Below, piece after piece: positions 1-64,000 of a stretch of DNA of 64,000 bases. Position numbers and translations under genes: made by a program. The stretch is from Planctomycetota bacterium (GTDB taxonomy: Bacteria > Planctomycetota > UBA1135 > UBA2386): positions 9,883 through 73,882 of the forward strand of contig JANQJF010000024.1 in NCBI GenBank assembly GCA_028281765.1. The letters are read 5' to 3'. Positions within the stretch are counted from its first letter, which is position 1; each line of letters starts with the position of its first letter. The notes below the pieces were generated by a model. That model searched no databases and was not told the DNA's origin. It saw nothing but the letters and a program-made list of their open reading frames with translations.

Positions 1-2036
1 AGGCGATCCGCACCCCAGTGCGTGAAGTCGCCGTCGAACTGCCCGGCGTGAAACTGCGTCACCCCGTCGACGCGGCCGAACGCGACCTTGATCTTGCCGA
101 ACGTCGTGCGGCTGCGCCCCCCGATCGAGAGATGGCTGATCGGACGAAACATCTCGAGGCGCATCTCCATTCGCTCCTCGCCCGGCCCCGTGCGCACTCG
201 CACGTCGAGATACTTCCCATCTTGATCGATCGTGAGGTCTTCGCGGCCGTCCGCGGACGCGAGTTCGACGATGCGCCCCTTCTGCTCGAGGTTCAGGGGC
301 TCGAGCACCGCGTCGAGCGAGAAGGCGCCCGTCTTGGACCACATCGCGACGAGGTTGGCTGCGCCACGTGGTGATTCGAAGTGACCACCGCCCGGCACCA
401 GTGCGAACCGGCGGTCGAAGCGCGCGGCACCGTGCGGCTCGACGCCGAACGTGATCTGCGCGCCGCTCGGATCGAGCGCGAGGTTGTCCGCTTTCCCGTG
501 CTCGAACGCGAACACGAGACCGCGCGGCTGAACCGGCCACCCCTCGAGCCGAACCCCTATCTGGTCCGCGACGACCGGCAGTCGCCTGTCGTCACTGCCG
601 ACGACGCCGGACACCGTGATCGTCGCCGACTCCCGCAGCGCACGATCCAGCCCGACGAGCAGCGTGCGTCCATCGTCCGCGATATCGAAGGTCTCGGCGA
701 TCGGAGCAGCTTCGAGCGACGCCGCCGGCTCGACGAGTTCGATCGGGGCGTCGAACTCGATCTCGATCTGCCGACCGGACGTCAGCACCGCGGTCGTGGC
801 CACGGGTCCGGTCAGCGGATCGACTCGCACGCGTCCTCGCCGACGTTCGTCCCCGCGGGTCGCGACGACCCAGTAGCTCCCGGCATCCTCGTACGTGTGC
901 GTCGCGGCACCGCTCGGTGCGGACCCGTCGCCGAAGTCCCACTCCCATTCTCCGTCGACGCGATCGGAGAAGTCGACCGCGAACGGCGCCATGCCGCGCT
1001 GCTTGCCGAGTCGCATCCGCGTGAAGTGCACGTCGGGGAATCGGTCACAACCGCGATCGAAGGTGTACCGCAGTGGCTTGCCCTCGAGCTCGAGCGTGAA
1101 CGGATCGATCGGCGCGAGGAAGATGTCGTAGTCGGACGTGAAGTGATCGTGCTCGTAGCACGACGCGCCGAACGAGAACACGTTCTGGCACGCGGAGAGC
1201 ATCGGGAAATAGGTGTAGCGCCGGAATTCCGGCAGTCGCGGATCGTGCCGATCGACGATCGGCGAGTACTCTCGCGTCTCGAGGTCGTAACGGTGCAGTG
1301 GCCCGCCAGCGCCGCCGGTGAAGTAGCCCCACTTCCCGTCGAGTGAGAAGTACGGCTGACACCCCTGCATCGTCGCACGGAACAGGATCCGGCGTCGCTC
1401 CTTGTCGTACGGCGGGAACATCGGCCAGCCGGCGGTGATGTGCGTCTCCTGTGCGTTGGGCAACCAGCCCCACCACTGCGAGTCCCACCGGAAGCCCTCT
1501 TCGATCTCCCCCGTCGACAGCGTCAACCGCTTCGTCGTGCCCTCCTCGCCAGAGATGAAGAAGAGACTGTCGTCGTCGATCCACAACACCGCGCGGTCCT
1601 CGTAGTAGGCGCGACACGCGTCGACGATCACACGATCGCCGGTGCCGTCGGTGTTGATGAGGTGCATCTCCGCGGTGTTGGTGATCGGGTCCTCGCCGTA
1701 GAAGTTCTTCTCCGCGGGGAGCGTGACGTACACCATGCGCGTGCCGTCCGGAGACAGGTGTGGGCAGTAGTGCTCGCGACCCGGGTCGTCGGGAGTCAGC
1801 TGCCGCATGTCACTCCCGTCGAGCTCGCGCCGGTAGATCCGCCACGATCCGCTCCGGTTGCTCTCCCAGACCAGGAAGCCCGCGTCGGATTCGTCCGCAA
1901 TCGCCTTCCAGTCGCCTCGCCAGTGGTCCTCGCGATCGATGTCCGCAGTGGTCGCCATCCCCAAGAACGGCACGATCGAGACGATGGCGAGGCCACAAGG
2001 AACGGCGAGGCGAGACTTCGGAGCGTGGCCGGGCAT
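1..2036 (-). CDS. Secreted protein with TolB/PD40-like beta-propeller, PKD domain and possible LamG-like region (runs off window start)
   Basis: Manual translation from ATG at 2036 stays open to position 1: hydrophobic N-terminus, FLVWESNRSGSWRIY, CPHLSPDGTRMVYV, PKD-like WEWDFGDGS..ATHTYEDAGSY. Absent from ORF track because no stop in window. Confidence 0.75.
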   Translation of the reverse strand, partial: MPGHAPKSRLAVPCGLAIVSIVPFLGMATTADIDREDHWRGDWKAIADESDAGFLVWESNRSGSWRIYRRELDGSDMRQLTPDDPGREHYCPHLSPDGTRMVYVTLPAEKNFYGEDPITNTAEMHLINTDGTGDRVIVDACRAYYEDRAVLWIDDDSLFFISGEEGTTKRLTLSTGEIEEGFRWDSQWWGWLPNAQETHITAGWPMFPPYDKERRRILFRATMQGCQPYFSLDGKWGYFTGGAGGPLHRYDLETREYSPIVDRHDPRLPEFRRYTYFPMLSACQNVFSFGASCYEHDHFTSDYDIFLAPIDPFTLELEGKPLRYTFDRGCDRFPDVHFTRMRLGKQRGMAPFAVDFSDRVDGEWEWDFGDGSAPSGAATHTYEDAGSYWVVATRGDERRRGRVRVDPLTGPVATTAVLTSGRQIEIEFDAPIELVEPAASLEAAPIAETFDIADDGRTLLVGLDRALRESATITVSGVVGSDDRRLPVVADQIGVRLEGWPVQPRGLVFAFEHGKADNLALDPSGAQITFGVEPHGAARFDRRFALVPGGGHFESPRGAANLVAMWSKTGAFSLDAVLEPLNLEQKGRIVELASADGREDLTIDQDGKYLDVRVRTGPGEERMEMRLEMFRPISHLSIGGRSRTTFGKIKVAFGRVDGVTQFHAGQFDGDFTHWGADR

Positions 2037-2083
2037 GCGCACTGCAGAATAGCACGAGCCGAGGTCGGCGCTATCGTCGCTCC

Positions 2084-3199
2084 ATGCGCGATGCCATCGA
2101 CGGAAGGGCCGCGGTCGCCCGAGAAGACGCGAGCTACGAGATCGTTCCGATTCGGATCGCTCTGCCGCAGCGCGACGAGGTTCTCGTCGAGATTCACGCA
2201 GCCGGGATCTGCCACACGGACTGGAACTCGCTGCAGTGGCGGCGGCGATTCGTGCTCGGCCACGAAGGTGCCGGCCGTGTGATCGCGACCGGCCCGGACG
2301 TGCGTCGCGTGCAGCCCGACGACGCCGTCGTGCTGAACTGGGCCGTCCCGTGCGGCGCGTGCCCTGCGTGCACGGGCGGCCACGAGAACATCTGCGAGCG
2401 CCAATCCCCCGTAGTCGCCGGACCGAGCTCGGCCGGTCATGCCGCGATCGAGCGGACGACGTGCGAAGGTCAACCGATCGAACGCTCGTTCCATCTCGGC
2501 ACACTGTCGACGCACACCGTCGTTCGCGAAGCCGCCGTGATCCGAATCAACGAGAAGATCCCGTTCGCATCGGCATCGATTCTCGGGTGCGGAGTCATGA
2601 CGGGTGTCGGCTCGGTCGTCAACGTCGCACGCCCGGAGGCCGGATCGTCCGCCGTCGTGCTCGGCACCGGTGGCGTCGGTCTGAACGTGATCCAAGGCTG
2701 TCGGATCGCGGGCTGCACGCGCATCGTCGGCGTGGACGTGCAGGAGTCGCGACTGGGGATGGCACGCCAATTCGGCGCGACCGACGGCGTGCTCGCGACG
2801 CGGGACGACGAAGGCCTCCTGCGCGCCGCGCGCGAGGTGCAATCCTTGCTCGGCGGCGGCGCGGACTACGCGTTCGAATGCACGGCCATTCCGGAACTCG
2901 GCGCGGCGCCGCTCGCGATGATTCGCAACGCGGGCACGGCCGTCGCAGTCAGCGGCGTCGAGGAGAAGGTCGTCGTCGACATGGAGCTCTTCGAATGGGA
3001 CAAGCGCTACGTTAATCCGCTCTACGGCGGCTGCTCGCCCACCCGCGACTTCCCGCGGCTCATCGACTGGTACGCGAGCGGCGCCTTGAAGCTCGACGAG
3101 CTCGTGACGAAGACCTACGCGCTCGACGATCTGCCCGACGCGTTCGAAGACCTGCTCGCGGGCCGCAACGCGAAGGGCGTCGTGCTGTTCGAGCACTAG
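2084..3199 (+). CDS. Zinc-dependent alcohol dehydrogenase (MDR family)
   Basis: GICHTD, GHEGAG, structural-Zn CGACPACTGGHENIC, GTGGVG; start moved to ATG 2084. Confidence 0.9.
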   Translation: MRDAIDGRAAVAREDASYEIVPIRIALPQRDEVLVEIHAAGICHTDWNSLQWRRRFVLGHEGAGRVIATGPDVRRVQPDDAVVLNWAVPCGACPACTGGHENICERQSPVVAGPSSAGHAAIERTTCEGQPIERSFHLGTLSTHTVVREAAVIRINEKIPFASASILGCGVMTGVGSVVNVARPEAGSSAVVLGTGGVGLNVIQGCRIAGCTRIVGVDVQESRLGMARQFGATDGVLATRDDEGLLRAAREVQSLLGGGADYAFECTAIPELGAAPLAMIRNAGTAVAVSGVEEKVVVDMELFEWDKRYVNPLYGGCSPTRDFPRLIDWYASGALKLDELVTKTYALDDLPDAFEDLLAGRNAKGVVLFEH

Positions 3200-3301
3200 G
3201 AGCTCCTCGTCTGCGGTGCGCTGGGCCACCTCCCGGCTGGCGCGACGACCGCGTGCCGACGAAATTCATGGATTCCGCGACCGGTCTCGCCGCTCGCGAC
3301 G

Positions 3302-3931
3302 ATGATCCCACGACGACCGATGGTAGATCAGCATTCAGATTCGGCCGAACCGCCGCCCCCGAGCGTGGGGCTCACTCTCGCGCTGTTCGATCGCGCCAGC
3401 GCCGGTGACGTGCGGGCGCGCCGCGCGGCCGTTGAGCGGATCGAGGCGCGCGTCGTCGACGAGGTCCGACGCCGCCTGCCGGCCGCGGCGCGCGGCCACG
3501 CGGACACGATGGATCTCGCACAGGACCTGTTCGTGACCCTGCTCAAACCGGAGTCTCGGGCGCGGTTTTCGAACGACGACGAGCTGCGACGCTACGTGAC
3601 GCGCGCGATCTCGCTGCGCGTGCGCGACCAGTTCCGGGTCGCGGGTCGCCGGCGCGTGCGGAGGGACGGCGCGACGCGAGAGCTCGAGCAGAGCCCGGCA
3701 GACGAGCCGGGGCCCGCGACGCGGGCGGAAGACGACGAACAGCGCCGCGCCGTGCGGGAAGCGATCGCACGACTGCCCGCGAACGAACAGAAGGTCGTGA
3801 CGATGCGACTGCTCGAAGACCGGGCCTGGGCGGAGATCGCGGCCGAGCTGGGCATCAGCGTCGAGGCCGCACGGTCGGCGGGCCGGCGCGGTGTGGCGCG
3901 CCTGGGTAGCATCATTTCGGAACGGGCCTGA
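3302..3931 (+). CDS. ECF-type RNA polymerase sigma factor
   Basis: Region 2 DLAQDLFV; region 4 AIARLPANEQKVVTMRLLEDRAWAEIAAELGIS; start may be 3320. Confidence 0.85.
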   Translation: MIPRRPMVDQHSDSAEPPPPSVGLTLALFDRASAGDVRARRAAVERIEARVVDEVRRRLPAAARGHADTMDLAQDLFVTLLKPESRARFSNDDELRRYVTRAISLRVRDQFRVAGRRRVRRDGATRELEQSPADEPGPATRAEDDEQRRAVREAIARLPANEQKVVTMRLLEDRAWAEIAAELGISVEAARSAGRRGVARLGSIISERA

Positions 3932-6548
3932 AGCGCTCCTCGAGTCGCGCGCCGAGATCGAGGTCGACGCCGCTCAGAATCGCATGGCGCAGATCGTTCA
4001 GGGTCGCGTCGTCCGCGAACCCGTGCTCGCGGCAACGTTCCGCGAGTTCGAACGCACGGTCGAGGTCGTGCGTCCACCGCAACACCTTGGCGGCGGTGGA
4101 CCAAGCGACCGGCGACTCCGGGTGGCGGTCGAGAATCCACGTGGCGGCGCGACGCACCAGTGGCAAATTCTCCGTGAGATAGCTCACGGACACGACCGCT
4201 GCGGAATCCTCGATCGGACGCGAAGCGGGCGATTCCATGAACTTGCGAATCGAAGCCTCGAGCATCTGCCGAGCCTGTTCGGCTTCGAGGTCCTGTCCGC
4301 CCCATCTCGCATGGGACCATGCGTGGCAGAGCGTGAGCACCGACCACGCTTCAAGGGACGGTTCGTCCGCAAACCAGTCCTGGTGTCGCGGTGTCGTTCG
4401 AATCAGCTGCAGAGCGCCCGCGGTATCGCCGACTTTGCTCGCGAAGAGCGACGTCACCAAGCGCAGCGCCGGGCTCCCGAGCAATCGATCGAGCTCGCAC
4501 AGGTTGACGCGAGTCGCATCGACCGAGGTGATCTGGAAAAGGAGCTCGGGAGCCAGACTCGGAAGCCGGCGCACGGGGACCGGGATTCGCAGCGGCGACC
4601 GCGAGAAATAGAACGCAACGCCCACTGCGAGGATGCGCTGGAAAAACCGGTCGTGCACTTCCGAATCCTCGGAGATTCCGGCCAGGGTCTCGGCCAAACG
4701 ACGGCGCACATCGTCTCCTACCGAGCGGCACGTGCCGTGGAGCCCTGCCAGTCTGCGAAATGCCTCCACGAGCTGTCTGTTGTCTACGCCGAGGTACGCC
4801 GCCTTGGCGGCGTCGGCGTCGCCTTGAATGGATCGCAAGAAACCCTGCACGGCACCCGATAGTGGATCCCTCGGCCAAATCTGGCCGAAGGTCTCGACAT
4901 GTCGGGCGAGCGTGTCCGTCGCGCCCACGAGTAGCAGGGACGAGATGCGGGCCTCGTGTGCCGCTCGGTGCCGACCGTCGAGTGCGATCACTTCGCCCAG
5001 GGCGGAGACGTAGTCAGGCATCGTCTCGGCCAGGCAGGCGCGGGCGTAGGCGCGCCAGGCGGGCTCGAGCTGCTCCGAGTCGGCGAGTTCCCGCATGCGC
5101 CGTTGCCAGCCCGGCCGTTTCGGTCCCGGCAGCGAGGGGTCGATGTGCAGCAGGACGATCAAGTCTCGATGACGACCGAGATCGTCCCGCGCGCGGAGTG
5201 CCCGCAACCGGCCAAACGCGGTCTCGTACTCGAACCGGGCGAGCTCCATCTGCGCTCGCGTCGTCTCGACGACCACGTCGAGACGGGAGCGCGCTGCGGC
5301 CACCTCCAGCGCGGACTCGGCTTGCTCCCAATCGCCCACGTTCATCGCGATCTGCGCCCGTGACAGCGCCTCCGCACCGCGGGCCTCGCGCTCCATGGCA
5401 CCGGCCTGGACCAGCTCCGCGCCGATCACGACCAGCGTCACCACGAACACTGCCGACACGACCGCGAGACTCGTCAGCGTCGGATGCCGCGCCGCCGCCC
5501 GACGCGCGCGCGCGATGAGTCCGAGCGGCCGCGCGTGCACCGGCTCGCCCCGCAACCACCGTTCGAGGTCCTCGCCGAACGCCTGCGCCGACATGTAGCG
5601 ATCCGCGCGGTTCACTGCGATCGCCTTGCCGACGATCGCGGCAAAGTCGGCGTTCGCGGCGTCGCGAACCAGGGCGAGCTGCGGCTCGGCGGATCGTTCG
5701 AGCGCGCGCCGGTAGTCCGACTGGGACGCGGCCTGGAACGGCAGCGTGCCGGTCAGACAACGGTACAGCGTGACCCCGAGACCGAACACGTCCGCGCGGC
5801 CGTCGAGGTCCGGAGCGCCGAGCGCCTGCTCGGGGGCCATGTAGTGCGTCGATCCGACCTCGACACCGGTCAACGTCATCCGCTGTTCGTCGATCGGACA
5901 CACGACCCCAAAGTCGACGAGCACGGGGCGCTTCGTCTCGTCGTCGGTCGCGAACATGATGTTGCTCGGCTTGACGTCGCGGTGCACGAGTCGGCGGTTG
6001 TGCGCGTGAGTCAGCGCGCCCGTCAGAGCGATCGTCCACTCGACCCAGCGGCGCAACTCGTGGCGCTCGGTGACGCCCGCGGGGTATCGCTCGAGCTCTA
6101 TCTCCAGGTTGTCGCCGTCGACGAACTCGAACGCGATCCAGTACCGGCCGCGCCACTCGCCGTGCCCGTAGACCTCGGCGATGTTCGCGTGCCGCAGCTG
6201 CGCGGCCGCATGCGCCTCGCGCTCGTAGCGCGCGCGTCGGGACGTGCCGTGCTCGGCCGGCGCGAAGAAGACCTTCAGCGCGACCGCGCGATCGAGCTCG
6301 ACGTCGCGGGCGCGCCAGACCTCGGCTTGGCCACCGAACCCGACGGGTTCCTCGAGCGAGAAACGGTCGATGCGCGCACCCGGCTCGAGGCCCCCGCCGT
6401 TGCCGGACAGCTCCCCACACAGAGGCTCCAAGAACTCCGTGAGGTCGGGATGGCTCGCCAGGAACTCCTCGACCGGTTCGGCGGTTCCGCGGTCACGGCG
6501 GGCGCGATACTGCCGGCTCAGCTCCAGGGCTTCGCCGAACAGCTCCAT
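3912..6548 (-). CDS. Membrane Ser/Thr protein kinase with helical/TPR-like C-terminus
   Basis: GFGGQAEV, VALK, HRDVKPSNI, DFG, YMAPEQ, one hydrophobic helix; likely start MELFGEAL. Confidence 0.9.
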   Translation of the reverse strand: MELFGEALELSRQYRARRDRGTAEPVEEFLASHPDLTEFLEPLCGELSGNGGGLEPGARIDRFSLEEPVGFGGQAEVWRARDVELDRAVALKVFFAPAEHGTSRRARYEREAHAAAQLRHANIAEVYGHGEWRGRYWIAFEFVDGDNLEIELERYPAGVTERHELRRWVEWTIALTGALTHAHNRRLVHRDVKPSNIMFATDDETKRPVLVDFGVVCPIDEQRMTLTGVEVGSTHYMAPEQALGAPDLDGRADVFGLGVTLYRCLTGTLPFQAASQSDYRRALERSAEPQLALVRDAANADFAAIVGKAIAVNRADRYMSAQAFGEDLERWLRGEPVHARPLGLIARARRAAARHPTLTSLAVVSAVFVVTLVVIGAELVQAGAMEREARGAEALSRAQIAMNVGDWEQAESALEVAAARSRLDVVVETTRAQMELARFEYETAFGRLRALRARDDLGRHRDLIVLLHIDPSLPGPKRPGWQRRMRELADSEQLEPAWRAYARACLAETMPDYVSALGEVIALDGRHRAAHEARISSLLLVGATDTLARHVETFGQIWPRDPLSGAVQGFLRSIQGDADAAKAAYLGVDNRQLVEAFRRLAGLHGTCRSVGDDVRRRLAETLAGISEDSEVHDRFFQRILAVGVAFYFSRSPLRIPVPVRRLPSLAPELLFQITSVDATRVNLCELDRLLGSPALRLVTSLFASKVGDTAGALQLIRTTPRHQDWFADEPSLEAWSVLTLCHAWSHARWGGQDLEAEQARQMLEASIRKFMESPASRPIEDSAAVVSVSYLTENLPLVRRAATWILDRHPESPVAWSTAAKVLRWTHDLDRAFELAERCREHGFADDATLNDLRHAILSGVDLDLGARLEERFRPVPK

Positions 6549-6708
6549 GGCGGGGCGTTCGGAGGAGGGCACCGCTGGATCGTCGAGCAGGTTCCGCGGG
6601 TCCGCAACCCGTCCGATTTTTTTCGACCGGTTTCCGCCCGTGCCGCGATGTCGGGATCCATGGAGCGGCACGCGGTCGCTCCGTCGAATCCCCAGGAGAC
6701 AGAGAGAC

Positions 6709-7602
6709 ATGTGGAAGACTGCCACTCGGACCGCCCTTCTCGCGCTCGGTTTCGCCGTCGCCGGCTCGGCCCAGATCGGACTCAACTGCGCGACCAACCT
6801 CGTCGACAACCCGGACTTCGCGGCACTGCCGCCGTTCACCGCGCCCTGGGTCCCGTCCGGCGGCGTCGGCGTCGCCGGTCTCGTGATGTTCGACGTCGAC
6901 AACGACGGCACGCCGAGCTGGTGCTTCCGCACGACCGTCGCGAGCAACCCGGTCCTGCTGACCCAGCCGGTCGGGCAACTGCAGTCCGGCTCGGTCTACG
7001 AGGTCCGCGCGAACATCGCGACGAACGCGACCAGCACCCAGTGGCGGAGGGTGCGCATCTTGATCGAGGACAGCAGCGGGTCGGCCCATCCGATCCTGAC
7101 CGTGAACGCGGCGACCGGCGGCGTGTTCCGCTACCCCGTCGCGGAACAGTTCACCGTCGCCGCGACGGACTCCTACACGCTGGCGTTCGAGTTCACGAAC
7201 TTCCTCGGGAACTCGACCGACTTCTACCTCGACGACGTCGAGCTCCTCGAGCACGTCTCGATGGCGCCACCTTCGTTCGGCTTCACGAGTGCTCTCGGAA
7301 TCGGCACGAACGTCCCGTACGCCATTCGAGCGCAGCCCCTGTCGACCTACGTCGCGCTGCTCGGCTTCGAGGGCACCGTCGCGTGTTCGGGTGTCGCCCT
7401 GCCGAACATCGTCGGAGACTTCTTGCTCGCGAGCCACGTCCAGCTCTCGTCGGCGCAGGTCATGAATCCGTCTGGCGTCGTGACCGGCACGCTGCCAGTC
7501 CCGAACGATCCATCGATGAGCGGGCTCCCGTTCGCGATCCAGCCCGTCTCGGTGACGTTTCCGTCGATCACGATCGGATTCGCGCGCGCCTACTCGTTGT
7601 AG
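6709..7602 (+). CDS. Secreted protein, jelly-roll/CBM-like domain plus shared C-terminal domain
   Basis: AGGAG upstream, signal peptide MWKTATRTALLALGFAVAGSA, NLVDNPDF...FYLDDVEL, tail LPVPNDPSMSGLPFAIQ. Confidence 0.8.
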   Translation: MWKTATRTALLALGFAVAGSAQIGLNCATNLVDNPDFAALPPFTAPWVPSGGVGVAGLVMFDVDNDGTPSWCFRTTVASNPVLLTQPVGQLQSGSVYEVRANIATNATSTQWRRVRILIEDSSGSAHPILTVNAATGGVFRYPVAEQFTVAATDSYTLAFEFTNFLGNSTDFYLDDVELLEHVSMAPPSFGFTSALGIGTNVPYAIRAQPLSTYVALLGFEGTVACSGVALPNIVGDFLLASHVQLSSAQVMNPSGVVTGTLPVPNDPSMSGLPFAIQPVSVTFPSITIGFARAYSL

Positions 7603-7704
7603 CGGGGTCCAGCCGGGCGCGTCGGATCACCGATCGCTTTCGGCGCCACGCGCCCGGTGGCCGCTAGGCCCGCCCCGCGACAACGTTTCGAGTATTGTGC
7701 CGGG

Positions 7705-8739
7705 ATGCGCACTCTGCTCCTGACGTTGGTCTCGACTCTACCGTGCCAGGCGTTCGCCCAGGAATCGCAGCCGGACAAGGCGCCGCCGACCGACCGTGAA
7801 CTCGTCGAGGCGGCCGTCGAGGACTACCTGCTCGCGCTCTACGACGCGGAACCGAAGCGCATCGAGCGCAGCGTCGACCGCGATCTGGTCAAACGCGGGT
7901 TCCACAGCCGCGAGGGCAAGCCGTACCGAGACGTGTCGATGAGCTATGCACAGCTGCACGAACTCGCCGGCAAGTGGAACGCGGAGAAGTGGCTGTCGAA
8001 GGACGCTCCACGGCAGATCCTCGTCCTCGATGTGCTCCCGCGCGTCGCGAGCGCGAAGCTGACCGCACACTGGGGCACCGACTACATGCAGCTCGTCAAG
8101 GGCGACGACGACCGGTGGCGCATCCGGCACGTGCTTTGGCAATCACCGCCGCGCACGATCGAGGACCAGACCCATCACGACAACCGCGCGTCGATCAAGA
8201 AGGCGGCGACGCGTTACGCCGACGCGTTCTACAAGGGCAAGGTCGAGCTGCACGACGGCGCGGTGCATCCGGAGCTCGCGAAGTACGGGTTCTACCGTCA
8301 GGCGCCGAGTGCTCCCATGCAGCCGATGGGGATGGACTTCGCACAGCTCAAGCAGCTGACCAAGCAGGTCGGCGGCATGTTCCCGCCCGACTCGCCCAAG
8401 AAGGTCGAGCTTCTCGACGTGCAAGACCAGACCGCCGCGCTCAAGCTCACGGGCGCGTGGGGCATCGACTACATGCACGTCGCCCGCTTCGGCAAGGCGT
8501 GGCAGACGATCCACATCGCGTGGCAGTCGCACCCGCTGCCGAAGGCCGAACGCGCGCCCGCCTCGCGACTCGCGGACTGCGTCAACGCGAAGTGCCCGTT
8601 CTCCGGTGATCCCGTCGTGGCGACCTCGCTCGCGATCTACGGCGACAAGGTCGTGGGCTTCTGCAACCCGGACTGCCGCGACAAGTTCGTGAAGTCACCG
8701 GCACGCTTCGCCGGCCGAATCCCGGAGCTCGCGCGCTAA
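7705..8739 (+). CDS. Secreted protein with tandem NTF2-like (lumazine-binding-like) domains and C-terminal YHS-like domain
   Basis: Duplicated unit ASAKLTAHWGTDYMQL / AALKLTGAWGIDYMHV; tail NAKCPFSGDPV..YGDKVVGFCNPDCRDKF. Confidence 0.8.
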   Translation: MRTLLLTLVSTLPCQAFAQESQPDKAPPTDRELVEAAVEDYLLALYDAEPKRIERSVDRDLVKRGFHSREGKPYRDVSMSYAQLHELAGKWNAEKWLSKDAPRQILVLDVLPRVASAKLTAHWGTDYMQLVKGDDDRWRIRHVLWQSPPRTIEDQTHHDNRASIKKAATRYADAFYKGKVELHDGAVHPELAKYGFYRQAPSAPMQPMGMDFAQLKQLTKQVGGMFPPDSPKKVELLDVQDQTAALKLTGAWGIDYMHVARFGKAWQTIHIAWQSHPLPKAERAPASRLADCVNAKCPFSGDPVVATSLAIYGDKVVGFCNPDCRDKFVKSPARFAGRIPELAR

Positions 8740-8747
8740 CGCGCGAG

Positions 8748-11345
8748 CTATCGCATCCCGTTCGCGGTCGTGCGCACGTGTTCCTTGGTGAACGTGCCAC
8801 GCACGCTCACGCCGGATCCGGAGACCTCGAACACCTGATCCGTGCCATCGAGGTTCGCGGTTTCGCGATCGAACTCCTCGAACCGCGCGAGGTACCACTT
8901 CACGGAGTAGCGCCCCGTCATCGGCACGCGCACGGTCGCCGATCCGGTGTCGTCGATCCGCGTGCGGCTCGCGCGGTACCAGGGCAGCGCGCCTCCGGAC
9001 ATCGTGCTCGTTCGGTTGCGGCTGCGTAGCTGCACCCAGTTCGAGCCCGCGCGCTCGGGCGCGACGGGGCGCACTTCGGCCTCGAACCGCATCCCCGTCG
9101 GCGGCACGACTCCGGCCGGAGCCTGCACGGTGACATCGAACCCGGCTTCCAACGTGATCGTATCCCCGTCCTTCACGCCGTTCACGACCTTGCGCTGATA
9201 CCCATCGGCGTAGATCAGAACGTCGATCCGTTCGTCAGTCGCGATCCAGGATGCACGACCCGCGTCGAGGAAGCCGCCCTCGAAGCGCGACTGCTCGTCG
9301 CCGCCACGCAAGCGAACCGCGGCCCCCTCGCGCACGGGTCGACCGTCGATGCCGATCACGCGGACCTCGATGCGGTGGAGCTGCCCGCTCAGGTCGAGAT
9401 CGTTCAGCACGGTTTCGTCCCCCGCGACGACGCGTACGCCCGACTCGACATGCACCGGTTCGGGGTCTCCGAACACGTAGTAGCGCACGTCGTACGTTCC
9501 CGGCAGCAGCTCCTCGAACGCGAACGCGCCGTCCTGCCCAGGCTCGGTGTCCGGCGGGTCTCGCTCTTCTTCCGAGTCTTGCCCGTGCCGATGGGCCTCG
9601 ATGCGGAAGTGGCGCCGGCTTCCGATGTCACCCGCGAGAATGCGGCCACGCACGGTCCCCGCGCGCTCCATCATGATGCGCAATTCGCCCGCCCCCGTCG
9701 AAAACTCGAAGCGAACGACCGGCAGGTAGCCGGCGGCGCTGACGTCCACCGCGTACGCACCGGGCTGCACGTCGCCGTGGATCGTGAACGCGCCCTCGTC
9801 GTCGGTCTCGCGGCGGTCGACGTCGGTGTGCTCCCAATGCGCGTCTTCCTTGAACCACAGCGTGATCCCCGCGTCGGCGATCGGCTCGCCATCGGCGTTC
9901 ACGACGGTCCCCGCGCAGATCAACGGCGGCGGTCGCATCACGAGCACGCCGACATCGATCTCGCCCGGGTGGATTCGCGGCAGCTCGAACTTCAACGTGC
10001 GCACAGGGTCCCCTTGATGCGTCAGCTGCAAGGACCGCTCGGCCTTCGCGCTCATGCCGTCGTCGAGCTCGAGGTAGATCTTGGCATCGGCGTCGGTCGA
10101 CGTGTTGAAACTCGAGCTCGACGACGAGAAGTTCTCACTCGCGCGCATCTGAGCATCGAGCTTCACCGACCGGAGCGGCTCCCCGCGCTCGTCGTGCAGC
10201 TCCGCGATCAGCACCGGCGTTTTGCCGACCATCGGAACGCGAATCGTCACGCGTTGATCGGCCGCGACGGGTCCCGGCGCCTCGATCTCCACCGTGACGT
10301 TGCCGCCCTCCAGACGCCCCATGACCCCGAGATTGAGACCGACGCCGACGAAGTCGAAGGTCGCGCGCCCGTCCTTTGCGGCGCGTTCCGCATGGCTCCG
10401 CGTGTCGCCGTGCTCGGGCTCGTCGAAGTTGCGCAGGCGCACGCGCGCCCCTTCGAGTCGCTTCGGATCGGGGTGCTCGAGAATGACCTCGACCACGCCC
10501 GTCGGCGGCAGCGTCAGCTCGATCGGCTCCTCCGGCGGCTGCGCGAGGTCGACCTCGACGGACGCCGGCTCGGGAAGCGGAAGCGCGACGACGACCTTGC
10601 CGGTGCGCTGTCCCATGTCGAACACGTAGTCGCTCCACGTCGCCAGTCCGTCGTCACCCGTCTCGGCCATCCACGAGTCGCGCCAGTAGCCGTCGTGCTG
10701 CGCACCGAGACGCATCGGCACACGCGGCACAGGTTGTCCCGCGATGTCGAGAACCCGCACGCGAATCGCGCGCGGTTCGTGCAGCTCGAGCACGGTGTCC
10801 GGACCGAGTTCTCCGCGCAGCCTCAGCGTGCCGATCTTGCCGTCGTGCCGACACGCGACGCCACCGTCGCCAAACGCGCGCGGCAGGAGCACCTCTCCGT
10901 CGGGATTGCTGCGCCGCTTCTGCCCGACCCGCGACAACACCTCGAACAGTCGCTCTCGCGAGCCCCGCGACCGACCGAGCTCACGCTGGGTGTCGCCGTC
11001 GAGACTCGCGACGCGCACGAAGTACACGAGCGCACCCGCGACGGGCTCGCGAGTGAGGCCGTCGATCACGCGAACGGCGACCGACTTGGCCGGATCGACC
11101 GGCGTTTCCGCGTCCCGACTCTCGACGTCGACGCGTTCGGAACGACCCACCTCCCGCTCATTGTCGGACTCGACAACCGGAAAGCTCCCGGTCGCCGCGT
11201 CCGGGTCCTCGACGCCGTCTGCCGCCACGGGCGAATCCGCAGCGGTCGGCGCACCCGTCGCGTCGGCCCACGGCTGCCAGAGCAGGACCCCGACGGTCAG
11301 CAGTGCGACGACGAGAGCGGCAGTGACGAGTCGTTGAGCGTTCAT
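8748..11345 (-). CDS. Membrane-anchored protein with carboxypeptidase-regulatory-like (transthyretin-fold) repeats
   Basis: N-terminal TM; repeats GTVVNADGEPIADA, TDDEGAF, VSAAGYLP, LLPGTYDV. Confidence 0.8.
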   Translation of the reverse strand: MNAQRLVTAALVVALLTVGVLLWQPWADATGAPTAADSPVAADGVEDPDAATGSFPVVESDNEREVGRSERVDVESRDAETPVDPAKSVAVRVIDGLTREPVAGALVYFVRVASLDGDTQRELGRSRGSRERLFEVLSRVGQKRRSNPDGEVLLPRAFGDGGVACRHDGKIGTLRLRGELGPDTVLELHEPRAIRVRVLDIAGQPVPRVPMRLGAQHDGYWRDSWMAETGDDGLATWSDYVFDMGQRTGKVVVALPLPEPASVEVDLAQPPEEPIELTLPPTGVVEVILEHPDPKRLEGARVRLRNFDEPEHGDTRSHAERAAKDGRATFDFVGVGLNLGVMGRLEGGNVTVEIEAPGPVAADQRVTIRVPMVGKTPVLIAELHDERGEPLRSVKLDAQMRASENFSSSSSSFNTSTDADAKIYLELDDGMSAKAERSLQLTHQGDPVRTLKFELPRIHPGEIDVGVLVMRPPPLICAGTVVNADGEPIADAGITLWFKEDAHWEHTDVDRRETDDEGAFTIHGDVQPGAYAVDVSAAGYLPVVRFEFSTGAGELRIMMERAGTVRGRILAGDIGSRRHFRIEAHRHGQDSEEERDPPDTEPGQDGAFAFEELLPGTYDVRYYVFGDPEPVHVESGVRVVAGDETVLNDLDLSGQLHRIEVRVIGIDGRPVREGAAVRLRGGDEQSRFEGGFLDAGRASWIATDERIDVLIYADGYQRKVVNGVKDGDTITLEAGFDVTVQAPAGVVPPTGMRFEAEVRPVAPERAGSNWVQLRSRNRTSTMSGGALPWYRASRTRIDDTGSATVRVPMTGRYSVKWYLARFEEFDRETANLDGTDQVFEVSGSGVSVRGTFTKEHVRTTANGMR

Positions 11346-11392
11346 CGGCAACCTCCGGTTCGAGGTGCCGACGATACCACTCGGAGAGCGCG

Positions 11393-13909
11393 CTACGGCT
11401 GCACTTCGAGCATGAGACCCGACGACGACGCGAGGCCGAACGCGCCGCACGGATCGATCCAGACGAACTGAGTCGCAAAGCTCTGCCCGGCCAGGCCCGG
11501 ATCGTTCGCGATCGCGAGGCTCAGCGTCGCGCCACCGTGCGGATCCGCACTGACCGGGATCGACGCGAATACCGTCGAGACGTCGACCCAAAGGTCGATT
11601 CCGAGCACGTTCACCGGAGATGCCGCGGGGGCGAGCGCGAAGAACAACGACCCGGAAGCTCCCGCCTGCGCTGCCGTGCACGTCACTGCGAAGTCCGTGT
11701 TGCCGACCTGCGGCGCGGCTCGCGTGCCGGGAACGGCGCCGCCAGCACAGCCGGGAGTCGGCGCCCCAAACCGCTCGCAGCCGACGGCGAGGAGCGCGAT
11801 CCGCGCGAGGAACGCATCGCCGCCACCGTTCGGGGTGGGATCGAACGCGTTCGGTGTCGTCGGCGAGAAGATCGTGAACGCCGTCCCGGTGAGAACGAGG
11901 TCACCGCTCGGATGCAGGGCACTCGACTCGACACGCTCGTCCCAATCGCCGCCCAAGAACGACGACGCGAGCAGCGTCGAACCGTCCGCGGAGAGCTCGG
12001 ACAGACAGACGTCATCTCCGTTTGGGCCACGCACGGTATCGAACGCGCCCTCGGTCAGCGGATAGTCGTCGGAGCCGGTGTAGCCCACCGCCACGACCCG
12101 CCCGCCACCGATCGCTTCGATGCCCCGAGCGTATTCGTCCAGCGCGCCGCCGAGCATCGTCGACCACGCGACCTGCGTCCCGTCCGCGGACAGCCGCGTC
12201 ACGAACAGGTCTCGTCCACCGTTGTGCGTTTCGTCGTACGCACCCGGAGTCACGGGGAACCCCGGCGCGCGGGTCTCGCCGACGACGGTCATCGAGCCGT
12301 CCGGTTCGAACGCAAGCGCTTCGGCGCGTTCGTCTCCAGGCCCACCGAGATAGGTGCAGAACGTCAGCGTGCTCCCAGTGGCATCGATGCCCGCCACGTA
12401 CGCATCCGCGTACAACCCGGGCCCACCGTTGAACGTCTCGTCGAACGCACCCGGGGTCGTGTCCAGATCCGTCGAATCCGTCGCGCCGGCGAAGACCACG
12501 CCGTTCTGGTCATCGAGCTCGAGCGCCAACGCGTACTCCTCGCCATCTCCGCCGAACAGCGTCGAGAACACCAGAGACGAACCCGTCGGATCCAGACGCG
12601 TGATGAACAAGTCCGAGTGCCCGATCGGATGCATCGCCGTCTTGTACGCGCCAGGCGTGACCGGATACTGCAGCGAGTGCGTGTGCCCCGCGACCGTGAC
12701 CTCGCCGTTGGCGCCGATCGCGAGCGAGTTCGGCCACTCGGTATCCGCGCCGCCGACGAACGTCGAGTAGACGAGAGAGCTGCCATCCGCACTCAATCGA
12801 CTCACGCAGACGTCACCGCCGATGAGTTGCGGCGGCCCGTTGCCGTTGTGAGTCGTGTCGTAGGCGCCGGCCGTCACCGGAAAGTCGGTCGACCTCGACC
12901 ACCCCGCGACGATCACGTCGCCCCCCGGGGCAAGGCGGATCGCGGACAGTGAGTCGTTGTCCGTTCCGCCGAGGAACGTCGCGAACTCGAGCTGACCTTC
13001 GGCATCGAATCGTGCCACGTAGTAGTCCCCCACGGTGAACGGGTTCGCGCCGACACCATTGAACGACTCGTCGAACGCTCCCGTCGTTGTAGGAGTATCC
13101 GCGGACGCGGAGTTGCCGCCGGTCACGATGGCGCCGTCGCTCGTCGTGACGACGGAGTAACCACGGTCGAGAGCTGCCCCACCGAAATAGGTGAACCACT
13201 GGATCTGCGGATCGATCGTCAGACGACCGGCCGCCACGGGTTCGGCTTCGAATCCGAGACGCCGCTCGTCGAGCAGCACGAAGTCGCATTCGACCGGAGC
13301 CCGTGACCCGTCCGGCGCGTCCACCCAAGACGTGGGCCGCGGCTGGCGAACCGTTCCGTGCTCGGTCTCGAACTCGAGCGCACCGTCGACCGGATCGACG
13401 CGCAACGCGTGCGCACCGTCGAGCCGGCACACGATCGACTCGATGTCGGCATCGGGCGCGAGGACGAAATCATATTCGAAACGACTGCCGCCACCCCGAC
13501 GGAAGACGACGTCCACGCCGGGATACATCTCATGGGCGACCGTGGCCGCGAACACGCGCACGTGCGTCGCCCATCGCTTCTCGTCACCGACGAAGAAGTG
13601 GCACCGCGCCCCCGTGTCGTCCACCCCTTCGAATCGAGGCGAATGCGCACCCTCGAACTGCATGCGCACCCGGTCTCGACCCGACAGCGTCATGCCGACG
13701 CAATCCTCGCCGACCGCAAGGTCGACATCCTCGAAGCGTGCCGCGAACCGCACGTCGGCGTCCCACTGGCCGGCGTTCTCGACGAAGCCGGTGACAGGGC
13801 CGAGAAACGAACCGCGAGCGGCGGGACGGGCATCGAGTCCGCCGTCACGCATCGTCACGGGGACGAGCAACGCAGTCACGAGGAACAGAGCGAACGCAAA
13901 CCGATTCAT
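11393..13909 (-). CDS. Secreted SBBP/beta-propeller repeat protein with shared C-terminal domain
   Basis: FVENAGQW, YPGVDVVF, FEYDFVLAP, repeated STDFPVTAGAYD..GSSLVYSTF.GG units. Confidence 0.85.
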   Translation of the reverse strand: MNRFAFALFLVTALLVPVTMRDGGLDARPAARGSFLGPVTGFVENAGQWDADVRFAARFEDVDLAVGEDCVGMTLSGRDRVRMQFEGAHSPRFEGVDDTGARCHFFVGDEKRWATHVRVFAATVAHEMYPGVDVVFRRGGGSRFEYDFVLAPDADIESIVCRLDGAHALRVDPVDGALEFETEHGTVRQPRPTSWVDAPDGSRAPVECDFVLLDERRLGFEAEPVAAGRLTIDPQIQWFTYFGGAALDRGYSVVTTSDGAIVTGGNSASADTPTTTGAFDESFNGVGANPFTVGDYYVARFDAEGQLEFATFLGGTDNDSLSAIRLAPGGDVIVAGWSRSTDFPVTAGAYDTTHNGNGPPQLIGGDVCVSRLSADGSSLVYSTFVGGADTEWPNSLAIGANGEVTVAGHTHSLQYPVTPGAYKTAMHPIGHSDLFITRLDPTGSSLVFSTLFGGDGEEYALALELDDQNGVVFAGATDSTDLDTTPGAFDETFNGGPGLYADAYVAGIDATGSTLTFCTYLGGPGDERAEALAFEPDGSMTVVGETRAPGFPVTPGAYDETHNGGRDLFVTRLSADGTQVAWSTMLGGALDEYARGIEAIGGGRVVAVGYTGSDDYPLTEGAFDTVRGPNGDDVCLSELSADGSTLLASSFLGGDWDERVESSALHPSGDLVLTGTAFTIFSPTTPNAFDPTPNGGGDAFLARIALLAVGCERFGAPTPGCAGGAVPGTRAAPQVGNTDFAVTCTAAQAGASGSLFFALAPAASPVNVLGIDLWVDVSTVFASIPVSADPHGGATLSLAIANDPGLAGQSFATQFVWIDPCGAFGLASSSGLMLEVQP

Positions 13910-14039
13910 GGGCCTCCGATCCGGGCGAGGTGCTGAACTCCGGTCTCGATGCTAGCGCGATCGAGAGTCGCGTGCCGACATTCCGGCATCCTTTACCCGC
14001 CCTCGCAAGCCTGGCGGGAATCGGATACGAACTCGGACC

Positions 14040-14393
14040 ATGGACGACGCCCACCCGACCGTCTTTCATCTCGCTCGTTCGATCGAATGGGACGCAGCCC
14101 AGCAGACCGGCACCTATTCCGGCTCGGTCGAAGATCGCGCCGACGGTTTCCTCCACTTCTCGACGTCCGAACAGATCGTCGAGAGCGCGGCGCGACACCG
14201 TGCCGGCGAAGCCGACCTCGTGCTGCTCGAGGTCACGACGGAAGCGCTCGGCGAAGCGCTTCGGTGGGAAGAGTCACGCGGCGGCGCGCTCTTCCCGCAC
14301 CTCTACGGCGACCTGTCCGTGAGCGTCGTCGTGCGCGCCACGCCGCTGCCACTCGACGAGAGCGACAAGCACGTGTTCCCGTCGCTCGGCTGA
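14040..14393 (+). CDS. DUF952 family protein
   Basis: DRADGFLHFST, LRWEESRGGALFPHLYG. Confidence 0.9.
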   Translation: MDDAHPTVFHLARSIEWDAAQQTGTYSGSVEDRADGFLHFSTSEQIVESAARHRAGEADLVLLEVTTEALGEALRWEESRGGALFPHLYGDLSVSVVVRATPLPLDESDKHVFPSLG

Positions 14394-14400
14394 GCCCCAC

Positions 14401-14892
14401 TCAGTGCAGTCCGAACAGCTGCGCACCGACCAGCGCCAGCCCCGCCCAGACTCCGGCCGCAACGTCGTCGAGCATGATGCCCCAGGCGCCGGGGAACTCC
14501 TCGAGTCGCTTCGCGGGCTGCAGCTTCACGATGTCGAACAGCCGGAAGAACGCGAAGCAGAGCGCCCAGCCGACCGGGGTCAGGGCGCCGGTCCACGCGA
14601 AGTAGATCGCGGCCGCGACGAAGAATCCGACGACCTCGTCGAGCACGAACGCCCCGGGGTCCTTGCGCTGGAACACGCGATCGCTGAACTCCGTCTGCAG
14701 GCAGCCGAACAGCAGCAACACGACCGACAAGGCCCAGAGCGTGATCGCGGCCGTCTGCGTTTCGCACGCGTAGCCGATCCAGACGGCCGGCACGACTCCG
14801 GCCAGCGTGCCGAACGTTCCGGGCGCGACCGGCGCGAGCCCGAGACCGAATCCGGTGATCAACAGGAATCGGAGCCGGTCGAGGACGCTCAT
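14401..14892 (-). CDS. pgpA: Phosphatidylglycerophosphatase A
   Basis: APVAPGTFGT, KDPGAFVLDEVVG, FRLFDIVK, GIMLDDVAAG. Confidence 0.92.
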   Translation of the reverse strand: MSVLDRLRFLLITGFGLGLAPVAPGTFGTLAGVVPAVWIGYACETQTAAITLWALSVVLLLFGCLQTEFSDRVFQRKDPGAFVLDEVVGFFVAAAIYFAWTGALTPVGWALCFAFFRLFDIVKLQPAKRLEEFPGAWGIMLDDVAAGVWAGLALVGAQLFGLH

Positions 14893-15458
14893 AGCTCCTG
14901 GAACAGCAGCGACCGCGCCTTCCAGACGTAGCCGATGCCCGAGATCACGGTCAGCACGAGCGTGACCCACATGCCCCACTCACACACGATCAGGAACATC
15001 TCGGTGCCGGCGATGTAGGACAGCATCGCGGCGGCGGTCGCGCACTGGGCGACCATCTTCCACTTGCCGAGGCGATCCGCCGGGAACGCCATCCCCGCCG
15101 ACTCCGCCGCGCCGCGAATCGTCGTGACGAGCAGCTCGCGGCCGACGAGCACGACGACGAACCACGCTGGCAGCATCGTCTCGAGCAGCGGATAGCTCAA
15201 CAGCAGGATGAACGTGCCGCAGATCAGCACCTTGTCGGCAAACGGATCGACGATGCGACCGAACATCGACACCTGATCGAACTTGCGCGCGAGGTAGCCG
15301 TCCACGAAGTCCGTGCACGCGGCGAACAAGAACATCCCGAACGCCCACCACGCGAGATTCCCCTGCGGGTGCATCGGGTCGGCGATGAGTTCCATGCACA
15401 GGAACACCGCGATCGTGATCACGAGCCGGGCGAGCGTGATCGCGTTCGGCACGTTCAC
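14889..15458 (-). CDS. pgsA: CDP-diacylglycerol--glycerol-3-phosphate 3-phosphatidyltransferase
   Basis: NVPNAITLAR, TDFVDGYLARK..FGRIVDPFADK, GKWKMVAQ; GTG start overlaps rimO stop. Confidence 0.92.
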   Translation of the reverse strand: MNVPNAITLARLVITIAVFLCMELIADPMHPQGNLAWWAFGMFLFAACTDFVDGYLARKFDQVSMFGRIVDPFADKVLICGTFILLLSYPLLETMLPAWFVVVLVGRELLVTTIRGAAESAGMAFPADRLGKWKMVAQCATAAAMLSYIAGTEMFLIVCEWGMWVTLVLTVISGIGYVWKARSLLFQEL

Positions 15459-16816
15459 GAATCGGCCTCCGCGGATGCCGACGACACGACGAGGTCGTAG
15501 CCGTCGATGGCGCGAACGTCGACCGTGGTGATCGCACCGACCGCGGCCGAATCGAGCGGGAGCTTCGCGATGCAGTCGACTTCCGGCGCGTCCGCCGTCG
15601 TCCGCGCGACGAGGCCGCCGCCCTCGGGATCGTGCCCGTCGACGATCACGTCCATACGCTTCCCGAGCAACGACTGGTTGCGCCGCTCGACGATCCCGCG
15701 CTGGATCTCCATCAGTTCGCCACGACGCGCCTCGGCGACGTCCTCGGCGATCTGGTCCGGCATGTCGAACGCGGGCGTGGTCTCTTCCTGCGAGTAGGTG
15801 AACACGCCCATGCGCTCGAACTGATACTCCGAGACGAATTCCCGCAGCTCTTCGTAGTCCGCTTCGCTCTCGCCGGGGAACCCGACGATGAACGTCGTCC
15901 GCACCGCGATGCCCGGCACTTCGTCGCGCAGGCGCCAGAGGATGTCGCGCACCTGCTTCGATTCGGTGCCGCGCTTCATCGCGCGCAGCATCGGCCCGCT
16001 GATGTGCTGCACCGGGATGTCGAGGTAGGGCACGATCTTCGGGTTCTCGCGCATCACCGTCGTCAGCTCCTGACTGACAGTGTGCGGGTAGGCATACATC
16101 AGCCGGATCCACTCGATGCCGTCGACGGCGGCGAGCTGCTCCAGGAGCAGGTGGATACGGCGCTGGCGATGCGAATCCAGACCGTACGCCGTGCTGTCCT
16201 CTGCGACGACGACGAGCTCGCGCACGCCCTGTGCCGCGAGGTTCTGCGCCTCTTCGACGAGCACGTCCTCGGGCTTGCTGCGGTTGCGTCCGCGCATCGA
16301 CGGAATCGCGCAGAACGCACACTTGTGATCGCAGCCCTCCGAAATGCGGAGGTAGGCGAAGCTCTGCGGCGTGAGCAGAACGCGACCGACGTCCGATCGC
16401 GCCGACTTCGGCTTGCCACCGTCGACGGTCGGCGTGAATCGCGTCTCGCTGCCGTTGACGATGCGGCGGACCAGCTTCGGGATGCCGGAGTAGTCGGTGA
16501 TCCCGAGAATCGCGTCGACCTCGGGTAGCTCCTCGCGCAGGTCGTCCGCGTACCGCTGCGCGAGACAGCCGACGGCAACCACGCCTTTGACGTCACCGCT
16601 CTGCTTGAGCGAGCAGGCGTCGAGGATCGTGTCGATCGACTCCTGCTTGGCGTCTTCGACGAAGCCGCACGTGTTCACGATCACGACATCCGCGTCTTCC
16701 GGTTCGCGCGCGATGGCGAGGCCTTCCTCGGCCACATGGCCGAGCAAGACCTCCGAATCCACGAGATTGCGCGCGCAACCGAGACTGACGAGGGAGACTC
16801 GGATCGCTTCGTTCAA
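15455..16816 (-). CDS. rimO: Ribosomal protein S12 methylthiotransferase
   Basis: SLGCARNLVDSE, NTCGF, radical SAM CDHKCAFC, DAPEVD TRAM tail. Confidence 0.95.
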   Translation of the reverse strand: MNEAIRVSLVSLGCARNLVDSEVLLGHVAEEGLAIAREPEDADVVIVNTCGFVEDAKQESIDTILDACSLKQSGDVKGVVAVGCLAQRYADDLREELPEVDAILGITDYSGIPKLVRRIVNGSETRFTPTVDGGKPKSARSDVGRVLLTPQSFAYLRISEGCDHKCAFCAIPSMRGRNRSKPEDVLVEEAQNLAAQGVRELVVVAEDSTAYGLDSHRQRRIHLLLEQLAAVDGIEWIRLMYAYPHTVSQELTTVMRENPKIVPYLDIPVQHISGPMLRAMKRGTESKQVRDILWRLRDEVPGIAVRTTFIVGFPGESEADYEELREFVSEYQFERMGVFTYSQEETTPAFDMPDQIAEDVAEARRGELMEIQRGIVERRNQSLLGKRMDVIVDGHDPEGGGLVARTTADAPEVDCIAKLPLDSAAVGAITTVDVRAIDGYDLVVSSASAEADS

Positions 16817-16851
16817 ATCACTCCGGCTTCCGGATCATTCAGGCTTCCGGG

Positions 16852-17304
16852 TCATTCCGGCTTGGCCTGAACGACCCACACCTTGGTCTTGGTCTCGACG
16901 TCCGCGTGCAGGTGCACGTCGACATCGAACACGCCGATCTCCTTGAGCGGACTTTCCAGACGAATCGACTTCGGATCGATCGTGAAGCCCTTCTCGCGGA
17001 GCGCGTCGGCGATCTGCGCCGCCGAAACCGAACCGAACAGGTGACCTTCGTCGTTCGCGCGACCTTCGATCGTAACCGAGGCCTCGGCGAGCTTCGCGGC
17101 GAGCTCCTTCAGCGTGTCGACACGCTGACGCTCTTCTGCGAGAGCTTGCTCACGGGCGGCCTCGATCTCTTCGCGGTTCGCCTTCGTGACCGGCACGGCG
17201 TAGCCGAGCGGGAGCAGGAAGTTGCGCGCGTAGCCGGCCTTGACCGTGACGACGTCACCGATGCGGCCGAGCTGGTCGACCGATTGCTTGAGCAGCAGCT
17301 CCAT
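16852..17304 (-). CDS. rplI: 50S ribosomal protein L9
   Basis: LGRIGDVVTVKAGYARNFLLP, GHLFGSV. Confidence 0.97.
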   Translation of the reverse strand: MELLLKQSVDQLGRIGDVVTVKAGYARNFLLPLGYAVPVTKANREEIEAAREQALAEERQRVDTLKELAAKLAEASVTIEGRANDEGHLFGSVSAAQIADALREKGFTIDPKSIRLESPLKEIGVFDVDVHLHADVETKTKVWVVQAKPE

Positions 17305-17594
17305 CAGGACCTCCCGACGTACGGCAGCAGCGCGAGCAGGCGCGCGCGTTTGATCGCGGTCGCGAGCTTGCGCTGGTTCTGACCCGAGAAACCCGTGCGG
17401 CGTCGGCTGACGATCTTGCCGGTCGGCAGCACGTACTTGCTCAGGTAGTCGAGGTTCTTGTACTCGAGCGGCTCCTCGGGATAGACGAGCTTCGCCTTGC
17501 CGAACTTGGAGAACTTGCCGCCGCGACGGCCTCCACCACGACGGCCACCGCGACCGCCTTCGCCACTGTCGTAGCTCTGTTCCGTGCTGCTCAT
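17304..17594 (-). CDS. rpsR: 30S ribosomal protein S18 (cysteine-free form)
   Basis: [40 protein letters not shown]. Confidence 0.97.
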
Positions 17595-18139
17595 GATTCC
17601 TTGGTCTCCTCGTCGGTGCTGTCTTCGGTCGACTCGGCCTTGGCTTCGCCCTCGGCCGCATCACCTTCTGCGCTGGCGTCGGCGTCTTCGGCCTTGGCCT
17701 CCTCGGCCTTGGCTTCGGCGTCACCCTCGCCGTCCTTGGCCTTGTCCTTCGCCTCTTCGGCCGGCGGCTCTTCGACCGCAGCCGGCGCGTCATCCTCGGG
17801 GATCGCGTTGACGTCGAACTCGGCTTCGGGCTGGTGCGCTTCCTCGGGGATCTCTTCGCACACGGTCGTCAGCGAGCGCAGCACCGTTTCGGAGTACTGC
17901 AGTTCTCGGTTGATCGGCACGATGCTTTCCGTCGGCGCATCGTGGTACATCAGCAGATACGTGCCGCGCAGCTGCCCGTTGATCGGGTAGGCGAGACGCC
18001 GTTCGTCCCAGCGCCGCGCGCTGACGATCTTCGCGCCGTGCTTCTCGAACAGGCCGCAAACATCGCTCTTGAGCGCGTCCCAGCCCTTCTTCACCTCCCG
18101 GTTGTCCAGGAGGACCATGGTTTCGTAGGTTCTGTTCAA
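17591..18139 (-). CDS. rpsF: 30S ribosomal protein S6 with acidic tail
   Basis: [23 protein letters not shown]; position before rpsR. Confidence 0.93.
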
Positions 18140-18141
18140 AG

Positions 18142-18810
18142 CTATTCTCCGGATGCTCCACCCGAGTCGTCGTCGCCCGCGCCATCCTTTGCCGCAGTCG
18201 CGTCGAACCCGTTGTGAAGCCCCATCAAGGATTCGGTTGGTTCACCACTGAGCCATGCCGACACGATGTCGACGGCCCGATCCAGGACGGGTCCGAGAAC
18301 TTCACGTTCTTCCGGAAGAAAGCGAGCCAGGACGAAATCGACGGTCGAGTCATCCGGCTCCCCGATACCGAGACGGAGACGGGGATACGCCTGGGACATC
18401 AGCGCGGCCTCGATCGACTTGAGGCCGTTGTGTCCCCCCGCGCTCCCCGCCGGCCGGATTCGAAGCCGGCCCAGCGGTAGGTTGAGGTCATCCAAAACTA
18501 CAAAGAGCCGATCCGGCTCGCGTTCGGCGACCCGCAACAGCGGGCCGGCGACATCACCGGACAGGTTGACGTAGGTCAGGGGCTTGATCAGGAGGAAGGA
18601 ATCCTCGCCGATGCGGCCCTCGGCCACGTGCGCTTTGACCTTGCCGCTGAAGAGCTTCTTGCCATCCGGCGATTTGCGCTCCAGGCGACGAAAGGTCAGT
18701 CCCATCCGCGCTGCCAGAAGGTCGAGGACTTCGAACCCGATGTTGTGCCGGGTTCCGTCGTATTCGGCGCCGGGGTTGCCGATGCCCAATACGAAGCGGA
18801 CGTGATCCAT
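18142..18810 (-). CDS. pth: Peptidyl-tRNA hydrolase
   Basis: GIGNPGAEYDGTRHNIGF, KPLTYVNLSG, GSAGGHNGLKSI. Confidence 0.96.
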   Translation of the reverse strand: MDHVRFVLGIGNPGAEYDGTRHNIGFEVLDLLAARMGLTFRRLERKSPDGKKLFSGKVKAHVAEGRIGEDSFLLIKPLTYVNLSGDVAGPLLRVAEREPDRLFVVLDDLNLPLGRLRIRPAGSAGGHNGLKSIEAALMSQAYPRLRLGIGEPDDSTVDFVLARFLPEEREVLGPVLDRAVDIVSAWLSGEPTESLMGLHNGFDATAAKDGAGDDDSGGASGE

Positions 18811-18840
18811 GGCCGTTTGGCGGTGCGGGGAGGGTCGGGA

Positions 18841-18868
18841 AGGGTAGCGGCCGAGGCCCCGGGGTCAA
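18841..18868 (-). promoter_or_regulatory. Putative sigma70 promoter of pth-rpsF-rpsR-rplI
   Basis: TTGACC-N16-TACCCT on minus strand, 30 nt upstream of pth ATG. Confidence 0.55.
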
Positions 18869-18981
18869 CGGCTGGAGCAGGGTAATTCGCCTGACCGGCG
18901 CGTTTTGGCGGGTCGAGCCCCCCCCGGTCCCCGGCGTTCGGGGTGCGCCAGACTGGGGCCTCCCCACCAGAGCTTGCGGAT

Positions 18982-19251
18982 ATGAGCCGAATTCCGCACC
19001 ACGTGCCTCCCGCCGCCGCGGTGACCACCGCTGCTCTCCTGCTGGCGCTCGATCCATCCGCGGTTGCCCACCTCGTGATCCCGACGCCGCTCCCCTACAA
19101 CGTGAACCCGTGCGGCGGAACCTTCTCGATGCAGTGCCTCCACGTCGACGGCGATCGTGTTCGAGGTCTGACGACTTCCCGGGGCCGACGACCAGTGGTC
19201 CGGGATGAACAGCCGGGGTTCCCCCCGCGGCACGACACTCTCAGCAGGTAG
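18982..19251 (+). pseudogene. Probable remnant of a secreted protein (signal-like N-terminus joined to end of shared domain)
   Basis: MSRIPHHVPPAAAVTTAALLLA then LDPSAVAHLVIPTPLPYNVNPCGGTFSMQCLHVD..GLTTSRG, resembling tails of other secreted proteins here. Confidence 0.4.
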
Positions 19252-19263
19252 CCTGCCTGACGC

Positions 19264-20415
19264 ATGCTGCCGAACCGCACGCCCGCCGCTCCGACGACCA
19301 ACGCCGGATTGAGTTCGCCGCGCAGACAGTGGTCGTTGCTCACCGGACTGGTCGCAGCCGCGGTCGTGTGCCTGTCGGTCGAGGAGTTCGTCGGGATGCA
19401 GCGGATGGCCGAGCTCTTCGAGGATGCGCCGATCCCCGACCTCGACTGGGCACAGTTTCTCGTCGCGTGGTCACTCTGGCTCGCCGCCGCGCCATTCGTC
19501 GCATGGCTGGGCCTGCGCTGCGTGCCCGGACGCATGCCGTGGTGGCTCGCGCTGCTCGCGCACGTGATGTCGGCGTTCGCCGGTGCGTTTGTCATCTGCC
19601 AGCTCGAGATGTGGTCGGCACACGCGCTCGGGGACACCTTCGACGAAGCTGACATCCGCGCTGCCGAACCACCGACCGGCGTCCTCGTCGTAGAAGCCTC
19701 TCGCTGGTGGTTCGTGCTCGGCTACGCCTGGCGATTCGGGATCCTGTCCGTCGTCGCGGTCGTCCCATCGCTGGCGATGCTGAACTCCGAACGCGAGCGC
19801 CGGCGGGACCAGCTCTTGCGCGAACTCGCCGAAACGGAGAACCGACTGCTCCGTGCCCAGCTGCAACCACACTTCCTCTTCAACGCTCTGAACGGCATCC
19901 AAGTCCTCATCGACGACGATCCGAACCGCGCCAAGGTCGTGCTACGTCGGCTGTCGGCGCTCCTGCGGAACACTCTCGAGGACGCACACCAGACTCTGCT
20001 GCCGTTGTCACGCGAGCTCGAAATCCTGGAAGACTACCTGGAACTCGAGCGACTCCGACTCGGCGACCGCGTGCGCATCACTCTCGAAGCGGAGCCCGGC
20101 AACGACGACGTCCTCGTGCCATCGTTCTGCCTGCAGCCACTGGTCGAGAACAGCTTGATCCACGGGCCGGGCGCGCGGGTCGCGGGCGGATCCGTCGGCA
20201 TCTCGATTCGTCGCGCCGGCGACGCGCTCGAGATGGAGGTTCGTGACGATGGTCCGGGTGTCCCGACCACGGACCGACCGACGAACGGACACGGCCTCGG
20301 CATCCTCGAGCAACGGCTCCTCCGCGCGTTCGACGCCCGCGCCTCGCTGCACATTCACGACTCGCAACCGCACGGTTTCGCCGTCACGATTCGGGTCCCG
20401 GCGGCAGGCGCCTAG
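19264..20415 (+). CDS. LytS/YehU-family sensor histidine kinase
   Basis: LRAQLQPHFLFNALN, LQPLVENSLIHG, VRDDGPG, GHGLG; N-terminal TMs. Confidence 0.93.
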   Translation: MLPNRTPAAPTTNAGLSSPRRQWSLLTGLVAAAVVCLSVEEFVGMQRMAELFEDAPIPDLDWAQFLVAWSLWLAAAPFVAWLGLRCVPGRMPWWLALLAHVMSAFAGAFVICQLEMWSAHALGDTFDEADIRAAEPPTGVLVVEASRWWFVLGYAWRFGILSVVAVVPSLAMLNSERERRRDQLLRELAETENRLLRAQLQPHFLFNALNGIQVLIDDDPNRAKVVLRRLSALLRNTLEDAHQTLLPLSRELEILEDYLELERLRLGDRVRITLEAEPGNDDVLVPSFCLQPLVENSLIHGPGARVAGGSVGISIRRAGDALEMEVRDDGPGVPTTDRPTNGHGLGILEQRLLRAFDARASLHIHDSQPHGFAVTIRVPAAGA

Positions 20416-21132
20416 ATGTATCGCGTTCTCGTAGTCGACGACGAAGATCTTGGCCGACGCGCGGTCTGCCGACTGCTCGAATCGGACCCGCGATTCGAGG
20501 TCGTCGGCCAAGCGGCGGATGGCCCGACCGCGCTCGCGACTATCCGGGAACTCGAGCCCGACGTCGCGTTCCTCGATCTCGCGATGCCCGGCCTCGGCGG
20601 GATCGACATCGCATCACGCTGCCCGGACCCCAAGCCGGTGCTCGTCTTCGTGACGGCGCACGATCGGCATGCGGTCGAAGCCTTTCGTGAAGCGGCGCTC
20701 GACTACGTGCTCAAGCCGATCGACCCCGCCCGGTTTGCGGTGACGCTCGACCGCGTGGCAGAGCGCCTCGAGCTGGAGGCTTCGCACCAGCGCGGCCACA
20801 GCGAGCGGCTGACCGTGCGCAGTGGCGCACGCACGGTCATCATCGACGTCGCGGACCTCGTCTACGTCGAGGCCCGCGGCAACTACCTCGAACTCCACGC
20901 CACGGGATCGACCGAGCGCGTGCGAATGACGCTGGCAAACCTGCTCGCACAGCTTCAGGGCACGCCCGTCGTCCGCGTCCATCGCAGCTTCGCGGTGCAC
21001 ATCGACAGGATCCGCGCTCTCGAGGGCACGGACGGCTCCCACGCGGCGCGCCTCGTCCTGAAGGACGGCGCTGCGATTCCCGTAGGGCGCACGTACCGAG
21101 ACCAGCTCAAACGGCTGCTCGACACGCACTGA
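20416..21132 (+). CDS. LytTR-family response regulator
   Basis: VVDDE, FLDLAMPG, FVTAHD, DYVLKP, RVHRSFAV, PVGRTY. Confidence 0.94.
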   Translation: MYRVLVVDDEDLGRRAVCRLLESDPRFEVVGQAADGPTALATIRELEPDVAFLDLAMPGLGGIDIASRCPDPKPVLVFVTAHDRHAVEAFREAALDYVLKPIDPARFAVTLDRVAERLELEASHQRGHSERLTVRSGARTVIIDVADLVYVEARGNYLELHATGSTERVRMTLANLLAQLQGTPVVRVHRSFAVHIDRIRALEGTDGSHAARLVLKDGAAIPVGRTYRDQLKRLLDTH

Positions 21133-21196
21133 TCCCCCGTCACTGGCTGTTCGTCCACGTAGGGAGCGATCGCGACGCTCGCGACGTCTCGCTCGC

Positions 21197-22423
21197 ATGA
21201 TCACCCACCCCCTTTTCGTCGCCGCGCTGAGTGTCGCGGCAGCCCTGCCAGCCCAGGAACACGCCGCCAGGTCGATGCCGATCCCGTGGTCGACCGACTT
21301 CGCCGCGGCACAGAAACGAGCGTCAAAAGCGGACAAGCCGATGCTCCTGATGTTCTCGACAACCTGGTGCAAGCCGTGCAAGCAGATCATCCGGGACGTG
21401 CTCCCGGATGAGAAAGTGCAGCAAGAGCTCGCGGCGCTCGAGTGCGTCTACATCGATGCCGACGAGCACGGCGATCTCGTCGAACGGTATGCGGTTCGGG
21501 GCTTCCCGTCGTTCGTGTTCACCGACGCAGCAGGCGCCGAGACTCGGCGTTCTGTCGGATCTTCCGGAACCGTCGATGGCTTTCTCGGAATGCTGAATGA
21601 GAAAGCGAAGCCGAGAACCGCGAACGCGGAGAGCGCCGGAACCGAGCAAGACTTCCAAGGCAAGCCGGAGCCCCGCGCAATCGCCGCGCTCGAAGCGCTC
21701 GCCGCCAGCGCGTGGCGATTCGCGGGAAGCGTCAAGGTCGAGGTGCCGGACGACGGCGGCGAAGGCGGCATGATGATGATGGTCGGGGGCCCGGAGGTGA
21801 CACCCGCCTTCGAAGGAGAACTCGACGTGCTACGGACCGCCGACGGGGCCTGCCTGGCATGCTCGAAGAAGCCGGTTCCGGGCATTGCGATCCTGCAGAC
21901 GGGGCGCAAAACGATCGTGCGAAGCACGGCCCCGCTCGGTGCACGCCGCAACGCCGCCGCGCTGAACTCCGACATCGCGGTCCTTCTGCGTCCGGCGACA
22001 CTTCTCGAGTGGGCCAAGGCCAATGCGGTCTGGAAGGTCAAGACCGGGGCCGAAGATCGGACCACGTTCGCAACGGTCGTGCCCGGCGACTTCGATACGG
22101 AAGACGCGCCCGCCGCCGACTTCGACGACCCGATGGCCGGAATGGCCGACCCGATGAAGCCGCGAATCCTGAAGACCCGACTGCAGCTCTCGGTCGACGC
22201 CGCAGGCAAGCTCATCGCGATCGACGTGCGCACGACCTGGAGTGACCCGCACGCGACGATGATGGAACTCGCACAGCAGGGCGGCGAGCTCGACTTCGAA
22301 GAGCTGATGGAGGCCGAGCCGGTCGCGGGCCCGATGCACCGCTACTGCCTCACGGCCGTCAACGGGGCACCGAGCAAACGAGTCGCAGGCATGTTGAAGG
22401 ACCTGCGCAGCTCGGCCCGATGA
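21197..22423 (+). CDS. Secreted thioredoxin-domain protein with uncharacterised C-terminal domain
   Basis: Signal peptide, FSTTWCKPCK, YAVRGFPSFVF. Confidence 0.85.
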   Translation: MITHPLFVAALSVAAALPAQEHAARSMPIPWSTDFAAAQKRASKADKPMLLMFSTTWCKPCKQIIRDVLPDEKVQQELAALECVYIDADEHGDLVERYAVRGFPSFVFTDAAGAETRRSVGSSGTVDGFLGMLNEKAKPRTANAESAGTEQDFQGKPEPRAIAALEALAASAWRFAGSVKVEVPDDGGEGGMMMMVGGPEVTPAFEGELDVLRTADGACLACSKKPVPGIAILQTGRKTIVRSTAPLGARRNAAALNSDIAVLLRPATLLEWAKANAVWKVKTGAEDRTTFATVVPGDFDTEDAPAADFDDPMAGMADPMKPRILKTRLQLSVDAAGKLIAIDVRTTWSDPHATMMELAQQGGELDFEELMEAEPVAGPMHRYCLTAVNGAPSKRVAGMLKDLRSSAR

Positions 22424-22432
22424 TCCGATAGA

Positions 22433-22852
22433 TCATCCCAGCAGCAGGTACGCGACGCCACTGCGCGCGGACCACGCGACCGTGCGCACCCAGTTCGAGC
22501 GCACCAATCGCCGCACGGCGCGGGCATCGAACCCCACCTCGAGGTCGCGATGCCGAGGCACCTGCAACAGTCCGGTCGACAACCAGACGACGAGCAGGAG
22601 CCCGAAGCCGACGGCGGTCAGCGTGCCGCCGTCCGCGGGTGGCTGCAGTAGCAGCCACGCCGCGGTGCCGGCTTCCGTCAACATGAACGGCGCGACCACC
22701 ATCGTGGTGCGCCGCACGTGCTGTTCGTGGAAATCGGCGAAGGTCGCCTCCCCCACCCGCGTGTAGAGCGGGTAGTGGACGACCTGCACGAACCAGATCA
22801 GCCCGGTCATCGCGACCGTGGCGACCAGGTGCAGGCCGAGGACGACATCCAC
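22433..22852 (-). CDS. Small four-TM membrane protein
   Basis: GLIWFVQVVHYP, VPRH..L, LVRSNWVRT..WSAR; GTG start at 22852. Confidence 0.75.
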   Translation of the reverse strand: MDVVLGLHLVATVAMTGLIWFVQVVHYPLYTRVGEATFADFHEQHVRRTTMVVAPFMLTEAGTAAWLLLQPPADGGTLTAVGFGLLLVVWLSTGLLQVPRHRDLEVGFDARAVRRLVRSNWVRTVAWSARSGVAYLLLG

Positions 22853-22857
22853 GGTCT

Positions 22858-24495
22858 TTAGCCGCGCACGAGCTCGAGGTAGTCGGTGAACTCGAGACCG
22901 AGCGGGTTGTTCGTGGACTCGTAGGTCCACTGGAAGAACAGCTCGTCGACGAACTGGTTCGCCGCTTCCGGCAGCGTGAACTGCAGCGACGCAGCACCGG
23001 CACCGTCGGTCATCGCGCCGACCGTGAAGAAGCCGTTCGAGTAGAACGAGCAACCCGGGGCGCCGATGACGCCGAGGTCGATCGGCAGCGGCGTGCCGTT
23101 GAACATCATGTCGTCGGTGCCGACGAACAGGACCGCCGAGTCCATCGCGCCAGCGCCCGACAGGGTCACGTTGAACGGCATCTGCTCTTCGATCTGCATC
23201 ATGCTGGTCGCGATCGTAGCCGAACCGCACGCGGTGCCCTGCGTGCTGAAGGTGAACGGCGGCGAGAAGTCGACGGCTTGGACGACGACGGTGAAGTTCG
23301 GCGCCGAGGCGTCACCGATCGCGTAGACCTGGTAGCTGACGTCTTCGTCGAACGTGAGCGGCGCCGGGCCGAGGGCCACGGTGCTCGTGCCCGCGAGGAA
23401 CAGCGTCGCGTCGTAGCTGCCGACCGGGACGTCGACCGCGGCCGAGTTGGGGTTGGTGAGACCCGGGATCGTGAGGACGTTCGCGCCCATCTGGTCGATG
23501 CCGACGTCGACGGCCGGAGCCTGCGCCGTGTGGCGAACCGCGACGCGCGCTTGGCCAGCAGCGATCGGGCTCAGGTCTTCTTCGAACAGCGTGACGGTGT
23601 TCTGACCGGTCTCGGTCAGGTGCGCGATCACGGAGTACTCCATCGCGTTCTCGAGGACGACGTTCGCGCTCAGGACGGTCGCGCCGTTCAGACGCAGTTC
23701 GAGCGTGGTCGGGCCAGACGGAATCTCGACCGGACCGATGATGTCCGTGTAGTTGAAGAAGAACGCGCTCGTGCCGTCGATGACGACCTCGACCGGTGCC
23801 GGGAGACCCGGAATCCCGTGAATCGCCGAGATCGTCGAGTGCGCACCGGACGGGCTGAAGTCGATCGCTTGCACGATCAGCGCGAAGTTTGTCGTGGAGA
23901 CGTCACCGACCGCGTAGACGCGATAGCTGACGTCCGCGGCGAGATCGAGTGCGGCAGGACCAAAGGCGAGGTTGGTCGTGCCTGCGACGAACAGGCTCGC
24001 GTCGTATGCGCCGGCGGGCACGTCCGTAACAGCCTCGTTCGGGTTGGTGAGGTTCGGGATCGTCAGGACGGTCGCGCCATTCTGAGCAATGTCGACGTCG
24101 ACGGCCGGGGCCTGCGCCGTGTGACGGATCGACACGCGCGAGTTGCCAGCGCCGATCGGCGACATGTCATCCGTGAACAGCGAGATCGTGTTGTTGCCGG
24201 TCGCGTCGAGGTGCGCGATGGCCGAGTACTCGACGCCGGCTTGCAGCGTCACGTTGGCCGTCAGCACCGGAGTGCCGTTGAGGCGAACTTCGACGGCGAG
24301 CGGGCCGGCGTCGACTTCGATCGGGCCACGCACGTCTTCGTAGTCGAACGAAAAGAGGACGTTGCCATTGGCCGCGACTTCGACGGGAGCCGGCAGGCCG
24401 GGGATACCGTGAATGACCGAAAGACGGGCCGTTTGCGCTTCGAGTGCGGGGGCGAGACCGCAGGCGAGTGCGGCCATCATGAACATGCTTCGCAT
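22858..24495 (-). CDS. Secreted protein with tandem DUF4397-like domains plus shared C-terminal domain
   Basis: Duplicated IHGIPGLPAPVEV / RHTAQAPAVDV units; signal peptide. Confidence 0.85.
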   Translation of the reverse strand: MRSMFMMAALACGLAPALEAQTARLSVIHGIPGLPAPVEVAANGNVLFSFDYEDVRGPIEVDAGPLAVEVRLNGTPVLTANVTLQAGVEYSAIAHLDATGNNTISLFTDDMSPIGAGNSRVSIRHTAQAPAVDVDIAQNGATVLTIPNLTNPNEAVTDVPAGAYDASLFVAGTTNLAFGPAALDLAADVSYRVYAVGDVSTTNFALIVQAIDFSPSGAHSTISAIHGIPGLPAPVEVVIDGTSAFFFNYTDIIGPVEIPSGPTTLELRLNGATVLSANVVLENAMEYSVIAHLTETGQNTVTLFEEDLSPIAAGQARVAVRHTAQAPAVDVGIDQMGANVLTIPGLTNPNSAAVDVPVGSYDATLFLAGTSTVALGPAPLTFDEDVSYQVYAIGDASAPNFTVVVQAVDFSPPFTFSTQGTACGSATIATSMMQIEEQMPFNVTLSGAGAMDSAVLFVGTDDMMFNGTPLPIDLGVIGAPGCSFYSNGFFTVGAMTDGAGAASLQFTLPEAANQFVDELFFQWTYESTNNPLGLEFTDYLELVRG

Positions 24496-24562
24496 GAGTA
24501 GGGACCTGTGAGTTGGTGGGAAGGTTGGTGTCAGGGAGCAGGTCGCTCCAGCTGGACCGTGC

Positions 24563-24589
24563 TTCGCGACCCCCACTTGGGCGGATGCA
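24563..24589 (-). promoter_or_regulatory. Possible ECF-sigma promoter of the DUF4397 gene
   Basis: TGCATCC-N16-CGAA on minus strand about 70 nt upstream of ATG. Confidence 0.3.
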
Positions 24590-24653
24590 AAAGATCCGTC
24601 CAGAGCGCGAGAAACCCGCATCTACACATGGAGTTCAGTCGAAACGCCAAATC

Positions 24654-25415
24654 GTGTTACCGGAGCAGAATTCGAACTACTGGAGCGACTCGGGCAGCTT
24701 CCTGGTGATCGGAGCATCAGGCGGTATCGGTGGCGCCGTAACGCGCGGCTTGCTCGCGCACGGCGCGCGCGTGCTCGGGAGCTGCCGCCATCCGGATGCA
24801 CTCGCCGGCATCACCGAGCACGCGTCCGCGTGTGATGCCACCGTCGCCGCCGACGTCGACCGTGTCGTGGACGAAGCGAAGGAACTCGGCGAAGGCAAGA
24901 TCGCCGGGGTCGTGCTCTGCTCGGGAAGCATCCTACTGAAGCCGGCTCACCGCACCACCGACGAAGAGTGGGGCGACACGATCGCACGCAATCTCACCGC
25001 GGCGTTTCACGTCACGCGCGCGGCCGCTCGCGCGATGCGCGGAGGCGGGTCCGTGGTGTTGTGTTCCTCGGCCGCAGCGCAGACCGGCATGGCGAACCAC
25101 GACGCGATCGCCGCCGCCAAGGCCGGCATCGAAGGGCTGACGCGCTCGGCCGCAGCGACCTACGCATCGCGTGGCCTCCGCTTCAACGCGGTCGCTCCGG
25201 GACTCGTGAAGACGGCCATGGCGAGCGCGATCGTCGACAATCCGGCGGCGCTGGAGGCCTCGCGTTCGATGCACGCTCTCGGTCGCGTCGGCGAACCGGA
25301 CGATGTCGCCGCCGCGATTCTGTGGCTCCTGGACCCGCTTTCGACCTGGGTGAGCGGCCAGGTCGTCGGAATCGACGGGGGCCTGGCGCGCCTGCGAGCG
25401 ATGCCGCGCCGCTGA
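24654..25415 (+). CDS. SDR family oxidoreductase
   Basis: GASGGIG, AAAKAGIEG (catalytic Tyr absent), NAVAPG, GQVVGIDGG; start uncertain. Confidence 0.88.
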   Translation: MLPEQNSNYWSDSGSFLVIGASGGIGGAVTRGLLAHGARVLGSCRHPDALAGITEHASACDATVAADVDRVVDEAKELGEGKIAGVVLCSGSILLKPAHRTTDEEWGDTIARNLTAAFHVTRAAARAMRGGGSVVLCSSAAAQTGMANHDAIAAAKAGIEGLTRSAAATYASRGLRFNAVAPGLVKTAMASAIVDNPAALEASRSMHALGRVGEPDDVAAAILWLLDPLSTWVSGQVVGIDGGLARLRAMPRR

Positions 25416-25576
25416 GAGACGCCGGTTCGCCAACAGTTTCGGGGCGCCGCGCGTGAGTCCTCGAATCTCCCCGCGGCAACTCTCCTAGGATTTCTCCGCC
25501 CTCGGCGATCCCGATATCGTATCGCCCGAGCCAGCCCCCCATTTCCGGGCCGGGCACCATCCCGAGAGACCCAAAC

Positions 25577-26245
25577 ATGAGAACCTCCCTACTCGCTCTG
25601 ATTCTCGCGAGCGCGATCACGCCGCTCACCGCCCAGCAAGTCTTCAACAACACCGGCGCCGACCGGAAGGCCTCGACGGCGTTCGTCTTCGACCAGTCGT
25701 TCAACATTCTCGCCGCCGCGAACGTCACGTACGGCCAGCCGATGTGGAAAGACGAGTACACCGCGATGCTCGACCGGCTCAAAGGCCGCAAGAACCGTCT
25801 CGGCAAGGACTGGTGGACGACGCTCGAAACCGCGGGCGACATCGAGATCGGCGGCACCAAGATCCCTGCCGGCAGCTACATGCTCGGCCTCGAGTGTGAC
25901 AAGGACGGCAACTTCCACCTGCTCGCGATGGACGCGAAGATGGTGACCAAGAAGAAGTGGGCACCTTGGAGCGGCGACGCCTGGACTGGCGAGATCAAGT
26001 GCAAGCTGAAGCTCGAGAAGGACTCGCTCGAGAAGAAGCACGAGAAGATGCACATCGTGCTCACCGCGAACGAAGGAAACCCGAAGAGCGGGTCGTTCGC
26101 GATCCAGTGGGGCCCGCACCAGCTGACCGCCAACGTCGCCTACCACATGGATAGCAAGAACGACAAGGCCAAGGAAGCCGCGATGGACAAGAAGGTCGAG
26201 AAGAAGAAGGCCGACGCGAAGAAGAAGTACGAGAAGCTCAAGTGA
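25577..26245 (+). CDS. Secreted DUF2911-like protein with Lys-rich tail
   Basis: VTYGQP, RLGKDWWTTLET..IEIGGTKIPAGSY, IQWG. Confidence 0.8.
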   Translation: MRTSLLALILASAITPLTAQQVFNNTGADRKASTAFVFDQSFNILAAANVTYGQPMWKDEYTAMLDRLKGRKNRLGKDWWTTLETAGDIEIGGTKIPAGSYMLGLECDKDGNFHLLAMDAKMVTKKKWAPWSGDAWTGEIKCKLKLEKDSLEKKHEKMHIVLTANEGNPKSGSFAIQWGPHQLTANVAYHMDSKNDKAKEAAMDKKVEKKKADAKKKYEKLK

Positions 26246-26260
26246 GCTGACCGTACTCGC

Positions 26261-26301
26261 GAAACAGGCGCAGCACCGCGACGCGGGCTGCGCCTGGTTT
26301 C
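26261..26301. terminator. Hairpin between convergent genes, likely bidirectional terminator
   Basis: GAAAC-AGGCGCAGC...GCTGCGCCT-GGTTTC. Confidence 0.6.
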
Positions 26302-26309
26302 GTATGGGA

Positions 26310-28352
26310 TCACTCGCACTCGCCGGAGATCAGCACTTTGAACTCCGCACCGAGCGGCAGCGGCACGAGGTCCTGATTGAAGATCCGCCAACTGCCGTTG
26401 GCGTAGTAAACCCCGACCGAGTGATCGTTGTAGATCTGGGTGCCACCGGCGGCGAACTCGACCCACTCCTGCGTCACGAAAATCACCGCATCCGGATTGC
26501 CGTTGAGCGACGGGTGATCGAGCGTGGTGATTTGACCACTGGTGTTCGATGCGGTCGCGCGGTGCGTGAAGCTGCCATCCGAACTCAGTGCGCCGTCGTC
26601 GACGACCACGAAGAACTTGGCGCCAGCCGGCATCGAAGCGCCCGACTGATTGAAGACGTTCCAGCGAGCCGTAGCCGCAGAGTACCAGACACCGACGTTG
26701 TTCGCGTTGTAGACCCCGCTCCCCCCTGCTTCGTAGAACTGCGTGACGAAGAGGTTCGCGTTCGGCCGCGCGTTCAGCGCCGGGTGGTTGATCTCGAACC
26801 AGTTCGCGAAGGGGCTCGTCGCGGTCGCGACGAACGACGTCGCGCCGGGGTTGGGTACCAAGACGTTGAACGATGCGCCGCTCGGCATCGCCGCGAGGTC
26901 CTGGTTGAAGATGCTCCAGCCGCCGAAGAGATTGAAGAACACCCCGATCGGATGCGGGTTGTAGATCGAATTCGGCTCCCAGTTCTGGGTCACGAGCACG
27001 GGCCCGTCCGAGAGGTCCTCGAGCCCCGCGATCGTCGTCGAGTTGCCACTGATGCTCAGCGGATCGGCGGTGTACACGAAGCTGTTGCCGCGCGGGTTCT
27101 CGGGCGCGACCAAGACGTTGAAGTCGGCACCCGGCGGGATCGGACTCCCGGTCTGGTTGCGGATCACCCAATGGCCGGCGTCGTAGATCACCGAGATCGG
27201 ATCGGCGACCTGAATGGATCCGGGATCGCTGAAACGCTTGGTGACGATGACGTTCGCGTTGGGCTCGCCGTTCAGGCCGGGATGGTCGAGGCGGGTTCCC
27301 GACGGGACGGCGTTCCCGTTGGTTGCGGAGTGCACGAACGGTGCGTGCTCCAACGCGAGCCGGTCGTTCCCGATGACCACGTTGAATGCGGCACCGAACG
27401 GGAACGGCGCGCCGATGTTGAAGACGTGCCAGTACCCCCCGGAGTAAGTCACGTCGAACTCATGATCGTTGTAGACACCGCTACCCCCGCCCGGATTCCA
27501 GACCTGCGAGGCGAACACGATCGCGTCCGGATTGCCGTTGAGTTCCGGATGATCGATACGGATGCGGCCGGTGAGCGTCGCGCTGACGTCCGCACGCACG
27601 ACGAACTGGCACGCCGCGCTGTTCGGCAGGAAGACGTTGTAGGTATCCCGCACGGATAGCGCGGAGCCGCCCGTGAGCATCGGCGTCAGGTCCTGATTGA
27701 AGATCGCCCACTGCGAACCGGTGTAGTAGAGCCCGGTCACACTCGTGTCGTCCGCGAACGACGCACCCGGCGGGCGTCTGGTTTGGAGCATGATCGCGCC
27801 GGGCTCACCGTCGATCGACGGATGACTGATCCGCGTGGAGTTGCTGCTCGAGTTCGCCGCGGTCGCGGTGTGCCACAGCGAGTCCACGGCAGGGTCCAGG
27901 CGCACGGTCGCACCGTCACTCAGCACGACGCCGAGCGGGTTCGCCGCCGGGTCGAGGATCGCGTACTGCGCGTAGAACTCGAAGCAGCTCGGCACTCCGG
28001 ACAACGGCACGAACACCGACGCCTCGTTGCCGATGATGACTCCTGTCAGGGAGAGCGGGGTTTGGACGTAGAGTTCGCACCCGGGCATTCCCGCGACGCC
28101 CAGGTCGATCCCGGGATCGAACCGATCGAAGCCGAGGAACAAGACGGCCGAGGCGCCGGTCGGGACGGCATCGGAACGAATCTCCAGGAACTCCCCGTGC
28201 GCGACGTGATCGGACCGGGGAATCGAGATGCGCGGGGTGCCGACGGAACCGGGGCAACCCGACCCGAACGACAGGAATTGTGCCGGCAGCGCAGCGGCAG
28301 AACCGCCGAGCGCGAGGAGGAAGGGGAGGAGTCGAGATTCGAGTGTGCTCAT
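26310..28352 (-). CDS. Secreted protein: N-terminal shared domain plus six ~85 aa repeats (DUF7452-like)
   Basis: Repeats of (I/L)DHP.LNGNP.A..VTQ..VYN.H..GV.Y..W.IFNQD..MP.GA.FNVL. Confidence 0.85.
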   Translation of the reverse strand: MSTLESRLLPFLLALGGSAAALPAQFLSFGSGCPGSVGTPRISIPRSDHVAHGEFLEIRSDAVPTGASAVLFLGFDRFDPGIDLGVAGMPGCELYVQTPLSLTGVIIGNEASVFVPLSGVPSCFEFYAQYAILDPAANPLGVVLSDGATVRLDPAVDSLWHTATAANSSSNSTRISHPSIDGEPGAIMLQTRRPPGASFADDTSVTGLYYTGSQWAIFNQDLTPMLTGGSALSVRDTYNVFLPNSAACQFVVRADVSATLTGRIRIDHPELNGNPDAIVFASQVWNPGGGSGVYNDHEFDVTYSGGYWHVFNIGAPFPFGAAFNVVIGNDRLALEHAPFVHSATNGNAVPSGTRLDHPGLNGEPNANVIVTKRFSDPGSIQVADPISVIYDAGHWVIRNQTGSPIPPGADFNVLVAPENPRGNSFVYTADPLSISGNSTTIAGLEDLSDGPVLVTQNWEPNSIYNPHPIGVFFNLFGGWSIFNQDLAAMPSGASFNVLVPNPGATSFVATATSPFANWFEINHPALNARPNANLFVTQFYEAGGSGVYNANNVGVWYSAATARWNVFNQSGASMPAGAKFFVVVDDGALSSDGSFTHRATASNTSGQITTLDHPSLNGNPDAVIFVTQEWVEFAAGGTQIYNDHSVGVYYANGSWRIFNQDLVPLPLGAEFKVLISGECE

Positions 28353-28494
28353 GGATCAGCTCGCTTTCGACCCGGGGAATGCAATGCGACGCCGGCCGTC
28401 ACGCTCGGAGTCGAACTTCGCACAGAAACTCCGATGAGACCGCCGACTCGCCTCTCGACACCGCTGCGGGCCACGAATGGCCGATGAGCACCCC

Positions 28495-28917
28495 ATGAAG
28501 TGGCTCATCACCATCACGCTGCTCGCGATCGGCGGACTCGCCGCGGTCGTGTTCCACCGCGAGAGCGAGCGCGCGTCCCACTCGGGCACGTCAGGCTCGA
28601 TCTCCACCGACCCCGTCGCGACGATCACGCGCGGCGCCCGCGTCGACGTCGCTGCCCACGTGCCGAGCACGGGCAAGACGATCGTCTACTTCACGGCCGA
28701 CTGGTGACCCCCTTGCCGGAAACTGAGCCCTCAGTTGGAGCGGCTCGCGAACGAACGGTCGGACATCTCGCTGCGCGTCGTCGACATCGTCGACTGGGAG
28801 TCGGAGGTCGCGGCACAGTACTCGATCCGGGGGCTACCGACGCTGTGGCTCTACGAAGATGGCCGGCAGGTCGCGACGGAGCTGGGTGACGTGCTCGGAC
28901 GGCTGAACGGGCGATAG
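28495..28917 (+). CDS. Thioredoxin-like protein with in-frame TGA (UxxC), probable selenoprotein
   Basis: YFTADW-TGA(28705-28707)-PPCRKLSPQLERLA..YSIRGLPTLWLY continues in frame to TAG 28917; N-terminal TM/signal. Confidence 0.8.
28715..28744 (+). promoter_or_regulatory. Putative bacterial SECIS hairpin
   Basis: GCCG-GA-AACTGA-GCCC-TCAGTT-GGAG-CGGC; apical loop begins with G, 19 nt after the TGA. Confidence 0.6.
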
Positions 28918-29078
28918 TGCTCCGCGTCCGAAGGCCGCATCTGAAGTAACCGGCCATTCGACCCGCTCGCTGAGTTGCTGCTCCTCAACTTGTCCACCGA
29001 CAAGCCGTGTCGTCCCAGCGCCTTGCGCGCGAATCGACTGCCACGGCTACTTCTACTACGGACTTGAGACGAGGAGCG

Positions 29079-30404
29079 CTAACGCACCTCGGCTGCCTCG
29101 CGCGCGACCGCGCGCACCGCATCCTGCAGCCGATCCTTGTCGGGCACCAGCCCATCGCGCGGCACGTAGCTCTCCGTGAGATCCTTCACGAGCGGCAACA
29201 CGAGCTGGCGGGTCTCCCCGCGCAGCCCGCGCAGGTACTCGACCGTGCGGTTCACGAACTCGTCCTCGCGCGTGAGCTTCGCCCAGCCGGCGCGCTCGAC
29301 GATGCGGCGGATCTTGCCCGCGACTTCGTGCGGGCGTTGCTCGCGACGCTTGCGGCGCAGTCGCGCCGCGGCGTCACCGTAGCTGTCGCCGAGGTCCTCG
29401 AGTCGCTCCATCGCCGCGAGCGTCGGCCCGAAACCCGACTCGGTCAGGCGCGTGATTGCGACGCCGTTCGCCGGGTGGTTCGCCTGCGGCAGCAGTTCAT
29501 GCATCAGCAAGAACGCGGCGGGATGATCGGAGTAGGACGCGGCCATCATCGCGAGCGCGCGGTCCTCGTCGTCGGCCTTGGAGTTTCGAACGACACGCTC
29601 GAAGCGCGCGAACGGAATGTGCTGCGGCTCGATCTTCGAGAACGCGAGGTACGCCTCGCGGCGCAGCGTCGCGTTCGGGTGACGCGTCAGCTGCTCGAGT
29701 TGGATCATGTAGGCCGGCTCGCGGATGCCGCTGCCGATGAGCCCGCGAACGGCCCGCGAGACCTGGTGCAGATACCGTTTCCCTTCCTCTGGCTGCACCC
29801 CGCGCTGCAACTCGCCGATGTCGCGCGGCGCGACGAGCCACGCGAGGATCGCGATCTCGGGATCGATCGGGCCGGGGTAGCGATCCCCGACCTTCTCCGG
29901 CAGGACGTTCTTGTCGCGGACGGCCTCCGCGACCCACTTCAAGAACGGGAGCTCGTCCGCGTGCTTCTCGTACCACCCCAGGAACAGGGCCGGCTGCTGC
30001 AGCAACAGCGTGATCGCGTCTTCTTGCGAGTGCGTCCCGGGCTGCTGCGCGGGCAGTCCACCGGCGCCCGGCAGCTGCACCGCGCGTGACTTGCTGTGGC
30101 GACCGAACCACGCGGCGACCCGCAGCCATTCCGGCGCCTGGTTGACCGCGAGGTGTTTGGCTGCGACCGGCGGCGCCGTGCCGAACGTCTCCTTGTGGTC
30201 GTAGATGGCGATCCACTCGAGAAGCTCGTGATCGCGGAGATCAGCCAATTGCTGCAGGAGCGCGACGTGCTGCTGCGGATCCTTCGATGCCTCGAGGTAC
30301 TCGAGCCAGCGCTGCTCGAGCGACAGCTTCTCGAAGCCCACCGGCAGCTGCTGCGCAGCGGCCCCGGTCAGGCACATGAACCAGACGGCGGCGCTGCGAA
30401 TCAT
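29079..30404 (-). CDS. Secreted hypothetical helical protein (HEAT-like segment)
   Basis: Signal peptide, LEQLTRHPNATLRREAYLAF; 4-nt overlap with upstream gene. Confidence 0.7.
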   Translation of the reverse strand: MIRSAAVWFMCLTGAAAQQLPVGFEKLSLEQRWLEYLEASKDPQQHVALLQQLADLRDHELLEWIAIYDHKETFGTAPPVAAKHLAVNQAPEWLRVAAWFGRHSKSRAVQLPGAGGLPAQQPGTHSQEDAITLLLQQPALFLGWYEKHADELPFLKWVAEAVRDKNVLPEKVGDRYPGPIDPEIAILAWLVAPRDIGELQRGVQPEEGKRYLHQVSRAVRGLIGSGIREPAYMIQLEQLTRHPNATLRREAYLAFSKIEPQHIPFARFERVVRNSKADDEDRALAMMAASYSDHPAAFLLMHELLPQANHPANGVAITRLTESGFGPTLAAMERLEDLGDSYGDAAARLRRKRREQRPHEVAGKIRRIVERAGWAKLTREDEFVNRTVEYLRGLRGETRQLVLPLVKDLTESYVPRDGLVPDKDRLQDAVRAVAREAAEVR

Positions 30405-30979
30405 CGGAGGAGATCCACCCCGAGCGACTCGATCGCACGGATGCGTCCCGTCGACCCGTCGAAGTCGAACGCGACTCGGAGTCGCTCACGATCCTCGACG
30501 ACGAGGCTCAGGACATGGTCGCCGACCCCGAAAACACCGGAGTCGAGGATCAGCTCGAGGGGATACTCGTGCTCGGTGCCCGTCTCGACGAAGCCCTGCC
30601 CGGGAACGAAGCGCCGCTCCGGGATCCGTCCGACGCGACCGATCTCGACGGTCCCCTCGTGAGCCCCGGTCACCGGCCGAAGCGCACCCCGCCCGAACAG
30701 CTCACCCATCTCACGCGCGGTGATGTGGTTCGCCCCATCGACCCCTTCGAAGCCGTGCACCGAATCGATTCCGGAGCCGACCGCTGAGATGACGACGCGC
30801 AGCCTCGCTCCCTCGCTCTCCCGCGTGAGCGTCGCGTCGATGTTCGCGAGCACGCGACGCGAAAAGCCGTCTTCGAAGTACGGCGCCGACTTCGAGGCGA
30901 TCACGTCCGACGGCGCGGACACGGCGACGCACAGCACCGACACGACGACCACTGCAATGATCGAGACAGCACGCATCAT
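30401..30979 (-). CDS. Secreted hypothetical protein
   Basis: GGAGG RBS, hydrophobic N-terminus, operon position. Confidence 0.65.
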   Translation of the reverse strand: MMRAVSIIAVVVVSVLCVAVSAPSDVIASKSAPYFEDGFSRRVLANIDATLTRESEGARLRVVISAVGSGIDSVHGFEGVDGANHITAREMGELFGRGALRPVTGAHEGTVEIGRVGRIPERRFVPGQGFVETGTEHEYPLELILDSGVFGVGDHVLSLVVEDRERLRVAFDFDGSTGRIRAIESLGVDLLR

Positions 30980-30989
30980 CGGGCACCTC

Positions 30990-32327
30990 CTACTTGGGGG
31001 AGCTGTCGAGGGACTGGATCCAGATGTTTCGGAATGACACGGGACTCCCGTGATCTTGCAACAAAATCGGGCCGGGCTGGGGCCCCTCTTTCTGGCCGGC
31101 CCCCGTCTTGTTCTTCAGCTCGACGTCGTCGTGGATGAAGACGCCGTTGTGGATGACCGTGATGCGCGCGTTCTCGGTCTTCTTGTCGCCCTCCCAACGC
31201 GGTTGGCGGAACCAGATGTCGTAGAACTGCCACGCTCCGGGCTCGGCGCACCGATTCGCGTCGGCCTTGCGCTGGCGGTAGAGCGCGCCACAGCCGCCGG
31301 GCTTCGGATCTTCGCCGAAGGAGTCGAGGATCTGCACTTCGTAGCGACGCTGGATGTAGACCCCCGAGTTGCCGCGGGACTGCCCCTCCTTGCCTTCGAC
31401 CCGTTCCGGCGTGCGGAACTCGACGTGCATCCGGAAGTCACCGTACGGCTTCTTGGTGATCACCGACCCCGTGCGTGGCTTGACGCTCATCACGTCACCG
31501 TCAACGGTCCAGGCGTTCGCCCGCCCGTTCGGATGCTCCCACGCATCCGCGTCGAGCACTTCCGCGCCGGTCTGCGGCCTGCCGAACTCCTCTTCACAGT
31601 TCATCGCCCAGCGAATGCCCGCGAGCAGATGCTTCTGGAAGCGCCGGTCGTTCCACACTTCGAACCGATGACCGAGCGCGGTGTAGAACATTCGCCCCTC
31701 GCCGTAGTCGCGCCACCAGCCGGACGCGTAGTCGCCGTCCTTGCGCTTGCCCTTCTCGATCTTCACGGACTCGGGGTCGAGCGTGTAGAGCACGTTGACG
31801 CGCTCGCGAGACCAGTCGCGGAACTGGTAGATCTCGTCCTTGAGGTCGAAGCTCCCGCCGAGCAACGCGGTCGACGGATGCGTGCGGTCCTCGACGCGCA
31901 TCGTCACGTCTTCGTGCCACGGGTGCCCGTCGAAGTATCCGCCGATCAGCTCACCGTACTCCGGCCACTGGTAGAACGTGTCGGTTGCGCAGTGGATGCC
32001 GACGAAGCCACCGCCCGCGCGGATCCACTTCATGAAGGCTTCGCGACCCGCCGCATCGATCGGCAGCTCACCGGTCGTGTAGAAGACCACTGCGCGATAC
32101 TCCGCGAGGTTCGCCTCGTTGATCTCGCTGCAGTCGAACGTCGCGTGGACGTCGAACTGCGGCTGCGCGATCTCCGTCAGCTTCTTGCCGGCGAAGGAGG
32201 CCTTGCCCTTCTGCAGTCGTTTGACGACGCCGTGCGTGAAGCCGGCCGAATGGGTGACGAACAGGACCTTGGGTCGCTGTGCCGGAAGCGCCGCGGCGAG
32301 CAGCAGCGCGAAGCAAAGGGAGCGCAT
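30990..32327 (-). CDS. ThuA-like plus DUF1080 (3-keto-disaccharide hydrolase) protein
   Basis: SAGFTH, GGGFVGIHCATDT, FYTALGH; GNSGVY, YEVQILDS, LQDHG..FRNIW. Confidence 0.92.
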   Translation of the reverse strand: MRSLCFALLLAAALPAQRPKVLFVTHSAGFTHGVVKRLQKGKASFAGKKLTEIAQPQFDVHATFDCSEINEANLAEYRAVVFYTTGELPIDAAGREAFMKWIRAGGGFVGIHCATDTFYQWPEYGELIGGYFDGHPWHEDVTMRVEDRTHPSTALLGGSFDLKDEIYQFRDWSRERVNVLYTLDPESVKIEKGKRKDGDYASGWWRDYGEGRMFYTALGHRFEVWNDRRFQKHLLAGIRWAMNCEEEFGRPQTGAEVLDADAWEHPNGRANAWTVDGDVMSVKPRTGSVITKKPYGDFRMHVEFRTPERVEGKEGQSRGNSGVYIQRRYEVQILDSFGEDPKPGGCGALYRQRKADANRCAEPGAWQFYDIWFRQPRWEGDKKTENARITVIHNGVFIHDDVELKNKTGAGQKEGPQPGPILLQDHGSPVSFRNIWIQSLDSSPK

Positions 32328-32349
32328 GACCCCGAAGGTTACGACTGGA

Positions 32350-33258
32350 TCAGCCGATCGCCAAACGGGCCGCGCCCATCCAGCCGGCGCGGTTGCCGAG
32401 CTGGGCGTGCAGGAGCTTCATCTCCCGAATCGGGAACAGGCGCTCGTGGATGCCCGCCATGATCCCAGGCGTCAGCACGTCGAGCGCTTCCGCGAACCCG
32501 CCGCCGAACACGTAGGTGCGGACGTCGAGCACGACGACGACGGCCGCGAGACCGCGGCCGAGGTCCTTGCCGATCTCGACGAGGAGGTCTCGTTCGGGCC
32601 CCGGCGTCGCGCGCGCGCGGCTCGCGAGCGTTTCCAGGCAGCCGGGCTTCTCGGGCGGCAGCCCGGCTGCCTCGGCGCGCCGACTCGCGGCCGACGCCGA
32701 CGCGACGGTCTCGACGCACCCGCGGTTGCCGCAACCGCACACCGGCCCGTTCGAATCGACACAGACGTGGCCGGCCTCGCACGCGAGCCCGCCACCGACG
32801 TGGAGCTTGCCGTGCAAGACGAGGCCCGAACCGATGCCGGTGCCGAGCGTGACGAACATCATGTCGTCGAGACCACGTCCGACGCCGTATGCCTGCTCTC
32901 CGAGCGCCGCGACGTTGGCGTCGTTCTCGAGGAGGACTCGTTCGGGAGGGAGATCGAAGCGCCGCGCGAGCTCATCGCGCATCGGCACGTCCTGCAGCCA
33001 CGGCAAGTTGGGCGACATCGAAATCAGACCGCGCTCGCGATCGAGTGCGCCCGGCAGTCCGACGCCGATGCCCGCGACCGTGCGATCTCCTCGCAGCTCG
33101 TGCAGGCCCCGCTCGAGTTCGCCGAGCACGTCGCCACTGGCCGAGTCCGCCGGCGTCGGTATCGACTGCTCACCGAGCACGTCGTGCGCGGCGTTCATCG
33201 CTCCTACCTTGAGGGAGGTGCCGCCGACATCGATACCGAGGAAACAAGAATCAGCCAT
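32350..33258 (-). CDS. ROK family sugar kinase (glucokinase-like)
   Basis: GIDVGGT, ENDANVAALGE, LGTGIGSG, EAGH..CGCGNRGCVE. Confidence 0.92.
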   Translation of the reverse strand: MADSCFLGIDVGGTSLKVGAMNAAHDVLGEQSIPTPADSASGDVLGELERGLHELRGDRTVAGIGVGLPGALDRERGLISMSPNLPWLQDVPMRDELARRFDLPPERVLLENDANVAALGEQAYGVGRGLDDMMFVTLGTGIGSGLVLHGKLHVGGGLACEAGHVCVDSNGPVCGCGNRGCVETVASASAASRRAEAAGLPPEKPGCLETLASRARATPGPERDLLVEIGKDLGRGLAAVVVVLDVRTYVFGGGFAEALDVLTPGIMAGIHERLFPIREMKLLHAQLGNRAGWMGAARLAIG

Positions 33259-33330
33259 GTGCCGGCAGTATATGAGCCGTCGATGCGCAAGATGTAGCGA
33301 TCCCTCTTGGTTCGATTCGGAGCGCTCGAC

Positions 33331-34404
33331 TTGGCCGACCCGTTTGCAAATCGCGATCTCACCCGCACGACCCTCGGCGTACTGTTCTTGGTATTGCTCG
33401 CTTCGGCGAGCCTCTGGGTGCTGCGACCGTTCCTTCTGCCGATGGTGTGGGGCGCGACGATCGTCGTCGCCACCTGGCCGCTGCTGACCCGGATGGAGAC
33501 GCGGCTCGGCGGAAAGCGCTGGCTGGCGACGATCGCGTTCGTCGCGATGATGCTCGGCGTATTCGTCGTTCCGATCACCGCACTGATCGGCGTCCTGCTC
33601 GCGCACAGCGACGAGTTGATCGGGATCGAACAGAACCTGCAGGACGTCGCGCTGCCGGCACCCCCGGACTGGCTCGCGAAGTTCCCGCTCGGCGGGGAGA
33701 AGCTGGTGGAGTCCTGGACCGCACTCGCCGCCAAGGGGCCGGACGGCCTCGCGGGGATGATCGCGCCCCACGCCGGCGGGATCGCGAAGTGGGTGCTCGC
33801 GAGCATGGGCGAATTCGGGATGTTCCTGTTCGAGTTCCTGCTGACGACCGCGTTCGCGGCGCTGTTCTTCGCGCGCGGTGAGTTCGCGGAACGGTCGGTA
33901 CGGGACTTCGCGCAGCGCCTGGCCGGACCGCAGGGAGAAAGCGCGGTCGTGCTCGCGGGTCAAGCGATCCGCGGCGTCGCGCTCGGCGTCGTCGTCACCG
34001 CGCTCATCCAGGCGATCGCCGGCGGCCTCGGCCTCGCGATCGCGGGCGTGCCCTTCGCCTCGCTCCTGATGGCCGCAATGTTCTTGCTGTCGGTCGCACA
34101 ACTCGGCGCGGCGCCGGTGCTCGCGTTGTCGAGCGTCTGGCTGTTCTGGCAGGGCAGCGTCGGCTGGGGCATCGCGATGGCCGTGTGGACCCTGGTCGTC
34201 GGCGGCATGGACAACGTCATCCGACCGCTGCTGATCCGACGCGGCGTCGACCTGCCAGTCGTGCTGGTGTTCGTCGGCGTCGTCGGCGGACTCATCGCGT
34301 TCGGCGTGATCGGAATCTTCGTCGGCCCGGTGCTGCTCGCAGTCTGCTGGGCGCTGATGCGCGGCTGGGTCGGAGAAGAAGAAGGAGAAGGTGTCGTGGC
34401 GTGA
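33331..34404 (+). CDS. ydiK: AI-2E family transporter (YdiK-like)
   Basis: DLTRTTLGVL, IVVATWP, LAGQAIRGVALGVVVTA, DNVIRPLLI, GIFVGPVLLAV. Confidence 0.88.
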   Translation: MADPFANRDLTRTTLGVLFLVLLASASLWVLRPFLLPMVWGATIVVATWPLLTRMETRLGGKRWLATIAFVAMMLGVFVVPITALIGVLLAHSDELIGIEQNLQDVALPAPPDWLAKFPLGGEKLVESWTALAAKGPDGLAGMIAPHAGGIAKWVLASMGEFGMFLFEFLLTTAFAALFFARGEFAERSVRDFAQRLAGPQGESAVVLAGQAIRGVALGVVVTALIQAIAGGLGLAIAGVPFASLLMAAMFLLSVAQLGAAPVLALSSVWLFWQGSVGWGIAMAVWTLVVGGMDNVIRPLLIRRGVDLPVVLVFVGVVGGLIAFGVIGIFVGPVLLAVCWALMRGWVGEEEGEGVVA

Positions 34405-34451
34405 CGTGCCGCCCGACTTCGGTCGAAGACGTACGCGCAGTGCGTACCGAC

Positions 34452-34531
34452 GCAGTGCCGAGCTGCGCTCGGCACGCGCGCGGGGTTTTGGCAGACACCA
34501 AGCGCAGAGCCCGAGCGAAGCTCGGCTCTGC
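34452..34531. repeat. Inverted pair of REP-like palindromes
   Basis: GCAG-TGCCGAGC-TGC-GCTCGGCA on plus; GCAG-AGCCGAGC-TTC-GCTCGG on minus. Confidence 0.5.
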
Positions 34532-34564
34532 CTCCGTACCCACAGACCCTCCGATCCGTACACG

Positions 34565-34594
34565 AAAAAGCGGTGGCACCACCGCCACCGCTTC
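34565..34594 (-). terminator. Rho-independent terminator of the BNR-repeat gene
   Basis: Minus strand AGCGGTGGC-GGTGGT-GCCACCGCT followed by T run. Confidence 0.7.
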
Positions 34595-34614
34595 TCGCTC
34601 GAACCCGTTGCTCG

Positions 34615-36369
34615 CTACAGCTGGAACGAGAACGTGTCGGTCAGGTTGCTGACGCCGCCCGAGAAACCGGCCGCGCCGTAGAACACGTCGAGGCCGACCG
34701 CCGGGCCGAGGCCGGCGAAGATGTTCGGCAGCGCGAGGGTGCTACCGGCGCCGCCGACGAGCGTCGCTTCGAAGCCGGGACCGCCGAACGGGGCGATCAT
34801 CGGGCCGAGGTCGAACAGACGACCGTCGCTCGCCGTCAGCGGGCCGGTGCCCGCGGACAGACCGATGATCGCCAGGGTGTCACCGCCGAAGTGGCGCAGG
34901 TCGAAGCTGAGCGTCGTGCTCGCGGGGTTGTAGATGTCGTCCCAGCCGACCGGGGCGCAGGTCTGCGGACGGAAGCCTCCGACGTAGATGCGGTTCGCGG
35001 TGGCGCTAGCCGGCGGGTTCCCGGTGTTCGACAGCCACGTCGAGATGAAGTTGCGGTATGTGGCGTTGTAGGCGACTTCGGCGAAGTCGGCGTCGTTGCC
35101 CGGCTGGTCCGTGTACTGCTGCTCGGTCGTCCAGGTCAGGCCGAGGTCGTCGGAGAACGCGGCCTGGCAGCCTTCGGGCGAGCCGTCGAAGTCCGACGTG
35201 CAGACGACGCCGACCAGCGAACCGTTCGGGTCGCCGGTGATGGCCGGGAAGCCACCGTCCGCCGCGGCGACGACGACGTCCGGACGCCAGCCCGTGCCGC
35301 CGGGAGCCGAGGAGACGTAGAGCGAATCCGAGCCGGTGCGGTTGTCGTCCCACGACAGGTAGAACGTGCCTCCGAACAGGCCGAGGTCGAAGCTGTCGAC
35401 GTCATCGACGCCGCCACCCGTGTAGGTGCCGACCTGCACGTCCGGAGCGAACGTCACGCCGCCGTCGAGGCTCAGCGCGAAGCGGACTTCTTCATTCGAA
35501 GAAGGCAAGCCGAGCTCTTCGAGCCACGCGACGCCGACGAACGGGCCGTCCGCACGGACTTCGATGTTGTTCTCGACGTCACCGACCAACGGGCCAGATG
35601 CATCGATCTGTTGCTCGGTCGTGAGGGTCGCACCACCGTCCAAGCTGGAGACGACGAAAATGTCGTCGTTCGACGCATTGCCACCACGATCGTCGCTGTA
35701 GGCGATGTGCACGATCAGCGGATTGGCCTGGTCGACCGCGAGCGCGATCTGGTCGACATCGTCCGGAGTCGTGTCGACGCGCAGCGGCGGGGCGAATGTC
35801 GCGCCACCGTCGTGCGACGCGAGCAGGTAGAGCTCTTCGTCGGCGCTGCCGGTCGGATCGATGCTGACGAGGAGGTAGACGTCGACCGCGTTCGCCGCGA
35901 TGAAGCGCCAGTCGCGCACGCTACCGGTGCCCGCCGGGGTGCCCTTGTCCAGGAACTGCTCGGGCAGGAACGTCGCGCCACCGTTGGTGGAGCGGGCCAG
36001 ATACATGTCGAAGCGGCCGTTCGTCGGCGAGCGATCGTCTTCCCACGCGACCCAGACGTTGTTGCCTTGGATCTGACACGCGTCGAATTGCGTCAGTTTC
36101 GTGACACCGATCGGACCCTGGTCGACGCGCAGTGGCGCGGACCAGTTCGTGCCGCGGCCGTCGGACGTGACGATGTTGATCGTATCACTGCCGCCGGTGC
36201 CGCCATCCGTGTAGGCGATCGCCGTGAGGTCGCCGTCGGACGCGATCGACGGCAGGATGCCGAAGCCGGTCGACGTCGTGTCGAGAGGACCCTGAGACGG
36301 GCGCGGCTGAACCTGCGCGACGAGGCTGCTGGCGAGGAGCAGCGGAAGGATTGCAAACCGGTTGTTCAT
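34615..36369 (-). CDS. Secreted BNR/Asp-box (sialidase-fold) repeat protein
   Basis: Repeated STNGGATF, SHDGGATF, SLDGGATL, SLDGGVTF, SDDLGLTW. Confidence 0.88.
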   Translation of the reverse strand: MNNRFAILPLLLASSLVAQVQPRPSQGPLDTTSTGFGILPSIASDGDLTAIAYTDGGTGGSDTINIVTSDGRGTNWSAPLRVDQGPIGVTKLTQFDACQIQGNNVWVAWEDDRSPTNGRFDMYLARSTNGGATFLPEQFLDKGTPAGTGSVRDWRFIAANAVDVYLLVSIDPTGSADEELYLLASHDGGATFAPPLRVDTTPDDVDQIALAVDQANPLIVHIAYSDDRGGNASNDDIFVVSSLDGGATLTTEQQIDASGPLVGDVENNIEVRADGPFVGVAWLEELGLPSSNEEVRFALSLDGGVTFAPDVQVGTYTGGGVDDVDSFDLGLFGGTFYLSWDDNRTGSDSLYVSSAPGGTGWRPDVVVAAADGGFPAITGDPNGSLVGVVCTSDFDGSPEGCQAAFSDDLGLTWTTEQQYTDQPGNDADFAEVAYNATYRNFISTWLSNTGNPPASATANRIYVGGFRPQTCAPVGWDDIYNPASTTLSFDLRHFGGDTLAIIGLSAGTGPLTASDGRLFDLGPMIAPFGGPGFEATLVGGAGSTLALPNIFAGLGPAVGLDVFYGAAGFSGGVSNLTDTFSFQL

Positions 36370-36465
36370 CTCTGTTCGCTCGTTGGGGTGGAAGGAGATT
36401 CGAAGAGCGGATCCTAGCGCAACCCACGCAGTCGGGATGGCTTTGCGCTAGATTCTCGCGCGCGC

Positions 36466-39400
36466 ATGCGTCCCTCATTCCCGCTGCTCTTGTGTCTCTC
36501 GACCGCCGGTTTCGCCGCCGCGCAAACCGGCCCGAGTCCCGACCCGGCCAAGCGTCTCGAGCGGTTCGAATCCGAGGTTCGACCGATCCTCGCGAACCGC
36601 TGCTTCTCGTGCCACGGCCCGGAGAAGCAGCGCTCCGAGCTAAGGCTCGATCACATCGAACACATCCTGCGCGGCGGTGAGCGCGGACCGGCGATCGTGC
36701 CCGGCAACGTCGAGGCGAGTCGGCTCGCGCTCGCGATCGGCTACACGGAACCGGCCCTGCAGATGCCGCCGAAGCAACGTCTGCCCGACGCGGAACGCGA
36801 CGTGCTGCTGCGGTGGATCCATGACGGTGCACCGTGGCCCGACGAGCCGGTGCCGCAGGCCGGCAAGCGCAAGCCGAAGTTCGATCTCGAGGCCCGCAAG
36901 GCCGAACACTGGGCATGGCGCGATCTCGACGACGCGCCCGCGCCGAACGTGCCGACATCGCAAGCGACCTACAACGAGATCGACTCCTTCCTGCTGTCCA
37001 AGCTGAGCTCGATCGGCCTGCAGTTCGCAGAGGAGACGGACCGCACGACTCTGCTGCGCCGTGTCACTCTCGACACGACCGGCCTCCTGCCGACGACGGC
37101 GGAGCGCGACGCGTTCCTCGCGGACACCTCGGAAAGCGCCTTCGAACGCGTGGTCGATCGTCTGCTCGCATCGCCGCGCTTCGGTCAGCACTGGGCCCGA
37201 CACTGGCTCGACCTGATGCGCTACGCGGAGTCGCTCGGTCACGAATTCGACTACGCGATCCCTCACGCGTGGCGCTACCGCGACTACGTCGTCCGCGCGC
37301 TGAACGCCGACGTGCCGTACGATCAGCTCGTGCGCGAACACATCGCGGGCGACCTGCTCGAAGAACCGCGCCGACATCCCGAGCACGGCTTCAACGAGTC
37401 GATGATCGGCACGGCGCACTGGTGGTTCTCCGAGCAGACACATTCGCCGGTCGACGTCCGGCAACACACGTCCGATCGCAACGCCAACCAGATCGACGTC
37501 ATCACGAAGTCGTTCCTCGGTTTGACTGTCGCGTGCGCGCGCTGCCACGACCACAAATTCGACGCGATCTCGACGAAGGACTACTACGCGCTCAGCGGCT
37601 TTTTGAAGAGCTCGCGCTATCTGCAGCGCGACGTCGCGGCACCGCGGGATCCGCAGCTCGTCGACGCCGCCCACCGTGCCGGCGGCGCACTCGCGCAGGC
37701 TTGGCGCACGCGCATGCGCAGAGCCGCCGACTCGATCGACGCCGAGGCCCTGCGCAAGGCGTTCGACAAGCACCGCCTCCGCGCGACTCCGGAACGATCC
37801 GACCGAGACTTCTCCCCGAACGCGAAGACGTTCGTCGACTTCCGCGACGCGAACTTCGATGACTGGTTCGTCGAGGGGCGTGCGTTCGGCGACGGCCCGA
37901 CCGAAGACCAGACCTTCGTCGCCGGCGAGCAGGGCACGGCGCTGATCGACGGCCGCTGGGCCAACAGCGCTGCCGCCGGCGCGCGCGCGCAGGGCGTGCT
38001 CCACTCGCCTTCGTTCGACATCGATCAACCGTTCTTGCACGTCTACGCGCAGGGGCAGCGAGCGCGCATCAACATCGTCGTCGAGGGCTTCCAGGTCATC
38101 CGCAACCCGATCTACGGACGGCTCAAGCAGACGATCAACTCGCCGCTGCCACGTTGGTACACGGTCGACCTCCGCATGTGGCAGGGTCGCCGCGCGTCCC
38201 TACTCGTGTGCGACCAAGAGCCGCGCGACTTCGGCAGCGGCGGCTCACCGCGAGACTCGTTCGTCGCCGTGCAACGCATCGTGTTCTCGGACACGGAGCG
38301 CGCTCCCCCTCCGCCACGCGACGTGCCAACTGAGGCGTTCGACGACATCGGCGTGGCCGTCGACCGCGCAATCGACGCATGGGGCGCCGGCATCCTCGCG
38401 CCATCGCAGGTTCGACTGCTGAACGTCCTCTGGGCCGAGAAGCTCATCGAGCCCGGCATCGCGGTCGAGGACGCCGCGGCGCGCTTCGCGCAGGCGAACG
38501 ACAGGATTCCCGGCCCGATGTTCGTCCCCGCGATCGCCGACGGCGACGGTGACGACCACGCGGTCTACATCCGAGGCGGGCACCGCAACGAAGGGGACAT
38601 CGTGCCGCGACGGTTCTTGACCGCACTCGGCGGTGAGGAACCGGCGCCGCACCGACGCGAGGACGGCAGTGGTCGACGTCGTCTCGCCGAGGAGACGGTC
38701 GACAACCCGTTCGCGTCCCGCGTCATCGTCAACCGGCTCTGGCACCACGTGTTCGGCCGAGGCATCGTCCCGACCGTCGACAACTTCGGCGTGCTCGGTC
38801 AGCCGCCGTCGCATCCCGAACTGCTCGATTGGCTCGCGCGTCGATTCATCGACGACGGCTGGTCGATCAAGCGCGCGCTGCGGCGCATGCTCGTGTCGCG
38901 TGCCTATCGCTCGACCAGCGCCGCGAGCGCAGGCGCCGTCGAACTCGACCCTGAGAACGTGCACCTGCACCGCGCCTCGGTTCGCCGCATGACTTCGGAG
39001 TCGGTCCGCGACGTGATCCTCCAGCTCAGCACGCGTCTCGATGACAAGCTGGAAGGCCCCGCGGTGCCAACGCACCTGACGCGACATATGACCGGCCGAG
39101 GCCGCCCGCGCTCGGGCCCGCTCGACGGCCATGGTCGCCGCAGTCTCTACCTCAGCGTGACGCGAAACTTCCTCTCGCCGTTCTTGCTGGCGTTCGACAC
39201 GCCGTTGCCGGCCGACACGCGTGGCCGCCGTGACGTCACGAACGTCCCTGCGCAGGCGCTCGCGCTCCTCAATGACCCGTTCGTCATCGCCGAAGCGAAG
39301 CGCTGGGCGGAAGCCACGCGCGAGATCCAAGACCACGCCGAGCGCGTCGTCGCGATCTTCGAACGCGCGATGACGCGCCGACCAAGCCCGTCGGAAGAGC

Positions 39401-39525
39401 GACGCCTCGTCGAATTCGTCCGGAGCCAGGCCGAGACACACGGCTGCGGCATCGACGACGTCAAACCGTGGGCCGACCTCTGCCACGCCCTGATCAACGC
39501 GAAAGAGTTCCTCTACATCCGATGA
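36466..39525 (+). CDS. Planctomycete cytochrome c + DUF1549 + DUF1553 protein
   Basis: FESEVRPILANRCFSCHG, WARHWLDLMRYAES, CARCHDHKFD, VNRLWHHVFGRG, PSHPELLDWLA. Confidence 0.95.
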   Translation: MRPSFPLLLCLSTAGFAAAQTGPSPDPAKRLERFESEVRPILANRCFSCHGPEKQRSELRLDHIEHILRGGERGPAIVPGNVEASRLALAIGYTEPALQMPPKQRLPDAERDVLLRWIHDGAPWPDEPVPQAGKRKPKFDLEARKAEHWAWRDLDDAPAPNVPTSQATYNEIDSFLLSKLSSIGLQFAEETDRTTLLRRVTLDTTGLLPTTAERDAFLADTSESAFERVVDRLLASPRFGQHWARHWLDLMRYAESLGHEFDYAIPHAWRYRDYVVRALNADVPYDQLVREHIAGDLLEEPRRHPEHGFNESMIGTAHWWFSEQTHSPVDVRQHTSDRNANQIDVITKSFLGLTVACARCHDHKFDAISTKDYYALSGFLKSSRYLQRDVAAPRDPQLVDAAHRAGGALAQAWRTRMRRAADSIDAEALRKAFDKHRLRATPERSDRDFSPNAKTFVDFRDANFDDWFVEGRAFGDGPTEDQTFVAGEQGTALIDGRWANSAAAGARAQGVLHSPSFDIDQPFLHVYAQGQRARINIVVEGFQVIRNPIYGRLKQTINSPLPRWYTVDLRMWQGRRASLLVCDQEPRDFGSGGSPRDSFVAVQRIVFSDTERAPPPPRDVPTEAFDDIGVAVDRAIDAWGAGILAPSQVRLLNVLWAEKLIEPGIAVEDAAARFAQANDRIPGPMFVPAIADGDGDDHAVYIRGGHRNEGDIVPRRFLTALGGEEPAPHRREDGSGRRRLAEETVDNPFASRVIVNRLWHHVFGRGIVPTVDNFGVLGQPPSHPELLDWLARRFIDDGWSIKRALRRMLVSRAYRSTSAASAGAVELDPENVHLHRASVRRMTSESVRDVILQLSTRLDDKLEGPAVPTHLTRHMTGRGRPRSGPLDGHGRRSLYLSVTRNFLSPFLLAFDTPLPADTRGRRDVTNVPAQALALLNDPFVIAEAKRWAEATREIQDHAERVVAIFERAMTRRPSPSEERRLVEFVRSQAETHGCGIDDVKPWADLCHALINAKEFLYIR

Positions 39526-40895
39526 TCGATCGCCGCCGCTTCCTGACGACCACCGCCGCCGGTTTCGGCGCGATCGCCTTCGACGGTCTTCTGCCGCGCA
39601 TCCGCTCCGCCGACGTGCCGCTGCCGCACTACGCGCCGAAGGCGCAGAGCGTGATCTTCCTCTACATGGACGGCGGTCCGTCTGCGATGGACACCTTCGA
39701 CCCGAAGCCGCGCCTGACGAAGGAGGACGGCAAGAAGTTCGGGATGAAGATGGAGCCGACGCAGTTCAACAACAACGGCAACACGCTCGGCTCTCCATGG
39801 AAGTTTCGCCGCTACGGCGAATCGGGTCTCGAGGTCAGCGACCTGTTCCCCCACGTCGGGCGATGCGCCGACAAGCTCGCGGTCGTTCGTTCGATGTACG
39901 CGACGTTCTCGGAGCACACGAACGCGAACTACTTCCTCCACACCGGCCACGGCCTGCAGGGTCGCCCGAGCATGGGCGCATGGGTCAACTACGGACTCGG
40001 CAGCCCCAACGACGACCTGCCGGGATTCGTCGTCCTCGATACGGGACTGACTCCGCCGGGTGGCCTCGACAATTTCGGCAGCGCGTTCCTATCGGCGAAA
40101 TTCCAAGCGTCGGTCTTCAAGAACGGGAACCACCCCGTCGCGAACATCCGTCCCGCGGACAAGAGAGCCGAACTCCAGCGCAACAAGCTCGCCCTCGTGC
40201 AGGACCTCGACGAGTCGATGCTCGCGTCGATGACCTCGGCGGGCGCGATCGACGCCGCGATGGCCAACTACGACCTCGCCTACCGCATGCAGTCGGCGAT
40301 TCCCGAGCTCGCGAATCTCGACGGTGAGTCGGACGCGACCAAGACGATGTACGGGCTCGAGCACGCGTACGAGCCGACGCGTCTCTACGGGCGCCACTGC
40401 CTGCTGGCACGACGCCTCGTCGAACGGGGCGTGCGCTTCATCGAGCTGACCTGCCCGAACGTCTCGGGCGACCGCTGGGACCAACACGGCAACCTCAAGC
40501 AGGGTCACGAGAACAACGCCCGCGCCGTCGATCAACCGATCGCCGCGCTCCTCAAGGACCTCGAACAGCGTGGCCTGCTCGACCACACGCTCGTCGTGTG
40601 GGCCGGCGAGTTCGGCCGCACGCCGTTCGCGCAGGGACGCAACGGACGCGACCACAACCCGTTCGGCTTCACGATCTGGATGGCGGGAGCGGGGATCCGT
40701 GGCGGCACGGTCTACGGCGCGACCGACGAGTACGGCTACCACGCGGTCGAAGGACGCACGACCTTCCACGACCTCCACGCGACGATGCTGCACCTGCTCG
40801 GCATCGACCACGAACGTCTGACGTATCGTTTCAGCGGACGGGACATTCGGTTGACGGACGTGCACGGCCACCGCATCGAAGCGATCCTGGCCTGA
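39522..40895 (+). CDS. DUF1501 domain protein (Tat signal)
   Basis: DRRRFL, VIFLYMDGGPS..DTFDPKP, WDQH, GEFGRTP, GRDH. Confidence 0.95.
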   Translation: MIDRRRFLTTTAAGFGAIAFDGLLPRIRSADVPLPHYAPKAQSVIFLYMDGGPSAMDTFDPKPRLTKEDGKKFGMKMEPTQFNNNGNTLGSPWKFRRYGESGLEVSDLFPHVGRCADKLAVVRSMYATFSEHTNANYFLHTGHGLQGRPSMGAWVNYGLGSPNDDLPGFVVLDTGLTPPGGLDNFGSAFLSAKFQASVFKNGNHPVANIRPADKRAELQRNKLALVQDLDESMLASMTSAGAIDAAMANYDLAYRMQSAIPELANLDGESDATKTMYGLEHAYEPTRLYGRHCLLARRLVERGVRFIELTCPNVSGDRWDQHGNLKQGHENNARAVDQPIAALLKDLEQRGLLDHTLVVWAGEFGRTPFAQGRNGRDHNPFGFTIWMAGAGIRGGTVYGATDEYGYHAVEGRTTFHDLHATMLHLLGIDHERLTYRFSGRDIRLTDVHGHRIEAILA

Positions 40896-40987
40896 TCCTC
40901 GGCTGATTGCCGGTTTGGGACAGCCGAGGTCTCCCGCAGACGGCTACACTGACAGTCCTCGCAGCCTGTTCACAACAGGGAGGACGC

Positions 40988-42304
40988 GTGACTCAGTTTG
41001 ATTCGTCGGCCGACAGTGCGGCCGATCTTCGGCTCGACCGCCGCAGCTTCTTGCGCGGCAGCATGCTCGGCGCTGCCGGCCTCTGCGCGGCGCCCATGGG
41101 CGCGCCGCTCCGACTGCTCCAGAACGCGCGGACGGACGCCCCCGCGCATAGCGTGATCCAGATCTTCCTGACCGGCGGCCTGAGCCACATCGACTCCTTC
41201 GACCCCAAGCCTTCGGCGCCGGTCGAGTATCGCGGCGAGTACCGCACGGTGAAGTCGAAGCTCGACGGCGAGTACTTCACGCACGTCATCCCGCGCATCG
41301 CCGCGATCGCCGACAAGCTCACGGTCATCCGATCGATGACGCACGGCGAAGCCGCGCACGAACGCGGCATACACAACATGATGACGGGTTATCGCCCGAG
41401 CCCCGTCATCACCTACCCCAGTATGGGTTCGGTCGTCGCGCACGAGCTCGGGGGCCGCAACAACCTGCCAGCGTACGTCTGCGTGCCGTCCGGCGGACAG
41501 TTTCGTGGCACTGGCTATCTGAGCGCTGCCTACGCGCCGTTCGAGCTCGGCGCCGAGCCCAACTCACGCAACTTCAAGGTGCGCGACATGACGACGCCCA
41601 CGGGCGTGGATCCGGACCGACTCGCCCGAAGGCGCGCACTCGTCGCCGAGATCGACTCCGAATTCGACAAGCGCGGCAAGTCGGACGCGGTCGAGGCGAG
41701 CGCGGCGTTCTACGACCAGGCGTACGAGCTGATCGGCTCCGAGGCCGGACGCGCCGCATTCGACCTCGACAAGGAGCCTGCAAAGCTGCGCGATCGGTAC
41801 GGCCGCACCACGCTCGGGCAGCGGCTCCTTCTCGCGCGTCGCTTGGCAGAAGCGGGCGTCCGCTTCATCCACGTCCAACACGCCGGGTACGACAACCACC
41901 GCCGCATCTTCCCGACGCTGCGCACTCGGCTCGCGGAGGTCGACCGCGCGTTCTCCACGCTGATCGCAGACCTCGACTCGCGCGGATCCCTCGAGAACAC
42001 ACTCGTGCTGCTGACCACCGAGTTCGGTCGCACGCCGAAGGTCAACCGAGACGCCGGTCGCGACCACTGGCCGCGCGTGTTCTCGGTCGTGCTCGCCGGT
42101 GGCGGCGTCAAGCGCGGCTACATTCACGGCTCTTCGACCGCGACCGGCGCCGAACCCGCGACCGATCCGGTCACGGCTCCGGATCTCGCCGCGACGGTGT
42201 TCACACAGGTCGGCATCGATCCGAGCCACGAACTCATGAGCCCCGGCGACCGACCGATCGAGATCGTGCGCGACGCGCGCATCGTGCGAGACCTGCTGGC
42301 GTGA
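40988..42304 (+). CDS. DUF1501 domain protein (Tat signal)
   Basis: DRRSFL, FLTGGLSHIDSFDPKP, TEFGRTP, GRDHWP. Confidence 0.95.
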   Translation: MTQFDSSADSAADLRLDRRSFLRGSMLGAAGLCAAPMGAPLRLLQNARTDAPAHSVIQIFLTGGLSHIDSFDPKPSAPVEYRGEYRTVKSKLDGEYFTHVIPRIAAIADKLTVIRSMTHGEAAHERGIHNMMTGYRPSPVITYPSMGSVVAHELGGRNNLPAYVCVPSGGQFRGTGYLSAAYAPFELGAEPNSRNFKVRDMTTPTGVDPDRLARRRALVAEIDSEFDKRGKSDAVEASAAFYDQAYELIGSEAGRAAFDLDKEPAKLRDRYGRTTLGQRLLLARRLAEAGVRFIHVQHAGYDNHRRIFPTLRTRLAEVDRAFSTLIADLDSRGSLENTLVLLTTEFGRTPKVNRDAGRDHWPRVFSVVLAGGGVKRGYIHGSSTATGAEPATDPVTAPDLAATVFTQVGIDPSHELMSPGDRPIEIVRDARIVRDLLA

Positions 42305-44646
42305 TGAGAAATTCGCTACTGCTCGTCTTCCTCCTGCTCTCCGTCGCACTACCGGCGCAGTCGCCGACGATGGACGCGCTCTACCCGATGGGCGGCGAAC
42401 GCGGCAAGGAGATCGAAGTCACGTTCTACGGACGTCGCATCGACGACGCCGAGGATCTGTTCTTCTACCGCCAGGGCCTGCACGTGCTCGGCGTCGAGAA
42501 GATCCCGAAGAACACGCGGTCGGTGAAGATGCGTCTCCGCATCGACGCGGACTGTCCGCTCGGCGCGCATCCTCTGCGCATCCGCACGAAGCGCGGCATC
42601 ACGAACATGAAGTTGTTCTGGGTCGGCGTGCTCCCGGAGCTGCACGAAAAGGGCGCCAACGACACCCGCGAGCAGGCACGCGAGATCCCACTGAACGTCA
42701 CGATCAACGGCACAATCCGCAGCGAGGACCGCGACTGGTACGCGGTCGACGTGCCGGCCGGGTCCCGCGCGCATTTCGAGGTGCAGGGCATCCGGCTCGG
42801 TCACATCGAGTTCGACCCGTACCTGACGATCTACGACGAGGCCGGCAAGGAAGTCGACAGCTGCGACAACTGCGCGTTCGGCCGCATGGACCCGCTGTGC
42901 TCGGTCGAAACCGAGAAGGCCGCGCGGTTCTACATCGAGCTGCGTGAAGCGGCGCACGGCGGCTCGCGCGGCAGCATCTATCGACTGCACGTCGGCACCT
43001 TCCCGCGGCCGACTGCCGCGCTGCCCTCGGGCGGCAAGCCCGGTGAGACGATCGAGCTGACACTGTTGGGCGACGGCCCGCCGCGGCACGCGACGGTGAC
43101 GCTGCCGCACGTCGACGAGCCGTTCTTCGACTACTTCCCGGAGACGGAGCACGGGATCTCCCCCACGCCGATCCGACTGCGTCTCGCCCACGCGACCAAC
43201 GTTCTCGAACCCGAGAAGCGCGAGCCGAAGAAGCATCCGGTCGTCGAGATTCCGAGCGCGATCGGCGGCGTGCTCGCCAAGCCTGGCGAAATCGACCGAT
43301 ATCGCTTCCGCGCCAAGAAGGGCGAACGCCTCGTCGTCCGCGCTCTCTCGCGCTCGCTGCGCTCGCCGGTCGATCCCGTCGTGTTCGTGACCCGCGGTGA
43401 CTCGCGCAGCGCGAACGACGACAGTGGCGGCACGCTCGACAGCGTCGTCAACTTCCGCGCCAAGGAAGACGGGACGTACACCGTGTCGATCTACGACCAC
43501 CTGAGGCGCGGTGGCCCCGAGTTCGTCTACCGCCTCGAAGTCACGCGGCCCGACGGACGCATCTCGACGCGCACATCGCTGCGGCGGGACGCGGAATGGG
43601 TCGCCGTGCCGCGAGGCGGGCGGATGATGACGATCTTGACGGCGACGAACAAGGTCGACGGCGCCAAGCCGATCTTGATGGGGCTACCGGCAGGAGTCTC
43701 CGCGCTCACGACCGAGTTCCGCGCCGGTGCCTCGACCGTCCCGGTCGTGCTCGAGGCCGCCGGCTGGGCTTCGATCACCGGCAGGCAGGCGAACGTCGGC
43801 CTGCTCCACCCGGGCCGAAGCGACGTCCGTTCGGCCCGACTTCACGACTTCGTGCGCCTCATCCGTGTGCGCAACGACCAGACATACTCCGGTCGCTACG
43901 CGCACAGCCTGCCGGTCGCGGTGACGGACCCCGCGCCGTTCGCGGTCGAAGTCGAGCCCCCGACCGTGCCGATCGTCCGCGGCAGCCCGCTGCGACTGCG
44001 CGTGAAGCTGACTCGAGCCAAGGGCTTCGACGACGCGGTGCGCGTGCGCCTAGCCTGGCTCCCGCCTGGAATCTCCGCCGGCGAAGTCACGGTGCCGAAG
44101 GGCAAGGACACCGCCACGATCCCGCTGAGCGCGAGCGGGTCGGCGCGTCCCGGCTCGTGGCACGTCGCTGGCTATGGACTGATCAACCGACGTGGCGGCA
44201 CTCTCCGCGTCGGCACCAATCTCGCGCCGCTCGAGGTCGCGACCCAGTGGGTCACCGCGAAGATCGGCAAGGCCCGCACCGAACTCGGCGCGAACGCCGA
44301 GCTCGCAATCGACCTGACGAAGGGCAAAGCGTTTGCCGGCGACGCGAAGGCGGAGCTGCTGAACCTCCCGCGCGGCGTGACCGCGAAGCCCGCGACCCTG
44401 CGCGCGGATACGAAGCGAATCGAGATGCCGCTCGCGATCGACAAGAAGGCGGCGACCGGCAAGCACCGCCCGCTGCTGCGCGTGACGGTTCCGTCGAAGT
44501 CCGGGCCAATCGTGCACTACTTCCGCGGTGGCGAGCTGCGGGTGCACAAACCGCTCCCGAAGCGCAAGGCCGCCAAGGCGAAACCAAACGCCAAGCCCAC
44601 GCCACCCAAACCCGATCGCGGCTCCGTCGCCAAACCGAAGACCTGA
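42301..44646 (+). CDS. Planctomycete PPC-domain secreted protein
   Basis: YPMGGERG, NGTI..EDRDWY, PGEIDRYRF, RGGPEFVYRL. Confidence 0.88.
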   Translation: MMRNSLLLVFLLLSVALPAQSPTMDALYPMGGERGKEIEVTFYGRRIDDAEDLFFYRQGLHVLGVEKIPKNTRSVKMRLRIDADCPLGAHPLRIRTKRGITNMKLFWVGVLPELHEKGANDTREQAREIPLNVTINGTIRSEDRDWYAVDVPAGSRAHFEVQGIRLGHIEFDPYLTIYDEAGKEVDSCDNCAFGRMDPLCSVETEKAARFYIELREAAHGGSRGSIYRLHVGTFPRPTAALPSGGKPGETIELTLLGDGPPRHATVTLPHVDEPFFDYFPETEHGISPTPIRLRLAHATNVLEPEKREPKKHPVVEIPSAIGGVLAKPGEIDRYRFRAKKGERLVVRALSRSLRSPVDPVVFVTRGDSRSANDDSGGTLDSVVNFRAKEDGTYTVSIYDHLRRGGPEFVYRLEVTRPDGRISTRTSLRRDAEWVAVPRGGRMMTILTATNKVDGAKPILMGLPAGVSALTTEFRAGASTVPVVLEAAGWASITGRQANVGLLHPGRSDVRSARLHDFVRLIRVRNDQTYSGRYAHSLPVAVTDPAPFAVEVEPPTVPIVRGSPLRLRVKLTRAKGFDDAVRVRLAWLPPGISAGEVTVPKGKDTATIPLSASGSARPGSWHVAGYGLINRRGGTLRVGTNLAPLEVATQWVTAKIGKARTELGANAELAIDLTKGKAFAGDAKAELLNLPRGVTAKPATLRADTKRIEMPLAIDKKAATGKHRPLLRVTVPSKSGPIVHYFRGGELRVHKPLPKRKAAKAKPNAKPTPPKPDRGSVAKPKT

Positions 44647-44652
44647 GGCTCC

Positions 44653-47064
44653 ATGCACGTTTCGAACAATCGATGGTTCGCCGCCGCGCTGCTGTGCGCC
44701 TCCCTGAGCGCGCAGCAGCCGACTCGACTCGAAATCGCCCCTGGCGACATCCGGCTCGACGACGGCCGCGACCGGCAGCGCGTGATCGCGATCGTCACCC
44801 ATGACGACGGCACGACGCGAGACGTGACCGACGCCGTCGAGTGGGCTCTCTCGAGCGACGTTCATGCCGCGCTGCAAGACGCGGAGCTGACACCGCGCGC
44901 GGACGGCGAATGCGAACTCTCCGCGACGTTCGGTAAACTCACGGCCAATACCACCGTGACCGTGGCGAATACTGGCAAGCAGCCGCCCGTCAGCTTCGCG
45001 AACGAAGTGATCCCGGTGCTGACACGGTCCGGATGCAACGCCGGCACGTGCCATGGGAGCGCATCCGGCAAGAACGGGTTCGGCCTGTCGCTGTTCGGCT
45101 TCGACCGCGACGGAGACCATCGCAAGCTCACCCGCGAACTCCGAGGCCGACGCATCGACACCGCCGACCCCGACGCGAGCCTGATCCTGCTCAAACCCAC
45201 GGGTGGCGTGCCGCACAAGGGCGGCAAGCGACTGACTCCTGACGGCGAAGGCTACGCGACGCTCCGTCGCTGGATCGAAGCGGGCGCGCGCAACGACGTG
45301 AAGCAGGCCCCGGAACTGGTCGGCCTCGAGCTCTTCCCGGAGCAAGCCGTGCTCGCCGGCCCTGACCTCCTGCAGCGCGTTGTCGTGCGGGCGCGCTATT
45401 CCGACGGCAGCGACCGCGACGTCACCGATCTCTCCATCCTCAGCTCGTCGAACGAAGTCGCCGCGACCGTGAACGCGAACGGCGTCATTCGCTCGGCGGA
45501 GCCGGGCGAGACATTCGTTATGGCGCGCTACGGCACGTTCGCCCTCGTCACGCAGGTGCTCGTGCTGCCGAAGGACGTCGCGTTCACGTGGCCCGGAGAC
45601 GTGGAGCCCGCCAACTACATCGACGCGTCGATCTTCGACAAGCTGGGCAAGCAGCGCATCGCCCCGGCGGCACGCTGCGACGACGCGACGTTCGTCCGAC
45701 GCGTCTACCTCGACGTGCTCAACCTGCTCCCGACGCCGGACGAAACGCGTCGATTCCTCGCGGACGACAATCCGAACAAGCGCGTGGAGCTCGTCGACGC
45801 CCTGCTCGAGCGACCGGAGTTTCCCGACGTCTGGGCGATGCAGTGGGCCGAGATCCTGCGCATCGAACCGGAGCAGCTCGAACCCAAAGGGATGTACGTC
45901 TACCACGACTGGCTGCGGGACGCGTTCCAGAGCAACCGCCCGCTCGACGAGATCGTGCGCGAACTGCTGACGAGCAAGGGCGGCAACTTCGAGCAACCGC
46001 AGAGTAACTTCTACCTCGTCGAGCGGTCGACCAAGGGGATCGCCGAGAACGTCGCCCAGGTGTTCATGGGCATTCGCATCCAGTGCGCGCAGTGCCACAA
46101 CCATCCGTTCGAACGCTGGACGATGGACGATTACTACGGCTTCGCCGCGTTCTTCAATCGCGTGCGAAGCAAGCGCGGCGAGGACCCTCGCGAGCGGATC
46201 GTGTTCGTGACCGGCGGCGGCGAACTCGCGAACCCCGTGACGGGCGTCGTCGCGAAGCCGACGTTCCTCGGCGGCGCGACGCCGGAGATCAAGCGAGGCC
46301 AGGATCGCCGCGCGGTCGTCGCGGACTGGCTGACCGCCGGGGACAACCCGTTCTTCGCGAAGAACATAGCGAATCGCGTGTTCGCTCGGTTCTTCGGTCG
46401 CGGTGTCGTCGACCCGCCCGACGACGTCCGCGTGAGCAACCCACCATCGCACCCCGAGCTCTACGAGCAGCTCGGCACCAAGCTCGTCGAATACGGCTAC
46501 GACCTGCGGCAGCTCATCCGCGACATCTGCGCGTCGCACAGCTACCAGGCGGCCGCCCACCCCGACGCGCCACCCGCGTCGACGTTCGCCGGCGTCAACG
46601 TCCGACGCCTGACCGCCGAGCAGCTGCTCGACGCGATCTCCGACGTGACGCAGGTGCCGACGAAGTACGACCGACTCCCGCTCGGCGCGCGCGCCACGCA
46701 GGTCGTGAACCCGACCGGCAACCGCTTCCTCGGCGTGTTCGGCCGCCCGGCGCGCGAGAGCGCGTGCACCTGCGATCGACGCAACGAACCGACGCTGAGC
46801 CAGGTCCTGCACCTGATCAACGGGGCGACGACGACCGCGAAGCTACGGGACGACAAGGGGCGCCTGCGCCGCCTGCTCGCGTCCAAGGACGTGAGCGACG
46901 ACGCGGTGCTCGACGAACTCTTCCTCGCCGCCTACAGCCGCATGCCGACGGACGGCGAGCGCGACAAGCTCCTACAGAAGGTCCGCGACGGCGATCGCGC
47001 GACCAACTGGGAGGACGTCTTCTGGGCGATCCTCAACTCTCGCGAATTCTTGTTCACCCACTGA
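44653..47064 (+). CDS. Ig-like + DUF1549 + DUF1553 protein
   Basis: SFANEVIPVLTRSGCNAGTCHG, FVRRVYLD, CAQCHNHPF, RRLTAEQLLDA, NSREFLFTH. Confidence 0.94.
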   Translation: MHVSNNRWFAAALLCASLSAQQPTRLEIAPGDIRLDDGRDRQRVIAIVTHDDGTTRDVTDAVEWALSSDVHAALQDAELTPRADGECELSATFGKLTANTTVTVANTGKQPPVSFANEVIPVLTRSGCNAGTCHGSASGKNGFGLSLFGFDRDGDHRKLTRELRGRRIDTADPDASLILLKPTGGVPHKGGKRLTPDGEGYATLRRWIEAGARNDVKQAPELVGLELFPEQAVLAGPDLLQRVVVRARYSDGSDRDVTDLSILSSSNEVAATVNANGVIRSAEPGETFVMARYGTFALVTQVLVLPKDVAFTWPGDVEPANYIDASIFDKLGKQRIAPAARCDDATFVRRVYLDVLNLLPTPDETRRFLADDNPNKRVELVDALLERPEFPDVWAMQWAEILRIEPEQLEPKGMYVYHDWLRDAFQSNRPLDEIVRELLTSKGGNFEQPQSNFYLVERSTKGIAENVAQVFMGIRIQCAQCHNHPFERWTMDDYYGFAAFFNRVRSKRGEDPRERIVFVTGGGELANPVTGVVAKPTFLGGATPEIKRGQDRRAVVADWLTAGDNPFFAKNIANRVFARFFGRGVVDPPDDVRVSNPPSHPELYEQLGTKLVEYGYDLRQLIRDICASHSYQAAAHPDAPPASTFAGVNVRRLTAEQLLDAISDVTQVPTKYDRLPLGARATQVVNPTGNRFLGVFGRPARESACTCDRRNEPTLSQVLHLINGATTTAKLRDDKGRLRRLLASKDVSDDAVLDELFLAAYSRMPTDGERDKLLQKVRDGDRATNWEDVFWAILNSREFLFTH

Positions 47065-47071
47065 GCACGAC

Positions 47072-49003
47072 ATGAACCCATTCTCGAAGACACTTCTCGC
47101 CTGCGCTCTCCTGCTGCCGGTGAGCGTCGTCGCCCAGGACAAGAAGGCGCCGGATCCCACCGGGGCCGCCAAGCTCGCCGCGCTGCTGCAAGACCTGGAA
47201 TCGCTCGCACCCGACGCGTGGAACCAGCGCGTGCAGGAACTCGAGACCAAGATCGCGGCGCACGGCAAGGCCGCGGCGGACCTGCGCAAGCGCGCGAAGG
47301 AGCTGCAGTCGAAGGCCACGCGCGAGGACGACGCCGCGAAGGCCGTGCGCGCGGAGATCGAGCGACTGCGTTCGCTGATGGCGCTCGTGAAGCCGAAGGG
47401 CAAACCGACCCCGAAGAAGGCTCCGGCAAAGAAGGTCGCGGAGGCGACCGCAGCGAAACCGAAAGCGAAGCCGAAGGCCGCGATGAAGAAGGCGCCTGCA
47501 AAGAAGCCGGCACCGAAGAAGAAGGCCGCGCCCAAGAAGGCGACACCGAAGAAGCAGGCGCCGAAGAAGGCGACTCCGAAGAAGAAGGCCCCGCCACCGG
47601 CGATGGCCGCCGCGGCCGCACCGAAGGCAAAGAACGTGGCGCCCGCGAAAGCCGCCCCACCTCCGAAGGTTCAGGTCGTCTCCTACGTCGAACATCTCCA
47701 GCCGCTTCTCGAGGAACGCTGCACGGTCTGCCACGACGAGGAGGACTCGAGCGGTGGCCTCGATCTCAGCACCTACGGCCGCGCGATCGAGGGCGGCAGC
47801 TCCGGCGCGACGATCGCGCCCGGCAACCCCGAAGGCAGCCGACTGTTCTTGATGGTGTCGAAGCAAGAACGCCCCTTCATGCCGAAGGACGACGACCCGC
47901 TGAGCAAGGCCGAGGTCGAAATGATCCGTGCATGGATCGCGCTCGGCGCGCCCGAGGACACCGCGAGCGCCGAAGCCGCGGCGGAGAAGCTGCGGAAGAA
48001 ACTCAGCGAAGAAGCGGCGCAGCGCGCCGCGCCGCAACCGACCAACGCGCCGGTCATGCCGCAGAACTGGAAGCCCGTCGCGCTGACCGAGGTCGTGCGA
48101 CCGCCCGCCGTCAAGACGATCGCGAGTAGCCCCCACGCCCCGCTCGCGGCGATCGCTGGACAGCACCAGGTCCTGCTCGTCCACACCGAGTCGCTCGAGA
48201 CGATCGGCGTTCTGCCGTTCGCCCTCGGCCAGGTCGAAGTGCTTCGCTTCACGAGCGACGGCAGGAAGCTGCTTGCGGCCGGTGGCCGGCCCGGCAAGCG
48301 TGGCGGCGCGATCCTGTTCGACGTGGCCACGGGCCACGCGATCGCCGAGTTCGGCCCCGAGCGTGACACGGTACTCGCGGCCGCGATCAGCCCGGGCCAG
48401 TCCATCGTCGCGCTCGGCGGGCCGAGCCGCCGCGTGCGCGCGTACGCCACCGAGACCGGCGAACGTCTCTACGAGATCCGCGCGCACAACGACTGGGTGC
48501 TGAGCGCCGACATCAGCCCGGACGGCAACTACCTCGTGACGACGGACCGCGCCGGCATCGTGCAGGTGCACGAGGCCGACACGGGCCGCGACGTGCACAC
48601 GATCAACCCGAAGGGCGGCTCCGCGAACGCGGTCGCGTTTCGGCCAGACGCCAAGGCGTTCGCCGTCGGCACGCACGACGGTCGCGTGCGCAGCTACGAG
48701 ATCGGCGACGGCAAGCAACTCTGGAGCAAGGTCCACGGCCGCGACGCGGTGCTGGGTCTCGCGTGGTCGATTGACGGCTCACTCACGACGTGCGGAGTCG
48801 ACGGCCGCGCCCGTCGCTGGAACCGCAACGGCGGCGAACTCGCGCGCTCACCCGCACTGAAGGAGTGGGCCTACAGCGTCGCGTGGTCGACGTCGAAGCG
48901 CACGCTCGTCGGCGACTGGGCCGGGCGCGTGCACGTGCTCGACGCGACGGGGAAGAAGGTCGACACGGCGATTCAGCCCGCGGTCGCGGGACCGTCGTCG
49001 TAG
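47072..49003 (+). CDS. Planctomycete cytochrome c + WD40 repeat protein with coiled coil and K/A/P-rich linker
   Basis: LEERCTVCHD..GGLDL, AHNDWVLSADISPDG. Confidence 0.9.
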   Translation: MNPFSKTLLACALLLPVSVVAQDKKAPDPTGAAKLAALLQDLESLAPDAWNQRVQELETKIAAHGKAAADLRKRAKELQSKATREDDAAKAVRAEIERLRSLMALVKPKGKPTPKKAPAKKVAEATAAKPKAKPKAAMKKAPAKKPAPKKKAAPKKATPKKQAPKKATPKKKAPPPAMAAAAAPKAKNVAPAKAAPPPKVQVVSYVEHLQPLLEERCTVCHDEEDSSGGLDLSTYGRAIEGGSSGATIAPGNPEGSRLFLMVSKQERPFMPKDDDPLSKAEVEMIRAWIALGAPEDTASAEAAAEKLRKKLSEEAAQRAAPQPTNAPVMPQNWKPVALTEVVRPPAVKTIASSPHAPLAAIAGQHQVLLVHTESLETIGVLPFALGQVEVLRFTSDGRKLLAAGGRPGKRGGAILFDVATGHAIAEFGPERDTVLAAAISPGQSIVALGGPSRRVRAYATETGERLYEIRAHNDWVLSADISPDGNYLVTTDRAGIVQVHEADTGRDVHTINPKGGSANAVAFRPDAKAFAVGTHDGRVRSYEIGDGKQLWSKVHGRDAVLGLAWSIDGSLTTCGVDGRARRWNRNGGELARSPALKEWAYSVAWSTSKRTLVGDWAGRVHVLDATGKKVDTAIQPAVAGPSS

Positions 49004-49057
49004 CGCACGCGGACCGAACGGCGCTTCGCCGCAGACCCGGCGAGCGCGAGACGACGC

Positions 49058-49669
49058 TTACGCGTCGCCTTCAGGTGCCGGTTCGTCGCCGCCTTCGGCG
49101 TCGCCTTCGGCATCACCGCCAGCCTTCGGCGCGGACATGTGGCAGATCACGGTGTCCTCTTCGCCTTCGGGGATCGTGACGCCGTCCGGCAGCGGCAGGT
49201 CCTTGAACTTGATCGCATCGCCGAGGTCCATGTCCTTGACCGCGACTTCGATCGTGTCCGGCACGGCGTGCGGCAGCGAGTCGACTTCGATCGCGTCCTT
49301 GTCCTTGATGAGCTCACCACCGCGCGAAGCGCCGGCCGGGTGGCCGAGGTAGGCGAGGTCGACGATGACGCGGATCGGCTTGTCGAGATCGATGCGGCGC
49401 AGGTCGATGTGCAGCGGCTGGTCCGTCAGCACGTCGAACTGGATGTCCTGCAGGAAGACCCCTTGGGTCTTGCCGTCCATCTCGAGTCGGAACACGCGGT
49501 GGTGCTTGCGCAGCTCACGCGCGAGATCGGCTTCGTCGAGCGACAGGTTCACCGAGCCGAGCTCGCCGCCGTAGATGACGCAGGGCACGCGGCCGTTTTC
49601 ACGCAGGCGCGCGACCTGGTTCGAGCCGACGGCATCGCGCTTTTCGACTTGCAGGGTCGTGACTTCCAT
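49058..49669 (-). CDS. rplY: 50S ribosomal protein L25/CTC
   Basis: RLRENGRVPCVIYG, QFD..PLHIDL; follows prs. Confidence 0.93.
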   Translation of the reverse strand: MEVTTLQVEKRDAVGSNQVARLRENGRVPCVIYGGELGSVNLSLDEADLARELRKHHRVFRLEMDGKTQGVFLQDIQFDVLTDQPLHIDLRRIDLDKPIRVIVDLAYLGHPAGASRGGELIKDKDAIEVDSLPHAVPDTIEVAVKDMDLGDAIKFKDLPLPDGVTIPEGEEDTVICHMSAPKAGGDAEGDAEGGDEPAPEGDA

Positions 49670-49710
49670 GATCAGGGTCCTCTTACAGTGTCAGAATTCT
49701 CAGGGTCGGC

Positions 49711-50664
49711 TCACAGCCGAGCATCAGGGTCGAACAGCGAGCTGACGCTTTCGCTGCGATGGATTCGGTCGATGGCCCGCGCCAGGAGCGGCGCGATCGA
49801 GACCATCTCGATCTTCTCCGGCAGCCCCTCCTTGGGCGGGATGCTGTCGGTGAAGAGGCACCTCTCGGCGGGGCACGCCTCGAGCTTCTCGACGGCGGAG
49901 CCACAGAGCACCGCGTGGCTCGCGACGATGAACACGCGCCGTGCGCCGCGCTCCTTCATGATCCGCGCCGCGCCGGAAATCGAGCCGCCGGTCGAGACCA
50001 TGTCGTCGACGAGCACGACGTCGCGGTCCTTCACTTCACCGACGACGTTCTCGACGATGGTCTCGGAGCCGCTGAGTCGACGCTTGTCCACGATCGCGAT
50101 CTCGGTGCCGAGCTCCTTCGCATACGCGCGCGCGAGCTTGGTGCCCCCGACGTCCGGCGACACGACGACCGGCTTTTCGGCGCCGAGCGCGCGCATCTTG
50201 TCCATCAGCACCGGGCGTGCGAACAGGTGGTCCACCGGAATGTCGAAGAAGCCCTGGATCTGCGCCGCGTGCAGATCGACCGACACGACGCGATCCGCGC
50301 CGGCGGTGGTCAACAGGTCCGCGACGAGCTTCGCGTTGATCGGCACGCGCCCCTCGTCCTTGCGGTCCTTGCGAGCGTAGCCGTAGTACGGAATGACCGC
50401 GGTGATGCGATCGGCCGAGGCGCGCTTCAAGCAGTCGATGAACGACAGCAGCTCGAACAGGTTGACGTGCACCGGCGGGCAGGTCGGCTGCACGACGAAC
50501 ACGTCCGCGCCGCGCACGTCGCAGTCGACCTTCAGGTTGATCTCGCCGTCCGGGAACGGCTCGAGCGTCGAGTCGCCGAGCGGCGTGCCCATGTGGGAAC
50601 AGATGTCGCGCGCCAGCTGAGGGTGCGCGGTCCCGGTGAAGATCCTGAGCCGATCGCCTCTCAC
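49711..50664 (-). CDS. prs: Ribose-phosphate pyrophosphokinase
   Basis: FPDGEI, PYYGYARKDRK, DLHAAQIQGFF, VSPDVGG, VDDMVSTGGS. Confidence 0.97.
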   Translation of the reverse strand: MRGDRLRIFTGTAHPQLARDICSHMGTPLGDSTLEPFPDGEINLKVDCDVRGADVFVVQPTCPPVHVNLFELLSFIDCLKRASADRITAVIPYYGYARKDRKDEGRVPINAKLVADLLTTAGADRVVSVDLHAAQIQGFFDIPVDHLFARPVLMDKMRALGAEKPVVVSPDVGGTKLARAYAKELGTEIAIVDKRRLSGSETIVENVVGEVKDRDVVLVDDMVSTGGSISGAARIMKERGARRVFIVASHAVLCGSAVEKLEACPAERCLFTDSIPPKEGLPEKIEMVSIAPLLARAIDRIHRSESVSSLFDPDARL

Positions 50665-51941
50665 TTGTCGCCTCCGTCGGTCGCAGCGCGAGCGCGCAGG
50701 GGTTTCGCCGGCACGCCGACGTAAGTCTCGCCTTCGCCGATCGACGTGCCGCGCGTCACGATCGCGCCAGCACCCGTCGAAGAGCCCGGTCCCATCGTCA
50801 TCGGCGCGACGAGCACGGTGCCGCTGCCGACGAAGGCGCCGTCGCCGATCGTCGTCTGGTGCTTGTGCTTGCCGTCGTAGTTCGCCGTGATCGTGCCGCA
50901 GCCGATGTTCGCATCGCTGCCGAGCACCGCATCGCCGAGGTAGGTCAGGTGCTTCGCCTTCGTGCCCTCGCCGATGTGCGCCTTCTTGGTCTCGACGAAG
51001 TTGCCGACCTCGGCACGGTTCTCGAGCTTGGTGCCGACGCGCAGGTGGCTGAACGGTCCGACCTCGCAGTGCTCACCGATCACGACGCCGCTGTGGATCA
51101 CGGTGCACGGCAGCACGCGCGTGTCGCGACCGATCGTCACGCCGTGGTCGATGTAGGTCGACGCCGGGTCGTCGATGATGACACCGTTGCCGAGGTGCTC
51201 GAGCAGAATACGCTCACGCATGATCTGCGTCGCGAGCGACAGCTGGCGCAGGTCGTTGATGCCGGTGACGTCCTCGGGATCGTCCGCGGCGACGGTGACG
51301 ACGGCCTGGCCATCGTCGAGCAGCGCGAACACCGTGTCGGTCAGGTAGAGCTCACCCTGCGCGTTGTCGTCACTCAGCCCCGCGAGAAGCGGACGCAGTC
51401 CCGCGGCGTCGTAGCAGTAGAAGCCCGCGTTGATCTCGTCGATCGTGCGCTCGGCGTCGGAGCAGTCGCGCTCCTCGCGAATGCCGAGCATCTCGCCTTC
51501 CGAGCCGCGCAGGATGCGGCCGAGACCGGTCGGATCGTCGGGGTAGGCGGTCAGCACCGACGCGCCCGCCGAGCCGCGCGCATCTCGCAGCGCCTGCAGG
51601 GTGTCGGCGGTCATCAGCGGCACGTCCCCGTAGACGATCATCACGTCGCCGTCGAAGTCCGCGAGCGCTTCCATCGCGACCTGCACCGCGTGGCCCGTAC
51701 CGCGCGGTTCGCCCTGGTCGACGATCGCCAGGCCGTCGCGATCCGCCAACGTCTCCTCGATCCGCTCCTTGCCGTGGTGCAGCACGACCACCGTCCGGTC
51801 CGCGCGGAGCTCGGCGACGGTATCGAGCACGGTCGCCAACAAGGTACGACCGCACAATGGCAGTAACACCTTGGGGACACTGACCTTAGTGCGAGTACCA
51901 AGGCCTGCGGCGAGCACGACGACCGCGAGTGGACGGGACAT
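50661..51941 (-). CDS. glmU: Bifunctional GlcNAc-1-P uridyltransferase/acetyltransferase
   Basis: LAAGLGTR, GTGHAV, YGDVP, NAQGELYLTD, GNFVETK, HLTYLGD, ITANYDG. Confidence 0.95.
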   Translation of the reverse strand: MSRPLAVVVLAAGLGTRTKVSVPKVLLPLCGRTLLATVLDTVAELRADRTVVVLHHGKERIEETLADRDGLAIVDQGEPRGTGHAVQVAMEALADFDGDVMIVYGDVPLMTADTLQALRDARGSAGASVLTAYPDDPTGLGRILRGSEGEMLGIREERDCSDAERTIDEINAGFYCYDAAGLRPLLAGLSDDNAQGELYLTDTVFALLDDGQAVVTVAADDPEDVTGINDLRQLSLATQIMRERILLEHLGNGVIIDDPASTYIDHGVTIGRDTRVLPCTVIHSGVVIGEHCEVGPFSHLRVGTKLENRAEVGNFVETKKAHIGEGTKAKHLTYLGDAVLGSDANIGCGTITANYDGKHKHQTTIGDGAFVGSGTVLVAPMTMGPGSSTGAGAIVTRGTSIGEGETYVGVPAKPLRARAATDGGDK

Positions 51942-51996
51942 GAGAGGACGGGCCCCGCGGCGCCGGATGGCAGCGGGAGAGGAAATTGGGGCGCGG

Positions 51997-52025
51997 ATTG
52001 TCCGGACCGGCCCCGCCGGGGTCAA
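51997..52025 (-). promoter_or_regulatory. Putative sigma70 promoter of glmU-prs-rplY
   Basis: TTGACC-N17-GACAAT on minus strand. Confidence 0.6.
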
Positions 52026-52095
52026 GAGCGGGTTCCGACGGTTCCCGGACGCCCTACGGCCGGCCCGGCCCCCGTGCCGATGAAACCCTCAGGGA

Positions 52096-53475
52096 ATGGG
52101 GAACATCGTCTTCGGAGCGCCGACGATTCGGCAATACCACCTGCACGGTCTGCTCGCGCAATCGCTGATGCGACGCGGCCACCGCGTGACCGTGCTCGCC
52201 GAAGACCCCGTCACACAAAGGTTTTACGACGCCCAAGGGCTGAGGACGCGGCTCCTGCCCCAGCAGACCGCGACCGCCGAGCTGCGCGGCATGCCGCTCG
52301 AAGCGGCGGCTCTCCGCGACTGCCGACTCGCGGGGATCGCGAACCCCGGCCCCGGCCGCCTCGAGCGCGTGCGCGCGCGCCTCGCCCGGTTCGTGCCGGG
52401 CCTGCTCCGCTACTTCTGCGTCGAGACGCCGGACCTGGTCCTGATCCACGATCGCCGCACGGGTCTCCACCGGCTGATCCAGTACATCGCCAAGGAGTTC
52501 GGCGCCGACATCCTCCACACGGCGCCCGGCCTGCTGCCCGGAACGATGCAGTGGGACGAAGACGGCATCGACGCCGACTCCTCCCGATGCCGACGCAACG
52601 CGAAGGCCTACACGCGACGACCACGCGACGAGATGTTCTTGATGGCGGCCCTCGCCGCGGTGCTCGGCGGCGTCGGCGCGACTCCGACCGAACGCAGTCG
52701 CGTCCAGGTTCCGGGCCTGCGCGACCGCATGCGCGCGATGCTGAGCGCGCTCCGGCGCGGTCAGCTCGGACCCGCCTACCACGCCATGACCGCTTGGCAG
52801 CGCGCTCACGCCCAGGCCGAAGCCGCCGCGCGTGATGCTGAGCCTCTGCCGGAGAGCCCATTCGTCGCCGTGATGCTGCAAGAGGGCGACGAAGCATCGA
52901 TGCGCGTCGACGCCGTCGATGCGCCCAATCACGAGCAGCTCGTGATCGCGACGCAGGCCGCGACGTTCGCCGTCGACTCGAGCATCCCGACCGCGATCGT
53001 GCCGCCGCGCTCCGGATTGTCTCGCGACGTCGAGCAAGCGATCCGCAGTCGCCCCGGCCGCTTCGTCGTCTGCTCACCCGACGACGCGATGCTCGCGCTG
53101 ACGACCGCGCTCGCCGTCACGACGGTCCACCACCCGCACAGCCTCGCGGCGATCCTCGCCGGCACGCCCGTCTTGCACACCGGCAGCGCGCTGTTCGAGC
53201 ACGCCGAGGTCGCGACGAAGACGACGACCGATCGACTGCGCTTCGATCTCGCCCAGGCGATCGAACGACCGAATCCGCCCTGGCGAGAGAGCTATCTGAC
53301 CCACACACTCGTGTACGATCACGTGTGGTGCGACGCGGAGGAGCCCGACGACAACGGACTCGGCGGCCTCGTCCAGCACATCGAGCATCGGATCGCCGCG
53401 TCTGCGGCAGAGTCGCCCGAAGTGCACTACCGCGCCGGACCGGTGTGGCCGCTACTGACGACGACGGAGGAGTGA
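52096..53475 (+). CDS. Capsule synthesis KpsS/LipB-like protein (divergent)
   Basis: GLLPGTMQWDEDGIDADSS, FVAVMLQEGDE, AILAGTPVLHTGSALF. Confidence 0.65.
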   Translation: MGNIVFGAPTIRQYHLHGLLAQSLMRRGHRVTVLAEDPVTQRFYDAQGLRTRLLPQQTATAELRGMPLEAAALRDCRLAGIANPGPGRLERVRARLARFVPGLLRYFCVETPDLVLIHDRRTGLHRLIQYIAKEFGADILHTAPGLLPGTMQWDEDGIDADSSRCRRNAKAYTRRPRDEMFLMAALAAVLGGVGATPTERSRVQVPGLRDRMRAMLSALRRGQLGPAYHAMTAWQRAHAQAEAAARDAEPLPESPFVAVMLQEGDEASMRVDAVDAPNHEQLVIATQAATFAVDSSIPTAIVPPRSGLSRDVEQAIRSRPGRFVVCSPDDAMLALTTALAVTTVHHPHSLAAILAGTPVLHTGSALFEHAEVATKTTTDRLRFDLAQAIERPNPPWRESYLTHTLVYDHVWCDAEEPDDNGLGGLVQHIEHRIAASAAESPEVHYRAGPVWPLLTTTEE

Positions 53476-53488
53476 CATCCGCATCCTG

Positions 53489-54562
53489 ATGACATGCGAC
53501 GCACTGCGCGAGCCGGTGCGTGGAGTCGGCCGCGTGTGCGAAACGCTGCTGCCGAAGCTGTCGTCCGATGCGACCCCCGTCACGCCGCTCGACGTCGCGG
53601 ACAACCGCAGGGCGAGCGAACTCGCGGGTCACGAGTGCGCGGTGATCCCCGCGCCGATCGGCCCGGCCAAGACGGCGCGCTGGCACGCGACGCTGCTGCG
53701 CCGGATCGCGCGCGCCGGCATCGAGCACGACGTGCTGCTGAGCATGTCGGGTTTTCCGCTCGTGTTCGGCGATCACGAGCGCGCGTGCATGTGGATCCAC
53801 GATCTGCACATGCTCGAGCCCGGCTTCTACCAGCCTGGCAAGCGCATCTGGTTCCAGGCGTTCTTGCGGCGCAGTCTGCAGAAGTCCGCCCTGCGCATCT
53901 GCGTTTCGGAGTTCACGAAGCGCGAACTCGAGCGACGGTTCCCCGAGCTGGACCCGGCGCACAACGTCGTCGTTCACAACGCGGTGCCGACGAACTTCAC
54001 TCCCGAGACCGCCGCGATCGATGGCGGACGGCGCGGACACTTCCTGTTCGTCGGTCAGCTGGAGCGCCGCAAGAATCTGTCGCGCTTGCTCGTCGCATGG
54101 AGCGCAGCGCGCGCGGCCGGCGTCGAAGGGGAACTCCGCATCGTCGGCCGTCGTGGCCCCGGCGCCGAGGCGATCCTCGAGCAGGCCGCTGCACTCGACA
54201 GCGTCCACGTCCACACGAACGCGGACGACCGCGAGCTGCACGAGCTCTACTCGGGCGCGAAGGCCGTGCTGCTGCCGTCGCTTCACGAGGGCTTCGGCAT
54301 CCCGGCGATCGAAGCGATGCAAGCCGGCAAGCCGGTGCTGACGTCGAAGGGCACGGCGCTCGAAGAAGTCACCGCCGACGCCGCGCTGCTCGTCGAGCCG
54401 ACGAGCACGACGGCGATTCGCGACGGCATCCTCGCGCTCGATCGAAACGCGGAGCTGCGCGGAGAGCTCGTCGCGCGCGGCCACGAACGCGCGTCGCGCT
54501 TCACGCCGGACGCGCAGGCGACGGCACTGCGCGACGCGCTGACAGAGCGATTCCGGATTTGA
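53489..54562 (+). CDS. GT4-family glycosyltransferase
   Basis: IHDL, VSEFTK, FVGQLERRKN, PSLHEGFGIPAIEAM. Confidence 0.93.
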   Translation: MTCDALREPVRGVGRVCETLLPKLSSDATPVTPLDVADNRRASELAGHECAVIPAPIGPAKTARWHATLLRRIARAGIEHDVLLSMSGFPLVFGDHERACMWIHDLHMLEPGFYQPGKRIWFQAFLRRSLQKSALRICVSEFTKRELERRFPELDPAHNVVVHNAVPTNFTPETAAIDGGRRGHFLFVGQLERRKNLSRLLVAWSAARAAGVEGELRIVGRRGPGAEAILEQAAALDSVHVHTNADDRELHELYSGAKAVLLPSLHEGFGIPAIEAMQAGKPVLTSKGTALEEVTADAALLVEPTSTTAIRDGILALDRNAELRGELVARGHERASRFTPDAQATALRDALTERFRI

Positions 54563-54599
54563 GCTAACGGACGGATCGCACATCCGATGTGATAGCGGC

Positions 54600-56009
54600 A
54601 TGTCCGCCGCGACCGCGATCCTCGTCACGCTCGTCGTCTACAAGGTCGTGCTGCTCGCGATCGGCTTCGTCGCGGAACGCTGGACGCGCGACCAGGCCGA
54701 CTTCGTGCTCGGCGGCCGCGGCCTCGGACCGCTCGTCGCCGCAATCAGCGCGTCCGCGAGTTCGTCGTCGGTCTGGACCCTGCTCGGCGTCAGCATGTAC
54801 GCCTACAACTCGGGCCTGTCCGCGATCTGGCTGTTCCCTGCGTGCGTCGGCGGCTTCGCGCTCAACTGGTACGTCATCGCGCCGCGACTCCGCCGCCACA
54901 GCCTGCAGACCGGGACGCTGACGCTGACCGAAGTGCTCGCCGGCTCGAAGGATCGCTCCGGCTACCGCGCGATCATGGTGCTGGCGTCGCTGATGATCCT
55001 CTTCGCGCTGATGGTCTACGTCGCGGCGCAGCTGCAGGGCGCGGGCAAACTGTTCTCGTCCGTCCTGGAAGACCTGACCGAAGAGCCACCGTCGGCGACT
55101 TGGATGATCATCGTCGGCGCGGCGATCGTCGTCGCGTACACGATCCTGGGTGGCTTCTGGGCCGTGAGCATCACCGACACGCTCCAGGGACTGATGATGG
55201 CGCTGACTGCGGTCGTCCTGCCGATCGCCGCAGTCGCGGAGCTCGGCATGAGCGAACTCTGGAGCGGGATCGGAAACGTCGAGGATGCGGGGTTCGACGA
55301 GCTGTTCGGTGACCGCGCCGGTTTCGCCGCGTGCATCGGCTTCGTGGCCGGACTCCTCGGCATCGGACTCGGCTACCCCGGGCAACCGCACGTCGTCAAT
55401 CGCTTCATGGCGCTGCGCGACGACGCCGCGGTCGTCTCGGCGCGACGCTACGCCATGGCCTGGGCCATCCTCGTCTACACCGGGATGATCACGCTCGGCC
55501 TCGCGGGTCGTGTCCTGCACAGCCGGCTCGGCGAAGGAGAGGAGATCTTCTTCGTGCTGACGACCGAGCTGTTCTCACCCGTGATCGCCGGAGTCATGGT
55601 CGCAGCCGTGCTTTCCGCGATCATGTCGACCGCCGACAGCCAGCTGCTGGTCGGGGCGTCGTCGATCACCAATGATCTCGCGCCGGGCCGCGGCAACGAC
55701 CTGGCGCGCTCCCGCATCGTCGTGCTGCTACTGACCGCGGCTTCCGTCGCCGCCGCGGTCGTGATGCCGAAGGAGATCTTCGACAACGTGCTGTTCGCGT
55801 GGGCCGCGATGGGTGCGGCGTTCGGTCCGGTGCTGTTCTTCGTGCTGTGGAAGGGTGGGCTCTCGGCGCCGGCGACGCTGGCGACCATGGTCGTCGGATT
55901 CGTCGCCGCCGTGTCGGCCCACGTCGCGGGCGCACCGGGCTGGGTCAAACAAGTCGTGCCCTACGTGCTCGCGTTCGTGGTCGCGATCGCGATGCGCGCG
56001 CGACGCTGA
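54600..56009 (+). CDS. Sodium:solute symporter, PutP-like
   Basis: DFVLGGRGLGP, YTILGGFWAVSITD, GLGYPGQPH..RFMA, LSAIMSTADSQLL. Confidence 0.92.
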   Translation: MSAATAILVTLVVYKVVLLAIGFVAERWTRDQADFVLGGRGLGPLVAAISASASSSSVWTLLGVSMYAYNSGLSAIWLFPACVGGFALNWYVIAPRLRRHSLQTGTLTLTEVLAGSKDRSGYRAIMVLASLMILFALMVYVAAQLQGAGKLFSSVLEDLTEEPPSATWMIIVGAAIVVAYTILGGFWAVSITDTLQGLMMALTAVVLPIAAVAELGMSELWSGIGNVEDAGFDELFGDRAGFAACIGFVAGLLGIGLGYPGQPHVVNRFMALRDDAAVVSARRYAMAWAILVYTGMITLGLAGRVLHSRLGEGEEIFFVLTTELFSPVIAGVMVAAVLSAIMSTADSQLLVGASSITNDLAPGRGNDLARSRIVVLLLTAASVAAAVVMPKEIFDNVLFAWAAMGAAFGPVLFFVLWKGGLSAPATLATMVVGFVAAVSAHVAGAPGWVKQVVPYVLAFVVAIAMRARR

Positions 56010-56030
56010 GCCCAATGAAACGCGCAATGA

Positions 56031-56047
56031 GCGGCGCAGAAATTGCA
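56031..56047 (+). promoter_or_regulatory. Putative sigma54 promoter of the nap-hao operon
   Basis: CGGCGCAGAAATTGCA, exact GG-N10-GC with TTGC. Confidence 0.45.
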
Positions 56048-56180
56048 ATGTGTGGGGACGCCCGTCGCCGCATTGCTCATGCGCCCCACCCGATCCGAAG
56101 CCCCCGTTTCTCTCGGACACGCGTCTCGAACGCGCTCCTCGCGGATCGAGACCACCCTACGGGCCGACGATCGGGATCGC

Positions 56181-56537
56181 GTGGCGCACGATGCGAAGGC
56201 GGGCAAGCCTGCCCCGCGAGCCGAGGCGCTTAGCACCGCTGAGACCTCGGCTCGCAGTTCTGATAGTTCGACCCCCGCCGTCGTCGTCGGTGCGCTCGCC
56301 CGAGTCGACGTGTCCCAGCGCGAGTCGGTGATCGCCGCGCTCGCACGCCTGCCGGGCGTGTCGACCTTCGCCATCGCCGACGACATGCAGCTCGGCGTCC
56401 TGTTCGAAGACGACTCGCTCGAGGGTGCGCATGCGCGCCTCCAACAGGACGTGAACCCGACGCCGGGCGTTCTCGCGGTGTGGCCCGTGGCGGTCGAACT
56501 CGACGATCCCGACCCCGTGAAGCCGGAGGCCCCATGA
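56181..56537 (+). CDS. napD: NapD-like chaperone (start uncertain: 56079 or 56181)
   Basis: VVVGALARV..ALARLPGV..LGVLFE..PGVLAV; ATGA overlap with napA. Confidence 0.7.
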   Translation: MAHDAKAGKPAPRAEALSTAETSARSSDSSTPAVVVGALARVDVSQRESVIAALARLPGVSTFAIADDMQLGVLFEDDSLEGAHARLQQDVNPTPGVLAVWPVAVELDDPDPVKPEAP

Positions 56538-58858
56538 CCAACTCCCGCCGAGAATTCATGAAGACGTCCGCGATGCTCAGCGTCGCGGCGTTCGCCGAGG
56601 GACCGCGCTGCATGTCGAACGTGCTCGCGAAGTCGGGAGACGACATCGAGTGGGTCAAGTCGGTGTGTCGCTTCTGCGGCACGGGCTGTGGAGTGATCCT
56701 CGGCGTGCGCGACCGCAGGCTCGTCGCGCTGCGCGGCGACCCCAAGCACCCGACGACGAAGGGCCTCGTCTGCGCCAAGTCGCTGTTCCTCCCGAAGATC
56801 GTCCACGCGGAAGACCGGCTGCAGCACCCGATGATCCGCAAGAACGGCGAGCTGCAGCGCGCGAGCTGGGAGGAGGCGATGAGCCTCGTCGCCGAAAAGT
56901 TCGCGACCGCGATCCAGAAACACGGCAAGGACTCGGTCGCCTACTACGGCTCGGGCCAGGCGATGTCCGAGGAGAGCTACCTCGCGAATCGCCTCTTCAA
57001 GGGCGGCATCGGCACGAACAACGTCGAAGGCAACCCGCGCCTGTGCATGGCGTCGGCCGTCGGCGGCTACGTGACGACGTTCGGCAAGGACGAGCCGATG
57101 GGCTGCTACGACGACATCGAGCACGCGAAGGTGTTCTTCCTCGTCGGCTCGAACACCGCAGAGTGCCACCCGACGATCTTCGACCAGATCCTGTCGCGGA
57201 AGCAGAAGAACCACGACGTGCTCGTGATCGTGCTCGACCCGCGCTACCAGCCCGTGGGTTCGATCGCGGACATCTACATGCAGCCGAAGCCGGGCATGGA
57301 CCTCGCGGTGTTCCACGCGATCGCGCAGGTGATCGTCAAGGAAGGGCTCTGCGACATGGAGTTCATCGACAAGAACGTGCAGTTCAAGATCGTCGAGAAC
57401 GGCAAGCCTGAGCAAGTCGACTTCGCAACCTACGAGAAGTTCCTGGGTGACCACTTCACTCCCGAGCAGGCCGAGCTGATCACCGGCGTGCCGGCGCAGG
57501 ACATCCGCGAGGCCGCCCGCCTGATCGCGCGCGGTCCGACGATGTCGCTCTGGACGATGGGCCTCAACCAGCGCACCCGCGGCGTCTGGGCCAACAATCT
57601 GATGCACAACATGCATCTGATCACGGGCCAGATCGGCAAGCCGGGCGCGACGCCGTTCTCGCTGACCGGGCAACCCAACGCGTGCGGCGGCGTGCGCGAC
57701 ACCGGCAGCCTCTGCCACATCCTCCCCTACGGCCGGTCCGTCAAGAAGGCGAAGCACCGCGAGGAGATGGAGAAGCTCTGGGGCAGCGAGCCCGGCACGA
57801 TCCCTGCGAAACCCGGCCTGCACACGATCGAGATGTTCCGCGCGCTCGGGCGCGACGAGATCCAGGCGATGCTCGTCCTGACGACGAACCCCGGACACTC
57901 GCTGCCGAACTGCGGCGAGCACCGCGACGCGATGGGCAAGCCGCGGCCGAACAAGCCGTTTGTCTGCGTGATCGATGCCTACCCGACGCGCACGACGGAA
58001 CTCGCCGACGTGGTCCTGCCGGCTGCGATGTGGAGCGAGAAGAGCGGCGTCTTCGGCATGTCCGAGCGGCGCTACCAGTACCACCCGCAGGTCTGCGACG
58101 CGCCCGGCGAGGCCCGCAGTGACTTCGACGTGTTGCTCGACTTCGCGAAGCGCCTCGAAGACGCGGGCGTCGTGCCGAAGGGCTACGTCTCGAGCAAGTT
58201 CAAGACGACCGACGACGTCTGGGACGAGATGCGCGAGGCCTCGAAGAACACGGCGTACGACTTCTACGGCATGACGCGCGCGCGCCTCAAGAAAGAGCGC
58301 GGCGTGCGCTGGCCCGCCCCCACAACGGATCACCCCGGGACGGCGCGGCGCTTCGTCAAGGGCGACGACCCCTGCCTCGACGCGGGTCCGTACGCAGATC
58401 GCTCGCTCGCGGAGGGCGACGTGAAGTTCTACGCCGCGCCCGACCATCGTGCGATCGTCTGGCTGCGACCGCTCGAAGGACCGGCCGAGCCGGCGGACGA
58501 GGAGTATCCGTTCTCGCTGTCGACCGGCCGCGTGCTCGAACACTGGCATACAGGCACGATGACGATGCGCGCGCCGGAGCTGCGCGCCGCCTATCCCGAG
58601 CCGTTCGTCGAGATCCACACGGCCGACGCGCGCGAGCTCGGCATCCGCAGCGGGATGCCCGTGCGGATCCAGTCGCGACGCGGCGAAGCCGTGATCAAGG
58701 CGCGCGTCGTCGACATGCCGCAGCGCGGCACCGTATTCGTGCCGTTCTGCTGGGAGGACGACGCCGGATTCATCAACCGCGTGACGATCGACGCGTACGA
58801 CCCGGGCTCGAAACAGCCGGAGTACAAGATCTGCGCGGTGCAACTCTCGCTGGCGTGA
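56534..58858 (+). CDS. napA: Periplasmic nitrate reductase catalytic subunit
   Basis: Tat SRREFMK, CRFCGTGC, NPRLCMASA, LTGQPNACG, TGRVLEHWHTGTMT, DPGSKQPEYKICAV. Confidence 0.93.
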   Translation: MTNSRREFMKTSAMLSVAAFAEGPRCMSNVLAKSGDDIEWVKSVCRFCGTGCGVILGVRDRRLVALRGDPKHPTTKGLVCAKSLFLPKIVHAEDRLQHPMIRKNGELQRASWEEAMSLVAEKFATAIQKHGKDSVAYYGSGQAMSEESYLANRLFKGGIGTNNVEGNPRLCMASAVGGYVTTFGKDEPMGCYDDIEHAKVFFLVGSNTAECHPTIFDQILSRKQKNHDVLVIVLDPRYQPVGSIADIYMQPKPGMDLAVFHAIAQVIVKEGLCDMEFIDKNVQFKIVENGKPEQVDFATYEKFLGDHFTPEQAELITGVPAQDIREAARLIARGPTMSLWTMGLNQRTRGVWANNLMHNMHLITGQIGKPGATPFSLTGQPNACGGVRDTGSLCHILPYGRSVKKAKHREEMEKLWGSEPGTIPAKPGLHTIEMFRALGRDEIQAMLVLTTNPGHSLPNCGEHRDAMGKPRPNKPFVCVIDAYPTRTTELADVVLPAAMWSEKSGVFGMSERRYQYHPQVCDAPGEARSDFDVLLDFAKRLEDAGVVPKGYVSSKFKTTDDVWDEMREASKNTAYDFYGMTRARLKKERGVRWPAPTTDHPGTARRFVKGDDPCLDAGPYADRSLAEGDVKFYAAPDHRAIVWLRPLEGPAEPADEEYPFSLSTGRVLEHWHTGTMTMRAPELRAAYPEPFVEIHTADARELGIRSGMPVRIQSRRGEAVIKARVVDMPQRGTVFVPFCWEDDAGFINRVTIDAYDPGSKQPEYKICAVQLSLA

Positions 58859-58870
58859 TCGGAGGAACCC

Positions 58871-59521
58871 ATGAAGCGCAGTGGTATCGCACTCGTCCTC
58901 CTGCTCGCGTTCTGCGCGAGCAACGGATCGGGATGCCGGACGGATTCACGCGCCGAAGCGCCGCTCGAGACCCGCGATCGGATTGGTCACGTGGTCGCCG
59001 CGGAGGCGACGACGACCCAGGATCCTGACAGGCTAGACGGTGTCGACCCGGCGGTGAAGGTCGCGGGACCGCGCATCCGACCAGGACACGAGTACCCGCC
59101 GACGCTCTCCGACACGAAGTGGCACCGTGACGCGTGGTCGCACAACGACTGCCTGCGCTGCCACGAAACCGGAGTCGGCGACGCGCCGCAGCTCGAACAC
59201 GTGGGACTCCCCTCGATCTTGACCGAGGCGAAGTGCCGGACGTGCCACGTGTTCATCCCCGGTTCGCCGAAGTCCGAACGCGAACCCGCGCCGAGCCCGT
59301 TCGAGCCGTGGGCGTTCCCGCCGATGATCCCGGCGTCGAGCTCTCACGTCGCGACGTGGCAGCGCGACGACTGCCTGATGTGCCACGAATCCGGCCTACG
59401 GGACGCCCCGCGGGTCGTGCACCGCAACATGCCGCGGCTCTTGCTGGAGGTGAAGTGCCGCACGTGTCACGTGCAGGTGCGCGCGGTCGAGGCCACTTGG
59501 CGGAGCCACAGACAACGGTGA
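58871..59521 (+). CDS. Tetraheme cytochrome c made of two NapB-like diheme units
   Basis: CLRCH, CRTCH, CLMCH, CRTCH in duplicated PP..H..CL.CH..AP..H..CRTCHV. Confidence 0.8.
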   Translation: MKRSGIALVLLLAFCASNGSGCRTDSRAEAPLETRDRIGHVVAAEATTTQDPDRLDGVDPAVKVAGPRIRPGHEYPPTLSDTKWHRDAWSHNDCLRCHETGVGDAPQLEHVGLPSILTEAKCRTCHVFIPGSPKSEREPAPSPFEPWAFPPMIPASSSHVATWQRDDCLMCHESGLRDAPRVVHRNMPRLLLEVKCRTCHVQVRAVEATWRSHRQR

Positions 59522-60237
59522 ACCAGGGCACGCCACAGCCTCGTGTCGATCGCTTCCGCGGCCATCGGTTCAGCGCGTACTTCGTCGCACCGGTGTTCTT
59601 CGCGCTGGCGGCATGGTTCTGGTTCGGACCGGAGCTCGAAACGCTCCCCGAAGCAAACGACACCAGCGTGCACGCGAGCCTGCTGAGCACCGAGCCGCAT
59701 CGGACGATCCTCGGCGACCCGCCACGCGTCCACGTCAACGGCTTCGACCGCACCTGCATGGAGTGCCACCGCCTGTTCCAGTCGGAAGAGGCGAAGACGC
59801 AGAAGCTGCTGCAGCACGAACACATCCGCATGGAGCACGGCCCGAACGTCGACTGCTACATCTGCCATGACGCGGAAGATCGGGACCAACTCACTCTCGG
59901 CAATGGCGTAACCACGAAGTTTACCGACGTCGTGTCGCTGTGCGCACGCTGCCACCCATCGATCGTCGACGATTGGAAGCTCGGCAGTCACGGCCGCACG
60001 AACGGATACTGGAGCGCCGACCGCGGCGAAGTGCGCAAGCTCGTCTGCACCGAGTGCCACGACCCGCACGCACCGCGCACGCCGGCGATGTCGAAAATCG
60101 AGCCGCTGCCGGCTCCGAACGGGTGGCGCCAGGGCAATCCCGCACCGGACCACCACGACAGCCACGGCCACAAGCGCGACCCGCTCCGTGAGGCCTTGCG
60201 GCGCGCGAGCGAACACCACGAAAGCCACGACAAATGA
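59518..60237 (+). CDS. Membrane-anchored tetraheme cytochrome c
   Basis: N-terminal TM; CMECH, CYICH, CARCH, CTECH; GTGA overlap. Confidence 0.85.
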   Translation: MNQGTPQPRVDRFRGHRFSAYFVAPVFFALAAWFWFGPELETLPEANDTSVHASLLSTEPHRTILGDPPRVHVNGFDRTCMECHRLFQSEEAKTQKLLQHEHIRMEHGPNVDCYICHDAEDRDQLTLGNGVTTKFTDVVSLCARCHPSIVDDWKLGSHGRTNGYWSADRGEVRKLVCTECHDPHAPRTPAMSKIEPLPAPNGWRQGNPAPDHHDSHGHKRDPLREALRRASEHHESHDK

Positions 60238-61193
60238 GCGCTGACACCCAACAGCAGCAGAAACCGGGCGTCAGCCGGCGCAGCTTCTTCCGCGGCGCAC
60301 TCGGCGCGGCGGGCGGCATGGCCGCGGTCACGACCGCACTCAAGCCGCTGCTCGAGTTCGACACGTCGGAGTACACGCTCGAGGGTTTCCTCCAGCGTCA
60401 CTACAAGGAGATGACGCCAGAGGAGCTCGACGCCGCGCTCGCGCGCATCGCGGAGGCCGTCGAAAAGCGCTACGAGGTGCGCCCCGAGCTCCGCGACGTC
60501 AAACCGATGGACGGCGTCGAGTTCGGCTACGCGCTGAACCTCAGTCGCTGCATCGGCTGCCGCAAGTGCGTGCACGCGTGCGTCGCCGAGAACAACCAGA
60601 GCCGCAGTCCGGAGATCCAGTACATCCGCGTGCTCGAGATGCCGCGCGGGTCGATCGACATGGAGAAGGGCGATCACGCATACGACCGCCCCACCGTGCC
60701 GGACGCGGACCACTTCTACATGCCGGTGCAGTGCCACCAGTGCGCGAACCCACCGTGCGTCAAGGTCTGCCCGGTCGAGGCGACGTGGTCCGAGGACGAC
60801 GGCATCGTCGTGATCGACTACGACTGGTGCATCGGCTGCCGCTACTGCGAAGCCGCGTGCCCGTACTGGGCCCGCCGCTTCAACTTCGCCGAGCCGCAGA
60901 TCCCGAAGGAGGACATCAACCCGGACATGTCCTACCTCTCCAACCGCCCGCGCCAGAAGGGCGTCATGGAGAAGTGCCACTTCTGCCTGCACCGGACGCG
61001 CGAAGGCAAGCTGCCCGCCTGCCTCGAAGTCTGCCCGGTCGGCGCGCGCAAGTTCGGCAACCTGCTCGACCCCAAGAGCGAGGTCTCGCAGATCCTGCGC
61101 ACCAAACACGTGTTCGTCCTCAAGGAGGAAGTCGGCACGCTGCCGCGCTTCTTCTACTACTTCGACGACGACTATCACGGGGAGAGGAAGTAG
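60234..61193 (+). CDS. Tat-exported four-cluster 4Fe-4S protein (NrfC/DsrO family)
   Basis: SRRSFF, CIGCRKCVHAC, CHQCANPPCVKVCP, CIGCRYCEAACP, CHFC..PACLEVCP. Confidence 0.92.
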   Translation: MSADTQQQQKPGVSRRSFFRGALGAAGGMAAVTTALKPLLEFDTSEYTLEGFLQRHYKEMTPEELDAALARIAEAVEKRYEVRPELRDVKPMDGVEFGYALNLSRCIGCRKCVHACVAENNQSRSPEIQYIRVLEMPRGSIDMEKGDHAYDRPTVPDADHFYMPVQCHQCANPPCVKVCPVEATWSEDDGIVVIDYDWCIGCRYCEAACPYWARRFNFAEPQIPKEDINPDMSYLSNRPRQKGVMEKCHFCLHRTREGKLPACLEVCPVGARKFGNLLDPKSEVSQILRTKHVFVLKEEVGTLPRFFYYFDDDYHGERK

Positions 61194-61196
61194 CGC

Positions 61197-62456
61197 ATGC
61201 GCGACTACGGCCGCTTCCTCTGGCGCTGCGCTCGGATCAGCTTCGTCGGCGACTGGCGCTACCACACGTGGATGCTGACGCTGTCGGTCATCGCGCTGCT
61301 CGGGCTCAACGCGTACGCCAAGCAGCTCGTCGACGGCCTCGCAACGACCGGCATGACCGACCAGGTCTCGTGGGGCCTCTACATCGCGAACTTCACGTTC
61401 CTCGTCGGCATGGCGGCGGCCGCGGTGATGCTCGTCATCCCGGTCTACGTCTACGGCAAGCACGAGATGCACGAGCTCGTCGTGTTCGCCGAGCTGCTCG
61501 CCGTCGCGGCGATCGTGATGTGCCTGCTGTTCGTCACCGTCGACCTCGGGCGCCCGGATCGGTTCCTGCACCTGTTCCAGCGCTTCAACTTCCCGATCTC
61601 GATGTTGACCTGGGACGTCGTCGTGCTGAACGGGTACCTGCTGCTCAACATGCACATCTGCGGGTACCTGATCTACTGCGCATACAAGAAACGGAAGCCG
61701 GGCAAGTGGTTCTACTACCCGTTCGTGATCGTCGCGATCGGCTGGGCGATCAGCATCCACACGGTCACGGCGTTCCTGTACGTCGGCCTCGGCGGCCGAC
61801 CGTTCTGGAACTCGGCGATCATCGTGCCGAAGTTCCTCGCGTCTGCGTTCGCCGCGGGCCCGGCGTTCATCATGCTGACGCTGCAGCTGATCCGGTACTT
61901 CACGGATCACAAGGTCCCGCAGGGCGCGATTCGACTGCTGCAGAACATCGTCACCGTCGCGCTGACGATCGACCTGTTCCTGCTCGGCAGCGAGCTGTTC
62001 ACCGAGTTCTACGCCGACTCGCATCACATCTCGTCGCTCGTCTACCTCTGGTTCGGCAAGGACGGATACCACGCGCTGGTGCCGTGGATCTGGACGTCGG
62101 TCGCCATGAGCGTGACGGCGTTGCTGATCTTCTACCTGCCGACCAAGCGCTCGATGTTCTTCGTCAACATCGCGTGCGTGCTTCTGATCGTCGGCATCTG
62201 GATCGAGAAGGGCATGGGCCTCGTGATCCCCGCATTCGTGCCGTCCCCGCTCGGCGAAATCGTCGAGTACGTGCCGACCCTCAACGAGACGCTGGTCTGC
62301 TTCGGGATCTGGGCGTTCGGACTGATGATCTACACGATCTTCGTGCGCATCACGATTCCGGTGCTCTCGGGCCAGCTGACTCACGACCGCATCTACCACA
62401 CGGAGGTCGCCACCGACTCGGCGACCCATCCCCCGACCGAAGGAAGCCTGTCATGA
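61197..62456 (+). CDS. NrfD/PsrC-family membrane subunit (DsrP-like)
   Basis: TGMTDQVSWGLYIANFTFLVG, DLGRPDR, SIHTVTAFL, IWIEKG; about ten TMs. Confidence 0.92.
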   Translation: MRDYGRFLWRCARISFVGDWRYHTWMLTLSVIALLGLNAYAKQLVDGLATTGMTDQVSWGLYIANFTFLVGMAAAAVMLVIPVYVYGKHEMHELVVFAELLAVAAIVMCLLFVTVDLGRPDRFLHLFQRFNFPISMLTWDVVVLNGYLLLNMHICGYLIYCAYKKRKPGKWFYYPFVIVAIGWAISIHTVTAFLYVGLGGRPFWNSAIIVPKFLASAFAAGPAFIMLTLQLIRYFTDHKVPQGAIRLLQNIVTVALTIDLFLLGSELFTEFYADSHHISSLVYLWFGKDGYHALVPWIWTSVAMSVTALLIFYLPTKRSMFFVNIACVLLIVGIWIEKGMGLVIPAFVPSPLGEIVEYVPTLNETLVCFGIWAFGLMIYTIFVRITIPVLSGQLTHDRIYHTEVATDSATHPPTEGSLS

Positions 62457-63901
62457 AACGCAATGTCGTCCTCGGGCTGATGCTCGCGATGCCGTTCGTC
62501 TGCGCCGCCACCGTCTCGGCGCAGGCCATCGGACTCCCCGAGATCAGCGAGAAGACCAAGGAGTGCATGGAGTGCCACAAGAAGGCGCACCAGTCCATCT
62601 ACCAGCAGTGGGGTGACAGCAAGCACTACCGCGCGAACGTCGGTTGCTACGAGTGCCACGCGGCCGAGAAGACCGACAAGGACGCGTTCAACCACTACGA
62701 CTCGATCATCTCGGTGATCGTCAGCCCGCGCGACTGCGGCCGCTGCCACCCGAAGGAAGTCGAGGAGTTCGAAGGCTCCCACCACGCGAAGGGCGGACGC
62801 ATCCTCGGCTCACTCGACAACGTGCTCGCGGAAGTCGTCGAGGGCAACCACGGCATGGTCACGCCGGGCTTCCCCGAAGGCGTGTCGGCCGCGGCAGTCA
62901 ACGGCTGCTGGCAGTGCCACGGCTCAGAAGTGAAGGTCCTCCCAGGCGGCAAGCTCGACCCGGCGACGTATCCCAACAGCGGCATCGGCCGAATCAACCC
63001 GGACGGCTCCGAGGGCTCCTGCAACGCGTGCCACGTCCGGCACGAGTTCTCGGCGGCCCAGGCGCGTCACCCCGACACGTGCGGCAAGTGCCACCTCGGC
63101 CCGGACCACCCGCAGAAGGAGGTCTACGAGGAGTCGAAGCACGGCATCTCGTTCTTCGCCAACATCAACAAGATGAACCTCGACAACGAGAAGTGGATCG
63201 TCGGCGAGGACTACCACGCGGCACCCACGTGCTCCACGTGCCACATGTCCGCGACGAAGAACCAGCCGGTGACGCACGATATCGGCATGCGCATCTCGTG
63301 GAACAACCGGCCGGTCGTGTCGATCCGCCCCGAGCAATCGGACGCGAAGATGGGACTCCCGGGCAAGGACGTGCCGTGGCAGGTGCGCCGCCAAAACATG
63401 CAGGACGTCTGCGTGAGCTGCCACAACACGAACTGGGTCGACAACTTCTACGTGCAGTATGACGGCCTCATCGACCTCTACAACGAGAAGTACGCGAAGC
63501 CCGGCAAGTCGCTCTACGACCTCGCGAAGCCGCTGCGTCCGTACAAGGCGCCGTTCTCGCACAAGATCGACTTCATCTGGTTCGAGCTCTGGCACCACGA
63601 GGGCCGGCGCGCGCGCCACGCGGCCGCGATGATGGCGCCCGACTACACGCACTGGCACGGCACCTACGACCTCGCGAAGAACTTCTACAGCGAATACATC
63701 CCCGAGCTGAACGAGCTCGCCGAGCACGCGATGCAGTCGAACGACGCGGCCAAGATCGAAGGCGCCAAGAAGCTGAAGGCCATGATCGACAAGGTCATGA
63801 ACTCCGAGAACCACAAGTGGGCTCTCGACAAGATGGATCCGGCCGAGAAGGCCAAGCGCGACAAGGCGCGGGCCGAGTTCTTGAACCGCTACAAGAAGTG
63901 A
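62453..63901 (+). CDS. hao: Octaheme HAO-family cytochrome c (epsilon-Hao-like)
   Basis: Signal peptide; eight CxxCH (CMECH, CYECH, CGRCH, CWQCH, CNACH, CGKCH, CSTCH, CVSCH); GPDHPQ.E.Y.ESKHG; WHHEGRR; APDYTHWHG. Confidence 0.92.
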   Translation: MKRNVVLGLMLAMPFVCAATVSAQAIGLPEISEKTKECMECHKKAHQSIYQQWGDSKHYRANVGCYECHAAEKTDKDAFNHYDSIISVIVSPRDCGRCHPKEVEEFEGSHHAKGGRILGSLDNVLAEVVEGNHGMVTPGFPEGVSAAAVNGCWQCHGSEVKVLPGGKLDPATYPNSGIGRINPDGSEGSCNACHVRHEFSAAQARHPDTCGKCHLGPDHPQKEVYEESKHGISFFANINKMNLDNEKWIVGEDYHAAPTCSTCHMSATKNQPVTHDIGMRISWNNRPVVSIRPEQSDAKMGLPGKDVPWQVRRQNMQDVCVSCHNTNWVDNFYVQYDGLIDLYNEKYAKPGKSLYDLAKPLRPYKAPFSHKIDFIWFELWHHEGRRARHAAAMMAPDYTHWHGTYDLAKNFYSEYIPELNELAEHAMQSNDAAKIEGAKKLKAMIDKVMNSENHKWALDKMDPAEKAKRDKARAEFLNRYKK

Positions 63902-63924
63902 CTGTTACAAAAAGTGTCGGAGCG

Positions 63925-64000
63925 ATGCGCGAACGACTGCAGCTGACCGAGGAAGACGGACTGAGGGCTCTCGAGGACCACGCTCGAGACAAGGCGGCGT
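63925..64000 (+). CDS. Start of downstream hypothetical gene (truncated by window)
   Basis: GGAG then ATG; MRERLQLTEEDGLRALEDHARDKAA open to window end. Confidence 0.5.
   Translation, partial: MRERLQLTEEDGLRALEDHARDKAA

What the first reader, a model, noticed from the sequence alone, without database searches (positions are those of the whole stretch)
56181..63901. Single operon for non-canonical nitrate ammonification: NapDA + multihemes + NrfCD/DsrOP-like module + reductive Hao
Seen: seven co-oriented genes with 4-nt overlaps or gaps of 12 nt or less, carrying 16 CxxCH motifs in three cytochromes, with no napC, napGH or nrfAH among them. Known: NapA reduces nitrate to nitrite, NrfD-family proteins exchange electrons with quinones, and epsilon-Hao of Campylobacterota acts reductively on nitrite and hydroxylamine. 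Inference: a self-contained quinol-to-nitrate-to-ammonium chain in an apparently heterotrophic planctomycete, which nrfA-based DNRA surveys would miss. The operon continues past the window, so absences are provisional.
Basis: partly seen in the sequence, partly recalled or inferred. Interest (0 to 1): 0.82.

Follow-up and report, generated by a model that had tools for sequence, protein, structure and literature searches.

The report
Nitrate reductase plus quinol-linked Hao operon
One operon of an uncultured planctomycete joins a periplasmic nitrate reductase to a Hao-type octahaem cytochrome and a membrane quinol dehydrogenase, a likely NrfA-independent route from nitrate to ammonium that standard gene surveys do not count.

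Summary
Seven co-oriented genes lie at 56181-63901 with junctions of -4, 12, -4, -4, 3 and -4 nt, and three cytochromes carry 16 CxxCH motifs. An eighth gene starts at 63925, and the operon ends there.

The molybdoenzyme is a true NapA of the monomeric Desulfovibrio type. The octahaem belongs to the IhOCC (reductive) branch of the HAO family.

The conserved unit is a five-gene module: a membrane-anchored tetrahaem, a DsrO/NrfC-like FeS protein, a DsrP/NrfD-like protein, Hao, and an unknown 145-aa protein. It stands directly upstream of Hao in 62 of 69 related loci. Nap genes of two lineages join it repeatedly.

The genome (88.8% complete) shows no NrfA, NirK, NirB, sirohaem reductase, NarG, NapC, NapG or Hcp. 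Across 401 genomes of the phylum, Hao-type genes and NrfA rarely coincide (10 of 99 against 98 of 302).

The unknown protein is predicted to clasp the twin-arginine signal of the FeS subunit, which makes it a candidate new Tat chaperone.

The product (ammonium or NO) and the absence of the tyrosine cross-link are not proven.

A similar nap-hao-nrfD cluster is in print for Thermosulfurimonas. This scan also met the five-gene module earlier on other DNA. I class it as a new variant of a known kind.

The parts
56181..56537 (+). NapD-like chaperone gene (118 aa from the GTG at 56181; the frame is open from 56043)
   Evidence: Pfam NapD scores 18.2 bits, E 0.0027, below the cut-off of 28. The gene overlaps napA by 4 nt. 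tblastn finds homologues of 39-47% identity beside NapA in 9 related loci.
56534..58858 (+). NapA, periplasmic nitrate reductase catalytic subunit (774 aa, monomeric Desulfovibrio type, Tat signal SRREFMK)
   Evidence: Pfam finds Molybdop_Fe4S4, Molybdopterin and Molydop_binding. The NCBIfam NapA model is the best of 27 families at 675 bits, under its cut-off of 904. PDB 2jio/2nap, D. desulfuricans NapA, matches at E 5e-240 over residues 39-771. The stretch around the Mo-ligand cysteine, NPRLCMASAVGGYVT, is identical.
58871..59521 (+). cyt4a: periplasmic tetrahaem cytochrome c, an internal duplication of a NapB-like dihaem unit (NapM/NapB analogue)
   Evidence: It has 4 CxxCH and a signal peptide. 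It follows NapA in the related loci at 45-64% identity. It is weakly similar (E 5e-4), repeat by repeat, to the tetrahaem that follows canonical NapA in L047; that protein hits Pfam NapB at 30.5 bits, above 25.1.
59518..60237 (+). cyt4b: tetrahaem cytochrome c with one N-terminal membrane helix; first gene of the conserved module
   Evidence: It has 4 CxxCH and a hydrophobic stretch at residues 18-36. 63 of 64 homologues carry four motifs. It stands upstream of FeS-NrfD-Hao in 62 of 69 loci. No curated family passes its cut-off. The fold search was uninformative.
60234..61193 (+). Tat-exported four-cluster FeS protein, DsrO/NrfC-like
   Evidence: The twin-arginine motif is at residues 15-20. 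NCBIfam DsrO scores 182.7 against a cut-off of 200; QrcC, TtrB, ArrB and NrfC score lower. The best solved relatives are ArrB, PsrB and ACIII ActB.
61197..62456 (+). NrfD-family integral membrane quinol/quinone-interacting subunit, DsrP-like
   Evidence: Pfam NrfD E 7.6e-38. NCBIfam DsrP scores 407.7, above its cut-off of 350. About nine hydrophobic segments are present. Solved relatives are distant only (ACIII ActC, E 3.8e-8).
62453..63901 (+). Hao: octahaem cytochrome c of the HAO family, IhOCC branch (482 aa, Sec signal); proposed nitrite/hydroxylamine reductase
   Evidence: It has 8 CxxCH. Pfam Multi-haem_cyto scores 84.2, above 21.9. PDB 4qo5 matches at E 2.5e-47 (3.1e-63 with the profile), against 3e-24 for HAO 1fgj. 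Asp218-His219 align with the Asp-His pair of HAO. It is the only HAO-family gene in the genome.
63925..64000 (+). 5' end of the eighth gene ('dnORF', 145 aa, runs to 359 nt beyond the window): cytoplasmic protein of no known family, candidate Tat-signal chaperone of the FeS subunit
   Evidence: Searches give the gene. No Pfam or NCBIfam family matches. The AF2 model has pLDDT 95.9. No PDB fold match reaches E <= 0.001. The gene is found only where the FeS gene is present: 35 of 44 such loci against 0 of 5 without it. The complex model scores 0.72 against a best control of 0.25, with contacts on FeS residues 15-20.

Best explanation
The eight genes encode a periplasmic nitrate-to-ammonium electron chain fed from the menaquinol pool.

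The DsrP/NrfD-like membrane subunit oxidises quinol. Electrons pass to the Tat-exported DsrO/NrfC-like FeS protein and then to the membrane-anchored tetrahaem cyt4b. From there they reach two terminal reductases:
- NapA, through the NapB-like tetrahaem cyt4a, which reduces nitrate to nitrite.
- The IhOCC-type octahaem Hao, which reduces nitrite (and hydroxylamine), most probably to ammonium.

The module therefore plays the part of NrfBCD. It also replaces NapGH/NapC, which this operon has lost. NapD matures NapA. The eighth protein holds the twin-arginine signal of the FeS subunit before export.

Shown here: gene order, family assignments, conservation of the module, its repeated linkage to nap genes, its near-exclusion with nrfA, and the lack of other recognised nitrite reductases in the genome.

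Inferred: the direction of electron flow, the shared quinol dehydrogenase, ammonium as the product, and whether the chain serves respiration, assimilation or both.
For: **Family assignments**
- NapA: PDB 2jio E 5e-240, with the stretch around the Mo-ligand cysteine identical.
- Hao: closest to IhOCC, E 3.1e-63 against 3e-24 for HAO. IhOCC is called an octahaem nitrite reductase without the P460 haem in PMC9250108 (passages).
- Tyr-less HAOs act as reductases, and the epsilon-HAOs reduce nitrite and hydroxylamine in vitro (PMC8042395, abstract and passages).
- DsrP is above its cut-off and NrfD Pfam matches.

**Synteny**
- cyt4b + FeS + NrfD lie directly upstream of Hao, on the same strand, in 62 of 69 loci that have 3300 nt or more upstream.
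- These loci are the best 80 of at least 596 species genomes holding a close relative.
- NapA of the window's lineage is within 10 kb in 9 of the 80 loci. A canonical NapA (L047: 930.9 bits, above 904) is within 10 kb in 18 of 80.
- In the phylum sample, 28 of 99 Hao-bearing genomes have a canonical NapA, against 33 of 302 others. By my reading of the coordinates, the two genes lie within about 1.2 kb in 23 of those 28.

**Loss of napGH**
- napG and napH follow napA-cyt4a in 6 of the 9 same-lineage loci.
- They are absent from the window's operon. In the genome, napG gave no tblastn hit and napH only weak partial ones.

**No alternative enzymes found in the genome (88.8% complete)**
- NrfA, NapC, NirK, NarG, NirB, Hcp and NIR_SIR were not found.
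- The only other large NapA-like gene is a selenocysteine formate dehydrogenase.

**Complementary distribution with NrfA**
- NrfA occurs in 10 of 99 genomes with a Hao match at E <= 1e-60, against 98 of 302 without one.
- For close orthologues the figures are 1 of 22 against 107 of 379. Related genomes are not independent, so these ratios overstate.

**Physiology in print**
- Thermosulfurimonas dismutans and Dissulfuribacter thermophilus ammonify nitrate without nrfA.
- They carry napMADGH beside a locus of a HaoA-homologous multihaem, an NrfD protein, an FeS protein and a membrane cytochrome c (PMC5276818, passages; PMC9676032, passages).

**The eighth protein**
- Complex model score 0.72, best control 0.25. 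That mark was reached by 58 of 80 solved complexes and 2 of 110 mismatched pairs.
- The runs share at least 66% of their contacts and the partner's pLDDT is at least 89.
- The interface includes FeS residues 15-20, the RRSFF motif.
Against: - No experiment or expression data exists for this operon.
- The product is unknown. The one biochemically studied Tyr-less HAO of the same phylum (Kuenenia HAOr) makes NO, not ammonium (PMC8042395).
- Absence of the cross-link tyrosine could not be settled. HMMER and hhalign do not align the C-terminal domain with HAO. Tyr398 and Tyr405 lie within a few residues of the likely position.
- NapA scores below the NCBIfam equivalog cut-off (675 against 904). 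DsrO is just under its cut-off, and NapD is under Pfam's.
- Hao stands alone, without the module, in 6 of 69 loci; a seventh (L045) lacks only a cyt4b hit. In the window's own family and order, a second Hao type sits beside canonical NapA with no quinol module nearby (L117-L119). The module is therefore not obligatory for Hao-Nap function.
- The genome is 88.8% complete, so absences are provisional.
- The homology of the Thermosulfurimonas cytochrome to this Hao rests on the paper's words. I did not compare sequences.
Confidence: 0.6

Rival explanations
1. The architecture is the same, but Hao reduces nitrite by one electron to NO (like Kuenenia HAOr) or stops at hydroxylamine. The operon would then serve a denitrification-like or detoxifying route rather than ammonification.
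For: HAOr, a Tyr-less HAO from a planctomycete, reduces nitrite to NO (PMC8042395, abstract). An Rrf2-family regulator gene stands directly upstream of the module in 5 of 80 loci. My reading of it as the NO-sensing NsrR kind is recalled, not tested.
Against: The window's Hao is far closer to IhOCC (E 3e-63) than to HAOr 6h5l (E 2e-22). No Hcp was found to deal with hydroxylamine. The near-exclusion with NrfA fits an ammonium-forming substitute better. Thermosulfurimonas, with a similar cluster, makes ammonium. NO reductase genes were not searched for.
Confidence: 0.15
2. The chain makes ammonium mainly for assimilation of nitrate nitrogen, or as an electron sink, and is not an energy-conserving respiration.
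For: The genome shows no NirA/NirB-type sirohaem nitrite reductase and no assimilatory nitrate reductase. This operon is therefore the only recognised way to use nitrate nitrogen.
Against: All parts are periplasmic and quinol-linked, as in respiratory Nap/Nrf systems. NrfD-type subunits are treated as energy-transducing (PMC8076601, passages). The two roles do not exclude each other, and sequence alone cannot separate them.
Confidence: 0.1
3. Hao and its module act on another periplasmic acceptor (sulfite, tetrathionate, polysulfide, metals), and the adjacency to nap is incidental.
For: MccACD pairs an octahaem sulfite reductase with NrfC/NrfD-like subunits (PMC8076601). The FeS and NrfD proteins score best against DsrO/DsrP. 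The Thermosulfurimonas authors name sulfur compounds as an alternative.
Against: Linkage to NapA recurs with two NapA lineages and two Hao types (27 of 80 loci; 23 of 28 genomes). The Asp-His pair of HAO is kept. No dsrMK or other sulfur genes lie among the eight genes.
Confidence: 0.07
4. Hao works oxidatively (hydroxylamine or hydrazine to the quinone pool), with the NrfD module reducing quinone.
For: The cross-link position could not be fixed by alignment, and tyrosines lie near it. NrfD modules can run either way (Qrc, recalled).
Against: All three MAFFT modes put Trp401, not Tyr, opposite the tyrosine column shared by 14 of 14 anammox-genome HAO paralogues. Tyr398 is Trp or Phe in close representatives. 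Tyr405 is also Tyr in IhOCC, which has no P460. No AMO was found, though the control was silent. The hydrazine dehydrogenase model matches only this Hao, at E 7e-15.
Confidence: 0.03

Closest known systems
napMADGH + four-gene locus of Thermosulfurimonas dismutans / Dissulfuribacter thermophilus (PMC5276818; also strain F29, PMC9676032)
   Same: One cluster holds a Nap system with a tetrahaem NapM. It also holds a multihaem said to be homologous to HaoA, an NrfD-family protein, a periplasmic FeS protein and a membrane cytochrome c. nrfA is absent. The authors hypothesise nitrite reduction, and the organisms make ammonium from nitrate.
   Different: There napG and napH are present, two unknown periplasmic proteins intervene, and no counterpart of the eighth gene is mentioned. 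The hosts are thermophilic sulfur bacteria of other phyla. I could not compare sequences, so orthology is untested. No biochemistry exists for either cluster.
Escherichia coli NrfABCD quinol:nitrite oxidoreductase
   Same: The logic is the same: NrfD-type membrane subunit, then a Tat-exported FeS protein, then an electron-transfer multihaem cytochrome, then a periplasmic multihaem nitrite reductase.
   Different: The catalytic subunit is an HAO-family octahaem with CxxCH throughout, not pentahaem NrfA with CxxCK. The NrfC equivalog score is 114.6 against a cut-off of 377.6. The cytochrome partner is a membrane-anchored tetrahaem, not pentahaem NrfB. Here the module probably also feeds NapA.
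IhOCC of Ignicoccus hospitalis (PDB 4qo5)
   Same: It is the closest solved relative (E 3.1e-63 with the profile). It is an octahaem of the HAO clade without the P460 cofactor and is called an octahaem nitrite reductase (PMC9250108).
   Different: It is archaeal. Its identity to the window's Hao was not computed. Its gene context was not examined here. The window's family has Tyr398 where IhOCC has Trp.
Epsilon-Hao / reverse-HURM pathway of Nautilia profundicola and other Campylobacterota (PMC3701875; Haase et al. 2017, not read)
   Same: NapA plus a Tyr-less Hao replace NrfA in nitrate ammonification. Epsilon-HAOs reduce nitrite and hydroxylamine in vitro (as quoted in PMC8042395).
   Different: By recall, the redox partner there is a NapC/NrfH-type tetrahaem, and Hcp is invoked. 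Here the partner is an NrfCD/DsrOP-type module and no Hcp was found. No epsilon-Hao sequence was at hand for comparison.
Desulfovibrio desulfuricans Nap system (monomeric NapA, NapM; PDB 2nap/2jio)
   Same: The NapA alignment printed spans nearly the full length, with an identical stretch around the Mo-ligand cysteine. A tetrahaem stands in place of dihaem NapB.
   Different: No napC, napG or napH is present here. The tetrahaem is a tandem of NapB-like units whose relation to NapM was not tested.
DsrMKJOP (DsrJOP half) and MccACD
   Same: DsrP passes the equivalog cut-off and DsrO nearly does. A membrane-anchored multihaem accompanies them, as DsrJ does. In MccACD an octahaem reductase is wired to NrfC/NrfD-like subunits.
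   Different: No DsrM or DsrK is present. The cytochrome has four haems, not three. The catalytic octahaem is of HAO type, not MccA type.

Membership tests
NapA (periplasmic nitrate reductase) | Twin-arginine signal, N-terminal 4Fe-4S domain, molybdopterin and dinucleotide-binding domains | tested here: met
   SRREFMK lies at residues 4-10. PF04879, PF00384 and PF01568 all pass their cut-offs.
NapA (periplasmic nitrate reductase) | Mo-coordinating cysteine in the NapA context, without the Sec/Cys-His of formate dehydrogenases | tested here: met
   NPRLCMASAVGGYVT is identical to D. desulfuricans NapA in the printed alignment. The genome's formate dehydrogenase has ...RAUH... instead. That this cysteine is the Mo ligand is recalled.
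NapA (periplasmic nitrate reductase) | Score above the curated NCBIfam equivalog cut-off | tested here: not met
   NF010055 scores 675 bits against a cut-off of 904; TIGR01706 scores 651 against 930. NapA is still the best of 27 families. The models fit the heterodimeric type; the monomeric D. desulfuricans enzyme matches at 801 bits.
NapD | Pfam NapD domain; small gene abutting napA | tested here: inconclusive
   PF03927 scores 18.2 bits against a cut-off of 28. The gene overlaps napA by 4 nt and is conserved beside NapA in 9 loci.
HAO family, reductive (IhOCC / epsilon-Hao-like) branch | Eight CxxCH motifs and the HAO-type multihaem domain | tested here: met
   8 motifs. PF13447 scores 84.2, above 21.9. 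The solved relatives found are IhOCC, HAO, HOX, HAOr and HDH only.
HAO family, reductive (IhOCC / epsilon-Hao-like) branch | Conserved Asp-His pair after the sixth haem motif | tested here: met
   CGKCHLGPDH aligns with CATCHSGVDH of 4fas. D218 and H219 are invariant in 24 of 24 family rows. Their catalytic role is recalled.
HAO family, reductive (IhOCC / epsilon-Hao-like) branch | No tyrosine at the haem cross-link position | tested here: inconclusive
   HMMER and hhalign stop before the C-terminal domain. All three MAFFT modes place Trp401 (His400 one column earlier) opposite the Tyr column shared by 14 of 14 anammox-genome paralogues. Tyr398 varies among Tyr, Trp and Phe in close representatives. 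That this column is the cross-link site is inferred. A structural superposition is needed.
HAO family, reductive (IhOCC / epsilon-Hao-like) branch | Nitrite/hydroxylamine reduction to ammonium | not testable with these tools
   Needs an enzyme assay.
Epsilon-Hao of Campylobacterota | Sequence grouping with characterised epsilon-Hao proteins | not tested
   No epsilon-Hao sequence could be obtained through the tools. The best 150 representatives carry no names.
NrfABCD | Pentahaem NrfA with a CxxCK active-site haem | tested here: not met
   No CxxCK was found in any of the seven products. No PF02335 match above its cut-off exists in the genome.
NrfABCD | NrfC and NrfD subunits | tested here: inconclusive
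   NrfD Pfam is met (131.3 bits). The NrfC equivalog scores 114.6 against 377.6. It works like NrfCD but is not a member by the equivalog test.
DsrMKJOP | DsrP and DsrO together with DsrM, DsrK and trihaem DsrJ | tested here: not met
   DsrP scores 407.7, above 350. DsrO scores 182.7, below 200. No DsrM or DsrK lies among the eight genes, and the cytochrome has four haems.
Tat redox-enzyme maturation chaperones (NapD/TorD/DmsD kind) - for the eighth gene | Cytoplasmic protein that binds the twin-arginine signal peptide of its partner | tested here: inconclusive
   It has no signal peptide and no known family. The complex model scores 0.72 against a best control of 0.25, with contacts on FeS residues 15-20. 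This is prediction only.

The most novel reading that the evidence does not exclude
The five-gene module is an uncharacterised quinol:nitrite oxidoreductase with its own new family of Tat-signal chaperone. It takes the place of NrfA as the ammonium-forming nitrite reductase across much of Planctomycetota, Verrucomicrobiota, Omnitrophota and neighbouring phyla. In compact operons like this one, its single quinol dehydrogenase feeds both NapA and Hao, so one membrane module drives all eight electrons from nitrate to ammonium. nrfA/onr-based censuses would then miss a large share of nitrate ammonifiers. About a quarter of sampled planctomycete genomes carry a Hao of this branch (99 of 401, relatives at E <= 1e-60), and these genomes mostly lack nrfA.
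Probability: 0.4. Interest if true: 0.75.

Novelty: new variant of a known kind. Interest (0 to 1): 0.55.

Why it matters
Whether nitrate ends as ammonium (kept in the ecosystem) or as gas (lost) is usually judged from nrfA counts. The survey read here (PMC10716430) screens nrfA and onr only.

If this module reduces nitrite to ammonium, a widespread gene set has been left out of those budgets. Close relatives occur in at least 596 species genomes, and a Hao of this branch occurs in 99 of 401 sampled genomes of the phylum.

The compact operon also offers a clean test case. It has one quinol dehydrogenase, two terminal reductases, no napC/napGH, and no other recognised nitrite reductase in the genome.

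The eighth gene may add a new family to the few known Tat proofreading chaperones.

Tried and rejected
- **Expression.** The look-up of sequencing runs listed no RNA holder. The three rows are DNA runs of one coral-metagenome study, and one may be the source of this DNA. Read laying was therefore not used, and co-transcription stays untested.
- **Cross-link tyrosine.** The phmmer search, a full-length profile, a C-terminal-only profile against PDB sequences, and hhalign against 11 anammox HAO paralogues all failed to align the C-terminal domain with HAO.
- **Representative search.** It returned 1812 relatives, but the best 150 stop at E 4e-43 and hold no canonical HAO.
- **cyt4b fold.** The AF2 model has pLDDT 76.4. 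Foldseek against the PDB gave nothing meaningful, best E 1.5.
- **dnORF fold.** No match reached E <= 0.001. The top weak hits (E 0.1-1) are zincin-like proteins such as IrrE/PprI and selecase, but the protein has no HExxH motif. The ESM Atlas gave only unnamed clusters.
- **Phylum search with the NapA model at E <= 1e-150.** It missed the window's own NapA, whose match comes in pieces. Monomeric NapA could not be counted that way.
- **AMO search.** It was negative, but its control rang nowhere.
- **NirS.** Only short marginal propeller-like hits appeared (29.5 bits over model positions 8-85). I read them as not NirS.
- **Promoter and terminator scan.** It was uninformative: 0 promoter-like sites and 9 terminator-like sites against 4.8 expected.
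- **Papers read in passages that did not bear on the cluster.** PMC11896075, PMC8940962, PMC10066038 and PMC12285233.
- **Literature searches.** Searches found no biochemical study of a Hao linked to NrfCD/DsrOP-type subunits.

Full report
**1. What is there**

The + strand of 56181-63901 carries seven tightly packed genes:
- a NapD-like gene (56181-56537),
- napA (56534-58858),
- a tetrahaem cytochrome, cyt4a (58871-59521),
- a second tetrahaem with one N-terminal membrane helix, cyt4b (59518-60237),
- a Tat-exported FeS protein (60234-61193),
- an NrfD-family membrane protein (61197-62456),
- an octahaem cytochrome, Hao (62453-63901).

The junctions are -4, +12, -4, -4, +3 and -4 nt. The three cytochromes hold 4 + 4 + 8 = 16 CxxCH motifs. 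The genome-wide rate in open frames of 200 aa or more is 0.048 per 1000 residues, which predicts about 0.05 motifs in these 937 residues.

The window lies in contig C83 of an 8.78-Mb, 129-contig assembly that is 88.8% complete.

Reading past the window's end shows one more + strand gene, 23 nt after hao. I call it dnORF (145 aa). It meets a convergent membrane-protein gene tail to tail. The operon therefore has eight genes and ends there.

**2. The nitrate reductase**

The molybdoenzyme has the Fe4S4, molybdopterin and dinucleotide-binding domains and a twin-arginine signal. NCBIfam ranks NapA first of 27 families, but below the equivalog cut-off (675 against 904 bits).

Against solved structures it matches the monomeric NapA of Desulfovibrio desulfuricans over nearly its whole length (E 5e-240, 801 bits). 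E. coli NapA scores 581 bits. The stretch around the Mo-ligand cysteine is identical. I accept it as a NapA of the monomeric class. The curated models appear tuned to the heterodimeric class.

cyt4a is an internal duplication of a NapB-like dihaem unit. It shows weak repeat-by-repeat similarity to the tetrahaem that follows canonical NapA in locus L047, and that protein passes Pfam NapB.

The NapD assignment is weak by Pfam (18.2 against 28 bits). It is supported by position and by conservation beside NapA in 9 loci.

**3. The octahaem**

Pfam places it in the HAO-type multihaem family. Its best solved relative is 4qo5 (E 2.5e-47; 3.1e-63 with a 24-sequence profile). HAO follows at 3e-24, HAOr (6h5l) at 2e-22, HOX at 2e-17 and HDH at 6e-15.

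PMC9250108 (passages) names 4qo5 as IhOCC, an octahaem nitrite reductase. It groups IhOCC with HAO/HDH in one clade and states that IhOCC lacks the P460 haem.

The Asp-His pair after the sixth haem motif is conserved.

PMC8042395 (abstract and passages) states three things:
- HAOs without the tyrosine cross-link are reductases.
- Four epsilon-HAOs reduce nitrite and hydroxylamine in vitro.
- Kuenenia HAOr reduces nitrite to NO.

**4. The cross-link question**

I could not settle it. Sequence and profile methods do not align the C-terminal helical domain with HAO.

To get oxidative HAOs from a tool, I searched 401 genomes of the phylum with the hydrazine dehydrogenase model. From anammox genomes I extracted 14 HAO paralogues, and from other planctomycetes 2 Hao-like proteins.

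MAFFT was run in three modes on the tails after the last haem motif. The input was 10 of my 24 family rows plus all 16 fetched proteins.
- All 14 anammox paralogues have Tyr in one column.
- All 10 family rows and the 2 other planctomycete proteins have Trp there (Trp401, with His400 one column earlier).

The Thr-Tyr...Gly pattern of the oxidative proteins also fits Thr399-His400...Gly403 if one gap is allowed.

Two tyrosines lie nearby:
- Tyr398 is Trp or Phe in close representatives.
- Tyr405 is also Tyr in IhOCC, which has no P460.

That the shared Tyr column is the cross-link site is my inference. The profile A4 left out L109-L111, L115 and L116, partly on the motif itself, so its invariant Thr-Tyr is not independent evidence.

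Verdict: the evidence leans towards no cross-link, but this is not proven.

**5. The conserved unit is a five-gene module**

The search for related loci found at least 596 species genomes encoding a close relative of Hao. The best 80 loci (64-79% identity) are MAGs and one single-cell genome. Their titles name Planctomycetota, Verrucomicrobiota, Omnitrophota, Sumerlaeota, Hydrogenedentales and a few others.

By tblastn with the window's proteins:
- cyt4b, FeS and NrfD lie directly upstream of Hao, on the same strand, in 62 of the 69 loci with 3300 nt or more upstream.
- Six loci have Hao alone. One lacks only a cyt4b hit.
- dnORF is detected in 54 of the 78 loci with 700 nt or more downstream.

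Among the 49 loci with ample flanks, dnORF occurs in 35 of 44 that have the FeS gene and in 0 of 5 that lack it.

The FeS and NrfD proteins score best against DsrO (182.7 against 200) and DsrP (407.7, above 350). Their only solved relatives are distant: ArrB, PsrB and ACIII subunits.

The 2021 review of NrfD-containing complexes lists 14 complex types. It contains neither 'hydroxylamine' nor 'octaheme' (PMC8076601, term search and passages). Its MccACD entry is an architectural analogue.

**6. Linkage to nitrate reduction**

NapA of the window's lineage (69-79% identity) lies within 10 kb of Hao in 9 of the 80 loci, upstream or downstream of the module. A canonical NapA (about 40% identical to the window's; 930.9 bits in L047) with a NapB-like tetrahaem lies within 10 kb in 18 of 80. 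In loci such as L047, L071 and L090 it is inserted between hao and dnORF.

In the sample of 401 phylum genomes:
- 99 have a Hao relative at E <= 1e-60, and 22 of these are close orthologues (E <= 1e-220).
- 28 of the 99 have a canonical NapA at E <= 1e-150, against 33 of 302 others.
- By my reading of the coordinates, NapA lies within about 1.2 kb of Hao in 23 of the 28.

Two genomes of the window's own family and one of its order carry a different, simpler triad: a second Hao type (about 45% identical), canonical NapA and a NapB-like tetrahaem. No quinol module lies within 7 kb (L117-L119). The window's eight-gene version is thus one of several arrangements.

**7. What is special about the window**

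In 6 of the 9 same-lineage loci, napG and napH follow napA-cyt4a. In two the contig ends. In one (L022) they are absent.

The window has no napGH in the operon. In the genome, napG gave no tblastn hit and napH only weak partial ones. NapC/NirT is also missing.

The only quinol-oxidising device in reach of NapA is therefore the cyt4b-FeS-NrfD module. This makes a shared quinol dehydrogenase the simplest reading. It is an inference.

**8. Genome-wide context (88.8% complete, so provisional)**

- No NrfA above its cut-off.
- One HAO-family gene only.
- No NirK (19), NarG (20), NirB (21), Hcp (22) or sirohaem NIR_SIR domain (38).
- NirS-model hits are short and marginal (18).
- The only other large NapA-like gene is a formate dehydrogenase with an in-frame TGA at the active site.
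- The hydrazine dehydrogenase model matches nothing but this Hao (E 7e-15).

Hao is thus the only recognised candidate nitrite reductase.

**9. Complementarity with NrfA**

In the same 401 genomes, NrfA (PF02335, E <= 1e-15) occurs in 108.
- It occurs in 10 of the 99 Hao-bearing genomes, against 98 of the other 302.
- It occurs in 1 of the 22 genomes with a close orthologue, against 107 of 379.
- Leaving out the two anammox families gives 6 of 88 against 92 of 291.

Related genomes are not independent, so the Fisher values overstate. The pattern is what a functional substitute for NrfA would give.

**10. The eighth protein**

dnORF has no Pfam or NCBIfam family and no signal peptide. It folds with high confidence (pLDDT 95.9) into a fold with no significant PDB match.

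I folded it together with the FeS protein, using my own alignments. The FeS alignment had 27 rows; L032 and L019 were dropped. The dnORF alignment had 31 of the 55 sequences available.

Results:
- The model supports binding: score 0.72, best control 0.25.
- That mark was reached by 58 of 80 solved complexes and 2 of 110 mismatched pairs.
- The runs share at least 66% of their contacts, and the partner's pLDDT is at least 89.
- The confident contacts include FeS residues 15-20 (the RRSFF twin-arginine motif) and the most conserved residues of dnORF (102-110, 134-141).

I read it as a candidate Tat proofreading chaperone of a new family. This is a prediction, not a demonstration.

**11. Is it known?**

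Six full-text searches found no biochemical study of a Hao wired to NrfCD/DsrOP-type subunits.

The architecture has been seen, however.
- PMC5276818 (passages) describes Thermosulfurimonas dismutans and Dissulfuribacter thermophilus, two bacteria shown there to ammonify nitrate without nrfA. They carry an 11-gene cluster: napMADGH, two unknown genes and a four-gene locus. That locus encodes a multihaem homologous to Nautilia HaoA, an NrfD protein, an FeS protein and a membrane cytochrome c. The authors suggest it reduces nitrite.
- PMC9676032 repeats this for strain F29.
- PMC10732223 (section 10 read) notes hao and napAB in many Planctomycetota MAGs. In two MAGs it notes a multihaem-FeS-NrfD cluster downstream of nap, without linking it to hao. 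Four of my loci come from that study's MAGs.
- This scan also met the five-gene operon before, in another genome (e1-5077381).

I therefore class the finding as a new variant of a known, still untested, kind. The new points are:
- its breadth across the PVC phyla,
- the compact napGH-less operon,
- the near-exclusion with NrfA,
- the candidate chaperone.

**12. Mechanism and odds**

- Most likely (0.6): menaquinol passes electrons to the NrfD-like subunit, then the FeS protein, then cyt4b. From there they go to NapA through cyt4a (nitrate to nitrite) and to Hao (nitrite to ammonium).
- NO or hydroxylamine as the product: 0.15.
- A mainly assimilatory role: 0.1.
- Another substrate: 0.07.
- Oxidative operation: 0.03.

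No expression data could be had; no RNA holder was listed.

Noticed in passing
L091:5092-7215 (own genome, contig C90): A formate dehydrogenase alpha subunit is read through an in-frame TGA at the active site (...RAUH...). This implies selenocysteine use in this planctomycete genome. It is the only other large NapA-like gene.
   Followed up: partly
L117:7326-11786, L118:3427-7769, L119:7057-11575 (genomes of the window's own family and order): A second Hao type (about 45% identical to the window's) is followed directly by canonical NapA and a NapB-like tetrahaem, with no FeS/NrfD module or dnORF within 7 kb. By my reading of the coordinates, the same adjacency holds in 23 of 28 phylum genomes that have both genes.
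   Followed up: partly
L020:6473-6928 and the same position in L022, L038, L056, L027: An Rrf2-family regulator gene stands directly upstream of cyt4b, on the same strand, in 5 of 80 loci. The window has none beside its operon. The only hit in the own genome is 31% identical, on contig C10.
   Followed up: partly
FeS homologues (e.g. L014:7663-8691, L033:7646-8704, L040:7640-8683) and dnORF homologues (e.g. L014:11503-11973, L035:11468-11989, L080:11377-11913): Cys/Gly-rich tails appear in some relatives: ahead of the twin-arginine motif in several FeS homologues, and at the C-terminus of several dnORF homologues. They do not obviously co-vary, and the window's copies lack them.
   Followed up: no
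own genome, whole: Open frames with 11, 19 and 23 CxxCH motifs exist elsewhere in the genome, so the organism has further large multihaem cytochromes.
   Followed up: no
G186:C12:28847-30295 and G393:C23:37244-38665: Two genomes of the anammox family that pass the hydrazine dehydrogenase cut-off also carry a close orthologue of this Hao (66-67% identity). This fits the 'Brocadiaceae' title of the best locus, L011.
   Followed up: no
window 54600-56009 (+): A 469-aa multi-pass membrane protein gene, co-oriented, ends 171 nt before the NapD-like gene. By eye it looks like a sodium:solute symporter. It was not tested against any family library.
   Followed up: no
L039, L051, L052, L057, L063, L087: Hao orthologues (67-72% identity) stand alone, with no module genes, nap genes or dnORF within the 10-kb flanks.
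   Followed up: partly
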